A DNA stretch of 64,000 nt from Guillardia theta CCMP2712 (Eukaryota > Protista > Cryptophyta): assembly GCF_000315625.1 (NCBI RefSeq), contig NW_005434670.1, forward strand, positions 620,016 through 684,015, read 5' to 3'. Shown piece by piece: positions 1 to 64,000 of the stretch. Numbering within the stretch: position 1 is the first letter of the stretch; every line of letters begins with the position of its first letter. The translations under genes and the position numbers were made by a program. Below the pieces are notes generated by a model. It was not told the DNA's origin. It worked only from the letters and a program-made list of their open reading frames with translations, and did no database searches.

Positions 1-1844
1 TGCTCAAGGTTGGGGGAAGGGGGGAGGGGAAGGGGAGAGAACTCACCTTGTGCAGATGCTCGGGGGGGAGGAGGAGCGAGCGACTGAGAGCGAGAAGCAG
101 ATAGATGTCATCCGGGTGAGTGGCGAGCAAGGGGGAGGGAAGGCGGAGGGATCCAAGAGGAGAGAAGGGGAGGAAGAGATCTGGGCACAGAGTAAACAGC
201 AACTGCAAGGGGATAGCGGGCGAGCAGAGAGAGAGAGGAGGCAGGAGGGGGGGCCGCACTGAGAGGATGAGCAGAGGGAAAACTCGGAGCTCAGCTCGAC
301 CTTGTCGCTCAAGGAGAAGGAGATCTCGGACATGTCAAGGACCTTGACTGAGGCTCAAGGGGAGCTCGCGAAGGTAACGAGGAGGCAGGAGGGGAAGATG
401 GTGGTGGCAGGGAGGAGGAAGTGGGAGGGGGGGGGGTAGAATTGGGACGGTGGAAGAGGGGGGAGGGGGGAGGTTGCTGACAGCAAGAGGAGGAGATTGT
501 AGAAGGGAGCAGGAGAGGTCACGGTGGGGGCGCAGGTTTCGATGAGGATGCAAGCTGAGGCCAACGAGGCGGCAAGGCTGAAGACAGAAGTTGAAGCGCT
601 ACAATACAAAGTGGTGGGTCCGGTCGAGAAAGAGAAGGGGGGGGGGGGGGGGGGAGGAAGAGAGGAGGGAGAGGGATTGAGGTGTGGGACAAAGCGTCGG
701 GAGCACAACCATTGAAGATCTGTCGAGCAAGCTAGACAAACAAACGCGGTGAAAAGGAGGAGGAGGTCGGGTACTGGGCGGAGGACTGTAGCTCAGAGCA
801 CGAGGGCAGGTCCATCATCATAAGGGGAAGGCGACCAGCGTGTGCTCGAGACTTCCTGCTGACTCCGGCAGGTGCGCGGAAGCTTCTTGCTCTGTCCTCG
901 CCCTTCCCATCCTCGGACCTCAGTCACACCATGACCATGTTGATCGCCTCCGATGCCTTAGAGGCCTACCTCCTGCGGGACCCTGCCTTCCTCGGCTCCA
1001 GCTCACCTGGGCTCGACGGGGAGTGGCTGCCCCCCTGCCTTCAGTTCGGCAAGGTCTGGCGGAGGACAAGCAGGGAGCTCGTGCTCTCCTATTACCCCTC
1101 CTTGCTCAGCAACCACTACCTCTCTTCCATCTATGGCGTGCAGCTTCCCCCAGCATCCGACGCCTCNNNNNNNNNNNNNNNNNNNNNNNNNNNNNNNNNN
1201 NNNNNNNNNNNNNNNNNNNNNNNNNNNNNNNNNNNNNNNNNNNNNNNNNNNNNNNNNNNNNNNNNNCTAGGGCCCATCTCTCTTTCCTTCTTGCATGATA
1301 TCCAGTAGTCTTCTTCGTTTTCAATTCCTTTCTCCTCCACCTTTTTCTTCGCCTCCTCTTCCTGGATTGAAAGTTACTCGGAGCAGGCAGCGACATCAAG
1401 CCTGTAAGGATGGGGAGGGAGGAGGACGCGAACGTTTCCAGCATCTTCTCCAGTCCGTTGCGATTCAGCCCCCCTAGCAGGCGAGAGAGGCGGAGCAGCG
1501 AAGGTACTTTCCTCATCCCTTTCCTCTTCTCCCTCCTGCTGCTCCTCTTCCCCTTCTCTCTCCCTCTCTCTCTCTGCCCTTGTCTCCCCCCTGTCACTCT
1601 CACTCTCACTCTCACTCTCGCGCTCCTCCTCCCCTTCTCTTTCTCCCTTCTCCCCCTCCTCTTTGCCACGGCTCGTGGTGTAACTCCCGGAGCAGAAGGG
1701 AAGCCGCTCGGAGCGGTCTCCTCCCCTGAGGTCCAGCGGTTCTCAAGGTTCCTCTCAGACAAGGAAGTCCTCTCCTCCTCCTCTACGAGTGAGCGCAGGC
1801 AATCTGATTCCTCCACTCACTCGCCTTGTGCTAGCAGGACGTGA
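1..1844 (+). CDS. Multi-exon hypothetical coiled-coil protein, 3' part (interrupted by scaffold gap; may be two genes)
   Basis: GT..AG-bounded purine-rich introns alternate with E/K/R-rich exons (e.g. MQAEANEAARLKTEVEALQYK); the last exon starts after the acceptor at 1695 and stops at 1844. No recognisable domain. Confidence 0.4.
1167..1266. other. Assembly gap (100 N)
   Basis: Run of N. Confidence 1.
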
Positions 1845-3898
1845 AGGTGAAGGTCCCAGGAGGTAGACTGGAAGGCTGAGGCAAGGTAGGACGGCTAGGG
1901 GGAGAGTCCGGGAGCGTGCAGAATGAGGGAGTAAAGGAAGACGAGGAGGAGGAGGAGGAGGGAGCCAGGGGAGGTCGAAGAGAGGAGGTGAAAGAGTAAG
2001 CGGCATGTCATTAAATTAATCATTCACAAGCATCATATCAATAAACAATCGTATTCACATCTCTCTCCCTCCTCAGGTCGCCCCGGTGCTCCCCAGCGGC
2101 CCCCCGAGCAGGTCGCACAGCAAGTGGATGTTGGCGACGTACCCAGGGGCCTGCTGAGGCCCGAGCCCGTTGGGCCCACCGTCGGCCGAAGGCACTCCAG
2201 TAGGAAGAGGAAGAGACACTGGGGCCCTCCCCTGCCGCTGCTCGTCAGCTCCAGCTGGGCAGGACGAGAGGAGGATTACCTTGTCGTTGCCCGGTAGGTT
2301 CCGGTCAGACCCGACGGAGAGGATGCCGCGGTTGTCGAGGGAGTGTGCCCTGAGGGAAAGTGAGGAGGAGCAGCAAAACGAGAGGACGAAGGGGGTTGAG
2401 AAAGAACAGAGAAGAGCAGGCAGACAGAGCTCCTGACTGACTGACTGACTGACTTACTTACTGACTGACTGACACAAGAGAGAGGGAGAGAGAGGACAGA
2501 AGGAGAAGGGAAGGACGGAAGGGGAGAACAAGGAAAGAGAAGGATGGTAACAGGGGATCGCAACCTGAACTGTGAGGAGAACGATCCGTCCGATGCCGAC
2601 AGGCCGCCGCCATGGGAGCCAGAACCGTGGATGGAGCTGAAGGGTGGGCGCATGAAGCTCATGGGGTGAGGGAGCCCTTGGCCAGGAGGCAGCTGAGCAG
2701 GGTTGGCGTATCCTCTGAAGGGCTGCAAGGATGGAAACGGATCCATCTGCCGACTCGCGCTCGCTCCTGCCATGCTCCCTCCCCCGTAGCCGCCGGAAAG
2801 GGAAGCCGCTCGGAGCGGTCTCCTCCCCTGAGGTCCAGCGGTTCTCAAGGTTCCTCTCAGACAAGGAAGTCCTCTCCTCCTCCTCTACGAGTGAGCGCAG
2901 GCAATCTGATTCCTCCACTCACTCGCCTTGTGCTAGCAGGACGTGAAGGTGAAGGTCCCAGGAGGTAGACTGGAAGGCTGAGGCAAGGTAGGACGGCTAG
3001 GGGGAGAGTCCGGGAGCGTGCAGAATGAGGGAGTAAAGGAAGACGAGGAGGAGGAGGAGGAGGGAGCCAGGGGAGGTCGAAGAGAGGAGGTGAAAGAGTA
3101 AGCGGCATGTCATTAAATTAATCATTCACAAGCATCATATCAATAAACAATCGTATTCACATCTCTCTCCCTCCTCAGGTCGCCCCGGTGCTCCCCAGCG
3201 GCCCCCCGAGCAGGTCGCACAGCAAGTGGATGTTGGCGACGTACCCAGGGGCCTGCTGAGGCCCGAGCCCGTTGGGCCCACCGTCGGCCGAAGGCACTCC
3301 AGTAGGAAGAGGAAGAGACACTGGGGCCCTCCCCTGCCGCTGCTCGTCAGCTCCAGCTGGGCAGGACGAGAGGAGGATTACCTTGTCGTTGCCCGGTAGG
3401 TTCCGGTCAGACCCGACGGAGAGGATGCCGCGGTTGTCGAGGGAGTGTGCCCTGAGGGAAAGTGAGGAGGAGCAGCAAAACGAGAGGACGAAGGGGGTTG
3501 AGAAAGAACAGAGAAGAGCAGGCAGACAGAGCTCCTGACTGACTGACTGACTGACTTACTTACTGACTGACTGACACAAGAGAGAGGGAGAGAGAGGACA
3601 GAAGGAGAAGGGAAGGACGGAAGGGGAGAACAAGGAAAGAGAAGGATGGTAACAGGGGATCGCAACCTGAACTGTGAGGAGAACGATCCGTCCGATGCCG
3701 ACAGGCCGCCGCCATGGGAGCCAGAACCGTGGATGGAGCTGAAGGGTGGGCGCATGAAGCTCATGGGGTGAGGGAGCCCTTGGCCAGGAGGCAGCTGAGC
3801 AGGGTTGGCGTATCCTCTGAAGGGCTGCAAGGATGGAAACGGATCCATCTGCCGACTCGCGCTCGCTCCTGCCATGCTCCCTCCCCCGTAGCCGCCGG
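1696..3898. repeat. Direct tandem duplication, 2 x 1101 bp (1696-2796 and 2798-3898)
   Basis: Identical ORFs recur at offset 1102 (1755/2857, 2170/3272); no differences seen by eye. Confidence 0.95.
2433..2473. repeat. (GACT)n microsatellite in an intron (second copy ~3535-3575)
   Basis: ctgactgactgactgactgacttacttactgactgactgac. Confidence 0.9.
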
Positions 3899-6725
3899 CA
3901 TTTCCTGCCTGCCCTGCCATGATTCCTCCTCCCCCTGCCCCCTGCATCGCCTGCGGTATTCCGCTGCCAATCGCCCGATTCGCATCCCGAGCCCCCCAGC
4001 CCGGATGCTGCAGCAAAAGCAGCGTCACAAGAGCACGTGGGAGGGAGCAGGCTCACCTGAAGTCCAGCTGGAATCTGCTGTGGTGGCCAGTCTCCTCCCC
4101 CCTCGTCGTCGCTGCTCTCGCTGTCGAACCCTTCATTCGCGTTGTGCGCTGCTTGACTGTCGTGTGTCGCGACTTGTCCTGCGTGCTCGCTACGGTGCAG
4201 CTGAGCCGCCAGGTCCGACATGGCAGCGCTGCTGCGGTTGTTGCTGGGCGCTTGATGCATCTACGAGAGGAGCTGTGAGGAAGGAGCAGACAAAGAGAGC
4301 AGGGGAGGGGGTGCGGGGACAAGATTTACAAGTTGAAGTGCAACAGAGACATCGGAGGAGGAGGACAGCTCGCCAGCTGGTGGAGTGCTGAGGGAGAAGG
4401 AGACGGCAGGTTACCTGCATCTGATGCACGTTGAAACCCAGCGCAGAGCTCGAGACCTGCTGGGCGTTAGGGACGAGGCTGCAGGGAGGTTGACCGCCCT
4501 CACCGGCACTCCCGCACGAGCCGCCGGGAGCGGATATGAGGCGGCAGGGTGGAAGTTGCCTGTACCGGACCCGCCATTTTGTAGCCCAGTCATGACGGAG
4601 GAAAGAACTTTCTCGCGAACGTGCGCGGGGACTTTCTCCAAGCTAGCTCGCACCATGTTGGACAAGTGCTCGATGGAGAAGCTCTCCTCCCCAACAGCAG
4701 GCAGGGTCAGCCCTTGATCCAACAGTTTCCTGCCCTCCCCCCCAACGCCCTTCGACTTGTCCTCACCCTGCTCCACCCTCGCATCATGCACGAGTTGACG
4801 AGGAGCACCGTTGTCTCTGTGGATCATCGGAGGAAGATTCTCTTGCCATCCTGCAGAAAGGCTGGCCTGGCTCCCATCTTCCACCGACCTGGTCCTCGCA
4901 TTTCTACCGTTCGCAGCACCTGCATCAGCACCGTCGAACGCATCCTGCTTGCGTTTCTTCCCCTTGCCCGCACCCTTGTCCTCCTTCCTCGATCTCTTGG
5001 GCGCCTGCCTGTCCTCGGGCGAAGCGTCTCTACCATCGAAGTCATCCTCCATGTCAGACTCCGGGCTGAGGCTGCCATCAATCTCGAAGATGCCATCGTT
5101 CATGGCCCGAGCTGGCGACTGGTCCGAGGTCGGCTGCACGTGCACCAGCTCTGAGTTCACAAGATATGTCGGGTTGAGCATCACCCTCAGCTTCAGGATC
5201 AGAACATTGATCGCTTCCATCCTCAGCATCGCCTGACTCTGCGGCGTCTGCCCGTACTCCATCATCTTCGAGTCGATCAGCGCCAGGGACTTGTTGGCAC
5301 TCAGAAGCTTCCTGTGCGGCCATCGAATGATGCCGTGACGGCGACAAATCTTCTTGATCGCCGACATGCACAGTCCCAAACGATCGGCAGCCTGGTCAGC
5401 CGACATGTCGAAGTACTTCGCCAGCTCCTCGTAGAGCAGCGGTTTAGTTTGTGACCTGAACTCCCCCCGATACTGCTCCTCCACACGCACCCTCACCACC
5501 GATGTGTTGGGCTCCCGAGCTCGTATGTTCCCCTCCACAGCATTGCTGTCTCCCGACAGCATCTTGAGGTACGAATGGGCAAAGGTGTCCCCTTCCTCGA
5601 ACGCTCGCATCGGGTAGTGCTTGCCCTTCTCCTCCGTCTTCATCATCATATCGCACCTTCCTTTCACCACGATGAACCACACAAAGTCCGTGTCGCTGGG
5701 GCCCTTGATCGGCGATTCTCCATCATGCAACGTCATGTGCTGCATCGACCGGCAGATCGCCTCTCGTGCGGTAGTGGAGACGTACTTGAAAAACGGTAGC
5801 CTTTTTGAGAACTTGATGATGTTCTCAACATCGGCTTCTGACCTCTTGTCAGGTGCGACCTCCAGCGAAGTCTTGGCACTCTCCCACACCTTGGATGTTC
5901 CGGTTCGGGCCCGTCTCTGCGAGGAAGGCTTCCCGTTCTTGATGAATGAGAGGTTGGACTGCCCGAATCGCTGACAGACTTCTTGAAGGATATCGTTGGC
6001 AAGTGAGAATACAGTATTTTCAAGTTGTTCGTCGTAAGGAATCTTGGACCTGTACCATCGTTAGCCCATGAGGGAATGGACCATGGAAACTAGGATATGC
6101 CTGGAGTAGAATACAACAACTGAGACAACGTGCCCTTGTCTCGTTAAAGGAATGGCGTAACATGCCTTCAAGCCAGTCACCTGTATGACACAAGCGAACG
6201 TGTAAGATGCCTGCTCCTTCAGCTCGCAACTGCGCTCACCCTTGCTAGCTCTGAGCGAACGAAGAGGAGGTGAGGCAACACCGAAGCGTCTTCGTGCCAC
6301 TCTGTCTGCATAGTCTTCCACACGCGGCCAGGTATGCAGGCATACTGCACATCAATAAGTTCGTGTCCGTGAGGGAGCAAGGACGTTCAAAGGAGAGAAG
6401 GAAGCAAGGGGGTTGCAAACGGGATCTCTAACCTGCGGATAGTGAAAGTTCAGCGAGGCTTTATGGAAATCTTCGGCATTCGCATTGGCACAGTAGCATG
6501 CACCGCCATGTACCATGCATGTGTTGCCTGCGGGTCTGTAGGGCGAGAAGTCACTGAGAATGAAAAAGAACTCAAGCCTCTTACTTGAAGGCTTCCGCAT
6601 GCACAAAATCTCCTCGCATACAGACCTCCTTGAGTACCTGCGGAGCCAGCTATCAGCCTGCGAATGAACTAACTGTGCGCAGCTACCGAGTTTAAAATCG
6701 CTTCCAGTTGAGTATCGGCAGACAT
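3175..6725 (-). CDS. RWP-RK transcription factor with N-terminal GAF and cNMP-binding-like domains (NIT2/NLP-like)
   Basis: ATG at 6725 with an in-frame stop upstream. Spliced N-terminus MSADTQLEAILNSVLKEVCMRGDFVHAEAFKP...FHKASLNFHYPQYACIPGRVWKTMQTEWHEDAS...GLKACYAIPLTRQGHVVSVVVFYSR is GAF-like. KRSEADVENIIKFSKRLPFF...WFIVVKGRC...FEEGDTF is cNMP-like. YFDMSADQAADRLGLCMSAIKKICRRHGIIRWPHRK is RWP-RK. Low-complexity tail ends at TGA 3177-3175. Confidence 0.9.
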
Positions 6726-7129
6726 CTTGATCAGGCTCGTTCAAAAGTCCTGCCGCGACAAAAGGCTGGCAGCAGGCAGCGAAGTAGAAGTTCTGCGAAT
6801 AAAGGAGCAAATCCTTCTTGACAGAGCTATGACCAAGGGAAGGTCTAAAGCATCATTTCTTGACCATCATGGCTCACCAGTGCACGAATAAGAACGGCCT
6901 GGCGTTGAGAACTACCCACCACCTTACGGATTGATCCCAGGAAACACGAGATGACTTTGAGATGGTGGGAGGCAGCAATCTACGCTTCACAGAGCCTCTG
7001 TGTCACCATGCCATCTGCACTCTTCATGTTCAAGTCGTGTTTGGGTAATCCTCTTCCTTTCTCCCTCCTGTCGCCCTGCCCCTTACTTGCTCTCCAGCCT
7101 GCTCCGCCTCCTTCCCGCCATGCTGGCCA

Positions 7130-8070
7130 AACCCGAACCCTTCTCTATGACCCCCACCACCCCCTTCAACACTACCTACAGATCTAGCTACCCACCCATT
7201 CAACTTCTCCATTCAGTACCCTACCCAATCGAAATCCCCAAGTTTGATGCCACCCCCTCATAACCCCCAACAATACACCGGTGTTGGCAATGTATGCATC
7301 GCCTGGTAAAGACTTGGTACCCCACCCCATTCTGACTCTCATACCACCCCCTTCATTCCCAGATCGGTCTGGTTAACATCCCGTACTGACCCCACAAACC
7401 AAGCAAAATTAGAGGGCAGTGGACCAGAACCCCTACCCTTGTACCCACCCCACAATTTGATAAAAACCCTTGCCACCCCACCCTGGATCGCCTTCGATTC
7501 CATGACCACCTATGTACACCTTAACAAGCAAGCGAGCAAAATACAAATACGAGAGGACCCACCCTTTGGTTATCCACTGTCACTAGCACATGGATTATGT
7601 CACCCCTAAATCATATGCTAGAATGGCGTAGGGGTAATGACCACCCCAAGTGAGATACATCAAAACAGACTTCACAATACCACCCACCTTATTAACGTCC
7701 CGACTATTCGAGTGACTCTACTACCCCCTTTTGTAACCCACCCCATATGTTAACGCTTTCCTACCACCCCTTCAGAAAAATCGTAGGCTTGTAAACACAA
7801 CGATTGGAATATGTCAGTCCGCCTCGGAACAAAAAGACGCGAACATGTAGCTCTTCGACTGAACTCTCGTGGCTCTTTCAAGGGACACGAGTTTATACCT
7901 CTAGTGATGGTCCATCACCCCTACATTTTCCTACTTCTTGCAGACTGCACTGGGGTGGGTCTTGCAGGATGACCGTGGGTAGTAATTGCTGGTATGTACC
8001 AAAACACCCACCCCCAGAACCCTTTCTCCTTGTGAACGAGAGAGTAGGGTATAGTACCCTACCACGGAAC
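7130..8070 (-). promoter_or_regulatory. CCACCC/TACCC-rich tract (G-rich on the sense strand) upstream of the RWP-RK gene
   Basis: Roughly 18 CCACCC/TACCC words, mostly 30-60 bp apart; no credible ORF. Function is inferred from position only. Confidence 0.45.
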
Positions 8071-8129
8071 GGAGCTCAGGGAAGTTAAGACGCCTCAGGG
8101 CTTGGTAACGTGACAGTGACGAGTATGCG

Positions 8130-9950
8130 GTGTGCTGGGCCCCGCCGGGGCCGGGCGGCGGGGGCTGAGTGGCCTTGCCACCGCGCCCGGCGGCCGCGCC
8201 CGGCCGCTGACTCGGAGGCTCAGTGACCGTGAGTGACACGGCCTCGGCGTGACGGGCCGGGCAGCCTGGCGGCAGCTGCCGCTGTGCAGCGGAGCAACAG
8301 GCATTTGTGTTCTTCGTTCAAAGCAAACTTTTCACAAGTATCAAGTCTGCCATGAAGAAACGGAGGTCTGAAGCAGGTGGTGAAGGAGTATGATTGCGTA
8401 GAGGTACGTCACACCGTCTCGATTATCGCTTCTCATGGGATTGAAGGCTGAGAATCACCTGGTTTGGCATGAATGAAAAACTTGAGATTGATGCACATTG
8501 AATCTCGGCGGGATGTTCAGTGGAACAGGCAGCGTCTTCTTCCGACCGTCGGAGTTCAAGCCGCCTTCAACGGACCGGGATGACTGTCACTTACTCGGAA
8601 CTTCGGCCCGGGCCCGTTTAGGCCCGTCGGAGTCCGACCGTAGGGCCGCGGCGCCGCGCCGGGTGACCGCGGCCGCCGCGGACCGGGCCCCCGCCGCCCG
8701 GCCCGGCGGGCGCCGGCCGGCACGGTACCCGGTACTACGGTAGGGCCGTACGGGTCACCGGGGCCGCGGCCCGGCGTACCGTAAGTCTGAGTCCGTACCG
8801 GCCGCCGCCCCCGGGCGCCGGGAGCCTGGGCCCGGGCCGCGGCCGGCACTGGTCAGGATGACAGTACGGTCACCGTCGGCGGTAGCCTCCGAGTTGAAGT
8901 TCGGTTGAAGCGCCGGGCGCGGCCCGGCCTCAGTCCGATCGGCCCAGTCAGCCCGGCGCTGAGCGCCGCCGCGGCCCGGACTCACTGCCGCACGGCGGCC
9001 CCGGCGGCCGACCGTCGGCGTCGTGCCACGACGGTGACCGGGCGGCCGTCGTCCGACCGCCGCGCTCGGCGGCGGCCGGCCGGGCCCGCCATGACTCAAG
9101 TTAGTCAGCGGCCCCCGCCGCCACCGTCCGATCAGTGTCCGATCACCGGCCGGGCGGCCGCGGCCGCCCGGCGGCGGCCTGGACCCCAGTGACTGCCGGG
9201 TTTACCGCCGCGAGGCTCTGGCAAAGTCACGTAGTAAGGCACGTCGGAGGCTGAGTTACGGTACCGTAGTACCGGGTACCGTACCGTACTCAGCCACTAG
9301 TGACTGACTCAGTGAGTCGTTGGCAGTTCAACGGTTACCGTACTACTCAGCCTGCACTGCCACCTGATTGTCCGGGTGTCCGTCGAGCCTGTCCGATCCG
9401 ACCGTACTCGCTCCGATGCCGGTACGGGAGTCGCCGTCGGTTGGCTCGGCAGGCTGACTCTGTGGCCGGGCGTGAGCCGAGCCTCGGAGTCCCGACCGTC
9501 TCAGTCACCGTGCCCGGCCGCCAGTCCGTCGTCGGAGGCTCATACCGTACTGACAGGCTCCGCGTACGGTAGTACTGATTTGTAACAGGCTTAGGGGGCC
9601 TTGAACTTCACTGAGTCAAGTAAAGAAGCATGGTGGCCGGGCCGCGGCCTACGGCCCCGTAGCCGCCGGACTGTCTCACAGGCTGAACTTGACGTTGCGG
9701 AATCGGCGCGCGGCCCCCGGGCCGCCCGGCCCGCCGGGCCCGACTCCGATATGATCATGATACTACGGCCGGCGTACGGTACTACCCGTAGCAGCTCCCG
9801 GAGTCCGGCCCACCCCGGGCCGCGCCCCGGCGCGGCCAGCCTCGAGCCTGATCGGACGGTCCTCGACTCTCCTGATTTTCCTCGTACTGATTTTTAACTT
9901 AACTTTGAGTAAAACCCCAGGTCCGGACGGTGAGTCACTGGCAGTCCGAT
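8130..9950. other. GC/CpG-rich non-coding mosaic of short palindromes (CCGG, GGCC, CGGCCG, GGTACC, CGTACG, GACTCAGTGAGTC)
   Basis: Composition directly visible. Similar blocks at 11420-11900, 34350-34830, 41480-42030, 46470-47080 and 57970-58480. Confidence 0.7.
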
Positions 9951-10096
9951 AACTTTCAAGGATTTTTTTTAATTGTTTGAACTTCGGAATTGTTTGAAAA
10001 GTTTTTTTCCCGGCTCTATCTCGAGACCGGTACTACGGGTAAAGGTAAAGAGTAAAATATCGTCAAGTGACCGGCGGTCGCAATCCAATCGCCATC

Positions 10097-11380
10097 ATGC
10101 CAGCGCCTCTTCGTCGGACAGGTTTCTCCCTGCTGCGGCTCTTGGGCCTCGTCCTCAGCCCTTGCCATCTCCTACCGGCGTCTTCTGGTATCCTTGGAGC
10201 ATCTGCAAGCTCTTCATCAGCCCCCATCACCGCTGCCGACTACCAGGCAAGAATTGGCTGGGGGTTTGACACTGATTTCTTCAAGTCCACGACGGGCTTG
10301 AAGAAATATGATCCAAAGATCATGGTTGACCTCAAAGCTAAGGGAGTGAAGAATCTCCGACTCCGAACTCGAGGAGACATCTTTGGATTCAACTCTGCCA
10401 CTGAGGTTGTGGACAGCGCGAGTTTGCAGGAGCTGGTGAAGGGGTACAGAACCGTCCTGCCTGACATGTACGCGAACGGTATCTTCCCTATCATCTCATG
10501 GATCAACGATGCATCAGAAGTGCAGGCAACGGACGCCCAAGGCGACAACTTCGTGGAGTGGTGGGGGAAGGTGGCAGAAGAGCTTAAGGATGAGCCCTAC
10601 GAGCTCTCATTCAACCTCTTCACCGAGATAGGAGACGGCAACCTCAAGGACGACCCGGCCAAGTACAACGACTGGACTCGTCGCGCCATTTCCGCCATCC
10701 GCAGCACGGGAGGCAACAATGGGAATCGTGTGATCATCCTTGGAGCACCGGCAAAGGACGCGGACTCGCTATCAAGAATCGACGCGTCGATCACTACCGG
10801 CCAGCAGTATCTCATGGCAGAGTGGCACCTGTACGCATCCGGACCAAACAAACAAGTGGATGGGCAGAAGTACTGGGCGGGGACTGGGAGCAGTGAGGAC
10901 CGTGAGCGGGTGAACAAGGTCTTTCGAGACGCCATGGCATGGACGGCTTCCACGGACATCCCGACCTGGATCGGAGCATGGATGCCATATGACAACATCG
11001 GGGCCACACTGAGCCAGGAAGAAGTGGAAGCGTTTGCCTGCTACTTTGCAAGCGTCGCACGGGACAACCACATCCCTTGGTCCATGAACAAGCTCGACAA
11101 TTTCTATGATGTGCGCCAGAAATCTTGGGTGCAAACCCAAGACATCGGGAGATCGGACGCTCCTGTCACCCTCAGCATGCCCCCGATCCTCGATGCCCTT
11201 CAGTGTTCTTCAGCTCCTCCTTTGCCACTGACAAAGTCGAACGCTGACATCTATCTTGCGCAAAGACGTGTGGAACAAAGCAGGGCAAGATCGCAAGATC
11301 GTCACAGGATCCATAGAAGTTTCATGATCGGTGACCCTGCCGCTGCAGCTGCCGTGACTCGGGCCATGGAACCAGAGTAA
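10097..11380 (+). CDS. Secreted glycoside hydrolase family 5 (cellulase-like) protein, intronless
   Basis: Signal peptide; YQARIGWGFDTD, KGVKNLRLR, SFNLFTEI (acid/base region), IRSTGGNNGNRVIIL, YLMAEWHLY and IPTWIGAW motifs of the GH5 TIM barrel. Confidence 0.85.
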   Translation: MPAPLRRTGFSLLRLLGLVLSPCHLLPASSGILGASASSSSAPITAADYQARIGWGFDTDFFKSTTGLKKYDPKIMVDLKAKGVKNLRLRTRGDIFGFNSATEVVDSASLQELVKGYRTVLPDMYANGIFPIISWINDASEVQATDAQGDNFVEWWGKVAEELKDEPYELSFNLFTEIGDGNLKDDPAKYNDWTRRAISAIRSTGGNNGNRVIILGAPAKDADSLSRIDASITTGQQYLMAEWHLYASGPNKQVDGQKYWAGTGSSEDRERVNKVFRDAMAWTASTDIPTWIGAWMPYDNIGATLSQEEVEAFACYFASVARDNHIPWSMNKLDNFYDVRQKSWVQTQDIGRSDAPVTLSMPPILDALQCSSAPPLPLTKSNADIYLAQRRVEQSRARSQDRHRIHRSFMIGDPAAAAAVTRAMEPE

Positions 11381-12055
11381 GGAGCATCCTCGTCCACATA
11401 ACAGGCTTAGGCTGCGGCCAGTGACCTGGCATTGGACCCGGGCGATTATATAGTGGAGTGACTACACTTTGAGTAAAGGACTTGGAATAAGCTCAGGCTG
11501 CTGCCGGCCGGGCTTGGCTGGCGGTGGCCGCACCGTCGGTGTCGGTCCGACCGTCGATCCGGGCCGGTGACTCCGGGCCCGGTGTCACCACGGCGTTGAC
11601 TCTCGCAGCCGCTGCTCCGATCACCGCCTGTGCTAGTTCGGAGTACGGTAGTAGCCCGCATCATCGCGGCAGTGATCCCCGGGCCCGCTGACGCCGGGGG
11701 AGCCTCTGAGTGCCCCTCGCAGACGGTGCGGCCACTCCGAGCAGTGAGGCCCCGGAGTCTCGGCCGCGCGGCCCCCGGCCCGGCGTCGGCGGCGTCGGGA
11801 TCCCGGGAGTAGCCCGGCCGCGCGCCGGGACTCAGCCTGGACTCAGCCGGGAGCCGGTACCCTGAGGCAGGCCCTCATTGGCTCGGTCCCCGCCATGAGG
11901 CCATTCGCCCGATCGAAGGCAGGGACTCCCCGCTACAAGAGAGGAGCGGGGGAACGAGGAGAGATGGGGAAGCGGAGGAGGCTTGCATGAGCATGGTGCT
12001 TGGATACTGGCTAGGATACAGCTCTGAGAAGGCATGCGGTTGTTGGGAGCTCCTC

Positions 12056-14885
12056 ATGTTACAATCAAGTGCAAAGATCCTGATCCCCAAGAAGAGGATT
12101 CTGATCTTCATGCCCCTGCTCTTGGTCGCATGCAGTGCGGCTCGTGCTAAGAGGATCACGTCTTCATCACTGCGACTTCGTGGAGGACAGCCTGTGGCTC
12201 TTTCCGAGAACATCCAGGAGGTGAATCTGGAGAGTGAAGCGAGCTCGACCACGGCCAGGAAAAGATCTTATCTGGCGCAAGTGAGGGTTCTCGAACCCAG
12301 TCAACCAGGGAGTGACACAGAGTCAGACACAGACCAAGAGACGGCGAAGAGGAAGAGGATGTGCATCGGCATGAATAAAGTCCTTGAGGACCACATGGAT
12401 GAGGAGCGCGGCGGGGGGGGTGCGGATTCTTTTTCCAGCGGTGCTGGGCACGAGCATGCAGACGACAATGCTGCGTGCCCATCGCATGTCGTCGACCATG
12501 CAGCATCTGTTGAGTCCACGATCAGAAAGAAGAAGAGGTGCCTCAAGGTAGGAAGGGAGGCGATGCGAAGGGAGGAAAGCAAGGGTTCCTTGAGACGAGC
12601 AGAATCGGTCAGCAGCAGCGTTCGCGACGAGTCGCCGGGGAGGAGCTCGATGGACAGCCAAGACAACCTGGAAGACAGAGAGACTAAGGGCAATGAGAGT
12701 GCACGGAGGAAGAGGAGGCAGCTAGCAGGTATTCAAGAAGCCCTGCTTGAGGAAGAGAGGGAGGCGAGGCAAGAGGAAGGGGCAGGGGGCCCAGAGTGCA
12801 ACACTGTACGGAAGAAGAGGATGCAGACGCGCAGAGTGAGGGAGGCGATGGACCAGGAAGGAGAGCAGGACAGGAACGACCTGCAGATGCTGCTTGACTC
12901 CTCCCTCTCTACTCCTCAGAAGCCTGAGCGGCTCCCCCCACCAGGTGCTCCAATCTTGAGCTGCCATGTGTTGACGGTTCGTAGGTGGCAGGACCATGAT
13001 GAATCGGTTTGTGTCCTCGCCCTTTCGGTACTGTCATCGTTGTAGACGACGATGGAGCAAGGGAGACTGACTGCCTGCAGCTTCTTCTCAAGCATCGTGA
13101 ACTCCCTGTCGCCGGTATCGGTGCGTCTGCCCTTCTCACTCCAGCTCGTTCTGATGGAGCCTGCAAGTTTGGCAAGTCTCGCCAACCAGCCAGCAGGCAG
13201 GAGAGGCCCAAGGAGGGAGCTCTCTCCATGTCCTCAAGGAACGGGACGAGGGCGAAGCTTTCCGTGACCTCGCTCGCTCCCTCCGCTGCCCTGCCGCTGT
13301 CTGACCTGGTCCGGAGCGGCGGACTTACTGCAACATGGACCGACAGCAGTCTGAGGATGGCCGGAGTCGGCAGGTGCAAGCACGTGTACAACGAGGCGAT
13401 GCTGGGGCAGGACGGCGTGATCCTGATACCAGAGCAGGCCAAGTGACCCCCCGTGATAGCCCCACAGCCTCCTCACCAACTTTGAGCAGGTCCATGGAGG
13501 AGGCTATCACGTCGAACCCGCAGAGCTCACACCACGTCTTGGTCGATTCCTCGCAGCGCAGCTTGTGTTGGTCGGGGGTGCAGGAGATTTTGCACAACCA
13601 GAGCCTGTGCCTTGTTTGTATAAGTGAACTTGCCCACTACCCTCCGGTGACGTCAGCACCAGTTCGAAGCCTGTCAGTCTCCTGACGTGCCACAAGTTGC
13701 TGCAGGGCCAGTGGAGGCTGCATGAAGGGTCCAACGGCTCCTTTCACAACTGCGACTTGAGGTGGATCCCGACGCCTCCATCCCGCCTGTAACATGCGAC
13801 CGCAGGAGTTCGGCAGCGAGCTGGGAGGACAGCCTTGTGCAGGTGCATGGAGGGGTCTGGACGTTCAACCAAAGCAGCATCCGCTGCAAGGGAGGGACGA
13901 GCCTAAGCTTGCATGGCCTGGCAGAAGCGCGGTGATGAGTAAGAGGGAGGAGGAGGAGCTGGCTGATCGATTTGCAGTGCGTACAACTCGACCTTGGGGG
14001 GATTCTCAACCAAAGATACGGACACTTGTTTCTCGGCTGCCTCCGTCAGCGAAAGGTTTGGATCCCTTGCTCGCCCGGACCGGAACCCGGCCTCTTCCTC
14101 CCCTCGACTCGCACCCCTCTCCTCGTCCTCCTCCTTCTCGTCTTCCTCCTCCTCCTCCTCCTCCTCCTCCTCCTCTGAGCATGGGTGGAGCAGCTCCTTC
14201 TTCTCGTGCTCGCGATGTGTCCTTCACTTTGCATGTAAGTCCAGCTGCACGTGTTTTCCTCCTCCCTCTCCCTCTCCCCTCCCCAGCTCTTCCTCACCGT
14301 CTCACGGGCAGCTCGAACTGGAGCGGCGCTGATCGTCTCCGGCTACGGCTTCGCCCGATGCTCCAACAGGTCAGGGCCCGGAGGAGTGTGTGGCCGCCGT
14401 CCCTTCTCAGTTTCTTGCCCCAGCTCCCTCTCCCACTCCCACGAGGCCATCCGGATGGACGGCAACTCGAAGGCTATCGTCAGCGACTCCGTCCTCCTCG
14501 ACAACCGCCGGTGGGTCTCCCGTGTGCCATGGGCCCGCTCCGTGACGCTGTGAAGGAGCTTCACCGTTACCACTCCCGGCCGCCTTCACCTTGTCAACGA
14601 CGTCGTGAACTTTGACAGGAGGAGCGTCAGGCTGGGAGGTGAACTCAACTGTTCCAGCGAGTCTCCTGCTCCTGAAGAGAGCGCAGGGTGCATCACTCAA
14701 GACAGGAGCACCTTCTTTACGTGAGTTCTGCTGGTCTACTCAGTTTGCCGTCAGCTCCTGTGCTGCTGTTTCTGTCTTGGCCAAGACTCCGCTGTTCTCA
14801 CAGCATGGCATGGGATGGTTGTGAGAGTGAGGACGACGGTGCCGCTTGTAAATATTCCATGTGCCTCTACACTGTTAAGATGTGA
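12056..14885 (+). CDS. Multi-exon hypothetical protein: signal peptide + LRLRGG + basic repeats; possible beta-helix C-terminal part
   Basis: Hydrophobic ILIFMPLLLVACSAA followed by SLRLRGG. Downstream putative exons include LQGQWRLHEGSNGSFHNCDL and EAIRMDGNSKAIVSDSVLLDN. Exon structure of the 3' part is uncertain. Confidence 0.45.
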
Positions 14886-15222
14886 TTGAATAATATTTTT
14901 TTTGTCGAGGAGAGAGTGATGAGGATTTAAGAAACTTACTAAGCACAAACAGGAACTAATCGTAATCGTACATGCATGAGTTCTCCAAGTTCATCATTCA
15001 CTCTTCGATTATTGTTTCAAGACACGTTCGGCTGCGGAACATCGCAGCATATCAAACGCATTTCGGTAGCGTTCGGCAAGTTGTAAGACACGCAGATGTT
15101 GCATGAACACCGTAAATCCCTGGAGCTATCGCAAAGCTGCAGCAAACAGACGGCTGGAGACCGAGAGATCGTGTCAGTGCAACTAACGACACATTTGACC
15201 TCACCTCTGTCCTCCTCTAGTT

Positions 15223-15939
15223 TCAATCACTGTAGTTGTCATAGAACTTGAGGCTGTTGTCCTCAATAGCTGCAGGGGAGTGTGAACGTGAAGAAAGTGG
15301 CAGCGTCCATGATCATGGCAAGGCAAGCAGAAACTTACAGGTGATGTGACCATCATCAATTTCGACTTCAGGCGCGATCATGAAACCCCACTGGGACGAG
15401 TATGTAGGATAGCTGTTGTCGTATTCCCACGATGGCAGATCACCTGCAGTGGAAATCGTGAGCCCTCAGGCATGGAGACATGCTGTCCCCCATGCAAGAG
15501 ATGAGAAGAAGTCTTGTTTCTCACCATCCTCGTTGGATCTGATTCTGCTGATATCGAACTGATTCACCTCTCCTGGGTAATGGCTCTCGCTCGTAGCCGT
15601 CCTGCTGTAGTACTCCGTCCTGCCCGCGACCGGCTCCCCTGATTCAGGATCGATGGGGGTTCCGTTCTCGAGTCCGAAGTCGAAGAGAGAGTTGCCGGAG
15701 CTCTCCGGCTGCGGGTCCTCAGGCACCATGAACTTCCCGTCGTCCTGCAGTCCCTTGATCCTCCAGTTCTCCCCGAGCCACAACCTCTGCTGCCTCAGCA
15801 TCGACCTAGGGAGAGCCCGCACTAGGAGCTCACTTCTTTCCTGCCTCCTCGAGCTCATCATCGCAGTGATTGCAAGCAGGCATGTCACCGCTGCTGCTGT
15901 GCATGCCGCCCACCTTGCTACCACCGCCCCGTTAGCCAT
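15223..15939 (-). CDS. Small hypothetical signal-anchored protein (3 exons)
   Basis: MANGAVVARWAACTAAAVTCLLAITAMMSSRRQERSELL...; two GT-AG introns restore the frame to ...KFYDNYSD*. Confidence 0.65.
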
Positions 15940-16039
15940 GGCTGAAGAGCCGTCGTAACCGCCAGAAACGGTATCATAGTAGCAGCCCCCCCCGGGGTGT
16001 TCCGGGCCGCTCGGACGGGCCTAGCCGGTCACTGATAGC

Positions 16040-16560
16040 GTCACTGATACTTGGGATGGTGTCTGAGGGGGTGGGGTGGTGAAGGGACCGGTGCCAGAAT
16101 GGCGGGAAAAGCTCGAAGGTCCGGGTTGCGATGCGGCCTGGGAGTAAGAGGATGTAGGAGGGGTATGTAGAATGGGAGAAGGGAGGGGAAGGGGCCTTGA
16201 GGGTTTGATATAGTCGTTCACTTATGAAATGTTAAAGATAGCGGTATGGAGGGGGGATCTTTCATATGGCCATTTGAGGGTATCAGGGGGTGGTTGACAG
16301 GAGGGGCTATGATGTAGGTCAGGGACCTTGATGATAAAACATAGTCACTCACTTATGAAATATTTCTGGTAGAGGTGGTCAGGTTCCTCAGGAGAGGGGG
16401 GAATGACAGGTGATCCGAGGGCTTGTGGAAAGCAGAGGTTAGAAGTCGATGGTAATACCCTTACGTTTCAGAAATAGTGTCTCACTTATAAAATTGGTGA
16501 GGTATGGGTGGATAGACAATGGGGTCCCCCACATTCGGCCACTCCCCTTGTGACGTTCAC
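16040..16560 (+). promoter_or_regulatory. G-rich tract with three ATAGTnnnTCACTTATRAAAT motifs, between divergent genes
   Basis: Motif core TCACTTATRAAAT at 16218, 16349 and 16482; another copy at 25689. Confidence 0.55.
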
Positions 16561-17528
16561 CCCTCCTCGCGCGGTGGCAGTTTTTTTTTTTGAGAGGATC
16601 CAGAATTTGCGAAGGGGGGTGGTATCACAAGGAGAAATCGGGGGTCGTGAAAATAGAGTAAACTATTATTACGAGGAGATGTACTAGTAAACTTTTTCTG
16701 GTAATATTCCATAATCCATATATCAGAACCGCTGTGGGATCTTCGGAAGGAGGACCCCCTTGTGAAAAAAAACATTGTCGCTGGGCGGAGCGCGTGCTCG
16801 TCTGTGCTACTCCAGGTAATGGCGCCGCCGGCCGGGTTGGAAACTAGTCGATCTTCATACACGAGCAGCCCTGACCCTCGCCCTCCTCCTCGGGGCTAAC
16901 TTGATGCTTCATGCTGTCACCTCCTTCCGCCTGACTGAAGATGGATAATTGTTTCGTGGAGTTGCTCACACCGGTTCAAGGTCGTTGCGACCTATCCCGG
17001 TTCCTCGTTCCGGCGAATGCGCGGTGTCTTGTGTTTAGGCTCTTGGAATGGTTTGATCAGTGATTGCTCTCGTTGCCTTCTCTTCCTCTAGTAATGTATG
17101 CGATTTGCGCAAGAGAACATGTTTTTACGCTGTTGAACATGGGATCTTGGTTGCGTTTTCCACAGGAAACCTTGTGTTGATTTGTGACTATCTTGTACTG
17201 TAGTAGGGCTGATGTCACTCTTGACTGATGTTCGATAATTTGTCGCATTGAAGAACACGGCTTTGATTCGTGTGAAATTTTTGTTTCTTCTACCTTTTTT
17301 GCATCCTCAAGTGCGCTTATCGCAATGTTACAAATTCCGTCTTTTTTCCACCTTCACCACTGATTTACGAGATTTTTCAGTATTCCTAGTTTTTTGCATT
17401 AGTTTTGTTCTATGTGCAAGTGTAGTATCTATGACTAACTTCACCATATGATTATCATTGGGCAATAACCTTGCTGTAGAACGATTCCAACATGCGACTG
17501 ACAACAGTTCTCAGGGACCCTTCACGAG

Positions 17529-18015
17529 ATGTCGAAGATCACCGGCAAAGTCAAGTGGTTTAACGTGAAGAAAGGCTGTGAGTGCAGAAAGATCACCTCC
17601 GCTGGATATGTGCACTAACATGTGGCTCAGACGGTTTCATCACGCCAACGAACGGGGGTGAAGACATTTTTGTTCACCAGACTGCCATCCATGCGTGAGT
17701 GCCAACATCTTGTTTCTGTGCGCGTCGTAACGAAGTCTTCGTGCAGTGAGGGCTTCCGCAGCCTGAAGGAGGAGGAAGAGGTCGAGTTTGAGATCTCCGA
17801 CAATGGCGGCAAGTCCAAGGCCATCAATGTCACTGGCCCCGCGGGAGCTTACGTTCAGGGAGCTCCGCGCCACACCAAAGGTACTTGAAGTCGGAGATGT
17901 AAGAGCAGCAGCTGACCCACTAGCAGGCTCACGCAACTACAGGCCTAGAAACCAGAGGAAGGACAACAAGGATCCCAAGGCTGAGAACGCAGGCGAATCA
18001 AGTCAACCAGCTTGA
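17529..18015 (+). CDS. Cold-shock domain (Y-box-like) protein, 111 aa, 4 exons
   Basis: Exons 17529-17577, 17631-17694, 17747-17880 and 17927-18015 give [54 protein letters not shown]...VTGP (RNP1/RNP2 motifs). Confidence 0.95.
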
Positions 18016-18359
18016 TCACAGAGAATGTCCGTTGCGTATGGTTTCAATTTTGTTAGCCTGCCTAGCTTTTTGAATGATAAACTGTACAAGTCTTGTACGC
18101 AAATGATTTGCTTCGGGAACTCTTGCTGTGGAGTGGCGTGACGCTGTTCTGTGACTACGCACTGCTCTGTGTTGGGTTCCTGGATCAAGATCATGCGTGT
18201 CTGGCTTGATACTTTTGTTTATGAATAAATTTTGGATGAAAAGGCGCCAACGTTATTTTGTGAGCATAACCTGGGCACTCACCACTGAGTCGTCATCTGT
18301 ACGCAACTTCAAACGAGGGAAACGGGAACGAGAGCAGCAGCAAGAACTGAGCAAAAGCT

Positions 18360-20731
18360 CTACTCACAGAATCTTTTGATCATTCCAGGAATCCTAGAGG
18401 GACTGGGTAAGCCGATGCCTTGCCGACCTTCAGCCGACTGGGGAAGAGAACAAGAGAGGTCTTGTGCGGACGTGGACGGCATAATCTTGAGAATGTTTGC
18501 CAGAGCAATCTGTGCGGTGTTACTGTGAGGTAAACAATGTCTGTGAGAAGATTATGCAACTCACCTCGTATGTTGATATTCCCACGGCAAAAAAAGTCGC
18601 CGACCTGTCAAATACATTCGAGATGAGCAGACAGGGGGAGGACGAAAGGAGAACGAGGACGAGGCTGGAAAGAAGAAAATAAACGAGGAGGAGAGAGGAG
18701 AAAAGGAGAAGGAGGTAAGGAGTGGCGGTACGAGCAAAGAGGAGGAAGGGCACCATATCAGTCGCGGGATGAAACCAGCCCACAGCGCTTGGATTCCCTG
18801 CAGCTTTCAGTGAGCTCGGAGTTGCAGTTCGCCTTGCAGGTCGGGCACCTCCTGTCTCCCTATTGTGATCATCGCCCGTAGGGGAAACTGCGCAGGCGTC
18901 TGCAGCAAGGGGATGTCAAGGCGAGGAAGAGGTCATTGAGTATGCTGCTCGCCTGTCCCAGCATAATTCTAGTCTTAACGACATCGAGGGGGTTCGTTGC
19001 GAACGACGAAAGGCATCTAGAGACAGGGGGAGTCAGGCTAGCGTATAGAGCCCATCGGGGATCTAATGAGCGGAGGAAGCATCTAGCAAGCAACAAGACG
19101 AAGGTTTTAGACAGCGCAGACCCTGCGGTGATGCCAGCCCCGAACAGCTCAGCTGGCTCCAGTTGGCGCTGGACAGCAAGTTCACTCTCTCCGAATAATC
19201 ATTCACCAGAGCAAAAGGAACCTGAAACCTGCTGATCATCATGGCCTTGATCTGTTCGTAGATCCCAAACTTTAGCATGGCCCTGAGACTGGCTTAGCCC
19301 CGACCGCAACAGGCACAAGGCCTGACCCTGGCGCGTTGCGGAGAAGGGTGGCGAAGTACCCGTTGTACATGGCTCCGATTCCTTCTCGCTGAATCCAACG
19401 TAAAAAAGTAGCGCCCAGACATCAAGAGCTCACTTGAATGATATCTTTCATCAGACTTAGAGCCTTCTGACCGCTTGCTAGCTGACCGACCTGTGGGTTG
19501 GAGAGGGTCAGCGTTCCAAACTAATACTGTGGATGAGGTAGGATCGAACTTCGGCCCATAGGGCATACCTGGCATCGCTGCTTCAGCACTTCCTTGGGGA
19601 CAAAGATCAAGGACGACACGGCGTTCCCCGTCATCGCCGCCAGAGATGGAGAGAAATTCTGGCGATCCCGCGTCACCAGACAGCAACTTCAAGACGGGTT
19701 TTCAATGCACCTTCGTCTTGTCCGGAAGGATGTTGGACCAGACCCTGCAAAACTTTCAGGGGGCTCGGGACTTAGGATAGACACTCTAAAACGATAAGAT
19801 GGACGCTCTGGATCAGAATAGACATCGCTCTCACCCTTTCATCGACTCATAGGTGCTGAAGTAAAGGAAAGAAGATATGAAGGAGCCAGCTGCTGCTGTC
19901 CTGGCTCCTGCAGATTCGGTCAACGCACGCAGCGTGTCTGAGACTCCCTCCTACCCGCATACAGGCCGTGGTACAGTCCTCTCTCCTGCACATCTCCATC
20001 AGTTCTCGCCTCCAAGGCAGGCTCGCATCACCTTCACTGCCTTCAACCCCCCATCAATCCAACCCGAAAACTTGTTGGTCGAATCAGCTTGCTTCATGGT
20101 CTTCAGCGTGTCCAGAGGATGCAGGAGGAACGAAACAGAAGATCCAGCCAGCCCCCCGGCAATGCCTGAAATTTCTTCATGTCAAGTCCGAGTCACCACT
20201 CTCCCTCCCAGCGGTCGCAGCACACAGTCGTAACAGCCTGAAGGCCATACCTGACAGGATTCCCCTCAGCTGGCATGGGATCTCGTAGCCACGTAAGAAG
20301 CATTTGTTCCCGTCATGGGGCATGCTTCTTCTGGGATTGTCTGCCAGAGCCGATGCTTGCAGCACTGCGGCGGGACTCGAGCCAACTTTGCCCGGGTGAG
20401 GAAAGAAGTTCGGCAACTCAAGGGGGCACGCAGGCTCCGAGATGCAGAGCAGAGTCGTCAACAACAGAGCAGCCCTAATGGCAGGTCAGCTGAAATAATT
20501 CGGACAGGTGTCCCCGCTATGATGACAAGGCGCATTGGACATCAGGGAGGACCTTTACCTTGCATATCGAGCGGATCCTAGTGAGTCACTCGCGTTCTCC
20601 AACGTTGTAGAGTTGACCTTGCCACTACCGAAGTGACTCGACGATGGTGAACAAGGTGAATGATCTCCCAAGACAGCATAGCTCCTTCTCTGGTGTGCCT
20701 CGCTGCCACTGCCCTTTGATATCCTCCCCAT
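18360..20731 (-). CDS. Mitochondrial carrier family (SLC25) protein, SAM-carrier-like; ends approximate
   Basis: Signature Px[DE]xxKT motifs in GIAGGLAGSSVSFLLHPLDTLKTMKQ and FATNPLDVVKTRIM; also FLYFSTYESMK and LKFGIYEQIK; many short introns. Confidence 0.8.
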
Positions 20732-21557
20732 GGTAGCCTTCAGCTCCACTGTAACGCTGTCATGCGAAACCTCGCAGTCACTGATGCAAGGAGACGCCCT
20801 GACATCTGGGCATCCACATGGTACAGAGAAGGAGGAGGAGGAGGAGGAGGAGGAGGAGGAGGAGGAGGAGGAAGGCTGGCAAGAATGAGGAGATATGCCG
20901 CTTCTCCTTCGCTTGCGCTTTGCCTGCATTGAAGGTTGAGAGAACGAACGTTTGGGCAACAGATCCAGCGAAAAATACTTTTAAACATAATTTCAAGTAT
21001 TATAGTAACAGCAAAAATTATATTGAGAATTTATAAATCCGTGTGTAAAACAGTTTTTCTTCCATTCCACTACCCTTGGGATCTGCTGCTTGGTTGCACT
21101 GGGGTAGGGTTGTAATAATTGCTGAGGGTGGGGTACATCTCACCCCAAATCTAGGGGTGGGATGACACTGAGGGCTGGTTGACACCGGTATTGGCTATAT
21201 CACGAGAAATCGTTTCGATATATGGTAGGGTAATGAATAGGACACCCCCGTCAGGGTGGTAATTCGCTAATCTGTGTAGGGTAGGGTGATCAGGGATGAA
21301 CGAGGGGGTAGGGTTAGTAGGGTTGGGTCATAAAGGGAATAACTAACTATTCCCGTACCGGACAATGCTGCCGGCCCGCCCGGTCCGGGCCCCGGGCCGT
21401 CGTCGCCGTTGGAGGTTTTGTCGTGCATGTGTGGTCGGAGTAGACTTTTCTGCTGCCTCTATTACTTTTCCTAAAATTCTGTTGAGGCGGGTTTGTTTGG
21501 GTTATCCTTTCCCGGTTTGCCTACCCCCAAGGCTTTTTGCATTTCATCCCGATTGCC

Positions 21558-23246
21558 ATGCAGCAACTGCTGCGGGGGGTGCTGAAGAGGAAGGAGTTCC
21601 GGCTGCACCAGGTGAGAGCAGGAGGGTTGAGAGATGAGGAGACAAGAGAGGAAGCAGAGCAGAGCAAGGAGCAAGGAGCAGGAGAGCAGGAGAGAGCAGA
21701 GATGGGGGGAGCAGAGATGGGGGGAGTAGAGAGGAGAATAGTGGAATACATGTTGAGTGCAGCTGGGGATTTGGGAGAGGCTGGCAGCAGCAAGACAGTG
21801 AGACGGTGGGAAGGAGCAAGTGATGGCGGAAATATTTTTGTTGTCACTGAACTTAACTCGACCAGCCTTTGAAGTCTCACCCTTCAGCTCCGATGAACGA
21901 CAGGTTTGCGGTCAGCATTAACTTGGGGTCTACTACCCATGAGTGGACCCTGCTGATGAACGCCTTGCGCCCCGAAGTTCCTCCGGACGTCATCTTTCCT
22001 GATGTATGCTTGCAAGATGGAGCGTGGTTGGGGGGAGGAAGGGGGGGGGTTGATGGGACTTCGAGCAGGGATACGAGGACATGATAAATTACGAAGTACT
22101 GGAGGGGATCAAGAACTGGGACCCGAAGAAATCCAGCTCGCTGGTCGACCTCCTGGTAGAAGTGCGAGAGATACTGCGTCAGAGTGAATTTCAGCGGTCG
22201 TTTGAGTTCTCAGAGGACAAGGTAAGCCAACGGTGTCGCGATGAGCCGTCTCGATGTGAAAGGGTCCTGGCAGGTGAGGTTTGAGCTGGAGAGCGTCAAA
22301 GCGCTCTCACCGGAGTCAGAGATCCGAATCTTGAACGACGACCTTAGAACGATTGAGTGGTTCATACTTGTGCTGCCTGTTGCTCTAATACGGTATTGAG
22401 GCAGCTCGCAGTTTCATACCCATCTTTTCAGGGCCCCAGCCGCACAAGCTGAAGGCAGCAGAGGATTTCAGTGACAGCAAAGGGGAAGTGGCATGCAGGC
22501 TCTGCCTCATCCTAGATCAGGAGCTTGCCAACGTCTCGACACGTCTTGACTACCCTTCCACGGTTGCCTTGAGCTGTTTCAGAGCAAAAACAGTGACGCC
22601 ATCGACAGACGAAAGAAGAGCTCCATGCTTTCTGCCCAGCATGGGAGCCTGGAAAGACGCACGCGTTTGACTTCGTGCCTCTAGTTCAGGGGCTTGTTCA
22701 GCGGAAGTTGTTGATACAGCGAGCTCGCGCAATCTTGCTTGTTCAGCTCTGTGAAAAGTTGAATCCACTGTCTGTGGACTCCGCTTACCACGAAAAAGCA
22801 AGCTTCTTGTGCCAGATAGACAATAACTTCGATGTACCACTGTCTTCTGCACTTGATCTCATTCTTTGACTCGTCGGAACGCAGGCTATTGCCCATCTGA
22901 CCCTGTCAAACAATTTTCCAGACGAACCGCCGACCATCATAATGCAAAGTGTAAGCGATGCTCCATCTTTTGCATACTTTCAAGTGACAGTCAACCTGAC
23001 AGGTCGTGCAACTCATTGATCGCAGACCTATCATAGATGTAGTCATAGAATATCAGTGGGATCCCTTGTGGAGTATTCCGGTCATGGTGAATCATCTCAT
23101 CAAAGTTATTCGAACAGAAGTGAGTGCTGGCTTAGTTTTTGACAAAGCAATCAGTAACTTCATGACTGCAGTTGTTAGAATTCAAGAATAAGGTGTTGCA
23201 GCAGGCGCAAAATGCTTATGTTCCTGTTGGGACGGCAGAAAGCTGA
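21558..23246 (+). CDS. BABAM2: BRE/BRCC45 (BABAM2)-like protein, BRCA1-A/BRISC subunit; start uncertain
   Basis: NDRFAVSINLGSTTHEWTLLMNALRPEVPPDVIFPD...IKNWDPKKSSSLVDLLVEV...VRFELES resembles BRE (DRFKLHIP..WDIIFNA..PELPPDFIF..SWNP). C-terminal YQWDPLWSIPVM; spliced stop at 23246. Confidence 0.75.
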
Positions 23247-23553
23247 TTTTCGACAGATCATTCATTTCGAATGTAATTGGGCAAAAGAACGGAAATCTAC
23301 AACATGAAGGGGAATGAGTGATATGCAAGTGAGTTTGCAGTTCCCCTTCCGGCTGACCGATAAGACACTCACGGTGGTTGCTGTGTATGAGACCAAGCAG
23401 AAAGATAAACCCTCGTTCTCTGTGGAAAGCATCAAACTTCTCAATAGGCATTCATAATCTTGGTCACAGTGTCACAGTTGTCTTCGAGATTTCATTTAGA
23501 AACAAGATATCATGTCTTGCAGTGGTTCTGCACTTAATGTTCATAACTGTTCT

Positions 23554-25224
23554 TTAAATAAAGTTGGGATTCGCATATGGTTTCACTCCTCTCCTCTTGA
23601 GTTGTAGGACCCTTTGTGCACCAAGGTTAGCGTCCTGCGGGCTTGAAGCTGCGTAGCTGTCAAGATGGTTCCTGTCGTCTATTAGCTGGGGAGGGCCAGC
23701 ATCGTTCTCATCCATCCATACCCCAGCATCCCCGCCATTCCCCTGAGCAATGGTTGGGTATCTTGGGTCGATCCGAAGATCGTCGTGTTTGTCGATCACT
23801 CGCTGGTAATCATATCCTGGCCCAGTGTAGTAGTAGGCATCCGCAGAACGACCACCGGGAGCATGCTCTGCCATGTACAACCTTGCATCAGGCATCTCCT
23901 CACAGCCCATGATGTCGACCCCGTCCTTGGTAGGGCCTGTCTCCACGATGCCCTTTGGCCAGCAGCTGCACCAATGCTTCACGTAGTTGGATGCGCCGCC
24001 CGGCTTCTTCTCGTAGTAGAACTTCTTGGCCCTCGGATCCCACACTGGATGCTTCCGTGGCCCACAGATGTTTCGCCATCCCCCGTCGCGGCTCCAGAAC
24101 TCCAGATTCTCATTCTGGACATCAAACTCAGGCACGATGTCCCGTCCTATCGGGTCCATGCCCCAGCTCGGCAGGCCCTGTGGAGCACGATCAACAACAG
24201 TAGCTGGAGTCGCTTTATCTGGAGTTGAGGTGAGGTGAGAGACTAAAGCATGCTTCTCCTGGGTTCCCTGTCCGAAGTATTCTGCAAGAACCTGAGCATT
24301 TACCAGGCTATGCTCCCAAAGATTCTCCTGGGCAGATTTCCAATCCCAGCCAATGAAGACTATATGCCCGCACTCGCACGGAGTACCGTACTCCCTCTGC
24401 GCAGCACTGCAGTCAACAGCCGACAAGGAAAGTCGAGAGCCATCTTGAGAATATGGATTTGGAATCTGACAGTACTTAAGAAGGAAGAGCGGCGACACCG
24501 TGGGCACCCTTGGGAAGTTGTTGTAGACAACGGCAGTTGCAGCTGGGAGAGTTGAGGTATCAACTCCAACCATGCCCGGTGTCTGTTTCAGCTTGGCAGG
24601 CATGGCTTCATCAATGGCTTCAAAGTATGCCGATGGTGTGGATGGATCTCCTGCAACGGTGTAAGACTCCCTTTTGCTGAAGTCACTCTGGATTGGATTG
24701 GATTCAATTTGGTACCCAAAATACTGATTCAAAAACTGTATCGTCCTCGAAGAGGCACCGTTGAACACCAAAGTGTTGCCCTTGCCAACAAAATCTCTCA
24801 GTTTCTGGGAATCCATTCCATTCGTACTCAGCGTAGTGGGCAGCACATCCTCTGCGTCCGGGGGGAAGTAAAGCGTTTTGCAGCAATGCGAGGACATGTA
24901 ATCGAACGCCTGACTGGAGAACAGAGCCATGTAATCATTCTCCAACGTTGTCAATGATGGTTGCAATGAGGTCCTCAGGGACGTTCCGACCTGTTCAATC
25001 GATCTCCTGCTCGCGTATGCCTCCGCATGCTCAATGACTTGGTCTAGTTCCTTCTCATTCCTCACCGGAACGCCAACGACATCCTTGCTAGACATGCTGT
25101 CTAGCACAGACTTGCTGCTAGATGTGCGGAGGCGCTGAACTGTGTGGGAGGACAGGAGCAAGAGGGCCGCCATCGAGCCGCATGCCGCCCACAGCACAAA
25201 ACCACCCTGCCGTCTCCTGCCCAT
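23554..25224 (-). CDS. Intronless hypothetical signal-anchored protein (~556 aa)
   Basis: Long ORF from MGRRRQGGFVLWAACGSMAALLLLSS; Cys pairs; no recognised domain. Confidence 0.75.
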   Translation of the reverse strand: MGRRRQGGFVLWAACGSMAALLLLSSHTVQRLRTSSSKSVLDSMSSKDVVGVPVRNEKELDQVIEHAEAYASRRSIEQVGTSLRTSLQPSLTTLENDYMALFSSQAFDYMSSHCCKTLYFPPDAEDVLPTTLSTNGMDSQKLRDFVGKGNTLVFNGASSRTIQFLNQYFGYQIESNPIQSDFSKRESYTVAGDPSTPSAYFEAIDEAMPAKLKQTPGMVGVDTSTLPAATAVVYNNFPRVPTVSPLFLLKYCQIPNPYSQDGSRLSLSAVDCSAAQREYGTPCECGHIVFIGWDWKSAQENLWEHSLVNAQVLAEYFGQGTQEKHALVSHLTSTPDKATPATVVDRAPQGLPSWGMDPIGRDIVPEFDVQNENLEFWSRDGGWRNICGPRKHPVWDPRAKKFYYEKKPGGASNYVKHWCSCWPKGIVETGPTKDGVDIMGCEEMPDARLYMAEHAPGGRSADAYYYTGPGYDYQRVIDKHDDLRIDPRYPTIAQGNGGDAGVWMDENDAGPPQLIDDRNHLDSYAASSPQDANLGAQRVLQLKRRGVKPYANPNFI

Positions 25225-26406
25225 GTTCGCCAGTGCCGGCTCTTCACTCTGTTCGTAACGAAAAGTAACGGCATCTGCAGATACCGTTACATAAACCCCC
25301 ATCTGTAACGGTTTTGTACCCCTCCTCGTCCCGCCCCTCCCAGGCCCCTCCTACCCCCTGAACTCCTAATCCCTACCCCTACTGCCAACCCCCTAGTCGC
25401 AAAGCGTGCAGCCATTAGTAGGATGGTTTGCTCTCAGGGTATTCATTGGTCATCCGTTGAATTTTGTGTAGTCTTTGTTGGGCTAATTATGAAAATTTGA
25501 GATCAATTTTCCAAATACATTATTATTTTCATGCCAAATACTCAATTCATTCAAAACAATATACTCCGCGCGCCGCGGCGGAGCTAGTGAAAAGGTAGGG
25601 GTAGGTGCAGTTTTGATCAGGGGTGAATTTGAACTAGGGGTTGTTGAGACACCACATGATACAATCTATGCATTTATATCCTAGTCTATCACTTATGAAA
25701 TATCATCACTTATGAGGTATGAGAAGACTACTGAAGAAAATGAATTGATCCGTGGTGGGTACTTTAGCAGAGGTTGAAAGGGGGTGGGGTTATCACGCGA
25801 ATTAGCGGCGCCTTTGGTGAGGAGCATGCAGGGATCAGACGGAGAGGAGAGGGTCACATCCTCCTCCTCCTCCCCCTCCACCTCTTTGTCTTCCAACTCT
25901 CTTCCTCATGTTACTTAGTTAGAGAAGAATCCTAGAAGATTTCAGCAATCCTGGAGGGCGTTCCCCCTTGACATGCCACAGACTCGGGGCAAATGCTCGT
26001 TTTGTGTGGGATGTGCTAGGTGTGCTTGTGTTTTTTCGATTCCTGGATTCGCTTTGTGCGCTTGAGTTGTTACTTGTTCTAGATAGAATAGTACTACTCG
26101 TCTCTCGGAAAGCTCTATTCAAGAGGAACTTTTGTAATGTTTTGTTCAGCATCGGCTTAATGCTGCTTGCTTTCCGATGTCCTAGACATGTCTGTTTCGG
26201 ATGATGATTCGATGCTACCATTGGCTTATTCGTGTGATAAAAGCTGCCGTTTTGTTTTGATCTTGCTTGATAACTTTGGGTTGGAGAGGTTGTGCATGAA
26301 AGAAGGATCGAAATATTTTTGTTTCTGACGTCACTATTTCCTTAGGATCCGGGGAACGCTCGCGAGCTTGAGGCCAGTGGCATTGTGATTGACTTGCTGC
26401 ACCACA

Positions 26407-29400
26407 ATGGCCGAAGAGCATGCGCGATGGAAGCAGTATGAATACTCCGCGAACTCGAATTTGGTGTTGACCGCAGAGCGTCGTTCTCGTGATCATGAAC
26501 CCTCGGGTGAAGCTGAATCTCTTGCGAACCGCAAGCTCCATCGCATGGGCGATCGAGTCCATCGTTCAAAGCCACAGGCACTGGTTGAGAAGCGGGACAA
26601 AATTGAGAAAAAACGCAAGGAACGCTCCGAGAAGGACTTGGCTCGCAAGAAAGCCAAAGCAGGAGGCACAGTGCTTGCAGCAGTTTCTGAGCCAGGCTCG
26701 TACAGGCCGAAAACGGAAACTACTCGTCTTGCATACGAGCAAATGCTTCACTTCCTTTCTAGCTTCCTTGGAGAACAACCAGCTGACATTCTTCGAGGTG
26801 CAGCTGATGAGGTTCTTGCTGTTTTGAAGGACGACAGTTTGCAGGGTCCAAACAAGAAGAAGGCCTGTGAATCACTGTTGAACTCCATGACGGATGAACG
26901 TTTCTCTGAATTATTCCAGATTGGAAGCAGAATTACTGATTTCTACCTGGATGACGAAGGTGCTGCTGGTGAAGCTATGGATGAGAACCTTGGTGTTTCC
27001 GTCGTTTTCGATGAGGATGAGGAGGAGGAAGACGATGATGTCGATGAGCTTCGTGATGAAGATGATGATGAGGATGATGGCATCGGAGACGAAGAGATAA
27101 AGAAGACTGTCATTGGGCTTCGTGATGACGACGATGACATGCCAGAGGAGAATCAGAAAGATGATTATATCGACCCACTTTCTCTTGACGCTTATTGGCT
27201 GCAAAGGCAAATGAAAGAGAAATGCGGTATTGATGACGATAACGATGCAGTTAAAATGGCAAAGGAAGTACTCAGTATCATGCAGGAGGCTGATGAGAGA
27301 GAGATCGAGAATCGTTTGGTGATTTTGTTGGATTATGACAAATTCGATTTCATCAAGATGCTTTTGGCCAATCGACACACCGTTGTTTTTTGCACACTTC
27401 TGGGTCAAGCTCAGGACGAGGCTGAAAAGGAGGCCATAAGAGAGAAGATGCAAGCATCGGCTGAGGGCAAGGCACTGCTGCATGCATTGAATTTTGCGCA
27501 CAAGACAGAGGGAGAGAGAAAGCGAGAGATGGAGATGAGGCTCCGTAAGGAGATTCGTGGACTCCGTGAACGTGAAGCAGACCAAAATGGCGAAATGGTA
27601 ACCGAGAGAATCATGTCTGAGGGCGACAGCATGTTGCAGAGTCGCAATATCCTGGATCTTGAGTCTCTTGCGTTTACCCAGGGTGGTCACCTCATGGCGA
27701 ACAAGAGATGTGAACTTCCTCCTGGCTCGCAGAGAATTTCTCACAAGGGATATGAAGAAGTACTTGTTCCTGCTGTGAGAAACATGGATGAAGATGCTGT
27801 GCTCAAGAAAATTGCTGAATTGCCTGCTTGGGCACAACCTGCTTTTGCAGGAGTTGATTCTCTCAACAGGATCCAATCCAAAGTCTGCGAAACTGCTTTA
27901 TATTCGCCTGAGAATATGTTGGTTTGTGCTCCGACTGGTGCAGGAAAGACGAATGTTGCCCTTTTAACTATGCTGCATGAGATTGGTTTGCATCTGAACA
28001 CAGATGGCACCTTTAAATTGGATGAATTCAAGATTGTGTATCTTGCTCCAATGAAGGCCTTGGTTGCAGAAATCGTACTGAATTTCCAAAATCGTTTGGA
28101 GGCATTTGGTATTAAGGTCAAGGAATTCACTGGTGATGTTCATTTGAATAAGCAGCAACTTGCAGAGGCGAATATCATTGTCATGACACCAGAAAAGTTC
28201 GATGTGATCACCCGAAAGGGAGATGCTAGGCCGTTCACTCGTTTGGTGCGATTGATTGTTATCGATGAAATTCATCTCCTCCATGACAGTCGTGGTCCTG
28301 TGATTGAAACACTTGTTACTAGAACTATTCGACAGATCGAGGCCACACAGGAACTTGTTCGTATCGTTGGCCTTTCTGCAACTTTGCCGAATTACCACGA
28401 TGTTGCTGCTATGCTTCGTGTAAACACTGAAAAAGGCCTCTTCTATTTTGATAACAGTTTCCGTCCTGTTCCGTTGGAGCAAATGTACATCGGAATTACT
28501 GAGAAGAAAGCTTTGAAACGATTCCAGCTCATGAATGAAATTACGTACGAGAAAGTTGTGGAACAGGCTGGCAAGAATCAAGTTCTCGTCTTTGTTCATT
28601 CGCGCAAAGAAACAGCCAAGACTGCACGAGCCATTCGAAGCATGGCGGAGGAGAACGATACTTTGGGTAGGTTCATGGTAGAGGACAGTGCTTCTCAAGA
28701 AATTTGCAGAGAAATGGCAGAAACTGCCAAGAGCGCTGATCTTAAGGAGTTGCTACCCTTTGGATTCGGAATTCATCATGCGGGTCTTGCTCGCTCAGAC
28801 CGTGAGCTTGTGGAAAGTCTATTCGCGGATGGTCATCTGCAAATTTTGGTATCCACCGCTACGCTGGCATGGGGTGTCAATTTACCTGCGCACACTGTGA
28901 TCATCAAAGGAACTCAAATTTACAACCCAGAAGCAGGCAGATGGGTTGAGTTGAGTGCTCTCGATGTAATGCAGATGATGGGTCGTGCAGGTCGTCCTCA
29001 GTATGATACCAGCGGAACAGGTATCATCATTACGACATACAACGAATTGCAGTACTACCTCTCTCTGCTAAATCAGCAACTTCCGATCGAGAGTCAGATG
29101 ATCACACCGTTGCCAGACATTCTGAATTCAGAGATTGTCCTCGGAAGTATCCAGAATGTTCGTGATGCAGTCAACTGGTTGGGCTACACATATTTGTACA
29201 TTCGTATGCTGAAAAATCCATCGCTGTACGGAATAACGGCAGAGGAGCTGGCTGAAGATCCGATCCTTGAACAGCGGCGAGTTGATCTTATTCATACTGC
29301 TGCTTCAGCTTTGTTCAAGGCCAATCTTATCAAGTATGATCGAAAGTCTGGAAATTTGCAGTGCACCGACCTCGGACGCGTCGCGTCGTATTTTTATGTC

Positions 29401-32400
29401 TCATACAATTCCATTGCGACATTCAACGATCACTTGAAGCCGACTGTTAGTGACATTGAAATCTTGCGAATTTTCTCACTGGCTGGAGAATTCAAGAACA
29501 TGGTTGTCAGAGAAGAAGAGAAAATTGAGTTGCTCAAACTTGCTGATCGCGTGCCTATTCCAATTAAGGAAAGCGTGGAGGAGCCAACAGCAAAAGTGAA
29601 TGTTCTTCTTCAATCTTACATTTCTCAGCTCAAGCTGGATGGATTTGCTCTGCTGGCTGACATGGTGTACATTACGCAAAGTGCAGGTCGATTGTTTAGG
29701 GCACTCTACGAAATTGTGGTTCGACGCGGTTGGGCTTCTCTGGCATTGAAATGTCTGAACCTCTGCAAGATGATTGATCACCGCATGTGGGGCAGTATGA
29801 TCCCGCTTCGTCAGTTCAAAGCCATCCCTGAGGAAGTTCTCAAGAAGCTTGAGAAGAAGGATGTCATTCAATGGGAGAGATTTTTGGACATGTCACCGCA
29901 GGAGATTGGAGAGTTGATTCGATTCCCAAAGATGGGCAAAACAATCCATAAGTTGATCCATCAGTTCCCCAAGCTTGATCTCAGCGCACATGTGCAACCC
30001 ATCACCAGGAATGTAATGAAGGTGGAATTGATTATCACCCCTGACTTTCAGTGGGATGATAAAGTACATGGGTCTGCAGAACTCTTTCATGTCTTCGTTG
30101 AAGATGTTGATCAAGAAACGATCCTGCACACCGAACTGTTCATCTTGAAGGGGCGCTACATCGATGAAGAGCACATCATTTCGCTCACTGTCCCTATGAT
30201 GGAACCAGTTCCACCACAGTACTTTGTTCGTGTTGTTTCAGATCGATGGTTGGCTGCTGAAACAGTGCTTCCAATTTCCTTCAGACATCTGATTTTGCCA
30301 GAGAAATTTCCTCCTCGAACTGAGCTGCTGGATTTGCAGCCCCTGCCAGTAAGCGCCCTTCGCAATCCAGTCTACGAAGCCATATATTCGAAGAAATTCA
30401 AAACCTTCAATGCTATTCAGACTCAAGTGCACAATACTCTCTATAACACAAATGACAACACTCTGATTGCCGCCCCGACTGGAAGTGGAAAAACTATTTG
30501 TGCAGAATTTGCTTTGCTTAGGGCACTTTCGGAGAAGCCTGATGGGAAGATTGTATATGTCGCCCCGTTGGACGCCATTGTCCTTCAACGATACAAGGAG
30601 TGGTCAGAGAAGTTTTCTCATCTTGAAGCTGTAATGGGCATTGGAATGTTGACAGGTGAGTCAACGACCGATCTGAAGGTTTTGGACAAGTGTACCATTG
30701 TGCTCAGTGCTCCTGAACCATGGGATATGCTTTCAAGAAGGTGGAAGCAGAGGAAAAATGTGCAGAATGTATCCCTGTTTATCGTGGATGAAATTCACTT
30801 GATCGGCGGTGACAAAGGACCGGTTTTGGAAGTTATTACTTCAAGAATGAGGTACATTGGTTCACAGACGGAGCAGAAAACTCGTATTGTGGCTCTTTCT
30901 GCATCTGTTGCGAATGCCAAGGATCTTGGAGAGTGGATTGGAGCCTCGTCACACTCGTTGTACAGCTTTCATCCGAATGTCCGTCCGATTCCGCTTGAGA
31001 TTCACATCCAGGGCTTTGATATCCCACATTATGCGTCGCGCATTCTGGCGATGAGCAAGCCGATGTACAACGCCATCTGCTCGCATTCGCCTGGCAAGCC
31101 TGCAATGGTGGTGGTAGCAGACAGGAAGCAGGTAAACCGATGCCCGCAAGATGAAATGGCACTGACTGACTTCTTTGTAGGCTCGGATTACTGCCCTCGA
31201 TATTATTGCGTATGCCGGTGTCGATGAGGATACGCATCGCTTTTTGAATTGTTCTCCGGAGGTCTTGTTTGCATTTGCGGATGTGTCTGTTCTGAGTTTA
31301 TAACGACAGGATTTGGAACCATTCCTCTCGAAAGTGAAAGATAAAACTCTCAAGGAGACTCTGCCGTACGGGTAAGCGGTTCTCGTGAAGAAGGGTGTCT
31401 CGACTGTGACTTTGTTCTCAGGGTTGGGTTGATCCATGATGGTCTGAGCGATGCGGACTTGGGGCTCGTAGAGACTCTGATTTCGTCCGGAGCGTTGCTG
31501 GTCGTAGTGGTTGCACGAGAAAAGTGCTGGGGCCTTGCAATCAATGTGCATCTTGTGGTTATCATGGGCACTGAAAGCTTTGATGGAAGGGAACATCGAT
31601 ACTTGAATTACCCGATCACCGATGTTCTTCAAATCATGGGCTGTGCTGGTCGTCATGGGCAAGATCCAGTTGGCAAAGCTGTCATTCTATGCCATACCCC
31701 AAAGAAGGAATATTACAAGAAGTTCCTTTATGAACCGGTTCCTGTCGAAAGTCACCTTGATCACTTCCTTCATGACCACATCAGCGCCGAGGTGGTGACG
31801 AAGGTATGCACTCCTTGCCGTTAACGACATGTTGCCTGACTGGTTTCGCAGGTTATCGAGAACAAGCAAGAAGCGGTCGATTACTTGACATGGACATTTT
31901 ACTATCGACGGCTTACTCTCAATCCAAACTACTATAACATGACTGGAACGACGCATCGCCATATCTCAGATCATTTGTCCGAGCTTGTTGAGAACATTAT
32001 CACGGATTTGGAGCAGAGCAAGTGCTTGACGGTGGAAGATGATGGAAACGATGTTTCGTCCTTGAACCTTGGAATGATCGCTGCGTACTACTACATCCGC
32101 TATACAACCATTGAGCTTTTCAATTCGTCGCTCAATGAAAAAACGAAAATCAAGGGAATTCTGGAGATCTTGACAGCGGCTTCCGAGTTTGACAACTTGC
32201 CGATACGTCATGGAGAAGAAAGGGCCCTGAAGCAACTGGCAGCTCATGTTCCCCTGAGTGTCGAGAAGATGAAGTTCACGGATCCGCACACGAAGGCATT
32301 CCTGCTGCTCCAGGCCCATCTCTCCCGTATGCCACTGGCTGGCGATCTTGCTATGGATCAGAAGCAAGTTCTCAGGGACGTGCTCAGACTTGTGCAGGCC

Positions 32401-33036
32401 ATGGTGGACGTGATGAGCTCGAGTGGTTGGTTGAAGCCCGCCCTTGCCGCCATGGAGGTGTCGCAGATGGTCGTGCAGGCACTGTGGGACTCATCCTCAA
32501 ATCTCATGCAGCTTCCGAACTTCACGAACGATCTTGCCAAAAAGTGCACGGATGCTGGAATTGAGAATGTCTTCGATCTCATGGATATGGAGGACGACGA
32601 TCGTATCAAACTGCTTGAGATGCCTCAGAGCAAGTTGGGTCAGATTGCCGCTGTTTGCAACCGCTTCCCCAACATCAACCTAGAATACGAAGTCGTCGAT
32701 GCTGACAGCATCAGCGCGGGTGAACAGGTTGTGGTCACGATTCGCCTGGAGAGGGATCAAGATTCCGAGGTCGGCAAGGTTCATGCGCCTTACTATCCCA
32801 AGGAGAAAGACGAAGCTTGGTGGGTCCTCGTTGGCGACCCTTCTGCAAGCTTCTTGCATGCCATCAAGCGCATCCCTCCGTTCCAGCGCAAGGCAAATGT
32901 GAAGCTCGACTTCACGGCCCCCGAGACTCCAGGGACAAGCAAGCTGACTCTCTTCCTCATGTGCGACGCATGGTCAGGATGCGATCAGGAGTACGAGTTC
33001 GATATGGACGTGAAAGAGGCCATGGAGGAAGACTGA
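26407..33036 (+). CDS. BRR2: U5 snRNP 200 kDa RNA helicase Brr2 (SNRNP200)
   Basis: [21 protein letters not shown]; two Ski2-like cassettes ([12 protein letters not shown] and [12 protein letters not shown]) with Sec63 domains. Introns at 31132-31180, 31262-31309, 31372-31421 and 31804-31851. Ends ...[18 protein letters not shown]. Confidence 0.98.
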
Positions 33037-33528
33037 AGGAGGGAGTTGTCGCCCTGCTAGAAGCAAACTGCTGGCTGATGTCAATAAATTCTTGAAACTT
33101 TTTAGATTGCGAGTCGCTTCCGTTGCGTGAGGACGCTGAAAGGCATTCACAAAGAGGTAGAGGATGCAGTGAAGAGTAGACCGTTCTTCCTCAAGCGTGC
33201 GACAGGCTGGCTTCGCGTTCAGAGTCGCCTTAGGGTCCCTGAGCTTGTTTCGCTTTCATTCTCTAGCTCGCCCAATCGTGCTGTTATGGTGCAGAGAATC
33301 GTCTGCTGACTTCAAGCATCAACAAGAGCCCCTCCCTGTAGCTTTTCTTCCCTTCCGTGATGGAATCAAAGACGCCAAAAGGCGAGAGAACAAGAAATGC
33401 AGGCAGCTGGCTGGCTGGCTGGCTGGCTGGCTGGTACATGAAAAACAATTTATTCCATGTGTGGATGTGTAGAGAAGAAATTGTGGGTTGCGAAGCTAGT
33501 GGAGATGGAAATGAAAGGGGTTTCATTG

Positions 33529-34324
33529 TTATTCAGCCATCTCAAATATGTTACAAGGCCACATCAAGGCATGCCTGCATGCCACGAAAGTTTCACTGCT
33601 TTCGGGATTTTTTCTTGCCTCCCTTGTCTTTCTCTGTCGCGCCCCCATGCCTCTTGCTGCCGCTCTGCTGAACCTCCGGAGCCAACTTGCTCTGGATCAA
33701 GCTCTGATCGGCCTCACTCAGTTCTCCCCATCCGCTGACGTCCTCGAGACGAAACTCCTGATCTGCTTCTGTTGACTGTCAGAAGCCATGCAAGACGACA
33801 ATTGCGGACAGTACCTAGGATTTCAGGGAGAAACTTCGCAGCGCCATCAATGCAAGCGTATCCGTACGATTCCATGCCATTGCGATAGCCCAGTCTCAGC
33901 TGCCCTTTGATGAAATCAGACTTGGTGACTTTGCACTTGCCTCTTCCACTCTGCTCAATTTTGTCAGACCCTCCCGCGACTGTCAGATGGTCTCGTACCT
34001 TGTTGTAGTCGAAGAGAGTGTTCTTGAGGAAGCACGACGGGTGAAGCCATGACACCACGAAGCGACCTCCTCGGAACGTGTCGACCCCAACGCGCTTGTC
34101 CCCTGTCGGGATTTTTTCCTGGCACGCAGGGCATTTCGCTCTGAGATTGAGCAGACAGCCCTCAGCATTGAGCCTACATTTGAGGTTGGAAGGATAGGAA
34201 CTCACCTTCCACTCTTGGCGTCTTCTAGAAACACTCCTTTAAACAAGCTATCCTCCTCCAGCTCCTGTCTTGCTCCCTTCTTTTCCTCCTGCTCTTTCTC
34301 TGCTTCTGTTCGCAACACCGGCAT
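33529..34324 (-). CDS. Small PARP-type zinc-finger protein (one intact and one degenerate finger); 3' end approximate
   Basis: Spliced LEDAKSGRAKCPACQEKIPTGDKRVG...WLHPSCF; second unit KSGRGKCKVTKSDFIKGQLRLG...DVSGWGELSEADQSLI. Confidence 0.75.
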
Positions 34325-35100
34325 TCCCTTATATCCCCGACGGTGTAGATGAGGCGGGCCGCTTGGGGCCGGGGCCAGGCCCGCCGGGGTCACCGGGTGA
34401 TGGAGCGTATGCCAGCCGTGCCAGTCAGATAGCGCCGAGTTAACAAAAACTCTCCTGTAAACCAAGACGACTTACGTGTTTCAAGGCGGCATGTAGCGTG
34501 TGGGACAAAGAGGGGGCTTTCCTAGCCGTCTTGTTAAGGTCCTCTCATGTCTGGATGCTTGGGTTTCACATCATCCTAGCATACAGTCTATCTCTCATGT
34601 GCTCCTCAATTCTGGTTTTGTGTGCATTAAACTCGGTCTTGAGCAAAAACTGTCTTGTTACAACTAAGGTCGATGTGATGTCTGCGTGACTTTGGACTAG
34701 TACAAGTCTAACATACTTGTATTCCGTCACCGGGCCGGGCCGGGGTCTCGGTGCTGCATATTCATGGGCCAGTCGGGCCGGCACTTACCCCGGCGGCACG
34801 ACTCCGGGGCGCGGCTGCCACGGTGTCACGGTCACGAATCATCTGATGATCGCGTCAAGGCGCATCTGGCGTCACGCTTGGGGATAGCAGCAACACCAAA
34901 CAAATTCCGACGGTTGTGTTGATTCCATCCCGTGTTTGAAGTCAGGCTGGATGACAAACAGTACCTGTACGGGACCGGAGGCTTGAAACGGCAAAGCAAT
35001 GGCATACTGATTTACTATTCACAGTGACTGGCAAACATCCTGAGGTTTGACCGTCACGTAAATTATTTCTACTTAGCCCTCGTTCAGGAAACAATGATGT

Positions 35101-38100
35101 CTAGCTGCAGGAAACTTCGATCTCAAACACTGGCCAACGGGTGGAGCCGAGGTATGCCGGGTAGGACTGATTGAGGATGGACGCTGCATCCCCTTGGCCG
35201 AAGCTGAAGAAGAGAAGGCGATAGGTCGCACTCGTGGCGTTCTCTATGCGTAGATCCGTAAAGGCAGCGAAGCCAGCAAAGGGGTCGACCCTTGCAGTCA
35301 AGTTGCCGGTAAGGTTTCCTTGATGTCTGCCGACAAGTCAGTTACCCGCTGTTAACAAACAAATTCACTCACCCAAGGCACCTCCACGGCTTGTCGATGT
35401 CAACACAGGACGAAGCGAGCACGACGGCGATGCTCGCGTTTGCAGTGAGATCTACCTCTGCTGGTAAGTCGCCGAAGGTAGCAGAGGGCAGGTGACGGAG
35501 CAGCCTGATCCTGATAGGCGACAGCTCGCCAGCTTCACAGGAGGTAGCGTTGAGGAGCTGAAGGCTTCGGTTCCAACAGTCCTGGTAGCACCTCACCCCA
35601 CAGCAAGATGATCTCAAGTCCTTGGTGTTGGAGCTGACCTCGCCAGCTGACGCGTTGCAGTACCTGAGGCACTCAGCGATCTTGGATCCAGCGTCCTGGT
35701 CATACGAACAGGAGTGCAAGGCACGATTCATGTCGCAGATGTTGGCGGAGGTCAAGCAGAACTGCTCGGTAGCGACCCCGGCACTTGCTGTGGTCTCTGT
35801 GTGGACCGTAGACAGGAAGGAATGATGGACACGGACCTGTGGGAGGTATACACTCGTCGTGACATTGACATCGTCGAACTTCGCCTCGCCGACCGGGTTC
35901 ACCAGTGTGAAGTTCACAGTGTACAGTCGCTCACGCCTCACTCCCTGACCGATTAACCGGAGGACCACTCGGCCATGTTCTCTCTCGAAGACGCAGTAAG
36001 GGTGAAAGGCACCCTCGGGGTAAGAGTCGCACTTGAGTCTGTTGCTGCTCCTAGTCTGCATGTTGCGAAGCCCCGAGAGCGTTATGTTGGTGAAGGACGC
36101 GGGTAAGTCCGAGTTCCACATGAGCTGGACTTGAAACACATTGGATAGTCCTGGGTAAGGAGAAAGATAGATCAGCCTCGGGTCGATCGCCTTCATAGCC
36201 AGTGCGTAAAGAGGAGCCCCGGCTCTCGGAACCCCGAGGATGGAAGAATTCGATTGTACCATGACCGTTGCGGTGAGGTACGAGTCGAAGTTGCCGCACT
36301 CGATCATGACGTCCATACTCAGGTTCTTGGGGAATACAGCAGCCTCATCGGGCTGTATCAGGCTGAACCAAAAGATGTTCAACTGATGTGATAGTGTTCC
36401 CTCCAATCCAACCGAGACAGACAATTTCCCGTCTCCAACGTTCCATGCAGATACGGTCTGATGCGAGAAATTCCCGTAGACATCAATGTGGTTTACATTG
36501 CTGCCCGTTCCAACTAGACCCAAGACACGGATTGTTGAAAGATGTGTTATGTTGCAGTTGGAACTGAAGTAAACTCTGAGGGTGTTGTTTTTGTCGGGGA
36601 GGAAGGACAACTGCCTAATGAAAGCGATCTCTAGTACAGGTATGATCACATAAAGAGGAAGTGAGCCATTGACCACACCATAACGTGATTCAAACACATT
36701 CGACATGAGCGAGGTGTTTAGAATTCCGCTCCTCTTCTCAGAAATGTTCAGGTGGGTCTCGATTGTTGCATTAATGCTTACGTAGACATGATCTTGCGCT
36801 CTGTCATTATTGCGAAGTTCCACCTCTACTGTGTAATTTTCATCCTTTTTCAAGCCGTCATTGGTGACATGCAACACTAACATGCCATCCTCCTGAAGCC
36901 ATGTAGACAAGTTCCTAATGCTATCAATTGGTTTGTAATTGCTGGTACGGACCACAGGCAATGCAGCATCTGCTGTCAGACTGCGGACCAAACCACTTAT
37001 CGTAATGTTCGAATCCTGAACCAGGTCGAAGTTCATTTGGAGAACAACTTTAAGGATATTAGAAGCTTGATACAGGGGATTGTTTTGAGAAACTTCTTGA
37101 ATGTTGAATGAGACGTCAAATACAAGAAGTGGTCGCTTGCCTTGATGTATCCCGAATACAGATTCATTCGATGTATTGATGAGCTTTGATTCAACAGGGG
37201 AAAAATCCTGAAATACAGAAGCCACCTCTGCTTCAATAGAAATGTTCGGAGGGGGTTGCGATGATCGGGTGTTGTCAATGTAAAACCAGAATGTATACAC
37301 ATACCATTTCGAGAAGCTCACATTCCCCACTGTGAAAGTCAGAGTGTGGTTTTCTTGAGTCCAATCTGTTGTGATGTGCGATATTGCGCTCAGCGTATCA
37401 TCCGTTGAAGAATAAAGGGATATTTTCCTTGGCGCGTACATGCCAAGCATGCTCTTCAGAGTAATTGTAGTGTAAGGCGTGAATTCACAGCTCGTTTGCA
37501 AAGCTATCAGCAAAGAATTGGAAGAACCAGGGAAAGGGTGTGACTGTTCGAGCTTGGTGAAAGTCAAGTAGGGAACGTGTATTAGCAATGGATGGGAGCC
37601 ATTGACAATTTCGTAAATATCATATGTGACTTTGTTCATCTCATTGAAATACATAACAGATAGCTCCTTGTATTCGTTTCTAACCGACAATCCAATACTT
37701 ATTGTAGGAGACGCATGATTGTTCTTTGGATTTGTCAAATTGAAACGAACTTCAATATCACGCTGCACCAAAAGATTGACATTCGAAACCTTTGTGCTGT
37801 TCATCAACTGTGCAAATCCACATGATGAAGACGAACAGAACCGATCGAACGACTTTACAGAAACTATTGAAAGAATTCCTTGCGACCAGTTTCCTGAAGT
37901 CCCAAAAACGTCATCAGTGGAAACAACAGGAATTCCTTCTTGAAACTCAATGGCAGACCCCGTCAGACCAATCAAGCTAACGCTGGAACCTTCCGAGATG
38001 TCACAATTTGGTCGGAGACGAAGTGAAATCTCATTGACAACTGAATGAAGAGGAGTACTCTGCCAAATGTCCCGGACATGAAAAAGCGGGACAATAATCT

Positions 38101-41100
38101 CCAAGGGGTTCGACCCGTTGTACACGCCCCGCCAGTAGATACCCTCCTTCTCTGCCTCCGCCTCGTAGATCCGCGACAGGTCCCCGTACGGCCCTACTAC
38201 CGTCCCGTTGATCGTCACCGCCGGCGATGCCTGCGCCGTAGCCGGGTTGGTCAGGTTGAACGTGATCACTACCTCCGTCGCCTCGTTGGAGGTCGATAAG
38301 TCGAAGCGAAGCCAGTCCGCCGCCGCCGTCAGCTCTAGTACCCCGTCCCCTGACGTCCACGCCCCCGTCGTCCCCAGTAGCCCTCCCGTCGTGCTCACGC
38401 TCAGCGCCGTCTCGTCTATGGTCTGCGACCCCGTCAGCCCGCGCAGCGTTATCTTCGACCCCTTGCTGATGTCGCACGTCGCCCTCAGCGTCACCGTGAT
38501 GAGGTTGAGCACCCCCGCCAGCGGCGTGTCCTGCCTGATACTCACGTCCAGCTCCGGTACGATCACCTGCAAGGGGTTCGACCCGTTGTACACGCCCCGC
38601 CAGTAGATACCCTCCTTCGCTGCCTCCGCCTCGTAGATCCGCGACAGGTCCCCGTACGGCCCTACTACCGTCCCGTTGATCGTCACCGCCGGCGATGCCT
38701 GCGCCGTAGCCGGGTTGGTCAGGTTGAACGTGATCACTACCTCCGTCGCCTCGTTGGAGGTCGATAAGTCGAAGCGAAGCCAGTCCGCCGCCGCCGTCAG
38801 CTCTAGTACCCCGTCCCCTGACGTCCACGCCCCCGTCGTCCCCAGTAGCCCTCCCGTCGTGCTCACGCTCAGCGCCGTCTCGTCTATGGTCTGCGACCCC
38901 GTCAGCCCGCGCAGCGTTATCTTCGACCCCTTGCTGATGTCACAGTTTGCCGTTAAGGTTATTGTTATCTTATTTTTTGTTTGCACAAAAGGGTTGTCCT
39001 GTGATATTAATGTTTTAGTGAATGTAGGTACGATTGTCTTCAGTGGTTCGCTTCCGTTTATCACGCTGAGCAGGGAGGTTTTTTCTTTTTCAACAAGTGT
39101 TTTTTGTGTAAAGGAATCATATTGTCCAGATTCGATTCGAACTTGTATTGTTATCAATGGAGAGCTTTGAGTATTTGTTGGATTGCTTAGATTAAAGAAT
39201 ATCTCGTAAGATGAATTGTTCAACGAGTTCCTCGTTGTCACAATCATTGTGCCATTGCTCAACCATTGACCCACGGAAGCACCGCTTTGCTCAAATACAA
39301 TGGGAAGATTTTGATCATCTCCGCTTGTGCTTCCTGTCAAACCTTCGATCAGGATGACTGACTCAGCAGTCAATTCACAATTCAGGGCAAATTTGAAATA
39401 AATGGTGTTCAATGCTGAAGCTAAAGGTGTTGTCTGTCCGGAGAGGGTGTAAGATATGGACGGTTGAACAACATACAAAATTTTCCCACCCGACGGAATT
39501 CCGAACGAATCTAAAGCATCAGATGTCATCTCTGTCAACGGAAACGAGCAATTTGGAGTGTTGACACTGATATTAACATTTGATCCGATGAAGCCTTCGG
39601 ATGGATTTCTCACATCCAAATAAAATGAGAATGAATCACCCGAATAAATGTCAAAAGGCAATAATAGTTCAAAAGTTCCATTCGCAAACATGCCTTCAAT
39701 ACTCTGTCCACTCGTGAGATGGACACTGACTGTACTTTCAATGACGTAATGATCAATTCCAAAGATTCGGATTGTCGTAGGGGTCAACAGATCAATATTG
39801 CTTGTTATTTGAACATCTAAGCGATTCGATGCACTTGTCAACGGGTTGGATTGCTGTACTTTGCTCACATCTAAGGTGGGTTTGACAATGCGCATTGGGC
39901 TGCTTCCATTAACAACGCCCAAAACTTTTATAGAGGAAACTTCCATTTGAATCTGATCAAGTTGCGCGATGAGGACATAATCTGTAGCTAAAATGTCACC
40001 TTGAATAAAGATACTTTGTGAAGGTTGCTCAATCCAAGAATTCTCCAGGGAAACCTCAAAGTTGATCAGAGTTTGAGATGGCACGGTGCCCTCAAAAGTC
40101 AACAGCAACCTTCCAGAATCTTGAGCCCAAGATGCATTTATTGAGGTCTGAGGAGTAATGATCTGAACAGGGAAAGATTGCGCAGTCAAAGTGCTACTTC
40201 CGATTAAGCCTGAAATGGTGAAAGCAGAACCAGGAGACAACTCATAATTTATCGCGACATCGAATGTAATCCGATTAAGTCCCAAGGCGATGGGATTACT
40301 TTGTTCTGCATAACGTGTTAGGAAAATAGGCAGCCGTACAGTCAAGGGATCTGTGCCATTCGTGATCCCAAAAAGCGTCTCGTGTGGTTTTAACATCAGT
40401 GAAAGGGGAATTAAAGAGTCATGGATTCCACTTTCTATCGTCATGCCTATTGAAATAGATGGAGAGTCCGAATCTATTGAAGGATTCTGAACAACAAATT
40501 GTAAGGATACTACTTCCGAAGCTTGAATGGTTTGAAGAGACTGGACGATCAAAGTTCCGTTTCCTTGATACCACTCCGGGTTCTCTTGAAACACGCCCTT
40601 GGTCGATTGTAAAACTATCTGGCCAAAGCTTTGTGTTCCCGTCAAACCAATGATGGTCAAAAATGAATTCGGTGTAATGTCGCAGGAAAAACTTATCGTC
40701 ACGTTGATAAGATTCGCAGAGTTGGGAACGGTTGTGTTTTGCAAAATAAGTTTGGCCGTGAACTCCGGCTGCACAATTAGAAGAGCATTTGCTCCGTTGT
40801 CAACTCCCAACAAAGAACTATTGGGTGAGTTTAGCAAGGCGGGTCCGATGACTTCAGAATCGTTGCATGAAATGTATATGGCAGGGTTGAGCTGCGCAGA
40901 AGAAGGGTTTTGGATGAGGAAATAGAAAGAATACTGAGTGTTAGCTGTCAAGGCTTCTGTTGAAAAGAATTGCATCGTCCAGGAATTATATTCCCATACA
41001 GCAGTAGCGGCTGTGTTCAGATCCCAGAACAAAGAAGCATCTTGCCCCAACAACTGGACAGTTGATGTGACAATCGCATTTGTCAATCCTGACAATTCGA

Positions 41101-41290
41101 ACGAAGCTCCTGCTGAAATGTTCTGATCCAAAGAGAATGTCAGGTTGAGGTAGTTTGAGGCGTCTGTCAGAGGGTTGGTCTGACTGATCCTCTTCACGAC
41201 GAAGCTCCCCCCTGCGCTGGTTGCAACATTCGAGAGAACCAAGATTACCGTCAAAAACAAGTGCACCCCACGTTTACTTCCAGGGACCAT
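35101..41290 (-). CDS. Giant secreted/surface protein with ~12 beta-rich repeats of ~150 aa
   Basis: 5.9-kb exon with a signal peptide (HLFLTVILVLSNVATSAG). Repeating QxxP..N.I....N.D....S.ITI.GL.GS..W...G.L.L...F.L.NP..Q.SP...GV.NG..PL unit; many NxS/T sites; Cys-rich segment near the C-terminus. 3' end approximate. Confidence 0.85.
38102..38941. repeat. Near-identical intragenic direct repeat (372-bp blocks, period 468 bp), GC-rich
   Basis: 38102-38473 vs 38570-38941 differ at one visible base (EAEKE vs EAAKE). Confidence 0.95.
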
Positions 41291-42140
41291 CTTCAGGGCA
41301 GCCAGTCGGATCCTCAAGAATCAGGATGCAGCATGAAGAAGCAAGGAAGCGAGCGCACTCCTCTCCTCCTCCATCCCGCCGCCCCTCTCATCCCTGCGCT
41401 CCCCTAACCCCATCGCTCAGATTGTGCGCCATCGTGACTCGAAGCGACAGCGCTCCGTAGCTCCAGTCGGTCCAGGCCTGCCGATGACCCACTGCCGATG
41501 ACCGATGACCATCGGACTCTTGCCGACTCTGTGACCGGGCCCGGCCGGTTGAGGCCAGCGGGCCCCACCGGCGTCACGGTCCGGTCGTACTTAAGTCTTG
41601 ATTGTCCTCGTACTGATTTGAATTTCGAGGTAGGAATAGTCGGCGACTCGCCTCCCCGCCGGGTGACACTGTCGCACAGGCCCGGCCATCACCCCCTTAC
41701 TACTACAGTCATCATTTGAGTGTCAAGCGGCTGAGAGGAAGCGGCCTGCCCTGACCGGGGGCCGGGCGCCGGCCGGGCCGGGCCGTGGCGTCATGAACCG
41801 CCCGGCTGCCGACCGGCGGCGGGCCGCCGGCCCGGCCCGGACGGTGTCCGATCCCGGCGGCCGCCCCCGCGGCCGGCTAGATGATTAGCCTCGGATCACC
41901 CGGCGATGTGATCTACCCGGGGGGGGCCGCGTACTCGCACAGGCCATACGGCAAGAACTTCAGTGGAGCCTACACTGTGAGACTCGGCCTCAGTGAGAAC
42001 AAACCGGGCCGGCCGGGGCCCGAACTTCGGAACCCAAAACTCCGAAGCCTTATTTTTTATTTTGGTGTAAAACGTGAAAAAAACTTTGACGTGGGGCCTG
42101 ACACGCTCCTTTCACAGAAGAGTTGCATGGCAGGGCGATA

Positions 42141-45100
42141 ATGCGGGGAATGGCAGGAGGAGAAGCGGCGGCAGCACTGCTGGTGCCACTGCTAGGCGTC
42201 ATGCTTCATTCCTGCCTGGCCCAAGACATCCAGCCGACTTGCTGCCCGGACCTCATCTACACCAATGGGCAAAGAACGTGCTGCCGGTGAGGCAACGAAA
42301 AACAACCTGGCCATTGACATCTTGTGGTTTGATCAGTGCGGAGGATTGTTCTTCATGCAGACAAATAACAGGATTTCTTTCAGATATGTCTTAGAAAACT
42401 AATTGACATTAGATCTTCAGGGAGGGAGGTGTTGAACAACGTCACTGTTCAAAAAGATATCAGCATCACCTTGGAAGCGGTTCCTTTTGGTACTTTGTGT
42501 CCCTCTCCAGACCTATCGAATCCTGAAGGAATCATCCTCTTTTTCTGTTTCCTGCCTGTTTATTTTTGATATCGACAGGAGTGTTATGCAAGAGGATCTG
42601 TTCAACTACTACAACTCAGCATGATTTTGTTTTCCATCGTGTGGTACTGAACATGCGCACAAGCGTGTACACGAGGAGGCATGACCTATCGTTTCAATCA
42701 GGCTGCATCCAATTTGATGTATGATACCGAACAATGTCCAGATTGTTGCTTGCCAAACTTCGCCAGCGAAGTAATGCCATGCTCTAGGTCAAACTTCTTT
42801 TGGTCACCATGAACACCTGACTGTAAGAGCAGAGATTGCAACCTAGGAGATGTGAAGTGTTTCGTTTGTAGCAGCGATTCTCCTGATTCCACCAGAGGAA
42901 AGCAATGCACTGGGTATCTGGACTCTTCCTGCAGCGTACTTCTCTCTCTCATTTAACTATAGCTAACAGGATAATGCTTACCAGGTACAGAACACTGCAG
43001 GAATATTTCAGGGTAAATGCGTTGGTCATACTTGTACCCGCTACAAATTTTTGCTTTCATGGAATTTATTCGAAAGGTGTCAGACTTGATTGTCTATCGT
43101 TTCTATCTACTGTTTGCAACAGTATTGAATTAATACTGAATCGTATTTCACAGCTTTCAAATCAGGATATTTGCACCTGCTAAGTACATGTATACCTGGA
43201 AGCCCACGAAATCGGGCATCTTAATCTTGCACTATCGGGTTGACACCAGATGCTGCTGATTTGTGCTTCAGTCATTTGTTTGAGTACCAGGTTCGCTTGG
43301 GGCCTGATAGGTATGCCTGCTGTCCATATGCAACGGAAACATGCTGTCTATCGAGCGCTGGCGCAAGTCTGGGCTATGTGAGCACGAGGCTCTGTAATGG
43401 ACCTTCGTCATGCAGCGACGGAAGTACTTGCTCTGGTGAGACAATGCTCAGAACTTGTCCTATCGAAGTTACACGCGTCTTCGTAGCAAAGTGTAGCTGC
43501 CCTTCATTTGTTTCTCAATCTCGTCTTGGTTCTGTACAAGGGCAGATTCCGTCGGGAGATCAGTCATGTTGGGTTGCTGCAGGTAAGCAGACGTGAAGGA
43601 GCGTGGTATTCCAATCTTACTCTTTAATTCTCTGCAATGCCACAGGGCAAACTGACGGAGATTTCTGCTTGATGTACAACATACTCTACCAGATCAACAT
43701 AGACATGGTTAAATTTCATTCAGTGACAGGTGAATTTACTTCAGATTCCTTTCAAGCTTTGTAACATCAAGTCAGACAAATTGACGGTTGTTCTTTTCTA
43801 GGGTTTGGACAGGGGTTAAAAATGTTAAGCGATATTCAAAAGGTCAATCAGAACATTAGACCCGATGCTCCCGGTCTCCATGAAGTCAAGGTAAACCTTG
43901 AATTGTTCAAACCAGGCCTGACGGGGTTTCAGCTTACTAGTGAGGGATTGGTTCTAGATGTAGAATTTGCCTCTCCTGTATCAGCTGGGCTATCTTACTC
44001 GTTGGAAGGAGTCACTTTCGACGTATAATCCTTTTTGATCTTACATCATATAAGAAAAGCACAGATCTTTGGGCCAGCTACTTCGAAGATGTCCTTAGTA
44101 TGCTCAGGATCCTATGAAGCACTTTTGAACCCAACATCTATGACGATGCGATCGTACATTCTACCAAGTACAGCAGGTCAGGGTGATTTGCTGTTTCAAA
44201 GATGTCGGAGGGATCTCCTTCACGTAATCTTTGTGATTGTTAAATTCAGGCTCAAATGAGCAGAGCACGATGTCGTTGAGCCCATCTTGCATGGTTGCTT
44301 CTCGGAGGTTGCTACAGGGGAAAACTCACATTTCTGTAGGCACAAACATCCTGCGAAACTTGCCTTGCCTTCACATTTAACGGACTTTTATGTGAATGGA
44401 ACCCAATGATCCGACAGTGTGTTCAGCAAGGAACTTCTTCGATCGTCATCAAGTTGAACCAGTGCGTGGCCAGCCCTCCTCCATTGACAGGGAGCAAAGG
44501 TGAGGGATGTTCGATTCTGAAATGACCAGACTCCTGACCATGTTGTTTTCAACCCCAGAGCTTGCAAAAAGCTTTGGTCCCATCATTGCAACCTTTTTCA
44601 TCATAGGGACTGTGGTGCTGGCTTACGTGTACAACACAAGGTACTAGGAACGTGTGTAGGAGGATGGGTCCACTAAATCTCAGCTGTTCTGTCGGATCAG
44701 ATACGCAAACAATCAAGCCCCCATGATAGAGCGAGAAAGTAATTTGATCCGACATTCAGACAAGTACGAACAGAAGAGGTATGTTCTACCTTTTCTCTCG
44801 GTCGGGACGGGTTGTCACATTTCAAAGGCATTGGGATCCTCGACTGGTTCATCCAAGACCGATTGAAAGGGGACCCAAGGGTGAAGTGGACTACCAGAGG
44901 TAACAAGAGGGCATGTTGACGTGCAATGTTAGTTTAACGAGAAAGCTTCTGTATTCTGTGTGATACCAAGTATTTCGTAACACGAAAACTGATTGTTTTA
45001 ATTGCAGTGAGGTCATGCAGAAACGGCTCGAGGACCCCAAGACTCCTTACCATTTGATGGATGAGGAGACGGTTGCAAGACATCATGAGAAGCATGGATA

Positions 45101-45165
45101 TGTCACGGAAACACAAATATTATCCTGAGGGTCACAAATATGTACCCCTCTTGTGCCTTATTTGA
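42141..45165 (+). CDS. Multi-exon Cys-rich type-I membrane protein (hypothetical); 3' end approximate
   Basis: Signal peptide MRGMAGGEAAAALLVPLLGVMLHSCLA; Cys-rich exons (CCPD, CPDCCLP, CFVC); late TM segment FGPIIATFFIIGTVVLAYVY. Confidence 0.55.
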
Positions 45166-45231
45166 AATCGAGATGGTTCTCAATGCGTGAGACAGTAAAA
45201 GTTGTTGTAATCCATTCAAAAGACAAGAAAT

Positions 45232-46395
45232 TTACACGTTATTCTTCGAAGCCAGCTTTTTCTGCATACAAGTAAGACGATGAAGAATTCTGTGTACTGA
45301 AAGTACCGCATCATCTTCTGCTTGTTTCTCTTTCAAAACTTGAGCGTTAGTTTCCTTTTCCATGGCCTTGGGAGGCAGCGATTACAGCCCCGAACTCTGC
45401 CTCCACTTCACCTCACCTGATCTCTTGCCTTGTACTTCTCCTGCATGTTGTGCAATGTCCTCTTGGCCTGATGGTAACCATTCAGCATGCGACAGGACAC
45501 GTTCAACGGATTGCCTCTTGTAAGCTCTTGTGCCTGCGGCTCTTTACGACCAACTCAGTTGACAAGGTTTCCCTCTCAGAATCAACCTTGTCGAAACAAC
45601 AGTCAACATCCAAGCAAAGACAAACATTTTGTCATGTGCACCATATCCTTGTCGTCGATCGATTTTAGCAGCTCCTGATGCGACTTCTTCTGAGTTGTAG
45701 CAATCTTATTCTGGAGGCTCCTGATTCGCATCTTGATCTTCAAAGCCTTTTCTTTGAGTGCAGTAATCTGCACGGGAGGTCGGCAAGTCATGAGATTTCT
45801 CCTTCATATCAAGATGTCGTACCTTCAAAGACGATTTCTGAACATCTTTGAGGTCCCGTGCAAACCCAGACTTGGCACCGAGGGCCTCCTTCTTAATACG
45901 AACTAAGTTCTTCTCAAGATCAGCAACTCGATCCAGGTCAGATCTAAAATTGTCATCATGCTATCAGTTCGAACTGAACGATGGAAACGACAGAGCTCAA
46001 CTGCTCACCGAGCAATTGAAATGTCATCTGCAGCCCTCATACGAAGCAGGTGGGCTCTTGTTCGCTCTAATTTCGATCTGTAGTTTAAGCTGTCTTCCTT
46101 AATCCGAAGTCTTCGCATACCCTGTCAGTTCGAATTCCAACATCAGCACAGCTCCACCTAAACCGTTGAGGGAGTTTTCACTCACCTTCCCCCCAAGTTT
46201 GACTTGACTGTTACCAACTCTAGACGAACTAGCCAGGTCTTCGTTTGCTTGCAGAGACAAACTGCTCTCTTGAGCATTCCACATCTCTCCGCGGCTCATG
46301 AGAGCAGTTCTCTTCCTGTTCTCACCCGATGCGACTAATAAGACGATCCCTATCGCTATTGTCGCTCCCACCATAGCCGCGTAGCGCCAAGCCAT
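45232..46395 (-). CDS. Signal-anchored coiled-coil hypothetical protein
   Basis: MAWRYAAMVGATIAIGIVLLVASGENRKRTALM; K/E-rich spliced exons (ITALKEKALKIKMRIRSLQNK); ends ...KKLASKNNV*. Confidence 0.6.
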
Positions 46396-47675
46396 TTTTG
46401 CCAAGAGACGCCAATCCGTTACAGGGAATAGAATTCGTTACTGCCATCTTTCTGAGTCCGGAAAGCCTCTTCGACGGACTCCCGGAGCGGCGAGCCGCAG
46501 CCGCGGGCCCGGCCGCGGCCGCCCCGCCGGGCCCGGGGCGGCACAGGGCGGCGCCGGGCCTGGACTCCCGGCGTAGGCCGCTGCCCGGCACTCGGTGCCG
46601 TTCACCCGAATGATAGCCCTGAACTTATCGGAAGAGCGCAGTGACCCGGTCCGGCACAGCGGAACTTCGCCGAACTTCGGATCCGAGGGCATCCGCCGAT
46701 CATCGAATGCATAGGCCCCCCGGCTTTCTTCCCATCAGCTTTCCGAGCCTGTCACAGTGGTGGGCAGGCTGGCCGGGATCATCGCTCGGCGAACAACTTG
46801 GCAAAGGAGATCCGGGATGCCACCGTCCCCCGCCGCTGACAGTGAGCGCTGGATGCCGGGCCTCCGAGGCTCGGCCCAGGCTATGCCTGTGAGTCAGCCC
46901 GTAACCGTGATTTGCCATCCGGAGCCGATCCGACTCAGCGGGACCGCGACCGCCGGACCATCAAAACCCGGAGTCAAGTTCAACGGCGGCTAAGGCTTAC
47001 GGTAACGCGGCGGGCCGCCGCCGGCCGCCGGCGGCCCGCCAGTGTCGGACCGGGCCGGCCCGGGCCTTACCGGTGGATTGGAGATGCCAGGGTGGGGGTG
47101 GGGAATGCTGGCGTGGGGGGTGGGTATCCAATATGGCTTGAAGGCTGGTAGCTCTGTGACCACAGGGTTGAGACAACGTCGCCTTTATGAGGCGCAAACT
47201 AAAAGGGGGGGTGGTCTGAATCCAAGGCGAGTGCCGTGTGTACATCTAGGGGTACTCTTGTGGCTTATGAGTGGGTAGGGGTAGTAGAGTTTTCATCATG
47301 AGGTGGGGTGGGAATGTCCTTCTGGAAATCGGCGACATGAGAGCGCAACTGTGGCATGCAGGAGAGAACCGAAGGAGAAGGATAAGTGTGTGACAGAATG
47401 GCTGAGGAGGAACGTTGTGAACAGTCAAGATGAAACGTATGCATCAGAGTTTGCAGAAGAAACAGGCGATATCAGCAGCAAACAGACAGAGAAGGGGTGA
47501 AGAAAGTGAGGGGTGTAGACTAATTGTCTGTTGGGTGTTTTGAGGTATGTTGGCCCATCCGTGTGTTTGTTTATGGTAAGACAATCAGAAGATAGAAATC
47601 AATTTGAACGGCTTCTGTCTCAACCTCTCGTGTCAGCCTCTGGTTGGGTGGCTCACAATTGAATCAGGTTGCACT

Positions 47676-48602
47676 ATGTTCAGGCAAGGAAACAAACTCA
47701 GGTGTTTCATCATTCTCTTCTAATCACATCGAGCTCATCCTATCATAGCACAAGCATCTCCCGCTTGTCGACTCTCGCTTCGCGAGCAGCAGGCGTCAGG
47801 GCCAAGTCAACCCTCCCATCTTTGCCATACGATTTCGGTGCCCTCGAGCCAGTCGTCAACTCTGAGATCATGACGCTGCACCATGGAAAGGTTTTTGCGC
47901 TGACTCGTGCCGATCCGTCATCGTGACATGCTTTCAGCACCATGCTACATACGTCAACAACCTCAACGCCGCCTTGGAGAAAATGTCGGATGCCATGGTG
48001 GGCTAGTTGAGGTAGAGCGCTGGTTGATGACCGCGCGATGCAGGCCAAGCAGGACTATGCTACCATGATTGCGTTGCAAGGAGCCATCCAGTTCAATGGA
48101 GGTGGTCACCTCAACCACTCCATCTTCTGGCAGAACTTGTGTCCGGTCAAGGACGTCGTCGCTCCCTCTGAGGCCAATCCCGAGTTGGCAAAGGCCATCG
48201 AGGGCCAGTGGGGCTCCCTCGACAACTTTAAGACAGAGTTCAATACCAAGACAGCGGCCATTCAAGGATCCGGCTGGGGTTGGCTGGGATACAACAAGCA
48301 GTCCAAGAAGCTCGAGATCGCCACGTGCGCGAACCAGGACCCTCTGGTCATGAAGGGACTGGTAGAGGATCAGCAATGCCGTGGGCTGGCCTGACGCCTC
48401 TTCCTCAGGTTCCCCTCCTCGGTATCGACGTGTGGGAGCACGCGTATTACTTGCAGTACAAGAACGCAAGACCTGAGTACTTGAAGCAGATCTGGCAGGT
48501 GGAGTTGTGTGATGTGCGCACTGCGTGCTCGGCCTGACCTCACGGCAGGTGGTGAACTGGAAGGATGTAGCTGCCCGCTATGAAGCGGCCAAGAAGGCTT
48601 AG
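47676..48602 (+). CDS. SOD2: Mitochondrial manganese superoxide dismutase
   Basis: Presequence [21 protein letters not shown] (first intron GC-AG, 47684-47748); [51 protein letters not shown] and DVWEHAYY motifs. Confidence 0.95.
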
Positions 48603-48662
48603 AGGAGGAGGAGGGACGAGAGCTTCGATAGCAACACGTTCTATAAACCTGAATGTGCAAGA

Positions 48663-51600
48663 CTACATCGAGACATCCACAGAGGACAACCCCCCCGATC
48701 TGAAACTCGGCAGGAGGTTTCTCATGCGTTCTAGTCTCTGGTGCAGCTCGAAAGAGAGCGCAGCCTTGAACTCTGCGAACTGATCGTTGAGCTCGGAGAC
48801 CTGGTGGAGGAGAGTCAGTGACCGGAGAGATGAATGTAGGCATCGGATACAGCATCGTTGACGTTGCTTCGATCCCTTCCCTTCCGATACTCGTCCTCCT
48901 AGTTTGAAGCTTGTGAGTGGAGGGGATGGGAGGGATGTTGGGAGGCAAGACAACACAGATGTTTGCTGGTGCAGCACGGGGAGGAGGGGAGGAGGGCAAG
49001 GAAGGGAAGGAGGAACGTTGCAGAGTTGTTCTACCAGCATCATCATCTCCGTGTCAAGGTCCTCAACCTCTTCCTCTGCCGATCTGCTTGCGCCTGCACC
49101 TGCGTCACGAACGAGAAGCAGCAGAGGGCGGGGAAGGAGCGTCAGGGGACTAGATTACCTTTTCGTCCAGCTTTGGTTGAGATCTTCTTTCCACGCTTGA
49201 GAACGTTCCCAAACCAGGAGGAATCAAGGCTGACCTCCTCCTCCTCTTCCACGATCTCGCTGATGTCTGTGACAACAGCAGCCGCGCACACGGCAGCAGC
49301 AACATCATCTGACGATTTGGTGGACGGCATGAAGTGCGGAGAGCAAGGGGCAGAGGCATCAGTCCTCTTGAGCTCCCAGGCTTGCACAGCAGCCATGAAG
49401 GCGGAGCAGAAGGAAGCAAACTTGGCACAGAACTGCATCTGCGAGACCTTGGAGCTCTCACCATACAGCTTCCTGGTCTCGAGAAAGAGAGAGTTCACTG
49501 CCTCCACATCCCCCACGATCGTTTGCAGCTTCTCCTTGGCTGCTTCGACGAACTCGGGAAGCCTGACTGATAGAGGGTCGTCAGGAGCCGCCAGGGAGAT
49601 CTCGTGCTCCATGGACGCCAGGCCTTGCCGGAGATGCGCCACGTGCTCGAGGACGAGGGGGAGGGACACCTTGGTGCTGGGCTCCAGGTGTTTGAGCTCC
49701 GCCGCAAAGCTAAGGATGCTCTCTTGCCCGGAGGAAGCGAGCTGGGCCACCAGGTAGTCCAACAGGGTGCAGACTGTACCATCCTTGTCCACGTTGGACC
49801 GCATGTTCGAGACCTGCTCTAGAGCATCCAGGCGGAAGCCTCCGGCATTGCCCATGCTCGTCCCGAAGTTCATGAAGTTGCCGATGGCCAGCAGGTTCTC
49901 CAGCACCTGGTGCAGCCCCTTGCAGTCCTTGAGCTCGAGCAGGGCGAGGCGGAGGGTCGAGATGCCCGACGTTGCCTCCTGCCAACGATCCTCGAAGCTC
50001 TTGACGAACTCAAACACGCTCAGCCTCTCCCTGTACCTCGGGACTGAAAGGATCTCGAGGAAGAAGCGCTCGGCTATCCCGAGGTCTCGCGCATCTCCAT
50101 CGAAGGCCCTCAGCATCTCCATCTCCTCGTCCGTCGGCACGTACTGCTTCAGTGACGCCACGTCATCAAGGGTGAGCACGTCGGCATCGAGCTCGACCAC
50201 AGCCTCGCGGATCTTGCGGAGGGAGCAGCGGAACTTGGAGAGCATGATGCCGATGTTCTGAGCTCGACGGAGATCGAGGAGGGAATATCGCTGCCTGCTC
50301 TTCTTCCCATCCCCGTGCCCATTCCTCGCTGCCTCCGATGGCTCACCGTCAACCCCCGTCCTACTGGCTCGATGGAGGGACTTGTGCCGTTTCTTGATGC
50401 AGAAGAGAGTCTGGAGCCTGTCGGCATCGATGGCAGCAGAGGCGCTCGCTCGATACATCTCCTTGCTCTTCCTCCATACCGACTGCTCGCACTCGTGCAG
50501 CGGCAGCTTGCTCCAGTGGAAGGGTTTCATCGTCACGCTGGGCGCGGGTCCCTCATACTCTCGGGATGCTTGTAGATGCTTCCCCATGTTCGCAGCATGC
50601 GGGTCGGACATAGGGGGAGGGGGAGGGGGAGGAGGAAGACTTGACGGAGCACCTGGTAGTGGAGGGGGAGGGAGGGGGAGGAGGAGGAGCACCGAGAAGA
50701 GGGGGAGGAGGTGGTGGCGGTGGTGGAGGGGGAGGAATATTGTTCAGCGAGCCAGGAGGAGGAGGAGGAGGGGGAGGAGGAGGAGGTGGTGGTGGTGCAT
50801 CCGATGGCGGCAAACCAGCAGAATCTTGCGGGGGCTCCTCGCCTGCCACATTGCTCTTTTGATTGATGTCGCTGCAATCTGTGCCTGGGCGTGAGAACCA
50901 CAAAGAGCTCAGCGGCAACTTCACCTGCTCCCTCCTGCTCCCAACCCTGAGCAGCCCCAGGCTCTCCCTCCTGCTCGCCTCTCGATCCTCTGTAACAGAA
51001 CTCCTCTGCAAAGCAGATCTTGTCAAGGGATGCCTTCTCGGGGCTCAAGGAATCAACAGCTGGAGGAAAAGAAGCAGAAGGGGGGGAGGGGGAGGGGGGG
51101 GGGGGGAAGGCGCCACAGTACGTCAGGATGAGGGAGGAGGTCGTGGTACGGACATCTCGTGAACTTCACCTTCCAGCGCTCTCCGAGGACCGACGAGGGC
51201 GGATGCTGGCACTGTGCTCGACTGCGAAAGAATCTCGTCGCCCTCCCCACTCGCTGCGTCCATTCCGGCAGCATGCGACGAGCTCCCTTCTTCCTCGATC
51301 CTCAGGCAGCCAACAGAGTCAGGAGAAGCGCCAAGCTGGCCCTCATAGTCCGCCATCTTCTGCTGGAGCTGCAGCCAGCTGACAGGCTCCAGGTTGGAGG
51401 AGGAAGGTATTGGCCGAGCGGAGGCAGAGGAAGAGCTGCCAAAGGTCGAGGAGTGGGTATGGCCCAGGGGCAGAGCAAGAGACTCGATCGTCGACTCGAT
51501 CCTCTGGAATATGCTCCCCATGGATGCTGTCGCGCTGCCCAACAGATCTTGCGGATCGAACCGCACTCGAGAAAGCTCCTCGTCCTCCTCCTCTTCGACC

Positions 51601-53310
51601 TCAGCCCGCACAGAGCCGCCGTCCCGCTCCGCACTATGATCCTCGCCAGCGGTCTCCGTGCCTCCCTTGTCTCTCGGGGATTCACAGGTCACTTTCTTCC
51701 TCCGAATCAACAAGTTGGCCTTGTTGAGGATGGAAAGAAGGTTGTAGCGCTCATCCCTCCTGATCTCCTTCATGACCAGGCTCCTCCAGTGCAGCAGCTT
51801 GCTGCTCGTCTCCTCCCCTTCCCCGTCCCCGAGGCTCTTGGGCTCGTCCCCTTGAGAGGCTCTCCTCCTGGAACGACGCTTCCTCCTCGACCTCTCTGCC
51901 TTCAGTCGCTCCGCAACCGCAACCAGCTCCTCCATCTCCCGCGTCGTTGAGCTCAAGAAGCTAATCAGCTCCTGCAACCGTTCACGTCACATCTTTTCCC
52001 GTCTACCCCTCCTCTCATCCAGTATACGACCCCTCCACTCATGTCTCTCCTCCGAATCCCTCCCGCTCTAAAAACAAGGTGGTCCTCTTACCTCTTGTCT
52101 CGCCTCTGCCCTCGTGCGCGGAGCTCCTGTCTCCTGCTCATTCAGCTTCGTCCAGAGGACTACCTGAGGAAGGGGCCTCGACAACGTGGGAGCAGGGCAA
52201 GAAGGGAGTGTCGGGCGGATTGTAGCGGACGGGTGCTTCACAGTCTTGTGCGGAGAGCTGGAGGCAGACAATACGACTTTTGCTCCACATCTTCTTTCCG
52301 TCTCCCCTTCCCCTTCATCCTGCCCTTCGTGCAGCATCCTGCTGACGTCAGCGTGCCGAGCGGCAGGAAGAATGCGATGAATGGCGAGAGGAGGCACGAA
52401 AGGATGTCCGTTGGCCTGAAATTACCGTCATGACATGCTGCATGCCTCCTCCCCAATGACAGACATTCCCCATATGGGACAAGAACTTATGAAAGCTTAC
52501 CGCTTTCATAAGTTCTTCAGTGGCATGTTGCGTATCGAGAAACGTGTCTTGCTGGTCGGACTCCACCGGGCCTCCGGCTTCTACGCTAAAATCGCGTCCG
52601 TCGCCCTGCCGGTCCAGCTCAGCAGGGGTGAGGCGGGAGCGACTCCTCCACCTCTTGCGGCAAGGGGGCGCGACATCGTTCGCCTCGATCAACAGCTTTG
52701 TAGGATGGAGCAGGTTCGTCATCCAGCTCGTGCGAGGAGAACTTGGCGCTGAACCAGCCGCGTCATTCACCCCCGACCAGTCACAAGGAAGGCAACGGCA
52801 CCTGACAAACGACTGCAGCTTCTGGAAGACTTCGCACTCAGTGACCCACCTGAAGTCACAAGCTCAGTTCATCCTCGTTCGACCTGACTTGCCTCGGGTA
52901 CATGAGTTTGCTATCCGTGTAGGCGACAAGAGACAGACTGTACTGACTCGCCGACCTTCAATTCTGTCATTCCGTCCCTCCAACCATCATCGTCGTCACC
53001 TCGCCCGCGGGGACGCCAGGATGGTTTGAACCCGAGGGTCCTGATCGTACTTTGAATTCTCAAGGCGACTACGAACCACCCACCTGAGCTCTTTCGCACA
53101 CCCATGAAGTAATCTTGTACAGCGTCTTGCCTCCCCTTCCTCCACGAGCCCATTCAAAGGTTTTGCCTGTATCACACAGGTCAGCCAGCGGCAGCAGATT
53201 GTCAGACAAAGTACCTCCCAAGACGATGAGAGCATCGATTGTTATCTTCAGCGGCCCCTGCTACTATCTTTCAGACTTTCAAAGTCATACCATTCTCTCA
53301 GACATACAGC
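48663..53310 (-). CDS. Formin (FH1 polyproline + FH2); 5' end uncertain
   Basis: Poly-Pro tracts at 50610-50800; MKPFHWSKL, LLDLRRAQNIGIML, LAIGNFMNFG...AGGFRLDALEQV and TLLDYL FH2 motifs; spliced tail to the stop at 48663. Confidence 0.9.
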
Positions 53311-54298
53311 AAGATCTTGCTCTCTGCAGGAATGTTGAATTTCATCGTCATCGTCTTCTGTGTTCTTATGTCAAACAACCCAGATGCTCTCCCGACAGAG
53401 ACATTCACCTGAGTCGATGGACATTTTGCTTTTCTTCTCTAACAATCAAGTGGTTCAGTCAGTTGCACCAATAAGGGACGAACCATCTGCGCCGAACATT
53501 CACTTGTTATTACAACGTGAAAGTATTGAAATTCCAACAAACAGATCAAGAGGTGAGGGCCAGCATACAAAAGTCGAAAATGGACTCGTCTATACAAGAA
53601 CTCATCGGTCTGAAGATCTAAAGAGCTACCAGACATCCCCCACCCCTTCAGTGACCAAATCTGCGACGAAGAATCTGACGAAACCGATCCAACACAACAT
53701 AAATGAGAGGCCAGTCACCCAGGGTAAAAAGAGGATAAAATTTGATTGAAGCATGTTGATGATGGATCTAAAATCAGACACGTTTCATCGTAGAAAAAAT
53801 GGTTGTCAAAAATTGGTGCGCAGTGGCCTACAATGTATTGCGTCACAGTGATTATGACGGAGATGCGTTGGTGATACTGATACAGAAAGGGATATGGTAC
53901 AATAGTGCATGGTGTTGGGCTCAGCGTCGAGAAGGATGATGGAAGGATGGGTAGAGTCAGAAGATGGTGTGAAGAGAAGTGAGGGAGATGGTGTGTTCAT
54001 CGTTCGCCGTCTCTCCTTCATGGCTGCCGGCGCTGCAGCCAGTTCTCCCCTGCCATGAAGGTTCAAAATGATACGGTGAGAGTTGAGTAAAAAAAAGGGG
54101 ACCCGATCTTGTATTTTTAATTTTACACGGATAAAAAGAATACGGAATTGTGACGTGAGTGACCCCTCCCGAGCACTTCATTAGTACCGGTACCACTGGT
54201 GGGAATCTTTTGTTTTTTTTACGGATTCGCTCGAGTTCCCCTTCTGACTCTTTTTTTGTTCCACCCGGCCCTCATTTCTTTTTTTCTTTTACAGGTTG

Positions 54299-57200
54299 TC
54301 ATGACAGCAGCCTGATGATCTGAAAAGCGCAGCGATCAACATGCCGGAGGGAGCGCCGGCAATGAGCGTTACCTGCTGCCTCTTCTCGCTCTGCGGGAAC
54401 AAGGAGACCACGAGAGCCTCGACCTCGACGTTCCTTTGCGACATGCTAACTCAAAGATACTGCCTGCAACAGTCGAGAAAGGCTACCTGAACATAGTCAA
54501 GGCCTCGGATTCCACCAGGTTGAGAAATTCTTCCACAGTCATCCCTTGGTGAAGTCAGTCAAGTTCATCAGTCGAAGGACATCGAGAGTACCGAGCAGGT
54601 CCAACAGCATCGAGAACTTGGGCTGGGAGGGAACAAACGCCCTGTGAGAGTGATCAGCAGCACAATCAGACGAGGGGCTCGAGGACAGCACTTCAAAGCG
54701 GATCTTGAAAGACTGGTAGCGCCAATCTGTATGCGGTGTCATGCAGGAAATGCCTCCATGTACCTCCTGACCTTGAGGAGATGATCGACCTTCGCAGCAG
54801 TCAAGACCTCCTGCAGCTCCTGCACCTGCAATTTGTCAAAGGAGGAGGAAAGAGGCGAGCGGCTTACCTTGTCCTGCGCGATGTCTTGAATGGAGAGGAC
54901 GAAGCGAAGGAGGGCGTTGTAATAGTGGTTCAAGATGCAGCCAACGACCCGCCTGTAGAGTCCGACGGGTAGAGCTGGCTGAGCATCTGCTAGCATTCAG
55001 TGAAGTTCCTAGAGCAAGAAACAAGGACCGGGAGATCCTGGCCACAGTACGGACAGAGACAAGGACGATATCTGAAAACCTGTAAGCAAAGGAAACGATG
55101 AAACACGTTGACCTGGTGCTTGATCCGCTCGCAGGACGTTTGCAGGTGTTGCAGAACTTCATCATCCAGGCTGGACAGCAATAAATCATCGGTCCCAACA
55201 GTAGTCGCCCACCTACCTTCGGAACAGCTTCTCTGTTTCAAAGAGTTCGCATTCAATCATCTTGAATTGCTTTGTAGCAATCTTATCAAGATATCTGCAG
55301 CTCAAATCACCCTATCGGTTACATATTCTGCCAGGATCTACTTCGCAGCTTGTGCTCGTATCTTCCATATCAGATCAAAGAAAGAGAGGTCGGCGACTTG
55401 ACAGCCGTTTCCAGTCTTGGACAAGACCGTCCTCCACGATGGCTGTGGAATATTTTCGTTAGAAAAGTTTCTGTTACCAACGTCGCGATCACTTGTAGCA
55501 AGGCGATGGCGTTTGCGATGTACATGGCTGTTCGGGAAGTGTCAGTTGTGACCAGGTTGAGCCCCTTCAACCTACCATCGTTATGGAAACCGACTGCTAG
55601 GATGTCCAGTTGCTCCACCTAGTCTAATCTGAGCAACTCATCTCTGAATCGGACGAGCTTCACCTTCTCCGAGAAGAGTTGCTCAGTTATAGCGAGATAA
55701 AGCTCGACTACGTCCCTGCTGGTCTAGCATGGCACGTGATTCAGTCCATGAATCATGCTGCCAAGCTTGACCTGAAGCAGCGCTTGTGCAAGGCCTGGAA
55801 CATACTCCCCGCCCTCTTGATTCTTGGTGACCTCAGAACTGCAGGCCTCGTGAGCTTCTCTCAGAATTTCCTGCGAGGAAAGTGAGCGACGAAGTCAAAG
55901 GTTATTGACAGGGAACATGTAGGACAGCGAGGACATCGATAGAGCTGGACGTGACTTGACACGCGGGGAAACCACAGTCAGCAGCCTCCAACTCTTTTAT
56001 GCTGCCGTCAGTCAGAGCTGGATCCTTTGACGTCACAGCTTTCTTCTTCGACGCCTCCAGATCCTCCTTGCAAGGCTGTCCAAGCACTCTCATGCTCGCA
56101 ACGAGATCATGCGTCTGGCAGAGACGATTTTTGAGGTTGGCGCGGGTCTGATGAGAAAGAATGAGGTGAAGAAATTAGCATCACAGAGGATTTAGCCGGG
56201 AAAAGGAAGGAGTTAACGAATAAAGGAGAAGTCGGACCGACTCAAACCATTACCTGCTCCACATGTGCAAGTTGACGCTTCTTGATGAACAACTCAGGGA
56301 CGGATGAGATTGTTCTGTCAAAGACTGAAGGGTCGATGCTATCTAACCCTTGAATGCTCCCTTTCTTGTTTGCTTTGACATGCTGCATGAAGTCGCGACT
56401 GCAAGACTGGACAAGTTCAAAGTGTTTCTGCAGTCAGACATCATTCCATGAGATCCCAGTGACACGATCAACATCACGATCAACCTTGAAGTTTCCAGAC
56501 TCAACGGGAAATCCGAACATCAAGTTTGAAGAGAGCTTGCTTTCAAAAAGCATCCACATCCTTTCGGCTGCGAGCTTTTGCCAGTCTTGCTTGAATGCTT
56601 GTTTCGAATCCAGCAACCCGACGTCGAAGACCTCAAAAAAATAAGTCACACTCTTTCAGCCAGGACAAAGCAAATTCAATTACAAACGTCAGAGCGAACT
56701 GCAGTGCCATTTCAGACTCCACAAACTTCGAGCGGACGTCTTTGACTTCCTCTTCGCTCGTGCTATGAGTGAGAATCAGCCTAGTCGTCCTCCTACCAGA
56801 ACCCTCTCCCTTCCCTCCAGACTCCTTCATGATCTCTGACTCTACTGAGATCGCACCCTTGCCTTCAAATACCGGGGAGAAGAAGTTCTCGAGACCCTGA
56901 AGAACGAGCTCGAACTGCTCCCTACCACCTCCCACCTTGGTTACCCTTCCTCCGGACTCGTCCTCATACGCATCCAGCATCTCCAACGCATCGATAGCGA
57001 AGCAGATGCCACTGCCGGCTTTCAAGAGGATCGGGACTAGTTCTTTCTTCTTCAGGGAGAGTAAAGCTTCGTTGGGCAAGCCTCCATGGCACATCCTCAT
57101 CTCCGACTTGTCAAAAACAACGTTGTTGGCAATGTACGCCCGCAAAACAGCCCGGAGTTTCTTGGCTATTTCCCTCAGCACAGGATTCACCACCTTCACT

Positions 57201-57748
57201 ACATTCGGTGTCTTGCCTTGCAGTCTTGGCAGCCCATCAAGATATGTCTTAACACCGAGAAGTTCAACGGCGAGTGAACGCAAAGACTTGGCATCGTCTC
57301 GTCCTTCCTCCAGTTCAGCTTGAAACGTCTCACAAAACGTGTATATAGAAAGAATCCTCTCAAGCCACTTGTGCTTTTCCTCCTCTTTCTTGAGCTCTTC
57401 AGCTATTGCCTGCGCTTCTTGTTTCTTGTTCTCGAGTTCTGTTAGGGCACCTTCTGCAGCTGCAAGGTGCTCGAATGCCAACGTTGAGTTCTCCGCTATG
57501 ATCCCTGACGCGATCTTCCGGTACTCCATCATCTCTTTGTCATGAGTCTCAACGAATGACTCAAGCGACTCATTGGCCTCCTTCAACTTGCCTTCTATCG
57601 CCGCCAGGTCCGCGACGACCACTGACGGGAGCTCGTCAGCCCTGCAGGTCTTGAGCTTGAGATCCAGGCCCAGACCATTGCTCTCCGCCTGCTTTGCAAT
57701 CTCTCGAGCAGCAGACAGGAGGAGCTCCATCGAGCCATCGACGACCAT
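54299..57748 (-). CDS. ZW10: ZW10 (RZZ kinetochore / NRZ tethering subunit)-like protein
   Basis: N-terminal coiled coil; FPACQVTSS, spliced FHNDAMYIANAI and C-terminal VEVEALVVSLFPQSEKRQQIIRLLS* resemble conserved ZW10 motifs (FPxCxIS, HNNCMYIAH, EVKALIRALFQN). Confidence 0.75.
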
Positions 57749-58547
57749 GGCCGACCGATCTGGATAAGGAACAAACAGGTCAGTGAGCGTCTCGACTGGT
57801 GGACTCTGAATGGATCCCGATAAAGAGTTGCAGGAGCAGGGATGACATCAACTAGGCTCTCTTGCACACCCTGCCTGCCTCTTGTCCTCTCCCTCCCGCT
57901 CCTTGTCAATCTCTGATCTCTCCCTCTCCAGCAATGTGCATGCTCATCTTTCATGGAAATGACCGCGCATGATGGCTGACCTTGAGGGCCTGGACTCCGA
58001 GCCTGAGTCCACGGCATGATTTCAAAACAGGCTGGCCCCGGGCCGGGCGGGCCGTCGCCGCCGCGCCGGGCCGCGGGCCGGGCCCGGCGGACCGCGGCCG
58101 GGCGGCATCAAGCCGGCTGGCTTGAGGCCCCAGCAAGTACCGGGCCCTCGCTGACTGGCCGAGCGGCCAGCCTGTGAGTGGGCCAGAGGCTCGGCTCGGA
58201 TAAGGGTTGCGCCGCCCTATCTTGGATCATCGGAGTCGGATGGTGCCTTAGCCAGTGCGCCGCAACTTGTAACTGGCCTGAGTGACAATTTCGGCGGATC
58301 CGCAAAACTTGAAGCTAGGCTTGCTTGCTAGGCTTCAATGTGCTAAGTTGACTCGCCGGAACTCATCTGAAAATTCGGAACTTGAAGCAACCGTACGGTC
58401 ACGTTCCCGCTGAGAGGCTGCCTGGCACGGTCCGACGGTCCGGTCAGCCCGGGCCGGCCCCCCGGGCCGCCGGGCCCGGAAGTTAAGATCAGCCTGTTAC
58501 AAAGCGGTTACACCGTAAGGTGTTTGCCGCTCAATTCGTTATCAGAT

Positions 58548-60024
58548 ATGCGGGTGCGCCAGGCATGCCGGTCCCCTCGCTCTGCCAGCCATGCAGAATT
58601 TCCATCCCACACCTGTATCTCCTCGCTCCACCGGACCTACTCGATCTCGTTCTTGTCCTCTCTGCCCTGCTTCTCCTCCTTCCCCTCATTGATCTTCCTG
58701 CTCGCCTGCCTGCGAGAATCCGCAGCAGAGACGGTCAGCTGTACATACTCAACCTCAGCTGGATACTTCAGCGAGAGCTCTTGTCTGAATGGTTCGACGA
58801 CTGTCCAGTACTTCAAGGTAACAGGAGTCATCCTCGCTGACTTCATGACCGGAACTCGACAGGTTGCGATTCAAGCTCCCGCGCAGCAATCGTACACAAC
58901 GCTGATCTCACCATGTACCTCTCGCTCTTTGCTGCATCCTCTGACCTTGCTTCGTCTCCAGCGGATGCTACATGCTCAGGTCAAGACTCGCAGTTCGTAT
59001 GCACCGCTCCAGTGAACAACATTGTGAGGTATCTGACAAGACCTGATGTAAGCATCCTGTGAATTTGGAACCAGCTACCAAGTGTACGTGGGAGAAGGGT
59101 GCCTGCCGAACAGCAACAACAACAACTGGGCTGACATGAGCAACAGATTCTCAAAACAGGTTATCTCCTTCAACTTCTCCAATGCCCCATGGTGATGCCG
59201 ACTGTACAGATCACGATTTGCAAGCCGTGTCGCAGAAACAACTACTGGATAGGAATCAAGGTAGGATAAGATTGGAGTGTGCTTCTGTTTCAGTCAGTGA
59301 CGAGTGGCTTGGAAGCTCTTGGATCCAACAATGAATTGCAACTTTAAGCTTTATGTGCCGAAGCTAGTGTGAGTGCGGTTCTTTACTTTGAAAGCGCCTT
59401 TGACTGCAGGAGAAGGAAAGACGCAGGTTCTAGTACCACGTGCTCCTTTTTATCCTCAACCACAGATCAAGAAATGTATCCCTCTTATGGCATCTCAATT
59501 CCAACCAGCGTGATCATTGTCAACAGCAAAACTCAGCCTGTCTGCAACGCCGGACTTCTACGAGGTTGTCACGTTTCGCTCAAGCCGAGAGGCATTAATC
59601 TGTGGCTAGGCCCCGAGAATGGGTGTCCAGTGCCTCCGGCAGGCTTCATGTGCCTGTTTGGCGTCTGCCGCCCATGGCTCTGGCCCGTGATGATCTTGAT
59701 ATGCATGTGCATTGCTGGACTGATTGGCCTCAGGTTATTGCGCTGCTCATAGGGTTAGTTCCATGCCTCGCGGAGACTTGCGTCATCGTCTACTTCCATC
59801 GCAAGTGAGAGCAGGGAGCTGCTGCCAGACATGGTGAGGGTGGTGAGACAGGTTGCGGGCTCGGATCGACGCCGAGAAGTCCGGCTACGAGGACCTCCCG
59901 TCCAACTACAGCAACGAAGTGCGTTGAACTGCCGGCCGGTGTTGATGACATCACAGTCATTGCACAGGTCGTTGTGGACGAGAACAAGATGGATGTCGAT
60001 TCAGACGATGACAATGTTCCTTGA
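58548..60024 (+). CDS. Multi-exon single-pass membrane hypothetical protein
   Basis: Hydrophobic leader (SLIFLLACLRESAA), Cys-containing ectodomain exons, TM WLWPVMILICMCIAGLIGL, acidic tail ending DSDDDNVP*. Confidence 0.55.
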
Positions 60025-60288
60025 CTTCGCTCGTGTGATGATGGTGACTGTTGCGCAGTTGCCTGACGCCCTGCCACCGACATTTTTCGTCACGGGCGCA
60101 GACGATTGAAGGGCTGTTGTCAGGACGAGCGTGTACACGTACTGTAAGATTGTACATCACATTTACTTCAAATTGTATATTATTCAATTACATTGTCCAA
60201 TTTTTTGTTGATTCCTTGGAGATCTCGCTGATGAGTTTTGTTTGCCCCTGGTAGACGCAACAAATGTTTCCCTGTTGACTCAGTTCTA

Positions 60289-60730
60289 TCGATGCTGATA
60301 GAATGTGTACGTGCTACTGAGCTGGTTCGATCGATGCTGATAGAATGTGTACGTGCTACTGAGCTGGTTCGATCGATGCTGATAGAATGTGTACGTGCTA
60401 CTGAGCTGGTTCGATCGATACTGATAGAACGTGTACGTGCTACTGAGCTGGTTCGATCGATACTGATAGAATGTGTACGCGCCACTGAGCTGGTCCGATC
60501 GATACTGATAGAATGTGTACGTGCTACTGAGCTGGTCCGATCGATGCTGATAGAATGTGTACGCGCCACTGAGCTGGTTCGATCGATACTGATAGAATGT
60601 GTACGTGCTACTGAGCTGGTTCGATCGATACTGATAGAATGTGTACGCGCCACTGAGCTGGTCCGATCGATACTGATAGAATGTGTACGTGCTACTGAGC
60701 TGGTCCGATTGATACTGATAGAATGTGTAC
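60289..60730. repeat. 42-bp minisatellite, 10.5 copies
   Basis: Unit TCGAT(G/A)CTGATAGAATGTGTACG(T/C)GC(T/C)ACTGAGCTGGT(T/C)CGA, head-to-tail with no spacers. Confidence 0.97.
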
Positions 60731-60842
60731 TGCCGACAACTCCATGGCTTGAACCCCTTATGGACGAGCGTCTTGAAGGGAAGGAAGACCTGGAGGCAGC
60801 GCAAGGTGACTGAGGGCAGATACAACGACACACGAGCAAAGG

Positions 60843-63800
60843 TCACCCTTCAAAGTTCTCCACGTTGAGAACACGGTTGAGCTTCCAAGGCAGCGAGTGC
60901 TTAGGGAAGGCACGCGGAGGATCGTTGAGAGGCTCTAGCAGGGGGTCGTAGGAGGAAGGGGCTGGTTGCTTCGTCCGTTTGAACGAGCCCCTCCTGTCAA
61001 ACGTGCGGTCGGTCTGTGAGCCTGAAAGATAACCTGCCATGGCGTGAGGGAGGGGCGACGAGGACAGTGAGGTCGCACCCGAGGGTTTGAGGGACTCAGA
61101 GAGGGAGAGGGGATGCACAGCGAGATGCCGGAAGTCGTGAGTCATCCACCTCGACGTCGCCAGCGGCACGGCATCGAACCTGCCCGATGAGCTGACCTTG
61201 AGCAGAGACAGCTTCGGCAGGGACGGCAGCAAGGGCTTTCTCAGTATCCCATCAATTTTGTCCGCGATGGTGTCTTGCCTTGGCATCGAGAGTTCCGATG
61301 CGACGGGCACGAAGGTCACGCTGATGTTGAGCTGCAGCTTCTTGTGCTTGTACGCATTGTGCAGTGGTACGAGCTGCATGCTGACAGGAGATAAGGCTGA
61401 CATCGACAGCAACATGCTCAGGCTCTGCTTGATATGCCCCACAACCATGCTCGTGTCCTTGTCTTCCACAAGGAGGGAGAACTCTACAACCTGGTCGAGA
61501 CTCTCCACGAAGAACAACAACTTCTCGTTGATGAAAAACTCCGAGGAGCCCATCAGCTTCTTCGTCTCTCGTTCTGTCGTGTCTCCGATCTTCACCGCGA
61601 CACTCACTTCCCTTCTCTTGTTGGCTGTATGCTCTTCCAGATGGACACTCGCTAGGTCAACTGTTACCTGCCCTCGGCCTGTTTGCGTCCTCACCTCCTC
61701 TTTTTTCTCTCCATGGCGCGACTCAACTCGTGACGACAATCTTGTTGCCATGGCAGCAAGTTCCCTTCCGTCTGCTGCAGAAGTACTCAGATTGTTGTTG
61801 CAAGGCTCCGACTGCTCGGCAGGAGCGACGCTAGGGGTCGCCTCGATGTCTTCGAGTGCCCATCGGTCCATGCCGAAGTGACCGACTCTCCTCCCGTCTA
61901 AAGTCCACAGGACGAGACTCTTCTTGTCGTGCTCAGCGCTAGAGACCAGGAGCTTCGTGGTCGAGACGTAGGCGAGGTTGTTCACGCTGCCGATATTTGC
62001 TTGCCAGCAGTACAGTTGGATGCAGGAATGATTGGATAGGGAGCGATCGTGCAGCAACACCTGGCTGATGTCCCAGACATACACTTGTCCGTGTTCGGTA
62101 GCGGTGAAGAGGAAGCTGTCAGTGGGGTCAACCTGCATGGCGAGCACTCCAGATCCTTGTTTGCTGGCTCGAAATGTGACATGTAGAGGATCTTTGAGCT
62201 GAGGATCCAACACGTGGACGTTCCCAGCAGAATCTCCCAGCAGACACAGGTTGTTGCTCTTGTTCAGCTTCTGCGAAGAGATAAACTTGAGGTCGTAAGA
62301 GAAGCACCTGTCACTCTCTGGCTCCAAGAAAATTGACTCCCTTGACGGGTCCCAGATGACAACCTGTCCGTCCCTTCGAGCAGCGACCTGCATGCCGCCA
62401 TCAACAGTGATGCAACTTGACCAGATTTTTTCTCTGCTCACCACACTCAGATGTTCATCACTGCCGACCACCGCTAGACAAGTTTGAGGAGATGTGGAGA
62501 AATTTATTCCGAGCAACCTCGGCATGTCGATGATTCTTGTCTGGAAGAGAAGCGTCAGGAGAGCAGCAGGAGCCCCGCAAGGCTCTCACAGGCTTCACGT
62601 CTCGCTCGTAGGGTGATGGCATCCATTGAACGAAGTAACCCCCCCCGAAGCACGCGATCACTGACCGGAACCGCTTGTGCCGTCTGGTGATCTCCATGTC
62701 ATGGATGGAGTTGACGCAGGTGCAGGAGTCTGAGATCAAGTTGTTCACGAGCGACCCGTTGCTGAAGTTGTAGAGCTGAACTGAGCCCTGCGACCATCCG
62801 ACCATGAGGCGGCGGGAGGAGATGTCGAACGATCCGAACGCAACGGAAGGTTCTTCTATAGTCTCTTGAACAGACTCGCACATGAACTTAAAAGACTGCA
62901 GGCCTGTATCACAGTGCCATATGCTGACAAACCCTGTCTTGTCTACGGTCAAGAGGAGATCAAAGTGATCGTTGTACAGAAGCACCACCACATCTGCCTC
63001 GTGCGCTATCACTTTCTCTGATTCGCGCCGCAAATCCAGCGGCTTCACCCCATGAACTTTGATGTGATTGGTCGCGGTCACGAGGTGCATCTGCCCGGGG
63101 GGAACAAGGATACGACCGACCTTGTGGTTGATATCTGCGGGACTCTGATGGAGAGGATCGACCCGCGTGACTGGCGTCCTGCTGGCGATGTCCCATGCCA
63201 CTATCAACCCCGAGCTGTCGAGGGAGAAGAGCACGTCTCGCACCTCGTGGAAGGCAAGGTCCACCAACCCGGCATTGTGGCCGAGCAGCTCCCCGCACAG
63301 CAGGTGCTTGCCGTCTCCGCTCACGTTGGGTCGCCACAGGTGGATGGTTCTCTCCAGACCTGCGCTAGCAAGCACGTTGTTGTGTCTCCCGCACCATTCC
63401 AGGCACTTGACGGCCGAGGGATGCCGCTGGTACGGCGACAAGAGCGTCATCGAGTCAAGAGAAGCCACTGCTATGGCGCCAGAGGAACCGGCGACAAGAC
63501 AGACGCCCATGATACCCACGTCAGGCACAAACTTGACGGTGTTGCACCAAACTTCTCGTTCCCTCTCACTAGACGGGAAAACTTTGAGGCTCCTGTAGTT
63601 CACCAGCGAGTCAGAGAAGACATGAACAATATCCTGCTGGGATCTGTACGCCATGATATCATCTTCCGCTACCACATGAATGCTTCCATTGCTGTCTCCC
63701 CACACAAACCATCCTTCATGCTGCTTCTTCCCCTCGGCATTGACGTTGTCTGACCCTTCTCTTGACGGCAACAAGAAGGAAGTCAGCGCTGTCGGCCACT

Positions 63801-64000
63801 TGTTCTCGCACTCGAAGGTCAGAAAGTGCTTGAGCGTCGACGCGTCGTAGAGGCGAATCCTGAAGTCATCCAAGCCGATGGCGATGACGGGATGCTTCGA
63901 GAACGCCTGCCGACTGTCACATGCGGCAACGGAACCACGAGGCTGACCGTCATCGACAAGATCGTGTTGGTGCCAGAGATGCTGTCGGTCTGTCGAGAAA
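60843..64000 (-). CDS. WD40-repeat protein (WDR49/WDR64-like) with a C2-like domain; 5' end beyond the window
   Basis: Multiple WD repeats (HPSAVKCLEW..LASAGLERTIHLW, GHNAGLVDL, AHEADVVVLLYN, VYVWDI). A ~47-nt intron (~62543-62589) joins ORFs 62458-63873 and 60843-62525. Confidence 0.85.

Follow-up and report, generated by a model that had tools for sequence, protein, structure and literature searches.

A Guillardia theta RWP-RK transcription factor with a predicted cyclic-nucleotide-binding fold between its GAF-like region and its DNA-binding domain

Eukaryotic cyclic-nucleotide signaling is thought to work through kinases, exchange factors, and channels, and proteins in which a cyclic-nucleotide-binding (cNMP-binding) fold is fused directly to a DNA-binding domain are considered a bacterial design, that of CRP/FNR. 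The nitrate regulator NIT2 of Chlamydomonas, said to have been described by Camargo et al. in 2007, reportedly combines a GAF domain with RWP-RK; to our knowledge, it has no cNMP-binding fold between the two. Arabidopsis NLP7, which consists of GAF-like, RWP-RK, and PB1 domains, was reported by Liu et al. 2022 to sense nitrate, as summarized in PMC13766177 and PMC11062454; reviews give its nitrate-pocket residues as HLY/AAA, with no position numbers. The locus described here lies in a stretch of 64,000 nucleotides (the window, to which all coordinates refer) from contig NW_005434670.1 of the cryptophyte alga Guillardia theta and encodes an expressed nuclear transcription factor of 913 amino acids (aa). 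Its modules follow, with good support, the order of a probable NLP-type GAF domain (GAF_NLP), a cNMP-binding fold, and RWP-RK, without PB1. The sequence-only reading of this DNA did not recognize the architecture as one already described, and no description of it was found in the searchable literature.

The gene is encoded on the minus strand in 11 exons, and the longest open reading frame (ORF) of the spliced mRNA runs from an ATG at 6725, a start position conserved with the ortholog P0013, to a stop codon at 3175-3177. The Logan RNA contigs of each of the runs X7, X8, and X11, which come from three studies, contain one spliced transcript and back all the introns. Together with poly(A)-tailed raw RNA reads of X22, which put the poly(A) site at ~3091, they outline a transcribed region of 3092-7133, whose 5′ end lies at least at 7133; expression is seen in RNA-seq data from ordinary cultures in several studies. 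Exon 1 consists of a 5′ untranslated region (UTR) that extends to at least 7133 and has 8 upstream ATGs, and a coding part at 6687-6725 (start codon at 6725-6723). It is followed by four more exons of the GAF-like region, exon 2 (6585-6637; RNA joints 6535/6585 and 6634/6684, GT-AG after adjustment), exon 3 (6433-6535), exon 4 (6240-6344), which carries the IPGRVWK..EW motif, and exon 5 (6101-6180), which encodes the last strands (...VVVFYS). The large exon 6 (4504-6049), which has the Pfam RWP-RK match, covers the end of the GAF, a linker, the cNMP-binding fold, RWP-RK, a coiled/zipper region, and an acidic/basic low-complexity region. Next come a 42-nt mini-exon 7 (4415-4456; bounded in three RNA contigs by joints 4260/4415 and 4454/4502), exons 8 (4057-4260) and 9 (3667-4007), which encode a low-complexity C-terminal region and a Gly/Pro/Gln-rich region, respectively, with no Pfam domain in either, and exon 10 (3382-3451), which is also joined in the X22 raw reads. 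Exons 3 to 6 and 8 to 10 are likewise delimited by joints in the RNA contigs. Exon 11 comprises a coding part (3175-3333), with the conserved C-terminal motif ANIHLLCDLLG that is common to the window protein, P0002, and P0009, and the 3′ UTR (3092-3174).

Nine introns are of the GT-AG type (3334-3381, 3452-3666, 4008-4056, 4261-4414, 4457-4503, 6181-6239, 6345-6432, 6536-6584, and 6638-6686). The sole exception is the 51-nt intron at 6050-6100, which is in frame, contains a stop codon, and has GC-AG ends on the minus strand; its joint is present in the contigs of three studies, exactly where the sequence-only reading had proposed it. That reading also gave the correct ends of the coding sequence, 3175 and 6725, and its joining of the 5′ exons to the RWP-RK exon is borne out by the RNA contigs of the three studies. 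However, it counted four short 5′ exons, whereas the contigs contain five short coding exons before the large one and five more after it. The protein collection that we searched holds the window protein only as P0001, an unspliced 566-aa ORF call, the 913-aa spliced form being absent. An Rfam scan of the whole 64-kb window gave no match.

In the spliced protein, the GAF-like region (aa 2-165; 6722 to 5935 across exons 1 to 6) and a linker precede the cNMP-binding fold (aa 178-327; 5449-5898) and the RWP-RK domain (aa 330-389; 5263-5442), all on the minus strand. The cNMP-binding fold ends with a strand and a short hinge helix, and only a few residues separate these from the start of RWP-RK, which is followed by a helical zipper-like segment and then by a long low-complexity tail that is closed by a conserved short motif. 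The Pfam RWP-RK profile (Pfam ID PF02042) matches at 5302-5433 with 66.7 bits (cutoff, 29.3; E = 1.7e-18), and the RWPxRK motif is present as RWPHRK (aa 369-374; 5308-5325). Pfam detects neither PB1 nor any other domain in the C-terminal exons of the window protein, and PB1 was not found by Pfam in the full-length ortholog P0002 either. The initial assignments of the RWP-RK domain, of the three-module order, and of the absence of PB1 all stand, with the order supported by RNA splicing, the Pfam RWP-RK match, profile and structural matches of the middle domain, and the presence of GAF_NLP in an ortholog.

Pfam is silent on the middle domain, so the evidence for its fold comes from the family profile and from structure. 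In the window protein (large exon; aa 128-393), Pfam cNMP_binding (Pfam ID PF00027; cutoff, 27.5 bits) gives no match even at E values up to 10, and its scores for the orthologs and paralogs P0013 (E = 0.017), P0017 (E = 5e-4), and P0016 (E = 5e-5) fall below the cutoff, at 15.5 to 23.6 bits. When compared with PDB sequences, the family profile A1 retrieves Epac2, PKA-R, and PKG, the best match being Epac2 (1o7f; E = 1.3e-7), with a second Epac2/RapGEF (PDZ-GEF) match, 2d93, at E = 1.1e-6; cNMP-binding domains account for the best 22 and for most of the 46 matches listed. A profile search of 1.84 billion proteins drew in Pfam-confirmed multi-cNMP_binding proteins at E values of 1e-16 to 1e-25. 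The AlphaFold2 (AF2) model consists of an N-terminal helical bundle and an eight-strand β-sandwich with a cassette helix (core pLDDT, about 70 to 94), and all top 50 Foldseek matches to it are cNMP-binding domains (best E = 6e-9); the best of these, 3cf6, 2byv, and 4f7z (Epac2/RapGEF), match the N-terminal helical bundle as well. As modeled, the middle domain is a cNMP-binding fold of the eukaryotic Epac/PKA type, and its proposed position before RWP-RK is confirmed by the same profile and structural matches.

HMM alignments with Epac2 and with a cNBD protein confirmed by Pfam place the counterpart of the phosphate-binding cassette at 5518-5601 on the minus strand (FEEGDTFAHSYLKML...NIRA). This segment does not match the canonical F-G-E-x-A-L...R-[AST]-A pattern. 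The earlier description of the cassette as degenerate is correct, as Gly is replaced by Ala, Glu by His, and Arg by Val; the Arg of NIRA, which had been taken for the cassette Arg, aligns to strand β-7 and is Glu in two paralog clades. Across the three cryptophyte clades, Ala or Ser takes the place of the cassette Gly, and His, Tyr, Ala, or Gln that of the Glu; the Arg position is not conserved. Judging from these alignments, binding of cAMP or cGMP by the window protein is unlikely. Within the domain, conservation across the three paralog clades is highest in the cassette-equivalent segment (column conservation of 0.84, versus 0.70 for the whole domain), where F, E, D, T, S, Y, and M residues are invariant; the loop past the cassette helix is variable, with an AF2 pLDDT of <50 at residues 166-170. 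A conserved, altered cassette would fit a ligand other than a cyclic nucleotide as well as it would fit a relay role.

The GAF-like region contains a PGRVW..EW motif and is 74 to 77% identical to that of orthologs scoring with Pfam GAF_NLP (Pfam ID PF22922; cutoff, 24.1 bits); the same identity of the window protein to P0013 and P0006 extends over all three domains. The GAF_NLP scores are those of orthologs and a paralog, standing in at this level of identity for the window protein's own spliced GAF: 28.8 bits for P0013, 31.1 bits for the same-genome paralog L003, and exactly the cutoff value of 24.1 bits for P0006. True GAF_NLP-bearing RWP-RK proteins, e.g., P0065 and P0076, score 133 to 156 bits, versus 24 to 31 bits here. 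The GAF profile A3 had no match among PDB sequences, NreA included, at E values up to 10, and hhalign of A3 with the GAF_NLP domain of P0065 (residues 150-340) gave a probability of 0.7%, a value that says little with profiles this shallow. The AF2 model of P0013, built from an 11-row alignment, has a pLDDT of <50 in the GAF region. Given this low pLDDT and the lack of a PDB match, the assignment of a GAF fold draws on the Pfam scores of 24 to 31 bits, and nitrate sensing by the window GAF could be proposed by analogy only.

The architecture is not peculiar to the window gene. The 87.1-Mb genome of G. theta encodes three paralogs with the GAF–cNMP–RWP-RK architecture, each of which groups with proteins of other cryptophyte genera; orthologs are found across these genera. 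Two distant relatives from a single transcriptome (TSA prefix GILK01), P0058 and P0087, show the same GAF_NLP/cNMP/RWP-RK order and exceed the gathering score of Pfam cNMP_binding (33.4 and 30.8 bits, respectively); their cassette, FFGKK..L....R.ET, is Epac-like. A word search turned up no additional relatives. ESM Atlas feature searches yielded no cluster with all three domains; the leads, all scoring <0.9, were bacterial cNMP_binding+GAF clusters, a chlorophyte RWP-RK+GAF_NLP(+PB1) cluster, and cNMP_binding clusters. The deeper-branching relatives, which keep an Epac-like cassette, suggest that the ancestral protein may have been cyclic-nucleotide responsive.

The best explanation of these observations, which we hold with moderate confidence, is that the GAF provides the input and that the cNMP-binding fold is no longer a cyclic-nucleotide receptor but a conserved allosteric relay to RWP-RK. 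By analogy with NLP7 and NIT2, the GAF would be the signal-receiving module. The cNMP-binding fold appears to have lost the residues that hold the cyclic phosphate and so would no longer read cAMP or cGMP, acting instead as the relay. Its hinge helix is predicted to lead directly into the first helix of RWP-RK, so that a change in the β-barrel or cassette, whether triggered by GAF contact, by modification, or by a ligand other than a cyclic nucleotide, could set DNA binding or dimerization. As to the biological output, nitrogen regulation is the leading guess, again by analogy. This analogy is weakened by the RWPHRK motif, which is more RKD/MID-like than NLP-like: RWPHRK is usual in RKD and MID proteins, and RWPSRK is usual in NLPs.

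Whatever the mechanism, it is possible, if not what we expect, that the protein, like MID/RKD-type factors, controls life-cycle or sexual differentiation and not the assimilation of nitrate or nitrogen. Besides the form of the motif, this role would be consistent with the lack of PB1 and with a study of Rhodomonas, which listed 56 RWP-RK-like genes and discussed them in connection with possible sexual reproduction. However, Pfam scores of the ortholog and the paralog mark the N-terminal GAF as NLP type, and the gene is expressed in ordinary cultures. We know of no MID or RKD protein with an NLP-type GAF domain, which also speaks against such a role.

A doubtful alternative to the relay is a cNMP-binding fold that functions as a sensor of some other small molecule, be it a nucleoside, 2-oxoglutarate, or a different metabolite or anion; as the sequence-only reading suggested, the protein would then be a two-input regulator. 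The strong conservation of the cassette-equivalent segment would agree with this, as would the structural neighbors, which include the nucleoside-binding trypanosome PKA regulatory subunits (6flo, 6h4g, and 6hyq) and the CRP/FNR-family regulator DNR (3dkw and 2z69, at Foldseek ranks 23 and 39), indicating that the fold serves other ligands elsewhere. However, the same conservation is equally explained by an intramolecular contact, and the loop past the cassette helix is variable and modeled with low confidence. A broader version, which we consider unlikely, derives the family from a cyclic-nucleotide-gated RWP-RK ancestor, an analog of CRP; P0058 and P0087 would perhaps still be gated in this way, the cryptophyte pocket would have been remodeled for another metabolite, and the window protein would combine the GAF, possibly responding to nitrate, with a second small-molecule input. 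It is highly improbable that the middle domain serves as a canonical receptor of cAMP or cGMP, and the protein as a eukaryotic counterpart of CRP, despite the fold of this domain, its place directly before the DNA-binding domain, and the Pfam-positive, Epac-like P0058 and P0087, as the cassette Gly and Glu are replaced and the Arg position is unconserved in the window protein and all three cryptophyte clades, and Pfam cNMP_binding is absent or below the cutoff in this protein and its cryptophyte relatives.

This cryptophyte family unites a predicted cNMP-binding fold with RWP-RK, a combination conserved in three paralog clades, and offers a natural series from an Epac-like to a remodeled cassette. 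It also extends the GAF plus RWP-RK design of the NIT2/NLP regulators to an alga with a secondary plastid. Standard Pfam annotation tags GAF–cNMP–RWP-RK proteins as RWP-RK only, and the middle domain is therefore hidden in databases. If the ancestral member of the family did respond to cyclic nucleotides, it would have read a second messenger directly at a DNA-binding protein, as a eukaryotic analog of CRP.

Among the described systems, NIT2 resembles the window protein in being algal, in having an N-terminal GAF-type domain followed by RWP-RK, in its Gln/Gly-rich regions, and in the lack of PB1; the window protein differs in the intervening cNMP-binding fold and the RWPHRK motif. Plant NLPs share RWP-RK and the PGRVW..EW motif, and the Pfam GAF_NLP cutoff is passed by orthologs and a paralog of the window protein, but NLPs have PB1, whereas the window protein lacks it, has the extra cNMP-binding fold, and belongs to a family with low GAF_NLP scores. 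Bacterial CRP/FNR/NtcA also place a cNMP-binding fold directly N-terminal to the DNA-binding domain. The arrangement had been called CRP-like, which is apt for the layout but not for kinship: the matches that rank highest by sequence and by structure come from the eukaryotic proteins Epac, PKA-R, and PKG, and where CRP/FNR has a long dimerization helix and a winged helix-turn-helix (HTH), the window protein has RWP-RK and an additional GAF, with no HTH_Crp match in Pfam. The likeness to CRP/FNR/NtcA is most likely convergent. The trypanosome cAMP-independent PKA regulatory subunits, which are among the top Foldseek matches, have an altered cassette and do not bind cAMP; unlike the window protein, they act in a kinase-regulator context, and their ligands, according to the PDB titles, are nucleosides. 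The closest matches of the cNMP-binding fold in both sequence and structure are the domains of Epac2/RapGEF (PDZ-GEF), from which the window protein differs by the missing cassette Gly, Glu/Lys, and Arg and by fusion to a DNA-binding domain instead of a GEF, while the Epac-type FGK cassette is present in its distant relatives P0058 and P0087.

The minus-strand gene at window positions 3175-6725 produces a spliced, polyadenylated mRNA. Its long ORF (4411-5889) is accompanied in the ORF list by short upstream fragments, which bear the motifs of the sequence-only reading, and each fragment is flanked by candidate GT-AG boundaries when the minus strand is read. The DNA-like public runs contain 0.83 to 1.00 of the words of the stretch, and a large group of runs contains ~0.69, matching the expectation for spliced RNA. 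Alignment of four runs to positions 2800-7200 (4,401 letters) revealed ten joints in one contig each of X7, X8, and X11, RNA runs of three different studies, so that the 5' exons are indeed joined to the RWP-RK exon. After a shift within ambiguous bases, 9 of the 10 introns have GT-AG ends; the tenth, at 6050-6100, is the previously proposed GC-AG intron. Five short coding exons, and not four as had been suggested, precede the large exon, and five follow it, including a mini-exon of 42 nt. The spliced mRNA contains a single long ORF, from the ATG at 6725 to the stop codon at 3175-3177 (913 aa), whose start and C-terminus agree with those of the orthologues in sequence comparison. The two 3'-most introns are also confirmed by raw RNA reads (X22), which display poly(A) tails at ~3091.

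If retained, the 51-nt GC-AG intron, which is in frame and includes a stop codon, would truncate the protein directly after the GAF domain; no retained copy was found in the RNA contigs aligned at the locus. The 5' untranslated region (6726-7133, minus strand) spans 408 nt or more and contains 8 upstream ATGs, so translational control via upstream ORFs is possible. Within the 215-nt intron at 3452-3666, a (CTGA)n/(CTTA)n microsatellite leads into a GA-rich tract (3527-3600, with a copy at 2425-2498).

Downstream, a convergent plus-strand transcript (2800-3111, with a GT-AG intron at 2891-2939) has its 3' end at ~3111 and overlaps the ~3091 polyadenylation site of the RWP-RK gene by ~20 nt; a single X7 contig joins both transcripts. 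The same area contains an exact tandem duplication (1696-2797 and 2798-3899; period, 1,102 bp; 1,101 consecutive matching positions), which copies the last three exons, stop codon, and 3' untranslated region of the RWP-RK gene, as well as the 3' end of its convergent neighbor. The junction at 2797|2798 is represented by 5 of 5 sampled words in X3 to X5 (three 2011 runs of one sample) and by only 2 of 5 in the DNA runs X1 and X25 (2021 and 2023). The duplication may be an assembly artifact, a library artifact, or a strain-specific feature.

The encoded RWP-RK factor carries a predicted NLP-type GAF domain and a hidden, degenerate cNMP-binding fold, in the order GAF, cNMP-binding fold, RWP-RK; this three-module architecture, anticipated by the sequence-only reading, is real and conserved. 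The RWP-RK domain is recognized by Pfam (66.7 bits; E value, 1.7e-18). Its RWPHRK motif (5308-5325, minus strand) has a more RKD/MID-like form, so a role in differentiation is possible. A Pfam scan of the C-terminal half found no domain and, in line with the sequence-only reading, no PB1. This half is otherwise of low complexity and includes two short blocks kept among the orthologues (P0002, P0008, or P0009), the terminal ANIHLLCDLLG motif (3178-3249, minus strand) and SIEHLSNMVRASLEKVP (4579-4683, minus strand). Neither block matched any family; they could be interaction or localization motifs.

Pfam GAF_NLP scores above its cutoff of 24.1 bits in the orthologue P0013 (28.8 bits) and in the intron-free paralogue L003 from the same genome (L003:949-2307; 31.1 bits), and at the cutoff in the orthologue P0006; the matches to GAF_2 and GAF are weaker. 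The window protein is 74 to 77% identical to P0013 and P0006 over aa 1-415 and retains the residues that are invariant across the family's GAF block. An AF2 model of P0013 displays a GAF-like order of helices and strands, but with pLDDT below 50, and a GAF profile matched no chain in PDB. Support for the GAF assignment is thinner than that for the other two modules.

For the middle domain, Pfam cNMP_binding has no match in the window protein and sub-threshold matches in P0013 (E value, 0.017), the paralogue P0017 (5e-4), and P0016 (5e-5), and a single-sequence PDB search puts the cNMP-binding domain of RapGEF6 on top (0.014). With a profile of A1, a 20-sequence family alignment with the window protein as its first row, the PDB matches are Epac2 (1.3e-7) and RapGEF6 (1.1e-6), followed by protein kinase A (PKA) regulatory subunits and PKG; cNMP-binding domains make up the best 22 and most of the 46 matches listed. 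The AF2 model built from A1 (block-mean pLDDT of ~70 to 94 over residues 51-160 and 171-190) combines an eight-strand sandwich with helices, among them a short cassette helix. Its best 50 Foldseek matches in PDB are all cNMP-binding domains, with Epac2 (3cf6) at the top (E value, 6e-9; TM scores of 0.57 to 0.64, normalized on single-domain targets). An exhaustive profile search of 1.84 billion proteins retrieved 4,146 at E values of ≤1e-3 and reached multidomain proteins at 1e-16 to 1e-25, in which Pfam confirms five-fold cNMP_binding. From the profile searches and the AF2/Foldseek model, we take the proposed cNMP-binding fold and homology of this domain as established. Its nearest relatives without RWP-RK are large proteins, each containing four to six cNMP-binding domains (P0049, P0071, P0079, P0084, P0089, P0091, and P0093), which share with it an N-terminal helical motif, W..c...L....R(S/T)..d...i..f. 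Such multi-cNMP_binding proteins could mark the donor of the middle domain.

The phosphate-binding cassette was read from HMM alignments to Epac2 and to a canonical domain of P0079 (...GDTFGEKALISDVPRSATI...). In the window protein (FEEGDTFAHSYLKML...AVEGNIRA), all 3 key positions are changed (Gly to Ala, Glu to His, and Arg to Val); the canonical cAMP/cGMP contacts are therefore missing. The cassette is thus degenerate, as had been claimed, but the Arg of NIRA, which had been taken for the cassette Arg, aligns to strand β7. This Arg is not a family feature, because it is replaced by Glu in two paralogue clades (HIES and QIES). The cassette-equivalent segment is the best conserved part of the domain (mean column identity, 0.84 versus 0.70 for the domain) and is under constraint, from either an unknown ligand or a contact.

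The nearest named homologues all come from cryptophytes (Rhodomonas salina, Teleaulax amphioxeia, Geminigera, and Chroomonas). The G. theta genome encodes three genes combining the cNMP fold with RWP-RK, on contigs C4 (the window gene), C24, and C77, along with at least 34 further RWP-RK-only matches; for R. salina, a preprint counts 56 RWP-RK-like genes. The C24 copy (L002:877-2067) is identical to the transcript-derived P0017. The C77 copy (L003:949-2310) contains all three modules in a single uninterrupted ORF, whereas the GAF domain of the window gene is spread over six exons. In the maximum-likelihood tree, the window protein groups with Rhodomonas and Teleaulax (support, 99/99, starred), L003 with Chroomonas (99/99, starred), and P0017 with Geminigera (87/92). 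Since each copy groups with other genera, the duplications seem to be older than these genera. Two proteins from one EukProt transcriptome (P0058 and P0087; TSA prefix GILK01) branch outside and combine weak GAF_NLP matches, RWP-RK, and above-cutoff Pfam cNMP_binding (33.4 and 30.8 bits) with Epac-like cassettes (FFGKKAL....R.ET and FFGKKGL....RAET). Among the 150 best representatives of the 1.84 billion proteins, the cNMP fold-RWP-RK combination is confined to the present family. The full-text literature, mostly from outside subscription journals, yielded no description of the three-module architecture, which is not proof of absence.

In the AF2 model, the hinge helix of the cNMP-binding fold occupies residues 191-196 and RWP-RK starts at ~203, so the predicted link from the last strand and hinge helix to RWP-RK is very short. 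The GAF domain would take in a signal, which the remodeled cNMP-binding fold may pass through the hinge to DNA binding or dimerization. The putative dual-sensor role is a reasonable hypothesis; its cyclic-nucleotide version is unlikely for the window protein, and a nitrate link is suggested solely by analogy with NLP7 and NIT2. The main interest of this family is as a eukaryotic example of a cNMP-binding fold fused straight to a DNA-binding domain. The proposed hinge coupling resembles that of CRP, where the C-helix is coupled to the HTH; unlike in CRP, however, the domains are of eukaryotic type, and the shared layout is probably convergent.
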